Shown: positions 1 through 32,000 of the stretch, piece by piece
Layout of the letters: each line of letters begins with the position of its first letter
Numbering within the stretch: the stretch's first letter is position 1
Assembly: GCA_030606485.1 (NCBI GenBank)
Contig: JAUWGH010000006.1
Coordinates: 90,001-122,000, forward strand
Length of the DNA: 32,000 nt
Source of the DNA: Promethearchaeota archaeon
GTDB taxonomy: Archaea; Asgardarchaeota; Lokiarchaeia; Sigyniarchaeales; SOKP01
Direction of reading: 5' to 3'
The notes under the pieces: model-generated
Seen by the model: only the letters and a program-made list of their open reading frames with translations
What the model was told of the DNA's origin: nothing
Databases searched by the model: none
Translations under genes and position numbers: made by a program

Positions 1-2717
1 GAATCAGCAATACCTTTTGGACCATGTGCAGTTCCGCATAAAAAGATTCCATCTGTTGCAAAATCAAAAGGTCTTAGTTTGATGTGTGCTTCAAAAAAGA
101 AACCATTTTTACCTAGAGGAACTTTTAATAACTCTGCTAATTGTTTATTTTTTTCATCGGGAATTAAGGGTGTAGATAAAACCACCTTATCCGCTTTAAT
201 GTGTAAATTAATCTGTGTTAACATATCATGAACTCTAACGGTAATTTTATCATCATTAAAATCCAGTTCAGGGTATTCTGAAAACCTAAGGTAGTTAATA
301 TCTTCTCTTGCTTTCCAATAATATTGCTCTTCTTCTGTTCCAACACGAATATCGCGATATAATACAAAAATATTTGAATTTGGATAATTTTCTTTAACAT
401 ACAATGCATGCCGTATTGATTCACTACAACAAATAAGAGAACAATAACTTCTTCCTGATTCTTGCCTAGAACCGACGCAATGAATAAACACAAGAGTTTC
501 TCCATCCGTTAATTCATTATTGCGTAATTTTTCTGATAATTCTAATTGAGTAAAAACCCTTGGATCTTTTCCATAATTGTACCAATCCGTAGGTTTATAT
601 TCTGAAGCACCAGTAGCAACAATAATTGCACCAACTCTAATTTCTGATGTGCTTTTTTCTGAATCTTCTATTTTAATCGAAAAATCTCCGATTGAGCCTT
701 TCACATCAACGATATTAGATGATAAATAAGTATTAATATTCTTTTGTTCTTTAATTTCTTTAATAAATTTTGAAATAAATTCCATAGAATCGATTCTATC
801 GAAATTTATTTTATAGATTAAATTCAATTGCCCTCCAAGTTTGTCCATTTTTTCAACTAAATGGACTTTAAATCCACTTTTTGCTATTTCTAATGCCGCA
901 CTCATACCTGCAATACCTCCACCAATGACCAAAGCTTCAGGAATTACATCTCCCTTTATTTTAAATTCCGGTTTTAAATTTCTTGCCCTTGCTATACCCA
1001 TTCTGATTAAATCTTTTGCTTTATCAGTGGCTTTTGGTTTATCTTTCATATGAACCCAAGAGTCAAGTTCTCGTATGCTCACAAAATTAAACAGATATGG
1101 ATTTAAACCTACTTCTCGTAGTGTATTTTGAAAAAGTGGTTCGTGAGTTCTTGGAGTACAAGCAGCTACAATAACTCGATTTAAATCCTCCTCAATAATC
1201 TTATCTTTGATTATTTGTTGAGTCTGTTCAGAGCAACTGTATTTGTTGTTCATAGCAAAAACCACGTTGGGGAGTGTCTTTAAATATTCAACGATTTCTT
1301 CATTATCCATATATCCTGCAATATTAACACCACAATCACATACAAAGACTCCAATTCTAGGCTCATCAAATGGAGATACATACTTTAAAGGAGGTAGTTC
1401 AATCACTCTTTCTTCCTCGGGAATTTGAACTGCATGTTGAGCAGCAAGGGAAGCTGCACCACTCGCTTTTGCTACTGAATTTGGAATATCATCAGGACTT
1501 TGACATGAACCTGTTATATATATTCCTGGAATAGTGGATTTTAAATCCTCTAAAGAATTCTCTGTTTTAAAGAATCCAAAATCATTTTGTTCAATTCCAA
1601 GAATCTTAGCTAACTCATCCGCATCTCTTCTTGGTATTACGGCATTAGCTAAAATTATCATATCAAAGATCTTTTCTTCTACCTCTCCCGTATCTAGATT
1701 TGCATATTTGACAATTAAATCCTGAGTTAATGGATCTTCTCTAATATCTCCTGGAATTCCACGATTATATTTAACTCCATATTCATCTTTTGCGCGTTCT
1801 ATAAATTCCTCTTGGTTTTTTCCAATTGTTCTTGTATCATTAAAGAAAATCGTTGGAGAAATCTCTGGAGCGTGTTCTTTTGCCACAACGGCTTCTTTTA
1901 CCATGTACATACAACAAAATTTGGAACAATAAGCGCATATATTGACATTTCTTGAGCCAACACAAGCGATAAACGCAATATTTTTAACATGTTTTCTATC
2001 AGAAGGACGTATTAACTCCCCAACTGTTGGTCCAGAAGCACACAATAAACGCTCAAATTTCATTCCTGTAATGACATTTTTATATTCTCCATAATGATAG
2101 CGTGCCAAAATACTTGGATCAATCAAATCAAATCCAGTTGCAACAATAATTGAAGCAACACTATATTCTAATACCTCATCTTTTTGTGTGAAATCTATAG
2201 CTTCTGCTCCACAAATCTTAGCACATAACGCACAAATCCCATGATTTAAATATAAGCATTTTTCCTTGTCAATTAGATAAACTGAAGGTACTGCTGAAGG
2301 AAAAGAAATATACGCTGCATGATTATATTTTAATCCTTCATCAAATTGGTTTGGAAGTCCTCTAACGGGGCAAATTGTTGCACAGTCTCCACAACCAGTA
2401 CATTTTTCTTCATTAACATAGCGTGCCTTTTTTAGAATTTTTACTGTAAAATTTCCCATTGATCCCGATACTTCAGAAACTTCTGAATATGTAAAGAGTT
2501 TAATGTTAGGGTGTCGACCAACCTCAACCATTTTGGGAGCTAAAATACAAATAGAACAATCCAATGTGGGAAAAGTCTTATCTAATTGTGCCATCCTTCC
2601 TCCAATTGTAGAATCCTTTTCTACTAATATTACCCGATATCCTTGTTCTGCTAAATCCAATGAAGCTGATATACCAGATATTCCTGCTCCAATAACTAAA
2701 ATATTACTATTTTTCAT
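1..2717 (-). CDS. hdrA: Heterodisulfide reductase subunit A-like flavoprotein with two HdrA modules; runs off the window's left edge (3' partial)
   Basis: Not in the ORF track. Manual translation from ATG at 2717 is open to the window edge. Motifs: MKNSNILVIGAGISG (FAD), DKTFPTLDCSICILAP, CTGCGDCATICP, FERLLCASGPT, CVGSR..CSKFCCMY. A second module follows: RIGVFVCDCGVNIAG, AACTPRTHE, ALVIGGGIAGMSAAL, HCVGSR..YCSLICC, FFEAHIKLRP. Overlaps the upstream gene's stop by 11 nt. Confidence 0.95.
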   Translation of the reverse strand, partial: MKNSNILVIGAGISGISASLDLAEQGYRVILVEKDSTIGGRMAQLDKTFPTLDCSICILAPKMVEVGRHPNIKLFTYSEVSEVSGSMGNFTVKILKKARYVNEEKCTGCGDCATICPVRGLPNQFDEGLKYNHAAYISFPSAVPSVYLIDKEKCLYLNHGICALCAKICGAEAIDFTQKDEVLEYSVASIIVATGFDLIDPSILARYHYGEYKNVITGMKFERLLCASGPTVGELIRPSDRKHVKNIAFIACVGSRNVNICAYCSKFCCMYMVKEAVVAKEHAPEISPTIFFNDTRTIGKNQEEFIERAKDEYGVKYNRGIPGDIREDPLTQDLIVKYANLDTGEVEEKIFDMIILANAVIPRRDADELAKILGIEQNDFGFFKTENSLEDLKSTIPGIYITGSCQSPDDIPNSVAKASGAASLAAQHAVQIPEEERVIELPPLKYVSPFDEPRIGVFVCDCGVNIAGYMDNEEIVEYLKTLPNVVFAMNNKYSCSEQTQQIIKDKIIEEDLNRVIVAACTPRTHEPLFQNTLREVGLNPYLFNFVSIRELDSWVHMKDKPKATDKAKDLIRMGIARARNLKPEFKIKGDVIPEALVIGGGIAGMSAALEIAKSGFKVHLVEKMDKLGGQLNLIYKINFDRIDSMEFISKFIKEIKEQKNINTYLSSNIVDVKGSIGDFSIKIEDSEKSTSEIRVGAIIVATGASEYKPTDWYNYGKDPRVFTQLELSEKLRNNELTDGETLVFIHCVGSRQESGRSYCSLICCSESIRHALYVKENYPNSNIFVLYRDIRVGTEEEQYYWKAREDINYLRFSEYPELDFNDDKITVRVHDMLTQINLHIKADKVVLSTPLIPDEKNKQLAELLKVPLGKNGFFFEAHIKLRPFDFATDGIFLCGTAHGPKGIAD

Positions 2718-3849
2718 TTTTTTCACCCAATTTTCCTTTTTTAGTTTTAAGAGAAGTCATTTTTCTAAACCAATTGATTTTTTTTGTTTTCCATTCAGAA
2801 ATCTCTTTTGCTGGAATATTATATTTGTCTATAAACCCTTCTGAAAGAAGAGAATTAATTAGATTTTGTCCTTCATTTGTACGTATGATTATAATAGAAT
2901 GCCCTTCTGGAGCTCCAGATGCTCCTACACTAAAATCTGAAAATCTTCCAGTAAATTCATCACATTCATGGCAATGATCTCTTACAGCTTCATCAAGTTT
3001 TTTAATATCCACTTCAAATACTTTATTTTCCCTCGAAGTAACAAAAAAATTCTTCTTTATCTGTGCTTTTAAAACATTCGCTGGTACTAATTTGGTTTCT
3101 TTTTCTATGATCTCAAATAATTTTTCATAATCAAAATTTTCGAAACAAAACAAGCCTATAACAAATCTGATACTATAAGTCGGACTTATTCTTAAATATT
3201 GCATTTTTCTAATAGCTCTACACTGACACGGAGTTCCAACAAATGCTAAAGATAAATCTTCAATATTAAGAATATCTTTTTTATTCATTATTTCTTGGGA
3301 GATTTTATTGAAATCTTTTAATGGTAAAATATTTGATGAGATGGAATAACGAGTTCCCGCGGATTTTAATAAATCTTTTTTATCATAAATGATTTTTGGT
3401 TCAGGTTTAAAATTCTCGTCATATTCCGATACAATCGCTGCGTCTATTCTATCTTGTTCAAATAAATACGTCAAAACAGTTGTAACTATTCCCCCATCTT
3501 GTCCGAGTTTCTTAATTTCTTGATCAGTCGTTTTTGCAGCAATTACAGTAATTATATGTCCCAGTTCGTCTTTAATTTGAAATTCTTCATTTATTTGATC
3601 TAATAACGGTGTTGTATTGGGGCATATATAATAGCAAATTCCGCATTCTTTACAATTATCAATATTTGCATCTGTTATGTATATAGGTTTATTACCATCC
3701 ATTTTAATAACATCAAAACCCTGACTTGTACAATAAGCAACACATGCTCCACAAGCACAACATTTATTATTATCGATGATCTCTTTTTCAAGTTCTTTAA
3801 AAGTTTTTATCTCTTTTAGCAATAAGTTCTTTGATTTAACTTCTTCCAT
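2707..3849 (-). CDS. Coenzyme F420 hydrogenase/dehydrogenase beta subunit family (FrhB/FdhB/FpoF-like) with N-terminal 2x[4Fe-4S] domain
   Basis: CCACGACVAYC and CKECGICYYICP ferredoxin motifs; GQDGGIVT, VGTPCQ, IGLFCFENF and CHECDEFTGRFSDFSVG are FrhB-family motifs. Confidence 0.9.
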   Translation of the reverse strand: MEEVKSKNLLLKEIKTFKELEKEIIDNNKCCACGACVAYCTSQGFDVIKMDGNKPIYITDANIDNCKECGICYYICPNTTPLLDQINEEFQIKDELGHIITVIAAKTTDQEIKKLGQDGGIVTTVLTYLFEQDRIDAAIVSEYDENFKPEPKIIYDKKDLLKSAGTRYSISSNILPLKDFNKISQEIMNKKDILNIEDLSLAFVGTPCQCRAIRKMQYLRISPTYSIRFVIGLFCFENFDYEKLFEIIEKETKLVPANVLKAQIKKNFFVTSRENKVFEVDIKKLDEAVRDHCHECDEFTGRFSDFSVGASGAPEGHSIIIIRTNEGQNLINSLLSEGFIDKYNIPAKEISEWKTKKINWFRKMTSLKTKKGKLGEKNEK

Positions 3850-4164
3850 AAATTTTCAATTTCGTTCCATTAATCAATTTTTTTTTTAAATTAAATCAAA
3901 TTATTTAATAGTTAATGCTAAATTAAATTAATTAAGTACTTATTTTTATACAAGATCGTTAGTAATATTTAAAATTTATTCTTTTTTTTGTAAAATTTCG
4001 ATTTTTTTAGTAATTCTTTTTCCTATTTTTGTATATAATTAATAAAAAGTATATTATTGATTGATTAAAATGAGAAAAAAAACATGATCTAATTTGATCT
4101 TTTATGATAAATTTAATGACGAGATCTAAAAATAAAATTTAAAATCCTCGACATAATTTTTAAA

Positions 4165-4224
4165 TTAATTTCAAGATTGATTTATTAATTTCAAGGTTGA
4201 TCTGTTAATTGCTAGACTGATATG
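4165..4224. repeat. Three degenerate 20-bp tandem repeats in the frhB/metV intergenic region
   Basis: TTAATTTCAAGATTGATTTA / TTAATTTCAAGGTTGATCTG / TTAATTGCTAGACTGATATG. The first two contain the palindrome TCAA-N2-TTGA. Confidence 0.75.
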
Positions 4225-4454
4225 TTTAATATTAGAATTATTAAATGTATATTATGTATGATAGAAAAATTAATTTCAAATATGACTCTTTTTTGAGTTT
4301 TTGAAATGAGATATTATTTGATCTTTTCCAAAATTGATCATGTTATTATCGTAACTTAAAATTAAAATTATCAAAAAACTTAAATTGACTATTTAATTTA
4401 CCTACATAGCTATTTAATTATAATAATAAAAAGAAAAAGAATATTGTCGTAAAT

Positions 4455-5120
4455 ATGATTGTTACAACTAAAAAAGATTTTGAAGAAATTGAAGATGCAC
4501 TAAAAAGATATAACAATATTATATTGATCTATTGTGGTACATGTTCCGTTACTGCTCAATGTTCAGATGAAAAATCTGTAAATGAAATGTTGGAACATCT
4601 CAAAAATGCAGGAAAAAACGTAGTTTATCATCAAGAGTTTAAAGAACCTTGCGATTTTAGACAAGATCTTCAAGATTGGAGGAATGTTCCACAAGAGGCC
4701 TTAGATAAAGTTGATGCATTTCTTATTTTATCTTGTGGAGCTGGTCTTCAAGCAATGCTTGATTTGTTTGATAGAAAAAACATTGTTAAGCCAATCTTTA
4801 TAGGTTTAAATACGCATGGAATTGCTGAAACTGAACGTATCGGTCGTTTTCACGTAAAATGTGCTGGTTGTGGGGATTGTTTATTAAATTACACCGGTGG
4901 AATATGTCCAGTAACCTCTTGCGCAAAAGGTCTAATGAACGGTCCTTGTGGCGGCCAGCTCGATGGCAAATGTGAAGTAGGAAACTACGAAAAGGATTGC
5001 GGGTGGATTTTAATATATGAGCGTTTGAAAAAAATTGGACGTTTGGATTTATTTAAACAGCTTAGACCTGCTTTCAATTGGACTGATAGAGGCCATCAAA
5101 AAAGTGTAGTATTTAGGTAG
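4455..5120 (+). CDS. metV: Methylenetetrahydrofolate reductase Fe-S/zinc subunit MetV (MTHFR C-terminal domain family)
   Basis: YCGTCSVTAQC, LILSCGAGLQ, CAGCGDCLLNYTGGICPVTSCAKGLMNGPCGG, CEV..DCGWILIYERLK; lies directly upstream of metF. Confidence 0.88.
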   Translation: MIVTTKKDFEEIEDALKRYNNIILIYCGTCSVTAQCSDEKSVNEMLEHLKNAGKNVVYHQEFKEPCDFRQDLQDWRNVPQEALDKVDAFLILSCGAGLQAMLDLFDRKNIVKPIFIGLNTHGIAETERIGRFHVKCAGCGDCLLNYTGGICPVTSCAKGLMNGPCGGQLDGKCEVGNYEKDCGWILIYERLKKIGRLDLFKQLRPAFNWTDRGHQKSVVFR

Positions 5121-5134
5121 GAGGTTGGAAAAAA

Positions 5135-6067
5135 ATGGCAGAAAAAAAAGTTTATTCAAAATTGGGCGAAATGTTAGCTAAAGGAGAATTTATTTTAACT
5201 GGAGAATTGGAGCCGGAAAAAACTTGCGATCTCTCTCACACAATTCAAGAAGCTAAGGAAATGGCGCCTTATGTGGTAGCTGCAAATGTAACTGATAGTC
5301 CTTTAGGGATCGTTACTATTAATTCATTGGCAGCTTCTCATATCATCCAAAAGGAAGCAAATATTGAAGTTATTTGGCAATTAACCGTTAGAGATGTTAA
5401 CAAGCTTGGCATTGCTGGCATGATCATGGGCGGACACGCTTTGGGGTTAAGAAATATCCTCTCACTCACTGGGGATCATCCTAACATGGGTGACATGCCT
5501 GAAAGCAAACCTGTTTTTGACCTTGATTCCGCAACATTATGCATGCTTGTGAGAGAAATGGTCGACAAGGGCACAATAAACGGTTACGAGATCGAATCTC
5601 CTCCAAAGTTTCATGTTGGGGCTGCTGCAAACCCCAATTCAAACCCCATGGAGGCGGAAGTCTTGAAAGTTGGGCGTAAGGTAGAGGCGGGATGCGAATT
5701 TATTCAAACCCAAGTTGCGTACGATCTCGAAAAAACAATAGAATTTCTGACCGCAATTAATAAATATAACGTTCCGGTGTTATTGGGCATCTTTCCAATG
5801 AAGTCGTACGCTATGGCAAAAGGTTTTGATACCTTTGTTCCAGGAGTTGATGTACCTAAGGACGTGCTTGCGAAATGGAAATCCATCAAAAATGATTATA
5901 AAACGGACAAAGCCAAGCAAAAAAAAATTTATGACCAAGCTAATTATGAATTTTTCAAGCCTTTCATAACCGAGCTCAAGAATAAAGATCTTTTGGGTGG
6001 CGTTCATTGTATGGCTGTTCATTATCCGCGCATCTTTCCGAAATTAATAGAAGTAATTAAAGGTTAA
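5135..6067 (+). CDS. metF: Methylenetetrahydrofolate reductase MetF (FAD TIM barrel, acetogen MetFV type)
   Basis: ANVTDSP, QLTVRDVN, LRNILSLTGDHP, KPVFDLDS, VGAAANP, KVEAGCEFIQTQ, GVHCMA; GGAGG at 5120-5124 upstream. Confidence 0.92.
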   Translation: MAEKKVYSKLGEMLAKGEFILTGELEPEKTCDLSHTIQEAKEMAPYVVAANVTDSPLGIVTINSLAASHIIQKEANIEVIWQLTVRDVNKLGIAGMIMGGHALGLRNILSLTGDHPNMGDMPESKPVFDLDSATLCMLVREMVDKGTINGYEIESPPKFHVGAAANPNSNPMEAEVLKVGRKVEAGCEFIQTQVAYDLEKTIEFLTAINKYNVPVLLGIFPMKSYAMAKGFDTFVPGVDVPKDVLAKWKSIKNDYKTDKAKQKKIYDQANYEFFKPFITELKNKDLLGGVHCMAVHYPRIFPKLIEVIKG

Positions 6068-6087
6068 TTTCTTTTTTTTTCTTTTTT
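6068..6087 (+). terminator. Oligo-T tract directly after metF (possible archaeal terminator)
   Basis: TTTCTTTTTTTTTCTTTTTT immediately after the stop codon. Confidence 0.5.
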
Positions 6088-6269
6088 CCTATTTCTATTT
6101 TTATCGCTCATTATGTTTTTATTTATATTAATTGAAAAAAATAGAATTTTTTTTGTTTTTAATCGATTTTTTCTGCGAAATTGAAAAAAAGTTTTATAAA
6201 TTTTACCGAATATACTATTTTGAGAAAAATAATTTATTTTATATAAATTGTAATATTCACTTAAATGAA

Positions 6270-8159
6270 ATGAAAGACTTTGATTTGGATAATTTAACTG
6301 AAACAACAAAAACCCTTTTATCGGAAGAAGATCTCCAAAAATTGGTTGCTCTCAAGAACCCAAAAGTATTGAAAATTGTAAATGAATTTGTGGATTTATG
6401 TAAACCAGCCAAAGTTAAAGTAATTACTGATAATCCAAAAGAAATTGAATATGTCCGCCAAGGTGCGCTTAGGGAGGGGGAAGAAGAAAAGTTGACTATG
6501 GAAGGTCATACAATCCATTATGATGGGTATTATGACCAAGCGAGAGATGTAGGAAATACTGCTGTATTAATACGGAAAGGAACTAAATTAAGTAAAGTAA
6601 TTAATACAAAAAGCAGGGAAGAAGGTTTAAATGAAATATTTCAAATTATGGATGGTGTGATGAGAGGTAAGGAAGTTCTTGTCCGTTTTTTTTGTCTTGG
6701 TCCAACAAATTCTCGTTTTTCAATATCTGCTCTCCAATTAACAGATTCATTTTATGTTGCTCATTCTGAAGATCTCTTATATAGAACAGGATATAAAGAG
6801 TTTAAACGTCTTAAAGGATCTGAAGATTTCTTTTATTTTATTCACTCTGCGGGACCATTAGAAAAAAATGTTTCAAAAAATATTGATGATAGAAGAATCT
6901 ATATTGACTTAAAAGAAAGTCGTGTTTTATCTGTAAATAATCAATATGCAGGTAATAGTATAGGTTTGAAGAAGTTAGCATTACGACTTGGAATATATAA
7001 AGCAAATCATGAGGAATGGTTAACAGAGCATATGTTTATTATGGGTGTAAAACCAGAAGGTAAAAATCGCGTAACTTATTTTACAGGAGCTTATCCAAGT
7101 GCATGCGGGAAAACATCTACTGCAATGATTCCCGGTCAACAAATTGTTGGAGATGATATTGCTTACCTTAGAGAAGATAATGAAGGATATGCTCGTGCAG
7201 TCAATATAGAGTCAGGAATTTTCGGAATTATAAGAGATGTTAATGAGATTGATGATCCATTAATTTTTAAAGCTTTAACATCACCTAGAGAGTTAATTTT
7301 TTCTAATGTATTAATTAAAGATGGAAAACCTTTTTGGCTCGGTGATGGACGAGAACCATTAAAATCGGGAATTAATCACTCTGGTGAATGGTTTGAAGGA
7401 AAGAAAGATAAAGAAGGAAATAAAATCCCTCTTGCACATCCGAACGCTCGTTATACAATGAGAATAAAAGAACTTGAAAATTTTGATCCAGCATTAAATG
7501 ATCCGGACGGAATCAGAGTGAGCGGAATTTTATATGGAGGTAGAGATTCAGATACTTCGATACCAATTCTTGAAAGTCTTAATTGGGAGCATGGAGTATT
7601 TTTTGGCGCAATTATTGAGTCCGAATCTACTTCTGCAACTCTTGGTAAGGTTGGGGTAAGAAAAGCGAGTCCGATGGCTAACTTAGATTTTATGGTTATT
7701 CCTTTAGGGTTATACCTTGATAATCATCGAAAATTTGGAAATCAATTAACTCATTGTCCAAAAATTTTTGCCACAAATTATTTCTTAAAAAAGGACGGTA
7801 AATATTGTAATGGAATGCTTGATAAGAAAATTTGGGTTTTATGGGCAGAAGGAAGGAGTCATGGTGAATTTAATGCAATAAAAACACCCATAGGATTTAT
7901 TCCAAAATATGAAGATTTAAAAGAACTCTTCCGAACTGTTCTAAATCAAAATTATAAAGAAGAAGATTACAATTTTCAATTTTCAATTCGCGTTTCTAAA
8001 TGGTTAGAGAAATATGATCGAATGGAGAAGATGTATCAAGAAGAAATTGAAATTCCTAAATTTTTCTGGATATGGTTAAAATCCCAAAAAAAAGAAATTC
8101 TTGATGCAAAGCAGAAATTTAATTTGAACATTATTCCGCCAGATTACTTTTCTAATTAA
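6270..8159 (+). CDS. pckG: Phosphoenolpyruvate carboxykinase (GTP)
   Basis: YAGNSIGLKKLALR, WLTEHM, GAYPSACGKTSTAM, IVGDDIA, AHPNARYT, GILYGGRD, TNYFLK. I prefer ATG 6270 to the track's TTG 6132 because the extension is low-complexity AT-rich sequence. Confidence 0.95.
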   Translation: MKDFDLDNLTETTKTLLSEEDLQKLVALKNPKVLKIVNEFVDLCKPAKVKVITDNPKEIEYVRQGALREGEEEKLTMEGHTIHYDGYYDQARDVGNTAVLIRKGTKLSKVINTKSREEGLNEIFQIMDGVMRGKEVLVRFFCLGPTNSRFSISALQLTDSFYVAHSEDLLYRTGYKEFKRLKGSEDFFYFIHSAGPLEKNVSKNIDDRRIYIDLKESRVLSVNNQYAGNSIGLKKLALRLGIYKANHEEWLTEHMFIMGVKPEGKNRVTYFTGAYPSACGKTSTAMIPGQQIVGDDIAYLREDNEGYARAVNIESGIFGIIRDVNEIDDPLIFKALTSPRELIFSNVLIKDGKPFWLGDGREPLKSGINHSGEWFEGKKDKEGNKIPLAHPNARYTMRIKELENFDPALNDPDGIRVSGILYGGRDSDTSIPILESLNWEHGVFFGAIIESESTSATLGKVGVRKASPMANLDFMVIPLGLYLDNHRKFGNQLTHCPKIFATNYFLKKDGKYCNGMLDKKIWVLWAEGRSHGEFNAIKTPIGFIPKYEDLKELFRTVLNQNYKEEDYNFQFSIRVSKWLEKYDRMEKMYQEEIEIPKFFWIWLKSQKKEILDAKQKFNLNIIPPDYFSN

Positions 8160-8196
8160 ACTAAGTTTTTAATAAAAAAGAAAAAAATAATAGATT

Positions 8197-9801
8197 TTAC
8201 ATTCCAGGTGGCATACCACCAGCTCCTGGTGCTTCCATTTTTTTAGAAGATATGATATTATCAATCCTAAGAATTAAGATGGCTAATTCTGTTGCACCTT
8301 TGAACAATTGTGATTTTATTACTGTAGGTTCAATTATTCCTTTTTTAAGGTTATCGCCAATTTTTCCATCTGAAATATCTATACCAATAAATTCATTTCC
8401 CAATTTGGAATGAGCAGCACTTATTTCACCGATCACATCGATTTCATCCATCCCAGCATTCCTTACCAATGTCTTGGGAAGTTCCTCTATTGCATCAGCA
8501 TATACTTGAATAGCAATTTGTTCTTTGCCTCCTGACTTAATTGCAAAATCTCTAATCCTTTTTGAAAGTTCCATTTCAAAAGCTCCACCACCACCAACAA
8601 TGCTCTTTGTATCCATAAGTTTAGCTAAAACCTTAATTGCACTTTTAACAGCAATTTCTGCCTCATTTATGCTATGTTCTAATCCACCGCGTAATAGTAA
8701 AGTCGCTGCTTTTGGATTTTTACATTTTGTAATAAAGCTATAATCATTTTCTCCTAATTTAGTAAATTCTACTCTCCCGGCAAATCCTAAATCATCCTCA
8801 GTTAAATCATCAATCTTTTGAAGTTTTTTTGCTCCTGTAGCTTTAACAATTGCTTTAGCATCAGATGATTTTACAGATTTAATGGCAGCAATACCTACTT
8901 GACTTAAATAATTTGCGACCTTATCATCAATCGAATTCTCATTAATCACTAAATTAACTCCTAAATTAGAAAATATCTCAGCATAACCTTTCAAAATATC
9001 TGTTTCCTGGTCAACGAATTTTTGAATATCCTCAGGTTTATAAATTTGGATTTCTGCTCCAAATTCTGTTTTTTTAACTTCTAATGACATCTTTATAACT
9101 GCGATCTTGGCATCATTAATGATATCTGGCATACCTACGTTGATTTTTTCTTTTTGTATATAGATTCCATTGATTAATTCTGATTCTTGTAAGGATTTTC
9201 CTTTCTCCTTTATAATACCTATATTTTCAACGTTGTTAAAAATTTCTCCTTCATCTTTAATTATTTTAACTGCATCTAGAATTATTTTAGCGAAATACTC
9301 ACTCAAGCCAGATATACTTTTTGTATTTAATGTCGTTTTAACAGCGTTAATAAGTGATTTTTCATCATCTTCTAAAATTTCTTGTCCAATTTCTTCAAAT
9401 TCCTTTAAAGTTCTTTTTAACGCAAGATTAAAACCTTTAATTATAATCGATGGATGTACCCCTCTTTCTATTAACTCTAAAGCCCTTCTTAATAAATCAC
9501 CAGCAAATATTACAACACTTGTTGTTCCATCGCCCATCTTTTCATTTTGTACTTTTGATAAATCAACTGCCATTTTTGCGGAAGCATTCTCAATATCTAT
9601 GCCATCAAGTATAGTAAATCCATCATTAGTAATTGTAATGTCGCCCAGCGACTCCACAATCATTTTATCCATACCCTTTGGGCCATATGTTGATTTTATT
9701 GCTTCAGAAACCGCCATAACGGCATTAACATTTGCTTTTAAAGCATTTCTTTTGCCAGATTCTTCAGTTCCTTCTCTTACTATGATAATTGGTTGTCCCA
9801 T
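8197..9801 (-). CDS. Group II chaperonin (thermosome) subunit, divergent
   Basis: GPKGMDKM, TITNDG, GDGTTS, LLLRGG, GGGAFE, ILRIDNII and a GGMPPGM tail. Confidence 0.96.
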   Translation of the reverse strand: MGQPIIIVREGTEESGKRNALKANVNAVMAVSEAIKSTYGPKGMDKMIVESLGDITITNDGFTILDGIDIENASAKMAVDLSKVQNEKMGDGTTSVVIFAGDLLRRALELIERGVHPSIIIKGFNLALKRTLKEFEEIGQEILEDDEKSLINAVKTTLNTKSISGLSEYFAKIILDAVKIIKDEGEIFNNVENIGIIKEKGKSLQESELINGIYIQKEKINVGMPDIINDAKIAVIKMSLEVKKTEFGAEIQIYKPEDIQKFVDQETDILKGYAEIFSNLGVNLVINENSIDDKVANYLSQVGIAAIKSVKSSDAKAIVKATGAKKLQKIDDLTEDDLGFAGRVEFTKLGENDYSFITKCKNPKAATLLLRGGLEHSINEAEIAVKSAIKVLAKLMDTKSIVGGGGAFEMELSKRIRDFAIKSGGKEQIAIQVYADAIEELPKTLVRNAGMDEIDVIGEISAAHSKLGNEFIGIDISDGKIGDNLKKGIIEPTVIKSQLFKGATELAILILRIDNIISSKKMEAPGAGGMPPGM

Positions 9802-9909
9802 TTTTTTTTAATTCCTCTAAAATTTTTAATCTAATTTTATACATATCTTTGTAATTATTTTTAATATCTAAAATGCACTTTAAATTAAAAATTTTTTGTC
9901 GATAAGAAT

Positions 9910-9949
9910 TTAAAACTTATCTTTCAAAAAAAAGTAGATAAGTTTTAAT
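9910..9949. promoter_or_regulatory. 13-bp perfect inverted repeat upstream of the thermosome gene
   Basis: TTAAAACTTATCT (9910-9922), 14-nt spacer, AGATAAGTTTTAA (9937-9949); an additional GATAAG lies at 9901-9906. Confidence 0.55.
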
Positions 9950-10052
9950 TTTAATCTTAAACTGATTGATTTCTGGGTAAATATGGAAGCTTTTTGCTTA
10001 AAAAATGATAAAAATGAAAAAAAAGTTTATATTCTTATTTAATTCTGAAATT

Positions 10053-10619
10053 TTAGTCAGTTGTCCAGTCATAAGGTTTAGGACCCATGAAAATTAATAA
10101 TACTGCTGGAATTAGAATTGGCAGACCGCCCCACAAATTTCCAAGTATCTCTATTATTATTCCCCAAATTAACATCCACGGAATTCTTAAATTTCCGAGT
10201 GTCAAGACATCATTTAGCAGATAATCCCAATCCTTGGCAGCACATTTATTTGAAAATCTTGGTTTTACAATGATGATAGCGAGTATTATTACAGCTATTC
10301 CGCTAATAATATTCCATATATCAAATGGGGATACAAAAGTAAAAGGAGGAGGGAATGATAATCCTACTATTAACCCATAAATCCCCCAAAAGAGGTAGAT
10401 CAGTCCATTTATAATTACAATTACCCATGCCCATTTCCCAAGAATAGTAACAAATGATTCTATATTCTCCCAATTGGGATTACCTTCACCAATGGAAGCT
10501 TTTTGGGTCTTTTCTTTTTGTATTACAGTTTGCGATGTATCATATCCACATTTTTCACATATTTTATTTCCGCTTAAATCCGCTCCACATTCAGGACAGA
10601 ATTTTGGTGTTTTTGCCAT
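10053..10619 (-). CDS. Zinc-ribbon membrane protein of unknown function
   Basis: N-terminal FCPECG-x8-CEKCG followed by about 3-4 hydrophobic segments. ATG 10619 preferred to GTG 10628. Confidence 0.8.
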   Translation of the reverse strand: MAKTPKFCPECGADLSGNKICEKCGYDTSQTVIQKEKTQKASIGEGNPNWENIESFVTILGKWAWVIVIINGLIYLFWGIYGLIVGLSFPPPFTFVSPFDIWNIISGIAVIILAIIIVKPRFSNKCAAKDWDYLLNDVLTLGNLRIPWMLIWGIIIEILGNLWGGLPILIPAVLLIFMGPKPYDWTTD

Positions 10620-10808
10620 TGATTTCACGATTTTTTTTTAAATTTATTTGAAATATAATAACCAAATAAAATATTAAAACATTATAACATTCTGATATTT
10701 AGCTTTTTTGAACTTGGGTCTATTTTAAAATAAATTTTTAGATTTAATGATTATACCGAAAAAAAGGAAATTTCTGCCATTAGATTAATTTTATTTTATA
10801 TCAAATAA

Positions 10809-11261
10809 TTATAATAAAACATCCGACGAATTTTTATATTCTCTAAGCACCATATTTGAAACTGTGCGAAGAATATGTTTTTCTTTATTTAAATCCTGAA
10901 TAAAATTTTGAACATCTTCTAAATTTTCGAATCGACAAATTAAAGCAGCACTTTGTTCTCCGGTAATATGAAAACAAGATAATATCTCTTTTCTATCTTT
11001 TAATTCCTCAAGCACTTCAGCAGAATGTTTTCCATCAATTCTGAGAAGAATTATAAAACAAAGATTATAACCTAATTTTTCATTATTTATGTTAACAGTA
11101 AATCCATTAATTATTTCCATTTTTTTTAATTTTGAAATCCGATTGTGTACTGTCCCAATTGAAACTCCTAAGTCATTAGCAATCTCTTTATATGGTCTCC
11201 TACCATCCTTTTGAAGTAATGAAATTATTTCATAATCTAAATCATCTGTTTTTACTTTCAT
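10809..11261 (-). CDS. Lrp/AsnC family transcriptional regulator
   Basis: DDLDYEIISLLQKDGRRPYKEIANDLGVSIGTVHNRISKL (HTH) and a C-terminal RAM domain (CFHITGE). Confidence 0.93.
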   Translation of the reverse strand: MKVKTDDLDYEIISLLQKDGRRPYKEIANDLGVSIGTVHNRISKLKKMEIINGFTVNINNEKLGYNLCFIILLRIDGKHSAEVLEELKDRKEILSCFHITGEQSAALICRFENLEDVQNFIQDLNKEKHILRTVSNMVLREYKNSSDVLL

Positions 11262-11588
11262 GTGATTATTTTAAAAAATAATTTGATTTTATTTCAAAAA
11301 ATATTAATATATATTTAATTGATCAGAATTATTAAAATATTCTTCAATTAATTTCTATTGAGTTAAAAAACTTAGAATAAAAAGTTAAAAATATAAAAAT
11401 TTTCAATTTTTAATACTGTCTAAATTCAATAATAAATTATATCCTTTAATAATATTTTACAACTTATATTGAAACATCAAGATAAAAATAATACAAACAA
11501 GTCTATATATATAAAAATCTAAGAGTCAAACTTATAATTAAAAATAAGGTAATAACAAATAGTTCAAATTTATATATGTGAGCAAAAA

Positions 11589-13001
11589 ATGAACAATAGT
11601 AAAATAGTTTCTGAATTAGAAAAAGTTGTTGGAGAAAAATATGTCTCAGCACAACCTGAAATACAATTTTTGTATCATTATGATTTCATTACAGCTGAAC
11701 CTGAAGGAAAATGTGATATTGCAATAATTCCAAATTCTGCAGAAGAAGTTCAAGAAATTGTCAAAATTGCTAATAAATATAAAACTCCAGTTGTTCCATG
11801 GGTTTCTGGGATAAATTTCGGTTCAATTGCTACTCCCAGAAAAGGAGGAATTGTAGTTGATTTACGGCGATTAAATCGCGTAATTGAAGTAAATGAAGAT
11901 GATATGTATGCTGTTATTGAAGGAGGAGTTACATGGGCTGATTTGAAAGGATATCTTGAAAAAAACCACCCAGATTTGAGGGCAGGAATAACTTGGTCGC
12001 CCCCTGGAACAGGAGTGGTTCCAGCATGTCTATGTTATGGAATGTTTGATCTGGGAATGCTGGGTGGTACAGGTGCTGAATTTATCAATGGAATGGAAGT
12101 TGTATTGGGGTCAGGAGATTTAATAAAAGTTGGTTCTTGCAGTCTTTCTAATTACTGGTATGGAAGACAACCCCTTCCAGATTTAGCCGGATTATTTATT
12201 GGTTGGGAAGGAACTACAGGGATTGTAACTAAAATGGCTGTAAAATTATGGCCAAAATTACCCTATCGAACTACTTATCTTGCTATAGGTGCAAAAATGA
12301 AATTTGGCGTTCCTGTAATGTTAAAACTATCGAAAGCTGGGTTAGGCATTTGTGATATTTATTTTGTAAATCTCGGGTGGCTTCAATCGGTTCAAGAATT
12401 AAATGAAAAGGATGTAATCAAAGATCCAGTAAAAAATAAAATGCCGGATTTTTTTGGACTTTTAACAACCCAAGCTTATACTGAAAAACAACATAAAGCG
12501 CAATGTGAAGCAATTGAAGCTATTTGCACGGAAAGTAAACTTAGAATGAGACCTACAGAAGAGACTCAGGCCCCAATTCAATTATGGGGTTGTTGGAATT
12601 TCGCCAGAGGAGGTGGAGGACAATGGATTGGCTCTTACTGCTCAACTCGAGACATAGTAAAATATTATGAACAATCAAGAGAAATCTGTATTAAATATGG
12701 AAGACCTCCACAATTTTATAGCAGACTTATGTTTGGTGGTCATTATTGCGTTGCTCGCACAAATATTAACTTCAATAAAAATGATCCAAATGAGATAAAA
12801 ATTGCTCGTAAACTTTTAAAAGAAATACATGATGTAGTTCAGGAATTAGATGGTGTTGTTATGTATAAACCTCCAAAATGGGCCGTTCAGACTTATCATG
12901 ACAAAACACTTCCCGCAACAAGTGATTTAATAAGAAAAATCAAGCAACTTCTGGATCCTAATAATATTATGAACCCAGGACAGGGAATTGGAGGTGATTA
13001 A
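11589..13001 (+). CDS. FAD-binding oxidoreductase, VAO/PCMH/GlcD superfamily, substrate unknown
   Basis: IIPNSAEEVQEIVKIAN, GIVVDLRRLNRVIEVN, EGGVTW, DLAGLFIGWEGTTGIVTK and C-terminal LDPNNIMNPG. Confidence 0.88.
   Translation: MNNSKIVSELEKVVGEKYVSAQPEIQFLYHYDFITAEPEGKCDIAIIPNSAEEVQEIVKIANKYKTPVVPWVSGINFGSIATPRKGGIVVDLRRLNRVIEVNEDDMYAVIEGGVTWADLKGYLEKNHPDLRAGITWSPPGTGVVPACLCYGMFDLGMLGGTGAEFINGMEVVLGSGDLIKVGSCSLSNYWYGRQPLPDLAGLFIGWEGTTGIVTKMAVKLWPKLPYRTTYLAIGAKMKFGVPVMLKLSKAGLGICDIYFVNLGWLQSVQELNEKDVIKDPVKNKMPDFFGLLTTQAYTEKQHKAQCEAIEAICTESKLRMRPTEETQAPIQLWGCWNFARGGGGQWIGSYCSTRDIVKYYEQSREICIKYGRPPQFYSRLMFGGHYCVARTNINFNKNDPNEIKIARKLLKEIHDVVQELDGVVMYKPPKWAVQTYHDKTLPATSDLIRKIKQLLDPNNIMNPGQGIGGD
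12990..12997 (+). promoter_or_regulatory. Shine-Dalgarno site for the Fe-S gene
   Basis: GGAGGTGA 5 nt before ATG 13003, overlapping the end of the upstream gene. Confidence 0.7.
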
Positions 13002-13002
13002 A

Positions 13003-14247
13003 ATGGAGAAAGAGAAAAAAATTGAATATATTAAAGAAAAAGGGATATCCAAACTCGTTTTAGAACACGAGAATCATAAACTTGAAAGAAATAAACAGTT
13101 GGAACATTATGAAGATGTTATGTATCAGTGTGGAAAATGTGGTACTTGCAGAACTATTTTTAAAGAAGCAGGTTGGGAACGCGTTTGTCCATCCGGTGAA
13201 TTTGGAGGATTTGAAGCCTTTTATCTCGGAGGAAAAAATCTTCTAACATGGGGAATAACCTCTGGTCAGATTAAATGGACTGAATATTTGGCTAAGATTT
13301 TTTATCAATGTTCAGTTTGCTTGGCTTGTACTCAACAATGTCAAATCCCAGAAATCCATCATTATGCGGGTGAATGGCTTATGGCAATGAGGGAAGAAGC
13401 TGTCCGTTTAGGTTTTGGACCCATGTCAGAACAAAAACGATATACTGAACATATCATGAAAGAAAATAATCCCTACTTAGAAAAACATGAAAATCGATTG
13501 GATTGGTTGCCATCAAACATTAAACAATCACCAGATGCAAAATTATTATATTTTGTTGGGTGTACTACCAGTTATAGAGAACAAAATGTTGCAATTGCCA
13601 CAGCCGAAATATTGAATTCATTACAGATAGAATTTAAAATTCTTAAAGATGAATATTGCTGTGGATCTCCAGTGTATATGACGGGACAAACTCAAAAAGC
13701 AAAAAAAATAGCTGAAAAAAACATAGAGATCTTTAAAGACTCTGGGATTGAGAAAATTATTACATCTTGCGCTGGATGTTATAGAACATTGAAAGATACT
13801 TACCCAAAAAAATTTGGTCTTGACCACGGAATTGAAGTTATTCACTTACCTGAATTTTTATTGGACAAATTAAATAGTGGCACATTGAAATTTAACAACC
13901 AAATCAACATGAAAATAACATATCATGATCCATGCCATATTGGACGGCATATGGGTATATATGAAACTCCAAGAGAAATTTTAAAGAAAATACCGGGAAT
14001 TGAATTAGTTGAAATGATTCGAAATAGACATAATGCTTGGTGTTGTGGTTCAGGTGGTGGGGTTCGATCAGCTTTCAAGGATTTATCTGCCTTTGCTGCA
14101 AATGAACGAATTGAAGAAGCAAAAAAAACTTCAGCTAAGGCGATTGTTTCATGTTGTCCTTTCTGTTTAAACCAATTTAAAACACATATTAAAAATAATG
14201 AAATTAAAGCTTTTGATATTTCTGAGTTGGTTAGAAAAGTAATTTAA
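13003..14247 (+). CDS. (Fe-S)-binding protein with 2x[4Fe-4S] and two CCG domains (GlcF/GlpC/HdrD family)
   Basis: CGKCGTCR..CP, CSVCLACTQQC, YFVGC, EYCCGSP, SCAGC, YHDPCHIGR, WCCGSGGG, CCPFC. Confidence 0.92.
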   Translation: MEKEKKIEYIKEKGISKLVLEHENHKLERNKQLEHYEDVMYQCGKCGTCRTIFKEAGWERVCPSGEFGGFEAFYLGGKNLLTWGITSGQIKWTEYLAKIFYQCSVCLACTQQCQIPEIHHYAGEWLMAMREEAVRLGFGPMSEQKRYTEHIMKENNPYLEKHENRLDWLPSNIKQSPDAKLLYFVGCTTSYREQNVAIATAEILNSLQIEFKILKDEYCCGSPVYMTGQTQKAKKIAEKNIEIFKDSGIEKIITSCAGCYRTLKDTYPKKFGLDHGIEVIHLPEFLLDKLNSGTLKFNNQINMKITYHDPCHIGRHMGIYETPREILKKIPGIELVEMIRNRHNAWCCGSGGGVRSAFKDLSAFAANERIEEAKKTSAKAIVSCCPFCLNQFKTHIKNNEIKAFDISELVRKVI

Positions 14248-14382
14248 TTCCTCTCAAATAAATAAAAATTTTAAAAAAATCGAGAACAAAACATTTAAAA
14301 CCAATTTTTTTATTTTTTAATACCTTCTATAAATCAATTGTTCAGATTTTTAAAAATATATAAATGAAAAGCTTGAAAAAAA

Positions 14383-15483
14383 TTGCCTGATGATTTCAGA
14401 ATTGATCCATGGGGCTCATCCGTTCTTTATGATGAAGACTACGAGAGATTAATTAAAGAATTTGGTATTCAAGAAGTTAGTTTTACGGATAAGGAAAAAA
14501 TGAGCACAAATCGGTTTTTTAGGAGAAAAATAATTTTTGGACATCGTGATTTGGATGCAATATTTAAAGCTATAGATAATAAAAAACCTTGGGCAGTCAT
14601 GTCAGGAATAAAACCTAGCGGCCCCTTTCACTTGGGTACGCTCACAACAGCATTAGAGATTGTGGAATTTCAAAAAATGGGTGCAAAAGCCTATTACTGC
14701 ATCGCGGATATCGAATCTTATGAAGATAATGGAATTTCTTATAAAGACGCTGAACCAGATGCCGTTGATAACTTAGCTGATATATTAGCTTTAGGTTTGG
14801 ATCCTGACCCAAAAAAAACCTATATTTGGCGCCAATCAGAGGAAAGAATAGTAAAGGACGTAGCGTTTAAAGTAGGAAGATTAGTAACACAAAATATGGT
14901 AAATGCTATCTATGGAGAAAAACCTTTTGGATTATATTTAGCGGCGTTGATTCAAGTTGGTGATATTGTTTTACCGCAAGTATTAGATGGACCGCAACCT
15001 ACAATTGTTCCCGTCGGAATTGATCAAGATCCTCATCTTAGACTAACCAGAGATTTAACACGACGTTATTATAAAAACTTTTTTGTGCCAGGAGCAACAT
15101 ATCACAAATTACTTCAAGGGCTTGATGGCTCTGATAAAATGGCTAAGAGAAATCCAAATAGCTATTTTGATTTCAACGAATCGCTAGAATCTATTGAAAA
15201 GAAAATAAAAGGTGCGTTTACTGGTGGGCGTAAAGATAAAAAGGAGCAAGAACAATTAGGTGGTCAACCTGACATTTGTATGATCTATAAAATTGAAATG
15301 TATCATTTTGAAGAAGATGATAAAAAATTAGAAGAAATCTATAAAAAATGCGTTTCAGGTCAATTAATGTGTGGAGATCATAAGAACCACTGCGTGGAGA
15401 AAGTTTTGAAATTTATTAAAGAACATAGAAAAAAGAAAGAAAAATTAATTGACAGAGCGAGAATGCTTTTAAATATAGAATAA
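14383..15483 (+). CDS. trpS: Tryptophanyl-tRNA synthetase (archaeal type)
   Basis: IDPWG, GHRD, SGIKPSGPFHLG, VPVGIDQDPHLRLTRD, AFTGGR, CGDHK; TTG start. Confidence 0.95.
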   Translation: MPDDFRIDPWGSSVLYDEDYERLIKEFGIQEVSFTDKEKMSTNRFFRRKIIFGHRDLDAIFKAIDNKKPWAVMSGIKPSGPFHLGTLTTALEIVEFQKMGAKAYYCIADIESYEDNGISYKDAEPDAVDNLADILALGLDPDPKKTYIWRQSEERIVKDVAFKVGRLVTQNMVNAIYGEKPFGLYLAALIQVGDIVLPQVLDGPQPTIVPVGIDQDPHLRLTRDLTRRYYKNFFVPGATYHKLLQGLDGSDKMAKRNPNSYFDFNESLESIEKKIKGAFTGGRKDKKEQEQLGGQPDICMIYKIEMYHFEEDDKKLEEIYKKCVSGQLMCGDHKNHCVEKVLKFIKEHRKKKEKLIDRARMLLNIE

Positions 15484-15491
15484 ATAATTAA

Positions 15492-16427
15492 TTATATAAT
15501 CTCTTTTAAAATTGCAATAGTTTCATCCTTTAAATTTACAAATTCTTCTTCAAACTTATCTTTTGAATCTCTATCAAAAAGGCTTGATATGAAAAAATTC
15601 TCATTCCCCACTTCGATTCTATGTAAATAGGAAATAATATTCCCCTCCATTTCTGTAAGTTCGTTCATTAAAGTGTTTTCCTCTTCCATTCTTTTCAATA
15701 AAAAGAGATGTTCTCTAATATCTTCTAAAAACTCAATATACATATCTGAATTGATATTTTCACTATAAAATTCACTTATAATTATTCCATTTTTATCAAA
15801 AAGAATAAGTGATAAACAATTTAAAATCCCTATATATTTTTCTAATAACTCTGATAACTCAAAAAACTTCTCGTCAAACAGAGAGAGTCCATATGAAACC
15901 AATTGCACTATTGATATGATATCATAAATCGATGTTTGTTGGAATAAAATCTTTAAATCAGGAAAATCATCTGCAATCTTTTGTTTTAATTCCATAACCC
16001 AATTTATTAATTTATCATCAATTCTTAAGTCGGGATCGAATTTATGAAAGGTTACAATTACAGGAACGTCCATATCATTATCTGAAAAAAATTCTAGAAT
16101 CTCACTTAAATATTCTAGTGATTGTGGGATTCTTGGTTTATCCTGAATATCTATTAAATAAACTAGTAAATCAGTATCTGCAAAATAAAATTCCGCTTTC
16201 GCCTTATATAGTTCACGATACTGACTCTGACCACCCATATCCCAAAATTTTACGTCATTTCCTAAAAATTTTGTGCTCTGATAATTTACTTTTATTGTGG
16301 GTTTTAATTCCGAAATTTCCTTTTCAAAATTATATTTTCTCTCTAAAGCGGTAAGTATACTCGTCTTACCCGCATTGTCCAAGCCTGAAAAAATGATTTT
16401 AACAAAATTATCTTTGCTTTCACTCAA
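15492..16427 (-). CDS. Ras-superfamily small GTPase (Rag/Arf-like) fused to a C-terminal roadblock/longin-like domain
   Basis: G1 GLDNAGKTS, G2 PT, G3 WDMGGQ, G4 HKFD, G5 TSIYD, then about 130 aa C-terminal domain (LSLILFDKNGIIISEF). TTG start with GAGGT 8 nt upstream. Confidence 0.9.
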   Translation of the reverse strand: MSESKDNFVKIIFSGLDNAGKTSILTALERKYNFEKEISELKPTIKVNYQSTKFLGNDVKFWDMGGQSQYRELYKAKAEFYFADTDLLVYLIDIQDKPRIPQSLEYLSEILEFFSDNDMDVPVIVTFHKFDPDLRIDDKLINWVMELKQKIADDFPDLKILFQQTSIYDIISIVQLVSYGLSLFDEKFFELSELLEKYIGILNCLSLILFDKNGIIISEFYSENINSDMYIEFLEDIREHLFLLKRMEEENTLMNELTEMEGNIISYLHRIEVGNENFFISSLFDRDSKDKFEEEFVNLKDETIAILKEII

Positions 16428-16515
16428 AATATTTTACCTCTAAAATAATAATCGAGATTTAAATCATATATAAAAAAATTGGCTTATATTATTATCATTT
16501 TATATAATGCTTCTC

Positions 16516-16863
16516 TTAATCATATTCATCTATATTAAAGTCATTAACAATTTTAATCCTTTCATCAATTCCAAAAACAATCGCCATTAACTTTTCACTC
16601 TCGGGGTCTGGGTCTTCCATAACAAAATAAAACTCTTTATCTCTAATATTAATGCCGATTTCCATATCCCCGCACCTTTCTGGTAATATTTTTGCAACCT
16701 CTGGAGTAGCCTTCTCTTTTAATATCTCATAAACATCATCTTCAGTCTTGCTTTGTTCCATCCTAAGCTTTTTTATCTCAGTCATTTCGAGCGACCCTAA
16801 TTTCTCTCCTACTTTTATATTAAGATCTTTCCAGAAATTAAATAACTCCTTAATTTTATTCAT
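16516..16863 (-). CDS. Hypothetical protein
   Basis: 115-aa ATG ORF that fills an otherwise empty gap and has protein-like composition; no family recognised. Confidence 0.7.
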   Translation of the reverse strand: MNKIKELFNFWKDLNIKVGEKLGSLEMTEIKKLRMEQSKTEDDVYEILKEKATPEVAKILPERCGDMEIGINIRDKEFYFVMEDPDPESEKLMAIVFGIDERIKIVNDFNIDEYD

Positions 16864-17037
16864 AAATAATTTGTCTTTTTCATGGTATTTTTAATTTTTT
16901 ATTTATATCGTAATATCCCGATAACATAACGTATTATGTGCAAGACATCCAAATATTTTGTTCTTTTATAAATAGAGTTGAGAAATGTTCTATAACTCAA
17001 AATAGAATAAGTAAAAAAAAATAAAAGGTGGTTATGG

Positions 17038-17253
17038 GTGAGTTATTCTATAAATAGCTTTTTAGAATCATTACAATATCAAATTTTTTCAATGAAAAAT
17101 GTACTCGTTAAAGACAATTCTTATAAAAGTCAATTAGAAAGAATGAAGAAAAGTGTTCAAGAAATAGGTGAAAGTCTGGAATTAATCAGACGTCGAAGTG
17201 ATTTTAGGTTAGTCATGGCAGAATTAACTAAAATGATCGAAAAAATTAAATAA
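17038..17253 (+). CDS. Small helical hypothetical protein
   Basis: 71-aa GTG ORF with AGGTG upstream and an oligo-T tract after the stop; amphipathic helical pattern. Confidence 0.55.
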   Translation: MSYSINSFLESLQYQIFSMKNVLVKDNSYKSQLERMKKSVQEIGESLELIRRRSDFRLVMAELTKMIEKIK

Positions 17254-17282
17254 TTTTTTTTTTCCATTATAGAGAAAATTAG

Positions 17283-17705
17283 TTATTCCCCAATTATTGT
17301 AATGTAAATTTTTCTCTGTCGACTTTTCTCATCACACTCTATAAAAATTAGTTGCTGCCACGTGCCCAATAGTAAGCTTCTGTTGTTAATTGGAATAGTA
17401 ATTGATGTTTTTAAGAGGAAACTTCTCAGATGCCCCGCTCCATTATGGTCTCCCCAAGTATTATGGTGTTTATAGTTTCGATCATATGGAATAATTCTTT
17501 CTAAAAATTCTTCTATATCATGTTTGACTAATCCAGGTTCGTACTCTACAGTTGAGATTGCTCCTGTAGAGCCAGCGACATGAATATTTACGATTCCATT
17601 ATCGATAGAACTTTCTTTTACAGCATTACTAACTTGTTCTGTTATATTTACTACATCGCAATAGCTTTTAGTTCGAATTGAGAATTGAGAATTTTTTACA
17701 GTCAT
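17283..17705 (-). CDS. yjbQ: YjbQ/UPF0047 family protein
   Basis: DITE-like NITEQV, GIVNIHVAGSTGAI, EYEPGL, HHNTWGDHNGAGHLRS, LGTWQQLIFIECD. ATG 17705 preferred to GTG 17717. Confidence 0.9.
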   Translation of the reverse strand: MTVKNSQFSIRTKSYCDVVNITEQVSNAVKESSIDNGIVNIHVAGSTGAISTVEYEPGLVKHDIEEFLERIIPYDRNYKHHNTWGDHNGAGHLRSFLLKTSITIPINNRSLLLGTWQQLIFIECDEKSRQRKIYITIIGE

Positions 17706-17807
17706 TTTAATATACACCTATTGAATTTATTTATTATATTAATTTAATTAATTTATACTATTAATTTAATCAGTAAGCATAATAAAAAAATAAGTTTTGA
17801 TTGGATT

Positions 17808-18233
17808 TTGAGCGAAGATAAACTCAAGGAATTTTTAAGTAAAATAACTAATCCCAAGAATGAGATACCTTATTATTTGAATATCTTAGTTAAACCGGGG
17901 AAGAAATTATTTGATTTTAAAATAAAAAAATTGCCTTCAAATATTTTTAAGCTTACAGCACATGAAGATAAAAGTGGTTGGTTCGTGCGTTCTTATCATA
18001 TTCCTCTAGATAATTTAGCCCTTACATTAGATTCGAAAAAAAAAGAAGTTTTAAGATTATTAAATGAACCAAAGAAAGTATTTAATCGAGATACAAGAGA
18101 AGTATTAGAAGAGATTTCAAGAAGATATGAGGAAATACTTCAAGGAAGTGGAACAGGGAAATTTAATTTTAAAACTTCACGATTTAAAAAAAAGAAAGAA
18201 TTTAAAATGGGTGTTCAAAAGAAAGGTTTTTGA
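17808..18233 (+). CDS. Hypothetical basic protein
   Basis: 141-aa TTG ORF filling the gap between two minus-strand genes; Lys-rich C-terminal tail; no family recognised. Confidence 0.65.
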   Translation: MSEDKLKEFLSKITNPKNEIPYYLNILVKPGKKLFDFKIKKLPSNIFKLTAHEDKSGWFVRSYHIPLDNLALTLDSKKKEVLRLLNEPKKVFNRDTREVLEEISRRYEEILQGSGTGKFNFKTSRFKKKKEFKMGVQKKGF

Positions 18234-18237
18234 ATTT

Positions 18238-18576
18238 TCATCTAATTTTACTTCCAGGCGGAACCAAATCTTTCTTATCTTCTTCTAATTTAAGTAGAAA
18301 TGGTTTATTCTCCACATCTGCCGCCAATACCATGCCATTAGATTGAACTCCCATTAATTTTCTTGGTTTTAAATTCAGGAGCACAACTACTTTTTGCCCC
18401 ATAAGTTCTTCGGGAGTATAATTTTGAGCCATGCCAGCAACTATCTGGCGAGGTCGGTCTTCCCCACAATCAACCATCATTTTTAATAAATTTTTCGATT
18501 TGGGGATTCTTTCACATTCTATAATTAGACCTATTCGAAGATCTAGATTCATAAATTCTTCATAAGTTATTTCCAT
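18238..18576 (-). CDS. Stand-alone tRNA-binding OB-fold protein (Trbp111 / MetRS C-terminal domain / CsaA-like)
   Basis: ITYEEFMNLDLRIG, RQIVAG, VVVLLNLKPRKLMGVQSNGMVLAA. Confidence 0.92.
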   Translation of the reverse strand: MEITYEEFMNLDLRIGLIIECERIPKSKNLLKMMVDCGEDRPRQIVAGMAQNYTPEELMGQKVVVLLNLKPRKLMGVQSNGMVLAADVENKPFLLKLEEDKKDLVPPGSKIR

Positions 18577-18588
18577 AATTACAACTTT

Positions 18589-19443
18589 TTATAATTTTAT
18601 TATATCTGATAAATCTGATAAATCGACCTTTTCTGCTTTTTTGGGTTTTTTTGCTTGATAAGGATTTTCTATTTCTTGAATCCTTCGAGCAAATGTTAAA
18701 TATCCAGTATGACCAATCATTCTTGTTGTTGGTCTGGTTGCATTTTCTTTCACAATAATTTTTCTTTTTATTAACTCAAAGGTATTTATATCATAAAATT
18801 CTTCACTTTCCAAGGCTACTACGGTTTTTTTTACTTGCTCTATTGTTGGTGAGAATGACGCAAAAGTTCCACTTAATTTCAGAAAGTTTTTAACTCTCTT
18901 TATTGCTAACCATGGTGTTGCGAGATCCAAAACTACAGCATCAAGATCACTATGTTCAACATCTTTTAGAATATCTCCATATTCAATAGAAACCACATTT
19001 TCAAGTTTTGCTTTTTGAATATTTTTTTTTGCTTGTTCTAATGATTTTTCTCTTATATCATACGAAAAAACATGCCCATTAGGTCTAACATAATTGCCTA
19101 AGATACATGTTAAAGCTCCAGAGCCTGTTCCTGCTTCTAAAACTAAAGACCCAGGACCAATCCCAGTATACATCAAAATTAATCCACAATCTTCGGGATA
19201 AAGAATTTGTGTAGTTCTTCCCATTTTTAAAATAAAATCACTTGGCAGTGGCTTAAAAACTCTCATTTTAAAACCTTGAGGCTTTGTAAAAATACAAGTT
19301 CCATATTGTTTTCCAATTATATCATCAAAATAGACTATTCCCTTATGAGTCGCAAAATTCTCACCTTGTCGAACTTTTAGCAGCCATTTCCTTTTTCCAT
19401 CATACATAAGTAGGATATGGTCAGTATCCTTAATTATATTCAA
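18589..19443 (-). CDS. trmI: tRNA (adenine-N1)-methyltransferase TrmI/Trm61
   Basis: THKG, RTTQILYPED, VLEAGTGSGALT, VVLDLATPW, FSPTIEQV, RPTTRMIGHTGYLTFAR. Confidence 0.95.
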   Translation of the reverse strand: MNIIKDTDHILLMYDGKRKWLLKVRQGENFATHKGIVYFDDIIGKQYGTCIFTKPQGFKMRVFKPLPSDFILKMGRTTQILYPEDCGLILMYTGIGPGSLVLEAGTGSGALTCILGNYVRPNGHVFSYDIREKSLEQAKKNIQKAKLENVVSIEYGDILKDVEHSDLDAVVLDLATPWLAIKRVKNFLKLSGTFASFSPTIEQVKKTVVALESEEFYDINTFELIKRKIIVKENATRPTTRMIGHTGYLTFARRIQEIENPYQAKKPKKAEKVDLSDLSDIIKL

Positions 19444-19592
19444 ATTTAGGTCGATTATTTATTTTATTTATATATTATTTAATTGTTAGGTTTTGTAATG
19501 GTTTAAATTTTTTCAATATTTTAATAATCATGATACACAATCTATACTTATAGAATTGAAAATAAAATTCAAATTCACTCATAAGTCAATAT

Positions 19593-19835
19593 ATGGAAAA
19601 TATCAAAAATATTAAAGTCATTAAGGCTTCAAATTTATTAAACCTTCAATGTTATGATATTGCCACTGGAAACATAATCGGTAAGATTATTGATCTCAAT
19701 TATAATCCCCAATCTGGTAAAATTGAGGATTTACAGATTAAATTGGCTAAAAAAATAGAAGATAAAAAAAATTTAATTGTAAATTTTAACAAAGTCACCA
19801 CCATCGGAGATATTTGCTTGATTGATTTGTTCTAA
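19593..19835 (+). CDS. Single PRC-barrel domain protein
   Basis: KASNLLNLQCY..TGNIIGKIIDL..NPQSGKIEDL..IVNFNKVTTIGDICLI matches the PRC-barrel pattern. Confidence 0.75.
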   Translation: MENIKNIKVIKASNLLNLQCYDIATGNIIGKIIDLNYNPQSGKIEDLQIKLAKKIEDKKNLIVNFNKVTTIGDICLIDLF

Positions 19836-19943
19836 TAATTTTATTCTCAAATAATAATTTGTAAAATTTAAAAAATAAAGGTAAATTTTTTCACTATAGA
19901 GAATGCAAATTTTATCTTTTTCTGGTTAAAGGTATTTAAATAA

Positions 19944-20834
19944 ATGAGTAGAAATAATTCTCGTAGGCAACCGCAACACCTCTCATTCGGTGAGATTCAG
20001 TCTCAGGCTGATGACTACAAAAAACTTCGGGATGAACTCAATGAAAAAACCAAGCAAATTTTTAAGTATCTTAATTCAACAAATAAAGAGATTGAACAAT
20101 ACCGAAAAGAGGCAAAAGATTTAAGAAAAAATAGGGATGAAATAAACCAAAAGATAAAAGAGCTAAAAAAAAAGAAGTATAAATTAATAGACAAAATCAA
20201 GGAACTAAAAAATCAAAGAAATAATCTGAAAAGTAAAGATAAAGTTAATGGTAAGAATTATTCATTAATAAAAAAATATGAAGCAGAGACTGAACGTTTA
20301 GAACGAAGTATTGAAACTGACCAATTAACCATTAAAGAAGAAAATCGTATAATTGAGCGAATTACTGAATTAGCTGAAAAACGGAAGGAACTATTGAAAT
20401 ATATGGAAGAAAACGATGAATTATATCAAACCGAAAAGGATATTGATTCTATTGGAATTGAGCTGGATAATATTAAAATAGATTTTGACGTTTTATCAAA
20501 AGAATCTCAAGAATACCATGAGAAAATGATTACTCTGTATAAAGAAATAGATTACATTATTGACAAGAGGAAATTTAAAGAAGAAGAATTAATCAACAAT
20601 AAAATAAAAGCGGATGAATACCATGAATTATTCATAAAAATGCTAAATCAAAAGAAGAGAGTCAGGAAACCAAAAAAACTCTACGCTTATAAGAGACAAA
20701 TGGAAAGAAAAACAATTGAAGATGAAATTATTAAAAAAAATTTAGCTGCTGCCATTGAAAAACAAAAGAAAGGGCAGAAGTTAAATATGTTTGAAGCACG
20801 CCTTTTATTAGAGAGAGGTACTAAAGAAAAATAA
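19944..20834 (+). CDS. Archaeal long coiled-coil protein (COG1340-like)
   Basis: Heptad E/K-rich sequence with RDELNEK, RDEINQKIKEL, LTIKEENRIIERI, SQEYHEKM, ADEYHELF and C-terminal GQKLNMFEARLL. Confidence 0.8.
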   Translation: MSRNNSRRQPQHLSFGEIQSQADDYKKLRDELNEKTKQIFKYLNSTNKEIEQYRKEAKDLRKNRDEINQKIKELKKKKYKLIDKIKELKNQRNNLKSKDKVNGKNYSLIKKYEAETERLERSIETDQLTIKEENRIIERITELAEKRKELLKYMEENDELYQTEKDIDSIGIELDNIKIDFDVLSKESQEYHEKMITLYKEIDYIIDKRKFKEEELINNKIKADEYHELFIKMLNQKKRVRKPKKLYAYKRQMERKTIEDEIIKKNLAAAIEKQKKGQKLNMFEARLLLERGTKEK

Positions 20835-21011
20835 AAATATTCTTTTGGCCAATTTAAATCTTTTTTTAAGAAATTACCCATTATTGGAATTTAACCAGTA
20901 AAATTGTAAATTTGATATTCAAAAATTTTTCGGATAAACTTTAATTTTAGTTTTACTTATTCTAAAAAAATTAATTATTTATTTACAAATATCGAAGGAA
21001 ATGAGATAATT

Positions 21012-22340
21012 TTGATAAAAACAATTGAGTCCATAAGAAATATTCTACATACTCATCATGAATTATTTAGAAATTGCATTCCTCTGATTGCTTCTGAAAA
21101 TATTACAAGCCCGGCCGTAAAGGAAGCATGTTCTTGTGACTTCTCTCACAGATATGCAGAGGGTTGGAGTGGTCAACGTGTATATGCTGGCTGCAAATTC
21201 ATCGATGATATTGAAGACTTATGTATGGAACTTGCCAGAAAGTTTTTCAAAGCAAAATTTGCTGATGTAAGACCAATATCTGGTGTAGTTGCAAATTTAG
21301 CATTATATAATGCATTTACATCTCGTAATAATGGGAAGATGATGGTCATGCCAATCCCTAAAGGTGGTCATATCAGCCACGCACCCATGTTTACCAAATC
21401 AGGCATGCAAATCAATGGAACAGCAGGAACTGTTCGAGGATTAGAAATTGAATATTTTAAATTTGATCAAGAGAACATGAATTTAGACATAGATGGTTCT
21501 GCTGAGTTAATGAGAGAATTTAAGCCCGAATTGATTTTATTTGGAGGATCCGTTTTCTTGTTTCCACACCCGGTAAAAGAACTGAGTGAAGTAGCAAAAG
21601 AAGTAGGTGCCCATGTTGCATATGATGGAGCCCATGTTGCTGGATTGATTGGTGCTGGATTCTTTCAAGATCCACTACGTGAAGGTGCTGAAGCAATGAG
21701 TTTAAGCACCCACAAAACACTTCCTGGACCACAACATGGCATGGTAGTGGCTGATGATGAAAGTATTGTTGATAATTTGAAATTTTCCTCGTTTCCAGCA
21801 TTGCTATCAAACCATCACTTACATAATGTTGCTGGTTTAGCCGTGGCACTAGCTGAGATGATTGAATTCGGTAAGGAATATTGTGAGCAAATAATAAAGA
21901 ATGCCAAGGCTTTGGGAAAAGCATTATATGATAGAGGGTTCAACGTCTTACAAAAAGATAATGGCTTTACCGCTTCACATCAAATAGTTATAGATATAAC
22001 GAATTTTGAAAATAATGTTGGTTTAGGTGGAGATATTGAAAGACTAGTAGAAAGGGCTAACATTATTCTCAATCGAAATCTTCTTCCGTGGGATATCATG
22101 CAGGGAAGACATTATCAAAACCCAGGTGGTTTACGTATAGGGACATCAGAAATCACACGTTTGGGAATGAAAGAAAAGGAAATGGACCAAATAGCAGAAT
22201 TTATAAAACAAGTTCTCATCGATAAAAAAGACCCAAATAAAGTAAAAGAAGAGATCAAAGAGTTTCGGAGGGGCTTCCAAGAAGTAAAATATTGCTTCCA
22301 GTCACCCAATGAAGCCTATGAATACCATAAATTTTATTGA
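21012..22340 (+). CDS. glyA: Serine hydroxymethyltransferase
   Basis: LIASEN, RYAEG..RVYAGC, GGHISH, YDGAHVAGLI, STHKTLPGPQHG (PLP lysine), GLRIGTSEITR. Confidence 0.97.
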   Translation: MIKTIESIRNILHTHHELFRNCIPLIASENITSPAVKEACSCDFSHRYAEGWSGQRVYAGCKFIDDIEDLCMELARKFFKAKFADVRPISGVVANLALYNAFTSRNNGKMMVMPIPKGGHISHAPMFTKSGMQINGTAGTVRGLEIEYFKFDQENMNLDIDGSAELMREFKPELILFGGSVFLFPHPVKELSEVAKEVGAHVAYDGAHVAGLIGAGFFQDPLREGAEAMSLSTHKTLPGPQHGMVVADDESIVDNLKFSSFPALLSNHHLHNVAGLAVALAEMIEFGKEYCEQIIKNAKALGKALYDRGFNVLQKDNGFTASHQIVIDITNFENNVGLGGDIERLVERANIILNRNLLPWDIMQGRHYQNPGGLRIGTSEITRLGMKEKEMDQIAEFIKQVLIDKKDPNKVKEEIKEFRRGFQEVKYCFQSPNEAYEYHKFY

Positions 22341-22344
22341 ACTC

Positions 22345-22363
22345 TTTTTTTTGAATTTTTTTT
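22345..22363 (+). terminator. Oligo-T tracts after glyA
   Basis: T8-GAA-T8 just after the stop codon. Confidence 0.5.
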
Positions 22364-22488
22364 CTAATTTTATTAATATAGAATTTTTTTGATAACTGTG
22401 AGATTGAATAGTTCTAAATCGATATAAAAAAGTAATTTTCAAATAGTAGTTGAATTTCAAATATAATTAAATAAAAGTTGGTTATGAA

Positions 22489-22935
22489 ATGAAATTAAAA
22501 AAAGAACAATTTAAAATTTACAACTTTTTTATTTTACTAATAAATCTAATAACTTTAGTTCTGGGGATCATATACTTTACTTACCCAATTTGCTCAATAC
22601 TATGGGATATTCTTGGAGTAATAATGATAATCGCTTGGTTTGGGACTTTTGGACTAATTTTTATTATTGATATAGTTCTCGTAAAGACTGATAAGATTGG
22701 TAAAAAAATTAATCATTTCTGTTATTACTGTCTTGTATTTTATGTTTTAGCTTGGATTTTCTTATTAATAAACGCCGGTTTATCAAGTATAGTTCACACT
22801 GCGGATATGGCCATGTTTACTATACTTGGTCTTATAACTTACATTGGGTTTTTCGGTATGGCCCTTTTTGGGATATATTTAGCTTATCTTGATATTAAGT
22901 ATCTAGAGAATCGAGGTGCATGGAATTTTGAATAA
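22489..22935 (+). CDS. Membrane protein with about 4 TM helices, unknown function
   Basis: Four hydrophobic segments; its 3' end overlaps the start of the hydrolase gene. Confidence 0.75.
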   Translation: MKLKKEQFKIYNFFILLINLITLVLGIIYFTYPICSILWDILGVIMIIAWFGTFGLIFIIDIVLVKTDKIGKKINHFCYYCLVFYVLAWIFLLINAGLSSIVHTADMAMFTILGLITYIGFFGMALFGIYLAYLDIKYLENRGAWNFE

Positions 22936-24205
22936 ATTAGGAATTGTAAAGATCATTTTGGCAATTCTTTGCGCTTTAGCATTTATCATAGGGGTCTATT
23001 CTATTTTTCAGATATATGTGGGCGGGACGGATGCAATTTCTCGAGTTGCTAATTGGTTTATGGCACAAATTGGTGAATTTCTCTTATTCATCGTGATTGC
23101 TGCAATATTTATTTTATTAAAATTAACAGGTAAAAGAAATCATCCAAAAACATATTTTGCGATTATGATTATTGGCTTTACAATTGCAGGATTAAACTCA
23201 GTACCACTTTTTTTAACACCAATCTCGATTTCTAATGCAAATGCCGAATTTAGCGCAGGATTTGGTGAAAATTGGGAAACTACAATTCCAGATGATGTTA
23301 AGTCTTTTTTTATGCATTCTCCTTTTAATATTCCACAACAATTTTTAGGAGTTCCACATAAAGAATGCCAGATCATAGAAAATGTACTATATTATGAAGA
23401 TCCTGATGAGGAAGTTTCTCTATATTTCGATGTATATATGCCTAAGGAACCTGATGAAAATTTACCGGGGAATAGGAGCACAATCATAAAAATTCACGGA
23501 GGAGCTTGGGTTGCGGGAGATAAAAGTACTGGTAATATGCCAGTTGTAAACAAATATCTTGCAGCTTAGGGATATGTAGTATTTGATATACAATATGGCT
23601 TAAGAGATATGGGTTCATTAGGAGCATTAGCAATCATTACACCAGAAAACGTTATTGGGAATTATACTTTTATTGATATGGTCAAACAAATCGGAATTTT
23701 CACAAAACTCTTAGAAAGCAATTATTCTGCAGAGTACAATGCAAATCTTGAAAGTGTTTATATTATGGGAGGTTCTGCAGGAGGTCATTTAACCTGTGTT
23801 ACCGGATTTGGTTATAATGAGAATTATTTTAATGGAATTTTTAGTGAAAATATAAATATAAAAGGAATAATTCCATTATATCCTCCAAGTAATGTTTCAT
23901 GGGCGGGAGCGAGTGGATTTTTACCAGGCAGTCCTGAAACTGACCCAGAACTATTCGATGCATATTCACCAACCACCTTAATCGATTCCAATGATCCTCC
24001 TGTTCTGATTTTCCAAGGCACAGCTGATAAGCTTGTTGATTTTTCTAATTCTATTGAAATTGAAAGTACTTGCGATAATGTGGGAGTAACATGCTGTAAT
24101 TTATTATTTCCTCTAGCGGGACATGCAAGTGATATATTTTTTAGTACAAATTTTGGTCAAGTCTGGTTGTATTATTTAGAACGATTCCTATATTTGACCC
24201 AGTAA
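22928..24205 (+). pseudogene. Membrane-anchored alpha/beta hydrolase (HSL/BD-FAE-like esterase) interrupted by one in-frame TAG at 23567-23569
   Basis: Track ORFs 22916-23569 and 23609-24205 share a frame. Reading through gives KIHGGAW..NKYLAA*GYVVFDIQYGL..MGGSAGGHL..FQGTADKLV..AGHASD. Start is uncertain (GTG 22916, or TTG 22928 with GAGGTG 9 nt upstream). Confidence 0.85.
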
Positions 24206-24322
24206 AGATAAAATTAATTTTTACTTCTTTTTTTTATTCTAAATTAGAATTAACCAAGTTTAAATGAAAAAGTAGTTAAAAAAATCAAAAATTTTATCTT
24301 TATTGCCACTTTTAAAATTTCA

Positions 24323-25162
24323 ATGAGTATTGAAATTATAGAAAAAGACGACCGCCTTATTCGTTTTATACTCTCAGATATATCGACTGAAATGGCTAAT
24401 GCCTTCAGAAGGATAATCTTAATTGAAATACCTGTAATGGCAATTGATGAGGTAATAATGTTAAGGAATGATAGTCCACTTTATGATGAAATTCTTGCAC
24501 ATAGACTTGCAATGATTCCAATAGTTACAGACTTAAAACATTATAATTTTCAACAAGAATGTTCTTGCGGAGGTGCTGGTTGCGCATTATGTTCAGTTAC
24601 CTTGACATGTGATATAAAAAACGATACAGATGAAACCATTCTCGTCACCTCGGGAGACTTAATCTCAAATGATCCAAAAATTGTCCCAGTAAGTCCTAAT
24701 ATACCAATTGTAAAATTAGAACATGGCTCTTCATTAACATTTGAGGCCTTTACAGTATTAGGGAGGGCTAAAGAGCACGCTAAATTCCAAAGTATTGCTA
24801 ATATTGGATATAGATTTTATCCTAAAATTGAAATTGATGAACGTAAATGTGAAAAATGTACTCAAAAATGTATAGCTTCAGATTACTGCTCAAAAAAATT
24901 ATTCGAAGTTGGAACTGAAAAAAGTAATCCGAAATTAATTCCGGATTTTTGGAAAAATTGTGATTTATGTGAAGCATGTTCTCATGAATGTCCTGAAGGG
25001 GCTATTAAGGTCGAATGGGATGATAATAAATTCATTTTTTCAATTGAATCTGATGGAGTTCTCCCATTCGGTACTCTTTTAAAAAAAAGTTGGGAAATAT
25101 TTAAAGAAAAAATTGATGATTTTAAAGAACAATTAAAAAATTTAGAAATAGAAATAGAATAA
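24323..25162 (+). CDS. rpoD: DNA-directed RNA polymerase subunit D (Rpo3) with zinc motif and Fe-S domain
   Basis: ANAFRRIILIEIPVMAIDEV..NDSPLYDEILAHRLAMIP, CSCGGAGCALC, IPIVKL, AKEHAKFQ, CDLCEACSHECPEGAI, FSIESDG. Confidence 0.96.
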   Translation: MSIEIIEKDDRLIRFILSDISTEMANAFRRIILIEIPVMAIDEVIMLRNDSPLYDEILAHRLAMIPIVTDLKHYNFQQECSCGGAGCALCSVTLTCDIKNDTDETILVTSGDLISNDPKIVPVSPNIPIVKLEHGSSLTFEAFTVLGRAKEHAKFQSIANIGYRFYPKIEIDERKCEKCTQKCIASDYCSKKLFEVGTEKSNPKLIPDFWKNCDLCEACSHECPEGAIKVEWDDNKFIFSIESDGVLPFGTLLKKSWEIFKEKIDDFKEQLKNLEIEIE

Positions 25163-25241
25163 ATTATCTAAGTAGTCATATTCATAAATTTAAAAAATAA
25201 TGCAAAATATTAAAGTTCATAAATTTTAAGGGAATTATATT

Positions 25242-25604
25242 ATGTCTCATAAACCAACGGGTCCAAGCGACTATTATAAAAGGAAATTAGCTCGGACTCT
25301 CTGGAAAACTAAGAGAAGAATCTGGAGAGATGTTTCAAAAAGAATTTTTAAACCAAGAAAGGATAAAGTAGAAGTAAATCTCTTTAAAATTAATAATAAG
25401 ACTAAAAACGGAGATGTAATTGTTGTTCCTGGGAAAATTCTTAGTATGGGAAGTCTGGATCACACGGTAATAATTGCATGTTTAAATGCATCGAAATCTG
25501 CTAGACAAAATGTAAAAAATTCCTCGACTGAAAGTAAAATTATTTCTATTGAAGAGTTATTAGATACGAATCCTAGCGGTTCAAACGTAAAAATAATTGT
25601 TTAA
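25242..25604 (+). CDS. rpl18e: 50S ribosomal protein L18e (eL18)
   Basis: IWRDVSKR, EVNLFKIN, VIVVPGKILSMG, SNVKII. Confidence 0.93.
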   Translation: MSHKPTGPSDYYKRKLARTLWKTKRRIWRDVSKRIFKPRKDKVEVNLFKINNKTKNGDVIVVPGKILSMGSLDHTVIIACLNASKSARQNVKNSSTESKIISIEELLDTNPSGSNVKIIV

Positions 25605-25624
25605 ATGGTAAAAATGAATCCATA

Positions 25625-26086
25625 ATGGTTGAATATAAATTAATAGATGTAAAAGATAAAATCCTTGGAAGAGCTTGCACTCAAATCGCAAAAAAAGCAC
25701 TTTTAGGGAAATATATTGTCGTCATTAATGCAAAAGACTGTGTGATTTCAGGTAAAAAAAATCAAATTCAAAAGAAATATTTAGAGAAGCTTAATATTCA
25801 TACTGCCACAAATCCTAGACGCGGTCCTTTTTGGCCGAGACGTCCAGATCGTTTTTTTAGAAAAATTGTTTGGGGCATGCTCCCAAGAAATAGAAGAGGT
25901 CGGGATGCACTTGCGAGAATACATGTTTATATCTCTAATATACCTGAACGATTTAAAAATCGATATCAAAATTTAACTCCACTTGATATACAAAATGCCG
26001 ACGTTTCTCGATTGCAGAATAAATTTATTCATCTTGAAACTATATGCACACGAATTGGATGGAAAAATAGAGAGGTTGAGATTTAG
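25625..26086 (+). CDS. rpl13: 50S ribosomal protein L13 (uL13)
   Basis: IDVKDKILGR, VVINAKDCVISG, GPFWPRRPDRFFRKIVWGMLP. Confidence 0.95.
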   Translation: MVEYKLIDVKDKILGRACTQIAKKALLGKYIVVINAKDCVISGKKNQIQKKYLEKLNIHTATNPRRGPFWPRRPDRFFRKIVWGMLPRNRRGRDALARIHVYISNIPERFKNRYQNLTPLDIQNADVSRLQNKFIHLETICTRIGWKNREVEI

Positions 26087-26090
26087 ATAA

Positions 26091-26498
26091 ATGGTTAAAT
26101 ATATTAATGCATCAGGTAAAAGAAAAACTGCAATTGCTCGAGCTGTTTTAAATACTGAAGGAAAGGGAGTAGTTAGAATAAATTCTGTTCCATTAGAAGC
26201 ATACGAACCGAGTATTGCTAAAGAACGGATTAAAGAATTATTTAAAATCCTTGATGAACCAAAACTTAAAGATGTTGATATAAAAGTAAAAGTTAAATCT
26301 GGTGGGATAATGGCTCAAACTGATGCTATTAGAATAGCTTTAGCAAGAGTGATTTATAAATACTTAAGGCGCAAATCCACTGCCAATTTATTTAAAGACT
26401 ATGATAGTTCATTATTAAGTGGAGATAGTCGAAGAAAAGAACCAAAAAAATTTGGTGGTAGAGGTGCCAGAGCGAGACGACAAAAATCTTTTCGATAA
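26091..26498 (+). CDS. rps9: 30S ribosomal protein S9 (uS9)
   Basis: SGKRKTAIARA, VKSGGIMAQTDAIRIALAR, LLSGDSRRKEPKKFGGRGARARRQKSFR. Confidence 0.97.
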   Translation: MVKYINASGKRKTAIARAVLNTEGKGVVRINSVPLEAYEPSIAKERIKELFKILDEPKLKDVDIKVKVKSGGIMAQTDAIRIALARVIYKYLRRKSTANLFKDYDSSLLSGDSRRKEPKKFGGRGARARRQKSFR

Positions 26499-26500
26499 TT

Positions 26501-27823
26501 CTATTTGATTTTAAAGTGTGCTCCTAATTTTTGCAAATCCTCTATAAATGTTGGATAAGAATCCTCAATGATCTCTACATTTGAAATATGGGAGTTTGAT
26601 TCTGCAAACATTGCGGCAACAATTAATGCCATGGCTATGCGATGATCATCACCATGATTTAAATCTGCCCCATTTAATTTTGTATTCTCCTTTATTATCA
26701 ATTGATCTTCATGCTCTTCTAAATTTGCTCCCATTTTTTTCAACTCTCGAGCTATTCCAGAAACTCTATCTGATTCTTTACTCCTAATATTCTTGATATT
26801 AGTTAATTTCATAACTTTATTAGTGAAACAACCCATTACTGCTAGAATTGGAAATAAGTCAGGAGTTTCCCTACAATCAATTGAAAAATCTTCTAAAGGG
26901 CTTTTATTTATTCCTTTTTTAATTTTTACCATCTTTTCATGTGGATTTATTAATATATTAGCTCCCATTTCTCTCAGATATGAAATGATCTCCCTGTCAC
27001 CTTGGGGGCTATCAAAATCCAAATTAGAAATAATAACATTAAGATCATTCTCAGCTAACGTTGCGGCTCCAAAGATATAAGCCGCTGAAGAGAAATCCCC
27101 GGGAATATCATAAACTTGACCACGATAGTTCTGAGAACATGGGATTATTAAATTTCCCATTAAACTTTTTGAAATCTCTTGTTTAATTGTGATTCCAGCT
27201 CTATCCAACATATCTAAGGTTAAATAAATATATGGATGGGATGTAAGTGGTGTAGTTAGCTCTATAATTGTAGCATCACTCCCTTTACATTTCAATAACG
27301 GTGTAATAAGTAGTAAAGCAGTTATGAATTGAGAACTAACATCTCCTGGAAGTTTTATTCTTTTAGGAATTACATTTACTGGTTTGATGCTAATTTCATC
27401 CTCATTAACCTCAATTACTGCGCCTAATTGTTTTATAGCTTCTAATAATGGTTGGATTGGACGTTTTCTTTTTAAAAATTCCCCTGTTAGTCGGATTCCA
27501 TTTTCCAATAATAATCCCAGAGCACATAGGATCCTAAAAGTTGTACCAGAATTTTTACAATCTATCGGCACTTCGGGAGCAATAAATTTAGATTTTTGAA
27601 AATTAACTAAAAATTTATTCTCCTTTTCTTTTAGAATTTTAACTCCTAAACTCTTAAGAGCATTGATTGTTACCTCCACATCTCCAACTGTTAGAGGATT
27701 ATTTATAACTGAGATTGCCTCAGCTAACCCTGCAATGAAAAAAGCTCTATGAGAATAACTTTTTGAGGGAGGAACCTTAACTTTACCGCTTAGAGTCTTG
27801 ATTGGAAATATTTCTAAGTCCAT
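26501..27823 (-). CDS. aroA: 3-phosphoshikimate 1-carboxyvinyltransferase (EPSP synthase)
   Basis: VPPSKSYSHRA, NSGTTFR, SSQFITALL, IPGDFSSA, PDLFPIL, KESDR, DHRIAMA. Confidence 0.96.
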   Translation of the reverse strand: MDLEIFPIKTLSGKVKVPPSKSYSHRAFFIAGLAEAISVINNPLTVGDVEVTINALKSLGVKILKEKENKFLVNFQKSKFIAPEVPIDCKNSGTTFRILCALGLLLENGIRLTGEFLKRKRPIQPLLEAIKQLGAVIEVNEDEISIKPVNVIPKRIKLPGDVSSQFITALLLITPLLKCKGSDATIIELTTPLTSHPYIYLTLDMLDRAGITIKQEISKSLMGNLIIPCSQNYRGQVYDIPGDFSSAAYIFGAATLAENDLNVIISNLDFDSPQGDREIISYLREMGANILINPHEKMVKIKKGINKSPLEDFSIDCRETPDLFPILAVMGCFTNKVMKLTNIKNIRSKESDRVSGIARELKKMGANLEEHEDQLIIKENTKLNGADLNHGDDHRIAMALIVAAMFAESNSHISNVEIIEDSYPTFIEDLQKLGAHFKIK

Positions 27824-27914
27824 AATTTTATTAAGTATAAAAATAGTAATTAAGATTTTTTAATAATTCGTTAATTTCAAATTTCTATAATAAAAGTAAA
27901 AAAAATAGTTTAAT

Positions 27915-28238
27915 TTATTCATCATCTTGAAGAAATAATTTCAATTTTTGTAATATGGTCTCAGTTGTATCATATTCTTCATCTAAATCTGGAATTTTAA
28001 TCTTTGGTTTAGATTTAGCCTCCTGTATTACAATTTCTACTCTCCTTCCTTTAAATTTGCGGTAAATATCCTCAAGCTTAGTATTTAATATAATTGCTTC
28101 CTTCTCGTCTATAAGAAAAAATAAAGTATCTTTAATCTTTTCCCAGAATTTTTGTATTTTTTCATCATCTTTTGCCCACTTTGAAATATCTCTCTTGATT
28201 AAAGTCCCCTCATATTTTAAAATCTTTTTTCTGGCCAT
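27915..28238 (-). CDS. Hypothetical protein
   Basis: Charged ORF of about 107 aa, co-oriented with both neighbours. ATG 28238 preferred to TTG 28256. Confidence 0.65.
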   Translation of the reverse strand: MARKKILKYEGTLIKRDISKWAKDDEKIQKFWEKIKDTLFFLIDEKEAIILNTKLEDIYRKFKGRRVEIVIQEAKSKPKIKIPDLDEEYDTTETILQKLKLFLQDDE

Positions 28239-28278
28239 TATTTTTCGCTCTTCCAAGATTCTATTTTAACATTAGATT

Positions 28279-29298
28279 CTATCGCCTTAGAGCACGAGGG
28301 TTCCGATATAATTTTGTTTCTTGGGCAGAGACACTCAAAAGAATTTTCCCATTTTTAAGTAATTTTCTAGTTCTTAGTAATTTATGCTTAATCGGTTGTA
28401 AAAATTTGAGCATCATTGTAAATAGTAATATTACACTCTTCAATGATTCATTTTTATATGCTTTTTCAGTATAAAATTTAACAACATACTTTCCACCTAC
28501 ATTAACAACTTTCTCATCAATTTTTGCAATTAATTTATCTTGTCCATCAAAAATATCCCAATCACTACCGATAGAGAGCACATCCTCATCAAATGTAAAA
28601 ATATCCCACTCTTTTTTCTTCTCATTCATTAAAAGTGGAAATGTATGAATTTCTCCAAATAATCTCTTTGGAAATCGCAGATTTTGCTTAGCCAAATCAA
28701 CGATATATTTGTATTTTCTAACCATCATTTTAAATTCAGGGAGTGAATGTTCTGCACCAAATGTAGATTTTAAACTATTTAAAACCATTTCCTCTATTGT
28801 ACCTTGCCAAGCAATCGAGTCGGAATCAAACCATTTAATGACTAATCTCTTTTTACAAGGATTTTCTTCTTGTTCTTCCCAATCCTTCTTCATAAAACCA
28901 AAAAATCCAACAACATCATTATCTTCCTTCACAGAACCACAAAGATCTAGGTTTTTAGGAAACTGACGGGACTTTGCCATGAGTCTCTGTTTTTGGAATA
29001 TTCCAATTTCTGGACCATGTAAACTCGTTAACCAGAAGTCAACTGTGATCTTTTTAAGGTATTTCTTTTTAGATTTCTTTGGTTTTTCAACTTTCTTCTT
29101 TTCAACTTTTGTCTTTCCTCTGGTTTCTCCGAATATTTTTTCCTCGATATAAGATTCTAAATCTTCTTCTTTTTTCTTCCTAACTGACTTCTTCTTTTCA
29201 TAATCTGGGTTAAGTCTACAATAAGGTAGATGTGAATTCAATCTCCTATATTGCCTTCCGCAATAAGGACATTTTTCAAGTTCTATAGATTTAGACAT
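28279..29298 (-). CDS. Hypothetical protein: N-terminal C2HC zinc finger, Lys-rich linker, probable Tubby/LURP-one/scramblase-like C-terminal domain
   Basis: CPYCGRQYRRLNSHLPYC at the N-terminus; beta-rich C-terminal half with SIGSDWDIFDGQDKLIAKIDEKVVNVGGKYVV and a hydrophobic helix LKSVILLFTMMLKF. ATG 29298 preferred because the track start at 29394 overlaps aroC. Confidence 0.75.
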   Translation of the reverse strand: MSKSIELEKCPYCGRQYRRLNSHLPYCRLNPDYEKKKSVRKKKEEDLESYIEEKIFGETRGKTKVEKKKVEKPKKSKKKYLKKITVDFWLTSLHGPEIGIFQKQRLMAKSRQFPKNLDLCGSVKEDNDVVGFFGFMKKDWEEQEENPCKKRLVIKWFDSDSIAWQGTIEEMVLNSLKSTFGAEHSLPEFKMMVRKYKYIVDLAKQNLRFPKRLFGEIHTFPLLMNEKKKEWDIFTFDEDVLSIGSDWDIFDGQDKLIAKIDEKVVNVGGKYVVKFYTEKAYKNESLKSVILLFTMMLKFLQPIKHKLLRTRKLLKNGKILLSVSAQETKLYRNPRALRR

Positions 29299-29356
29299 AA
29301 CTAAATATAATCCAATAATTATATTTAAATATATAATATAATACTTTAAAAAAAAT

Positions 29357-30460
29357 ATGGTTGGAAATTCTTTAGGAACACTCTTTAAAATCATTTCTTT
29401 TGGGGAAAGTCATGGGGAAGTAATTGGTGTAATCATAGATGGTTGTCCTGCTGGACTTAAGATAGATGCGGATTTAATTCAAAAAGAGTTGAACAGAAGG
29501 CGCCCCGGTCAAACAGCTTTATCTACACCTCGTTCTGAAGAGGATAAAGTTAAAATTATTTCAGGAATATTTAATAATTTTACGACCGGAGCACCAATTT
29601 GCTTAATTATTGAAAATAAAGATGTAGATTCTTCTAAATATGAGAAAATTAAGAACATATTGAGACCATCTCATGCAGATTTTTCTAGATTGATGCGTTA
29701 TGGTGAATCTGCAGATTATCGTGGTGGAGGACGATTTTCTGGAAGAATAACCGCGGGGTTTGTTATGGCGGGAGCAATAGCAAAACAAATACTATCTTTA
29801 AATAATATTAAAATTATCGCTTATACTAAAGAAATTGGTGGAATTATTGATGATAAAGAATATGATTTCAAAAAGATAAAAATTCTTCGTGATAAATCTG
29901 ATGTAGGGGTGTTGGATAATGGTAACTCTCAGAAAATCAGTGAATTAATCCCTAAAATGAAAGAGGAAAAGAATTCAGTAGGAGGTATTGTAAAATGTAA
30001 CGTGGAGAATTTTCCTGCCGGTGTAGGTAATCCAATTTTCAATAATCTCCAATCTGATATAAGTAAAGCAATATTTTCAATTCCAGCTGTCAAAGGAATT
30101 GAATTTGGAGCTGGTTTTAAAGCCGCAAGAATGAAAGGTTCGGAGCACAATGATCCATGGATCATTAAAGATGGGAAAATAAAAACCTCTAAAAATGATG
30201 CAGGTGGAATAATTGGGGGTATATCAACCGGAATGCCTATTGAATTTAATGTATGCTTTAAACCGACAGCATCAATCTCCAAATCCCAAAAGACGATTGA
30301 TATTAAGCTGATGGAGGAGACAGAACTGATAATCGAAGGAAGGCATGATCCATGCATTGTTCCTCGAGTTATCCCTGTTGTAGAGGCTATGACTGCAGTT
30401 GTTTTATTGGATCATCTCTTAATGGCTCAAAAAATTCCGCTTGTCCTTGAAGAGAAATAA
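29357..30460 (+). CDS. aroC: Chorismate synthase
   Basis: FGESHG, RRRPGQ, RPSHAD, GGGRFSGRITA, SIPAVKGIEFG, NDAGGIIGGIS, FKPTAS, GRHDPCIVPR. Confidence 0.97.
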   Translation: MVGNSLGTLFKIISFGESHGEVIGVIIDGCPAGLKIDADLIQKELNRRRPGQTALSTPRSEEDKVKIISGIFNNFTTGAPICLIIENKDVDSSKYEKIKNILRPSHADFSRLMRYGESADYRGGGRFSGRITAGFVMAGAIAKQILSLNNIKIIAYTKEIGGIIDDKEYDFKKIKILRDKSDVGVLDNGNSQKISELIPKMKEEKNSVGGIVKCNVENFPAGVGNPIFNNLQSDISKAIFSIPAVKGIEFGAGFKAARMKGSEHNDPWIIKDGKIKTSKNDAGGIIGGISTGMPIEFNVCFKPTASISKSQKTIDIKLMEETELIIEGRHDPCIVPRVIPVVEAMTAVVLLDHLLMAQKIPLVLEEK

Positions 30461-30542
30461 TTATCCATTAAGTGAAAAATTATAAAATTATAAATATAGT
30501 TTAAAAATAATTTAAATAAGAAAAAACTATTAACTTTAAACA

Positions 30543-30770
30543 ATGCCGATAGAAGATACTTCATCGCAATTTATTGAATTTTATAAGAAAAAAGCAAGAA
30601 ATTTAGTTGAAATTGCAATGAATCATTATAAAAATAGAGAATTAAAAAAGTCTTGCGAGTTATTAAGTCAAGCATATACTTTCTATAAGAAAGCTGGTGA
30701 ATCAGATAATGCAGAGCAAGTGAAAAAAAGGTTTGAAGAGATTAAAGCCGAATTAAAGAGTGGCGTATAA
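30543..30770 (+). CDS. Small three-helix protein (TPR/MIT-like)
   Basis: 75-aa ATG ORF; KARNLVEIAMNHYKNRELKKSCELLSQAYTFYKKAG shows the small/large residue spacing of TPR/MIT helices. Confidence 0.6.
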   Translation: MPIEDTSSQFIEFYKKKARNLVEIAMNHYKNRELKKSCELLSQAYTFYKKAGESDNAEQVKKRFEEIKAELKSGV

Positions 30771-30778
30771 AAAAACCT

Positions 30779-31267
30779 TCAATCTATTTCTATCTTTTTA
30801 ATTTTAAGCAAAATATCTTCTATATGAGTTCCATACCAATATATCTTATTGCAAGTACGGTTAGAACATCGAAAAAATTCATTTATGTGATTATAAGTTC
30901 CTTTATTCACTAAATCTTTTACATCTTCTTTATTCTCTATTCTAAATAATGTATGATTACAAACGGAACATCTTGCTTTTTCGGCTTTATACTTAAAATC
31001 GTTTTTAAACCTGATTTTAATCTGTTTTAAATATCCATATACACTTTCTCCCTCTAGAAATAAACTATTTGGAGCGGCTTTTCTGCTTAATAACTTATCT
31101 TTTGTAAGAATTATTCTATTTTCTCCATTTGCAAATTTAACGAGCTCATCATCAGGAACTGGAGTGTTATTATCACTTTCTAAATCTTTAGCATAAACCG
31201 TATCATATGCGAATATTCTCAAAAAGCGAGTTAGCCTACCTAGCATAAGGTCAGTAAGAAATTTCAT
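30779..31267 (-). CDS. Mut7-C RNase domain protein (PIN-like domain plus zinc ribbon, DUF82)
   Basis: KFLTDLMLGRLTRFLRIFAYDT, RIILTKD, RCSVCN, FFRC..CNKIYWYGTH. Confidence 0.9.
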   Translation of the reverse strand: MKFLTDLMLGRLTRFLRIFAYDTVYAKDLESDNNTPVPDDELVKFANGENRIILTKDKLLSRKAAPNSLFLEGESVYGYLKQIKIRFKNDFKYKAEKARCSVCNHTLFRIENKEDVKDLVNKGTYNHINEFFRCSNRTCNKIYWYGTHIEDILLKIKKIEID

Positions 31268-31388
31268 AGAACTATTATTTTAAACTTTTTTGTGAAAATT
31301 TTCTCATTATGGGATATAAATCTGAAATTTTAATTAAAATTATACTTTAAAACAATTACTCATTTTCGATTGTAAAAAGTTGATAATA

Positions 31389-32000
31389 ATGTCCAAAAAT
31401 TTATGGAATAAAGTAACGGAAACAATTGTAAAAGCTGGCCAAATGCCTATGCCCATTAGCGATACCCTTATTGAACTATTGAAAATTATCATTACTGAAG
31501 AACAAGCTAAATTTCTGATAATTTTTAAAGAACCCTCTTTAAATCTTAACCAAATCAAAGAAAAAACAGATTTGGAGGAATCCCAGTTAGAAAAAATATT
31601 AAATGATTTAATGCATAACGGAATTATTACAGGAACAACCAGTAGAAGTACAGGGGTTAAAGTATATCGTTTAATGGGTCCTTTTCCCGGCATCTTTGAA
31701 TTTACCTTGATGAGAGGTGAAACAACAGAAAAAGAAAAGAAACTTGTAATATTATTTGATAAATTATTTGAGGAAATGAGTCAAGCAACTCAAAAAAATT
31801 ATGATATATTAATCCCACAATATAAAAAAATAATTCCTGCTATCGCTAGGGTTGTGCCAGTTGAGAAAGAGATCGAGACTCCGAAAGAAGTAGTATTACC
31901 ATTTGATGAAATCTCAAAAATTGTTGAAAAATATGATTATATTGCCTTAACTCACTGTTATTGCCGTCATGAGAAAGATCTATTGGGCGATCCATGTAAA
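31389..32000 (+). CDS. Probable 4Fe-4S-binding protein (N-terminal part; runs off the window's right edge)
   Basis: Not in the ORF track. Open frame from ATG 31389: MSKNLWNKV..YRLMGPFPGIFEFTLM..ARVVPVEKEI..IALTHCYCRHEKDLLGDPCK. The Fe-S assignment rests on the CxCR..G.PC pattern; canonical cluster motifs would lie beyond the window. Confidence 0.75.
   Translation, partial: MSKNLWNKVTETIVKAGQMPMPISDTLIELLKIIITEEQAKFLIIFKEPSLNLNQIKEKTDLEESQLEKILNDLMHNGIITGTTSRSTGVKVYRLMGPFPGIFEFTLMRGETTEKEKKLVILFDKLFEEMSQATQKNYDILIPQYKKIIPAIARVVPVEKEIETPKEVVLPFDEISKIVEKYDYIALTHCYCRHEKDLLGDPCK

Follow-up and report, generated by a model that had tools for sequence, protein, structure and literature searches.

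A candidate F420-handling FrhB-family subunit at the head of an Hdr-type MetVF operon in an Asgard archaeon

Organization of the locus

The window analysed here is a 32,000 nt stretch of a Promethearchaeota archaeon contig (Lokiarchaeia; JAUWGH010000006.1, positions 90,001–122,000). Its first 8 kb contain two divergent gene arms separated by an AT-rich region:

1–2717, minus strand: 5′ part of hdrA (905 codons), which continues past the window start
2707–3849, minus strand: frhB-like gene (380 aa), first gene of the operon, with Pfam domains FrhB_FdhB_N and FrhB_FdhB_C
3850–4454, no strand: AT-rich intergenic region (605 bp) between the divergent arms, GC 0.16–0.19
4455–5120, plus strand: metV1 (221 aa), divergent copy, DUF5981 (E 3.6e-32)
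5135–6067, plus strand: metF1 (310 aa), divergent copy, MTHFR (E 2.6e-31)
6132–8159, plus strand: GTP-dependent PEP carboxykinase, a conserved neighbour

Open reading frames and Pfam matches agree with the gene calls of a preliminary description of this DNA. The frhB/hdrA overlap is 11 nt with the hdrA start at ATG 2717 and the frhB stop TAG at 2709–2707, but would be 20 nt if hdrA starts at the upstream GTG 2726. Contigs from a separate metagenome study span both hdrA/frhB and frhB/gap/metV1–metF1, and therefore the arrangement is not an assembly artefact. The overlap and the 605 bp gap to a divergent metV–metF pair, both reported previously, are thus confirmed. A 514 nt contig from a metatranscriptome library also crosses the frhB/hdrA junction, which is a weak hint. 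Of the three ‘RNA’ runs, two probably represent DNA, with thin coverage of the locus, and the third gives a single junction contig and nothing elsewhere; such contigs carry no readout of levels, strand or operon continuity.

The preliminary description had asked what follows hdrA past the window start. The minus strand there continues with hdrC, hdrB, a second metV–metF pair and an asnC-type regulator (G000:C4:85606–89272). The operon order is frhB-like, hdrA(double)–mvhD fusion, hdrC, hdrB, metV2, metF2 and asnC-type regulator, all on the minus strand, with 1 nt gaps or overlaps except for hdrB–metV2 (99 nt) and metF2–asnC (34 nt). With hdrA, hdrB (CCG), hdrC and mvhD co-directional in one cluster with metVF, the locus has the composition of an Hdr-type MTHFR. 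The reading of the locus as an Hdr-type MetVF operon in which FrhB is a co-expressed subunit carries considerable confidence. The PEP carboxykinase, which many type I loci (see below) have at 1–3 kb upstream of hdrA, is probably outside the system.

The intergenic region has a GC content of about 17% (83% AT), vs. about 0.30–0.40 in the flanking genes. An alignment of the window's genome (G000) with two relatives, G003 and the frhB-less G001, shows 97% mean column identity, to ~30 nt before the first start codon. The gap contains an 18 nt direct repeat, GATCTAATTTGATCTTTT, with a second copy that has two differences (positions 4086 and 4310), as well as a 13 nt repeat at 4162 and 4267. Presumably it holds the promoters of both arms.

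Two MetVF pairs

metV (DUF5981) adjoins metF (MTHFR) in two pairs, at 4455–6067 of the window and L009:10102–11731; metV1 and metV2 share 40% identity, and metF1 and metF2 share 47%. The metV1 product has a conserved C-terminal Cys cluster. The genome has only two MTHFR-family genes, both at this locus. MetVF1 is divergent from the operon in this genus only; in other genomes it either follows downstream in the same direction or is found on another contig, and in many it is 5–10 kb or less from the Hdr–MetVF2 cluster. The PDB was found to contain neither a MetV structure nor an Hdr–MetVF complex.

The preliminary description tied the FrhB module to HdrA and the divergent metV–metF. The link to MetVF proves tighter than proposed, as a pair is found in the same operon, but the likely partner of FrhB–HdrA is this in-operon MetVF2. 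The divergent metV1–metF1 is a paralogous reductase and not the primary partner, although it may share regulation with the operon. It is quite improbable that FrhB–HdrA acts mainly with MetV1–MetF1 as a folate-specific reductase co-regulated from the shared gap. The conservation of that gap within the genus, the proximity of the two pairs in many genomes and the presence of FolD, which makes a folate pool plausible, are consistent with such a role. However, the operon itself contains MetVF2, a link kept in 79 of 80 species-level Asgard loci; in addition, the divergent arrangement is confined to one genus, and Fhs was not found in the genome.

The HdrA–MvhD fusion

The complete hdrA (L009:13274–16726) encodes 1147 aa from ATG 2717 or 1150 aa from GTG 2726. 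HdrA is a tandem ‘double’ module protein with two FAD/Rossmann modules (GxGxxG at residue 13 in the first, 602 in the second) and a fused C-terminal MvhD/FlpD domain (FlpD at 1020–1142, E 6.5e-53); the fusion matches both HdrA (5ODC_A) and MvhD (5ODC_D). It is below the equivalog cut-offs for HdrA2 (887.6/1100 bits) and HdrA (687.4/1400 bits). Module 1 begins at the FAD domain, with no N-terminal domain, and carries C57/C60 as well as the cysteines of the inserted ferredoxin domain. The latter domain is missing from module 2, where the N-domain cysteines (463, 465, 498 and 523) and a C-terminal 2x[4Fe-4S] domain are found. By sequence rather than structure, C57/C60 sit where Cys197 is expected, and module 2 has no Cys there. 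In the double HdrA, the N-terminal domain and the Cys197 equivalent thus appear to have been lost in a complementary manner, and the same complementary domain loss is described for Moorella HdrA (PMC9012536). Both CCG motifs of HdrB are complete.

The FrhB-like protein

The first gene product matches FrhB_FdhB_N (E 1.8e-21) and FrhB_FdhB_C (E 1.7e-36). A ferredoxin domain with 2x[4Fe-4S] forms the N-terminus; it is followed by a domain of the F420-reductase type, with a [4Fe-4S] cluster and flavin, and by a helix at the C-terminus. C208, C235, C293 and C296 are invariant across 40 orthologues. The closest solved relatives are 8RJA_E (E 7.7e-50) and 8RIU_B, and the predicted structure (pLDDT 79.7) matches 8RJA_E (TM 0.75/0.80), 8RIU_B, and then Frh and Fsr chains. 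Each of the top 14 structural matches is either a subunit of an F420-dependent enzyme or of the FdhB type. The protein does not classify as FrhB proper or FpoF, as it is below every NCBIfam equivalog cut-off, including those for these two (177.8/331.5 and 136.8/475 bits), and FrhA, the large subunit of F420-reducing hydrogenase, is not over its cut-off in the genome (best 149.7 bits vs. 392.5). From its relatives, it is probably an F420-handling subunit.

The gene is intact and 93–98% conserved among four assemblies. An internal TAG had suggested a pseudogene in G002 and G003, but this was rejected: the TAG is the natural stop at codon 374, which is TTG in G000. The genome has 12 FrhB-family paralogues, and origin by recent duplication of one of these was also rejected, as the 11 other matches all have ≤33% identity. 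A predicted complex of the FrhB-like protein with HdrA 590–1150 scored 0.27 vs. a mark of 0.32; the construct was without the N-terminal-type domain (~450–590), which is the domain touched by the FdhB-like subunit in the Elp-Hdr structure (PMC12350162).

Distribution and evolution

The Hdr–MetVF core is ordinary in Asgard archaea; frhB at the operon head is rare. Among 80 species-level Asgard loci, metV2 is present in 79, asnC in 76, and hdrA–mvhD, and with it the Hdr–MetVF core, in 75 (46 type I and 29 type II). The position directly upstream of the MetVF-linked hdrA can be seen in 64 species-level loci, and only one of them has a gene for the FrhB-like protein there; one metagenomic lineage has it as well. 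The adjacency, whose uniqueness would count against the preliminary reading, thus recurs for Hdr–MetVF, but the frhB placement is nearly unique: it is limited to the window's genus, with one member lacking it, and the one other lineage. The exception within the genus is G001, a 100% complete genome with no frhB at this position and no orthologue at E≤1e-90. It follows that FrhB is dispensable for the core enzyme.

The FrhB-like orthogroup itself is Asgard-wide (52–71% identity) and lies beside hdrA in nearly every examined locus with enough flank, usually in other hdr clusters without metVF (patterns A and B). G002 and G003 retain a second copy (65% identity) in such a metVF-less cluster. The C7 hdr cluster of G000 has lost its copy, and the operon gene is the sole orthogroup member in that genome. 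The operon-linked FrhBs of the two lineages form one clade (SH-aLRT 89), and in both the frhB insertion falls precisely at the boundary of promoter region and hdrA, with an 11 nt overlap in G000 and a 21 nt gap in L129. The adjoining HdrAs of the two lineages do not form one clade. When members of the genus are compared, frhB together with the hdrA next to it is a divergent tract (77–88% nt identity) within flanks of 94–99%, and the locus, judged by its sequence, is a recombination mosaic. The genus and the one other lineage have probably gained the FrhB plug-in.

F420 and the C1 pathway

CofH (453 bits), CofD (314.6 bits) and F420-dependent Mtd (362.3 bits) are over curated cut-offs, and by these genes the organism would both make and use F420. 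The F420 input module of the preliminary description is therefore plausible, with these genes present and the nearest solved relatives being F420-reductase modules (PMC11493965); that F420 is the cofactor of the FrhB-like/Hdr–MetVF system is favoured, with some reserve.

The same description regarded MetFV as a bacterial-type THF enzyme, which the genome does not establish; the C1 carrier may be H4MPT or folate. Mch and Mtd of the H4MPT branch are present together with FolD and CODH/ACS; Fhs was not found, and the best Mer match (148 bits) is well below its cut-off of 348.7. The archaeal MetF clade (Asgard, Bathyarchaeia, ANME-1 and Ca. Syntrophoarchaeum) has been proposed to replace Mer on H4MPT (PMC9012536).

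Relation to known systems

Moorella thermoacetica and Sporomusa ovata have known Hdr-type methylene-THF reductases (Mock et al., 2014, cited in PMC9012536; see also Kremp, Roth and Muller, 2022, PMC9430772). The locus resembles their MetFV–HdrABC–MvhD in having the six protein parts in one cluster, a double-module fused HdrA with complementary loss, and metV adjoining metF. It differs in its archaeal origin, in its HdrA–MvhD fusion, in the order hdrA–C–B–metV–F and in having frhB first, and its C1 carrier may be H4MPT. Cytochromes or a membrane link, proposed for Sporomusa, are not found here.

In Elp-Hdr of Methanothermobacter marburgensis (PDB 8RVU), electrons pass from an FdhB-like subunit to the HdrA N-domain clusters/MvhD and on to the bifurcating FAD (PMC12350162). 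Both systems tie an FdhB/FrhB-family flavoprotein to HdrA and MvhD, and F420H2 input is characterised in Elp-Hdr. The operon does not have the Elp-Hdr set of ElpA, ElpB and ElpC with HdrABC: Elp-Hdr has ElpA, a truncated FdhA, whereas no FdhA-like gene is found here. The FrhB-like protein, with its N-terminal ferredoxin domain, is a weak match to ElpB/FdhB (8RVU_E; E 6.1e-17), and the Elp-Hdr acceptors are CoM-S-S-CoB and ferredoxin, where here it would be MetVF. The preliminary statement that no such hybrid has been characterised can now be narrowed: F420H2 input to Hdr via an FdhB-like subunit is known, but no description of it was found for MetVF.

The FrhB-like protein has its closest solved relatives in FwdI and ACDS-zeta of Ca. 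Ethanoperedens thermophilum (8RJA and 8RIU), plug-in subunits with measured F420-reductase activity (PMC11493965). Like it, they begin with a 2x[4Fe-4S] anchoring domain, continue with an F420-reductase domain and end in a C-terminal extension, and each is a module bolted onto an otherwise ferredoxin-using enzyme. However, their hosts are Fwd and CODH rather than Hdr–MetVF, they run toward F420 reduction, and identity is only 27–31%.

MetFV–HdrA–MvhD clusters are reported from Ca. Syntrophoarchaeum (PMC9012536). The Mer-less archaeal MetF–MetV systems of that work have the same MetF clade and MetV, and some have HdrA/MvhD clustering; here HdrB, HdrC and FrhB are all present, and no description of FrhB in those clusters was found. 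Likewise, the literature searched gave no description of an Asgard Hdr–MetVF or FrhB–MetVF, although one may exist.

Proposed electron path and alternatives

The evidence points, on balance, to an Asgard form of the Hdr-type methylene-tetrahydropterin reductase with a plug-in FrhB-family flavo-iron-sulfur subunit gained as the first gene. In such an enzyme, hydride from F420H2 would enter at the FrhB-like flavin, and electrons would then cross its [4Fe-4S] cluster and the two clusters of its N-terminal ferredoxin domain. From there, as in Elp-Hdr, the N-domain cluster in module 2 of HdrA and the [2Fe-2S] of the fused MvhD may relay them to the HdrA flavin. In one branch, HdrC/HdrB and/or MetV would carry them on to the flavin of MetF and to methylene-pterin. 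A possible second branch, in which ferredoxin is reached through the ferredoxin domain inserted in module 1, would constitute bifurcation (2 F420H2 + methylene-pterin + oxidised ferredoxin → 2 F420 + methyl-pterin + reduced ferredoxin), and reverse operation would be a confurcation that yields F420H2. True bifurcation to ferredoxin can be suggested only tentatively, and the full reading, an F420H2-dependent, ferredoxin-reducing, bifurcating methylene-tetrahydropterin reductase, is somewhat less likely still.

The E0′ of methylene-H4MPT is about −320 mV by textbook values, and the F420/H4MPT couple is nearly isoenergetic; with H4MPT as the substrate, thermodynamics would thus not permit bifurcation from F420H2 to ferredoxin. 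This lends weight to the view that the operon replaces Mer without bifurcation: FrhB would take electrons from F420H2, the Hdr/MvhD/MetV chain would wire MetF, methylene-H4MPT would be reduced, and HdrBC would have a separate or vestigial role. The lack of a Mer match over its cut-off, the presence of Mch, F420-dependent Mtd and CODH/ACS, the location of both genomic MetF genes at this locus, and the MetF clade proposed for H4MPT all fit. On the other hand, an asymmetric double HdrA of 1150 aa with its inserted ferredoxin domain, maintained together with the HdrB CCG motifs in 46 type I loci, is a costly wire, and most relatives, having no operon frhB, need another donor. Simple Mer replacement is considered rather unlikely.

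FrhB might also be a general HdrA-associated module or a recombination passenger, and not a dedicated MetVF subunit, with the donor the same as in the frhB-less relatives. The home of the orthogroup in metVF-less hdr clusters, the second copies in G002 and G003 and the loss from the C7 cluster, the variable presence within the genus and the mosaic locus are what would be expected of such a module. The identical insertion point in two lineages whose FrhBs are one clade, the tight spacing, the intact and conserved gene and its status as sole orthogroup member in G000 argue for a dedicated subunit, and the passenger role is judged unlikely. Less probable again is a partner other than F420, e.g. 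ferredoxin or NAD(P)H. HCAR, which depends on ferredoxin, also has the FrhB fold, the protein misses the FrhB and FpoF cut-offs, the genome has no FrhA over its cut-off, and 12 paralogues leave scope for new functions; but HCAR (5DQR) is a weaker structural match (ranks 15–20, 16–18% identity, TM about 0.55) below the 14 F420-dependent or FdhB-type subunits, and F420 biosynthesis genes and F420-dependent Mtd are present.

Significance

The donor of Hdr-type methylene-THF reductases has been an open question since the Moorella complex was described, and the operon offers a donor hypothesis that can be assayed. In Mer-less archaea (Asgard, Bathyarchaeia and ANME-1), moreover, the mode of methylene/methyl-pterin reduction or oxidation is unknown (PMC9012536). 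Members of one genus with and without frhB provide a natural, built-in control. For Asgard energy metabolism, and hence for models of the eukaryotic host, the implications are indirect. If the bifurcating reading is correct, the operon itself would reveal the physiological donor, a first for an Hdr-type MTHFR, and the enzyme would add an energy-saving step to the Asgard Wood–Ljungdahl pathway.

Organization of the locus

The genes of the window that bear on the proposed F420-linked reductase are as follows. The first four, named in the preliminary description, are matched by open reading frames and Pfam domains.

Running off the window start, minus strand: hdrA, two-module
2707–3849, minus strand: frhB-like gene
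4455–5120, plus strand: metV (metV1)
5135–6067, plus strand: metF (metF1)
6132–8159: gene for GTP-dependent PEPCK

The operon continues in 14 kb of sequence upstream of the window start (L009), where the genes that follow hdrA are co-directional and tightly spaced.

hdrA, minus strand: 1150 aa, with a fused MvhD/FlpD domain at its C-terminal end
hdrC, minus strand: 184 aa
hdrB, minus strand: 295 aa, both CCG motifs complete
metV2, minus strand: 231 aa
metF2, minus strand: 310 aa
AsnC/Lrp-type regulator gene, minus strand, after metF2

With the MvhD fusion, hdrC, hdrB and a second metV–metF pair behind hdrA, the frhB–hdrA arm heads a complete Hdr–MetVF cluster of the type known from Moorella and Sporomusa (PMC9430772, PMC9012536). 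The genome has no MTHFR-family genes other than the two metF genes found here. HdrA is doubled, and its two modules are not alike. Module 2 retains the cysteines of the N-domain together with the C-terminal 2x[4Fe-4S] domain, and is without the inserted ferredoxin domain and without a Cys at the Cys197-equivalent position. The same complementary module pattern is found in Moorella HdrA and in HdrA3/4 of ANME archaea (PMC9012536).

The 11-nt overlap of frhB and hdrA described earlier is exact, given an hdrA start at ATG 2717. At window positions 2728–2730 the genome holding the window (G000, at C4:90001–122000) has TTG, whereas in two other members of the genus (G002 and G003) this codon is TAG, the end of frhB; FrhB of G000 is therefore seven residues longer, which creates the overlap. 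Both frhB junctions are bridged by contigs of an independent study, and near-identical DNA is present in metagenomes of cold seeps and marine sediments, across eight studies.

The 605-bp divergent intergenic region is AT-rich as described, with a GC content of 0.16–0.19. It contains an 18-nt direct repeat at 4086–4103 and 4310–4327 (GATCTAATTTGATCTTTT; the other copy differs in two places) and an exact 13-nt repeat at 4162–4174 and 4267–4279. Both repeats are also kept in G003 and in another member of the genus, G001, and they may bind the AsnC-type regulator encoded after metF2.

The FrhB-like protein

The FrhB-like protein scores too low to pass as FrhB or FpoF by the equivalog cut-offs, and no FrhA scores over cut-off in the G000 genome; a role as a hydrogenase subunit is thus excluded. 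Among solved structures it is closest to FwdI and ACDS-zeta of Ca. Ethanoperedens, both in sequence (E 7.7e-50 and 9.2e-42) and in fold (TM 0.75–0.80). In all three proteins an N-terminal 2x[4Fe-4S] anchor precedes an F420-reductase domain, and a C-terminal extension completes the chain. F420-reductase activity has been measured for FwdI and ACDS-zeta, each attached to an enzyme that otherwise depends on ferredoxin (PMC11493965). Elp-Hdr offers a second precedent: an FdhB-like subunit oxidises F420H2, and the electrons reach the bifurcating FAD by way of the N-domain clusters of HdrA and through MvhD (PMC12350162).

F420 is very likely made and used by the organism, as CofH, CofD and F420-dependent Mtd are each encoded over curated cut-off. 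The FrhB-like protein is inferred to be a subunit of the Hdr–MetVF complex, with F420 as its probable cofactor.

Two other regions of the genome deserve mention. At G000:C8:109658–114499, about 3.5 kb separate the gene for F420-dependent Mtd from an open frame of 918 codons that encodes an FrhB_FdhB_C domain. At G000:C5:253268–256190, the large-subunit gene of a [NiFe]-hydrogenase precedes a short piece with an in-frame TGA and a match to the C-terminal end of the FrhA model; hdrC and hdrB come directly after it. This piece may be a VhuU-like selenocysteine peptide.

Distribution of the core and of frhB

A search for MetF relatives, one genome per species, returned 454, of which the closest 80, all from Asgard MAGs, were analysed. 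Among these 80 loci, metV2 is adjacent in 79, asnC is downstream in 76 and hdrA–mvhD is upstream in 75, the remaining five ending at a contig edge. The Hdr–MetVF core is therefore a standard trait of these Asgard relatives. Two gene orders are seen: hdrA–mvhD, hdrC, hdrB, metV, metF (type I, 46/80) and hdrC, hdrB, split hdrA, double hdrA–mvhD, metV, metF (type II, 29/80).

The preliminary description asked whether the frhB–hdrA/metVF adjacency recurs. The core does, but the frhB position is rare: an frhB orthologue lies directly upstream of MetVF-linked hdrA at a single locus, from the window's own genus, out of the 64 in which that position can be seen. Within the genus, G000, G002 and G003 have frhB at the operon. 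It is absent from the operon of G001 (100% complete), whose genome has no orthologue at E<=1e-90, and the genome of the fifth member sampled (G004, 69% complete) has an orthologue of 58% identity. Metagenomes provide two further frhB-headed operons. One (L128) is from the same genus; the other (L129, with L125) is from a clearly distinct lineage, FrhB being 69–71% and HdrA 74% identical, and has the order frhB–hdrA/mvhD–hdrC–hdrB–metV–metF, as in G000.

In many type I loci among L063–L123 the gene for GTP-dependent PEPCK is 1–3 kb away from the cluster at its hdrA end, often with a divergent Ras/Arf-like small GTPase between them (L073:3089–3760, L129:4182–4874). Two metagenome contigs (L126 and L130) have hdrA(double)–mvhD–frhB and then another hdrA, its N-terminus 63–69% identical to MetVF-linked HdrA. 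Both stop before any metVF position; the layout may represent a third arrangement tying frhB to type I hdrA.

Origin of frhB

The frhB-like gene belongs to an Asgard-wide orthogroup (52–71% identity) whose members adjoin hdrA in nearly every locus with enough flank. The dominant patterns are hdrC–hdrB–frhB–hdrA(N)–hdrA(C)–mvhD (pattern A) and hdrA(double)–mvhD–frhB (pattern B). G002 and G003 carry a pattern-A frhB copy, 65% identical, alongside the operon copy. The pattern-A equivalent in G000 (C7:5691–18328, L041) contains hdrC, hdrB, hdrA-N, hdrA-C/mvhD and hdrA(double) and is without frhB, having about 50 bp between hdrB and hdrA-N where the orthologous G002 cluster has the gene. An frhB paralogue with 32% identity is located 3 kb downstream of this cluster. 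A recent copying of frhB from a paralogue in G000 is ruled out, the 11 other FrhB-family genes all being <=33% identical.

Either frhB is ancestral in type I operons and has been lost many times, or it has been transferred from one lineage to another, arriving at the same site. The FrhBs of the six operon-linked cases group in one clade (SH-aLRT 89, not starred). The HdrAs of these operons do not group in this way: the whole genus, with G001 that has no frhB among its members, forms one starred clade, and L129/L125 is placed elsewhere. In L129 and G000 alike, frhB occupies the space between hdrA and the promoter region upstream, and where type I loci have no frhB, the same upstream gene, that of the divergent Ras-like GTPase, directly adjoins hdrA. 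The insertion is clean. Within the genus, with or without frhB, mean column identity across the 605-bp intergenic region is 97%, as far as about 30 nt short of the first start codon. Next to the frhB indel, hdrA is only 77–88% identical between G000 and G001, whereas the flanks are 94–99% identical; frhB and hdrA thus differ as one unit. Between G000 and G003, hdrB and hdrC DNA is 75–84% identical and the rest of the locus 94–100% (L124 2980–4380, equal to G000:C4:87980–89380). The hdrB–hdrC stretch is a second recombination tract of the operon, besides the frhB–hdrA tract separating G000 from G001.

The C1 carrier and energetics

F420 and H4MPT pathway genes are present in the genome and Mer is lacking, none scoring over cut-off. 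Mch, Mtd, CdhC and FolD are encoded, and Fhs was not found. This gene set is at odds with a plain bacterial THF reading, as proposed earlier, and fits a proposed role of the archaeal MetF clade in place of Mer, perhaps on H4MPT (PMC9012536). Between the two MetVF pairs, the MetF proteins are 47% and the MetV proteins 40% identical, and such paralogous pairs could reflect two carriers. The original idea is supported in part: the tie of an FrhB module to Hdr and MetVF stands; the likely partner is MetVF2, the carrier may be H4MPT or folate, and frhB is rare while the core is common.

The mechanism hinges on the carrier. Textbook potentials are about -200 mV for methylene-H4F, -320 mV for methylene-H4MPT and -340 mV for F420H2. 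If methylene-H4F is the substrate, F420H2 could drive bifurcation to ferredoxin, parallel to the NADH proposal for Moorella. If it is methylene-H4MPT, there would be no F420H2-driven bifurcation and the complex would be a wired Mer substitute. The electron path, the direction of flow and bifurcation itself are putative; the locus adds a probable F420-type input module to an enzyme cluster of known kind.

Follow-up and report, generated by a model that had tools for sequence, protein, structure and literature searches.

A two-gene unit between aroA and aroC

The window analysed here, the whole stretch of 32,000 nucleotides of DNA, carries an open frame at 28279-29298 on the reverse strand whose stop-free translation gives a protein of 339 amino acids followed by a stop codon (P0001). 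This is confirmed as a protein-coding gene, well beyond chance, because its best homologues reach E values down to 2.5e-211, an exhaustive sequence search gathered 148 clusters at 50% identity and a six-frame scan found the family in 290 of 400 Asgard genomes. All of the parts that the first-pass annotation had picked out of this stretch, namely a C2HC finger, a Lys-rich linker, a beta-rich domain, hairpins and a hydrophobic helix, are present in the translation, with the Lys-rich run at residues 67-83, the hairpins at residues ~230-275 and the hydrophobic helix beginning at residue 284. The gene, its parts and its downstream neighbour are laid out as follows.

28279..29298 (-): whole gene; open frame, coinciding starts in orthologues and homologues to E 2.5e-211
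29322..29329 (-): TATA-like box tttaaata, read from the sequence, ~28 nt 5' of the ATG at 29298
29209..29277 (-): C2HC finger, residues 8-30, with ligands C10, C13, H23 and C27, from spacing, model and orthologues
29059..29208 (-): disordered Lys/Glu-rich linker, residues 31-80 (pLDDT 30-55)
28450..29058 (-): predicted Tubby-like 12-stranded beta-barrel, residues 81-283
28354..28449 (-): C-terminal helix, residues 284-315 (model pLDDT >90)
28279..28353 (-): basic tail with the motif E327...N333-P334-R335, and stop codon; columns invariant in alignment A1
27915..28238 (-): gene for a partner of ~107 aa, 40 nt 3' of the stop codon of the finger-barrel gene

An ATG at 29394 would extend the protein by 32 residues, to 371 aa, but is unlikely to be the start because it would overlap the start of the divergent chorismate synthase gene at 29357 (+), and because orthologues start at the position corresponding to 29298, without the extra residues. 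The TATA-like box is a putative promoter element and its spacing from the ATG suggests a leaderless or short-leader mRNA. Positions 28408-29023 are matched at 95-99% identity by metatranscriptome contigs of two studies, which argues only weakly for expression, as such contigs report presence in RNA libraries and are not proof of transcription. The RNA runs X23 and X24, which do not cover the gene, are uninformative either way. Judging by DNA runs, the organism lives in cold-seep and marine sediments.

The partner gene, which would encode 113 aa if the alternative start at 28256 were used, directly follows a member of the clade that carries the finger in the window and at six further independent loci, with three GTDB families represented. 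It is kept where all other neighbours differ, also follows a member of this clade that has no finger, and is limited to the clade. No Pfam match was obtained for the partner and a word-based search returned only three close homologues; its AlphaFold2 model (pLDDT 56) is unusable, and Atlas feature matches, all below 0.9, are uninformative. For the family as a whole, a comparison of 20 loci, each from a different GTDB family, and of some others revealed no conserved neighbourhood. In the window's genus, the finger-barrel gene and its partner are inserted between genes for consecutive steps of the shikimate pathway, with aroA (EPSP synthase; 26501-27823, -) and aroC (chorismate synthase; 29357-30460, +) flanking the two-gene unit. 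An unannotated ORF of 75 aa (30543-30770, +) adjoins the gene for a Mut7-C RNase-domain protein (30779-31267, -; PF01927, E 1.5e-31) that has a C-terminal Cys-rich segment. In a closed 4.4-Mb genome from a sister family (L039; G135:C1:3973681-3988721), a family member of 417 aa stands head-to-head with a ribosomal-protein block (L18e-, L13- and S9-like clusters), the same block that lies just upstream of aroA in the window (~24300-26500), and this represents residual synteny within the order.

A zinc finger joined to a predicted Tubby-like barrel

The finger has the spacing C-x2-C-x9-H-x3-C over residues 10-27 and is modelled as a beta-beta-alpha unit with a pLDDT of 84-86. Within the finger clade the window's subgroup uses Cys as the fourth ligand and the sister subgroup uses His, and this switch among orthologues argues for a real zinc site, bearing out the finger that had originally been called from the letters alone. 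From the ligand pattern, the Cys/His swap and the confident beta-beta-alpha model, we infer that the finger binds zinc. Against one unit of an animal finger array it shows 54% identity over 26 residues, with an E value of 5e-15 across the whole library. Animal-looking proteins with such arrays (P0084, P0138, P0140, P0150 and P0166) carry 4-6 tandem C-x2-C-x9-H-x3-C fingers; in one of them the array is joined to a Mab-21/cGAS-like nucleotidyltransferase, in another to a LINE-type endonuclease. A C17orf80-like protein, comprising an N-terminal finger and an ATP-synthase-subunit-f-like domain, was also matched (BLASTP 2e-12 pairwise; whole-library phmmer 6.5e-4). C17orf80 is a mitochondrial nucleoid interactor that is defined by this combination of finger and ATP-synthase-f-like domain, with the finger spaced as Cys-X2-Cys-X9-His-X3-Cys (PMC10445727). 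The C17orf80-type finger is common to Asgard archaea and animals, and so is not confined to eukaryotes.

Tubby-like barrels are found in eukaryotes, as Tub and PLSCR, and in bacteria and archaea as LOR/DUF567. An AlphaFold2 model of P0001, built from an alignment of 20 sequences, has a pTM of 0.70 and a core pLDDT of ~90, with 12 strands at residues 82-275 followed by the helix at residues 284-315. The strands are predicted to form a closed antiparallel barrel with the C-terminal hydrophobic helix within it, in keeping with the barrel around a central helix that had first been proposed. In structural comparisons the model scored 11.6 against human Tub (1s31; 184 residues aligned), 11.1 against TULP1 (3c5n and 2fim; rmsd 3.2-3.8, 160 aligned), 10.7 against At5g01750 (1zxu) and 10.5 against mouse tubby (1c8z); the next best after these Tubby-fold entries was a designed 12-strand barrel at 7.8, and all others were at or below 5.7. 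The alignments to Tub, TULP1 and At5g01750 reach model residues 299-305, so that the central helix is included. For the homologue P0016, the ESM Atlas model (pTM 0.86) neighbours structures of the Scramblase, LOR and Tubby_C_like clusters, with TM scores of 0.56-0.58. Foldseek against the PDB gave no match at E <= 0.001, with Tub as the top entry (probability 0.51, E 0.5). As a prediction, a barrel of the Tubby/LURP-one type, with 12 antiparallel strands around its own C-terminal helix, is well supported.

The conserved elements of the barrel are an excursion between beta1 and beta2 (W89...F113), R151 and the IDEK...GGK hairpin (K263, G268, G269 and K270). In the helix that follows, the first ~13 residues are hydrophobic and are predicted to be buried as the core of the barrel, the remainder is basic, and F293 is invariant. 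The linker differs in length and sequence across the family. Net charges of +10 for the linker (residues 36-80), +12 for the helix plus tail and +1 for the barrel mean that charge sits mainly outside the barrel. We found no transmembrane segment in P0001, which is best explained as a cytoplasmic protein of an unnamed family.

The first-pass annotation had proposed a barrel of the Tubby or LURP-one kind, and this stands as a predicted fold but not as HMM membership of Tub, LOR or Scramblase. For P0001 itself, Pfam and NCBIfam returned only a weak zf-C2HC_2 match (E 0.009) and left the barrel without a match, whilst a Pfam hmmscan of 70 relatives gave no match to the Tubby clan (CL0395), including PF04525 and PF03803. 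PF01167 (Tub) did not match P0001 at E <= 10 and had no match genome-wide, the control genomes likewise being without one, and neither phmmer nor profile searches of PDB sequences found a Tubby-clan chain. When alignment A1 was compared with an Asgard LOR profile, hhalign gave a probability of 5.7% and a P of 0.0067 over 154 collinear columns, in an alignment that correctly pairs the last hairpin and the helix. The sole match in a genome-wide scan of the same genome with PF04525 was a different gene (39.6 bits). Given that there is no Pfam, NCBIfam or PDB-profile match, and that the genome's true LOR gene is at another locus, we place P0001 and its relatives in a separate family, as yet without a name, of the Tubby-like fold class. 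Three close homologues of P0001 carry the precomputed Pfam label PF28519, which may denote either the finger or the barrel, and part of the protein may thus already be catalogued. The Tubby/LOR/Scramblase superfamily, with its presence in bacteria and some archaea, is itself well established (PMC2639001; PMC10584680), and Tub proper is restricted to eukaryotes (PMC2639001).

The architecture as a whole had initially been taken to be unlike that of any described protein, a claim that did not survive, since a protein combining a Zn-ribbon with a LOR domain is encoded in the same genome and such proteins are widely annotated in Asgard archaea. The copy in this genome (P0170, ~227 aa; PF13240 and PF04525) lies at G000 contig C12:44942-45382 (L027:1468-2160, -). 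In many Asgard metagenome bins it is found at 65-100% identity and is named 'YxjI' or 'LURP-one-related'. What is undescribed is only this C2HC finger on this barrel family.

Distribution of the family and gain of further modules

The family was found in 73 of the 85 Asgard genera scanned, usually as one copy per genome; this holds for both closed genomes of the sister family, of about 4.4 and 6.0 Mb. Named sources include Lokiarchaeota/Promethearchaeia, Helarchaeota, Thorarchaeota, Heimdallarchaeota and Hodarchaeales, as well as Sigyn-, Baldr-, Jord- and Njordarchaeia. P0001 is one of two copies in the window's genome; the other (P0171, contig C1) has no finger and a Lys/Glu-rich N-terminus. 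N-terminal regions are variable across the family and often rich in Lys and Arg (median K+R 26%), and only 11 of the 163 entries in the family have the finger. Common to the whole family are the barrel, the helix and the C-terminal E...NPR tail.

In a quick IQ-TREE maximum-likelihood tree, the entries with the finger form a single clade (SH-aLRT 94-99) in which four members without it are nested. A separate clade (SH-aLRT 99) has a basic linker and a C-terminal helix-hairpin-helix (HhH) domain, with HHH_5 detected at the Pfam cut-off in three members. Judged by this quick tree, modules of a nucleic-acid-binder type were gained independently at least twice. Of 72 full-length members, 65 have the NPR motif; six of the seven without it belong to the HhH clade. 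Within that clade, the linkers between barrel and HhH domain in P0160, P0162 and P0089 contain repeated basic 'RGxRKIRG'-like units, and that of P0160 holds two long, near-identical repeats. Among PDB sequences the A2 profile matched DNA polymerase IV and RAD51, but solely by way of the HhH domain that some members carry.

A bacterial branch of the family, represented by P0315 and P0063, lies on contigs of 60-70% GC, where the neighbouring genes include those for bacterial-type LeuRS, FtsY, the septation protein IspZ, DapF, LptE and LolA. A metagenome scan recovered 187 loci of this branch (including L053 and L100), and it is confirmed as one high-GC Gram-negative lineage that is common in metagenomes. 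Its loci also adjoin leuS-lptE-holA-like, yggS-like, amt, ftsK and lolA genes, and the synteny seen in the branch is with housekeeping genes only. In the quick tree the branch falls among sequences of Hod/Heimdall type, which points to transfer of the family between Asgard archaea and this Gram-negative lineage. The branch explains in part the 'Pseudomonadota' labels on Atlas clusters of near-identical fold. A full-text search of the literature on Tubby together with Asgard or Lokiarchaeota returned no paper on the family.

Possible functions and comparison with known systems

We consider that P0001 may be a nucleic-acid-associated, probably DNA-associated, factor built on a Tubby fold, a tentative reading of sequence and model to which we would give a little less than an even chance. 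In such a factor, general affinity for nucleic acid would come from the finger together with the basic linker and the basic tail beyond the helix, and specific binding, whether of DNA, a ligand or a partner, would fall to a face at one end of the barrel. That end would gather the beta1-beta2 loop, R151, the IDEK...GGK hairpin and the NPR tail, as judged from strand topology: the odd strands of a meander barrel are parallel, so that the conserved elements and the exit of the central helix should fall at one end, an argument from topology and not from coordinates. Bateman et al. pointed to conserved positive charges at two strand positions, which share one end of the barrel, and suggested that they might form a DNA site in Tubby and the scramblases (PMC2639001). 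In P0001 these same strand positions are taken by R151, immediately preceding strand 4, and by K263, immediately following strand 11. It is because of the topology and charge positions, together with two independent gains of modules of a DNA-binder type, that a nucleic-acid role is the best supported. The HhH clade is also the clade in which the NPR tail is lost, and the finger of P0001 matches the N-terminal finger of the nucleoid-linked C17orf80 type, both of which fit a nucleic-acid theme. Against DNA binding, the barrel is nearly neutral (net +1) and none of the loci compared revealed a conserved neighbour for DNA metabolism; against the link to Tubby, no sequence or profile method ties the family to members of the Tubby clan. 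C2HC fingers and Lys-rich tails are, moreover, also able to bind proteins, RNA and acidic lipids.

The function originally suggested was that of a membrane-lipid sensor. If one considers the analogy with Tubby, which binds PI(4,5)P2, the barrel might bind an anionic lipid head group whilst the finger and basic linker held nucleic acid or protein, giving a membrane-tethered factor or a tether between nucleoid and membrane. The predicted fold is indeed common to Tubby, and the basic segments could bind acidic lipids. Tubby and PLSCR1 have been proposed as membrane-tethered DNA-binding factors (PMC2639001), and C17orf80, a nucleoid-associated protein, has the same type of finger along with a membrane anchor (PMC10445727). 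However, a common fold does not show a common ligand, direct support for a lipid sensor goes no further than that fold, and the barrel has a net charge of +1. The absence of a transmembrane segment, the predicted burial of the ~13-residue hydrophobic part of the helix and the absence of membrane or lipid genes conserved alongside the gene across 20 families also speak against it. To our knowledge, phosphoinositide phosphates have not been demonstrated in archaea. We regard a lipid sensor or tether as unlikely, and a nucleic-acid role as likelier because branches of the family have added modules of a DNA-binding type. A broader proposal would cast the pan-Asgard barrel as a prokaryotic version of the 'membrane-tethered DNA-binding factor' envisaged for Tubby and PLSCR, with one end switching between anionic lipid and DNA and with fingers or HhH domains tuning affinity; this strikes us as very improbable. 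If it were true, it would place a Tubby-style link from membrane to genome, or a C17orf80-like tether between nucleoid and membrane, in the archaeal relatives of eukaryotes.

Partners other than DNA and lipid also need to be weighed. The retention of the downstream partner in three GTDB families would fit a protein-protein adaptor in which the finger and the barrel face bind proteins, with the ~107-aa product as the first candidate, and in which there is no direct role for nucleic acid or lipid. The C-terminal NPR tail resembles a short docking motif, and C2HC fingers can mediate protein contacts, as cited in PMC10445727. The partner occurs in the finger clade only, however, whereas the barrel and NPR tail are family-wide, and the independent gain of an HhH domain is difficult to account for if nucleic acid plays no part, so an adaptor is in our view distinctly unlikely. 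An RNA- or ribosome-associated factor, with the basic tails and finger binding RNA and the barrel serving as a platform, would draw upon the Lys/Glu-rich N-termini of many members and upon the same ribosomal-protein block being nearby in two families of the order (the window and L039). Against this, the synteny does not reach beyond a single taxonomic order, and aroA interrupts it in the window; DNA is the usual target of HhH domains, and HMM scans of P0001 and 70 relatives detected no RNA-binding domain; we would give RNA a slim chance of being the principal target.

Whether or not association with nucleic acid proves to be the role of P0001, the finding is a modest one, given that the fold is known, that a zinc module with a LOR barrel had already been annotated and that the function is one we infer. 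It does reveal a second Tubby-fold family that lies beyond the reach of sequence methods, mostly single-copy and present in about three quarters of Asgard genomes. The family also offers a testable handle on the old proposal that the Tubby fold couples nucleic-acid binding with another ligand.

The Tubby C-terminal domain (PF01167; 1s31, 2fim, 3c5n, 1c8z and 1i7e) has a predicted fold in common with the Asgard family at an identity of 4-6%. For the LURP-one-related/DUF567 proteins (PF04525; At5g01750, PDB 1zxu/2q4m) the family gives no HMM match, and in comparison with them it adds the beta1-beta2 excursion, inter-strand helices, the basic extension of the helix and the NPR tail. The PLSCR1 family (PF03803) belongs to the same predicted fold class (Atlas neighbours at TM 0.58); PLSCR1 too consists of a disordered N-terminal region and a barrel, and its DNA binding has been reported (PMC2639001). 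The Asgard family nonetheless gives no HMM match to PLSCR1, and a Ca2+-binding motif was not identified in it. The Cys-rich palmitoylation cluster of PLSCR1 (PMC2639001) is absent from P0001, in which the barrel has two scattered Cys residues. The N-terminal CCHC finger of C17orf80 (MTNAP1) has spacing identical to that of the P0001 finger and similar flanking residues, whereas outside the finger the two are unrelated, C17orf80 being mostly disordered with a C-terminal membrane helix. The Asgard Zn-ribbon and LOR proteins, like P0001, place an N-terminal zinc-binding module before a Tubby-like barrel, but their module is a C4 zinc ribbon (PF13240) where that of P0001 is a C2HC beta-beta-alpha finger, and their barrel is a bona fide PF04525 domain, without the Lys-rich linker, the NPR tail or the partner gene. 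In these proteins a zinc module and a Tubby-like barrel have been brought together a second time, independently of P0001.
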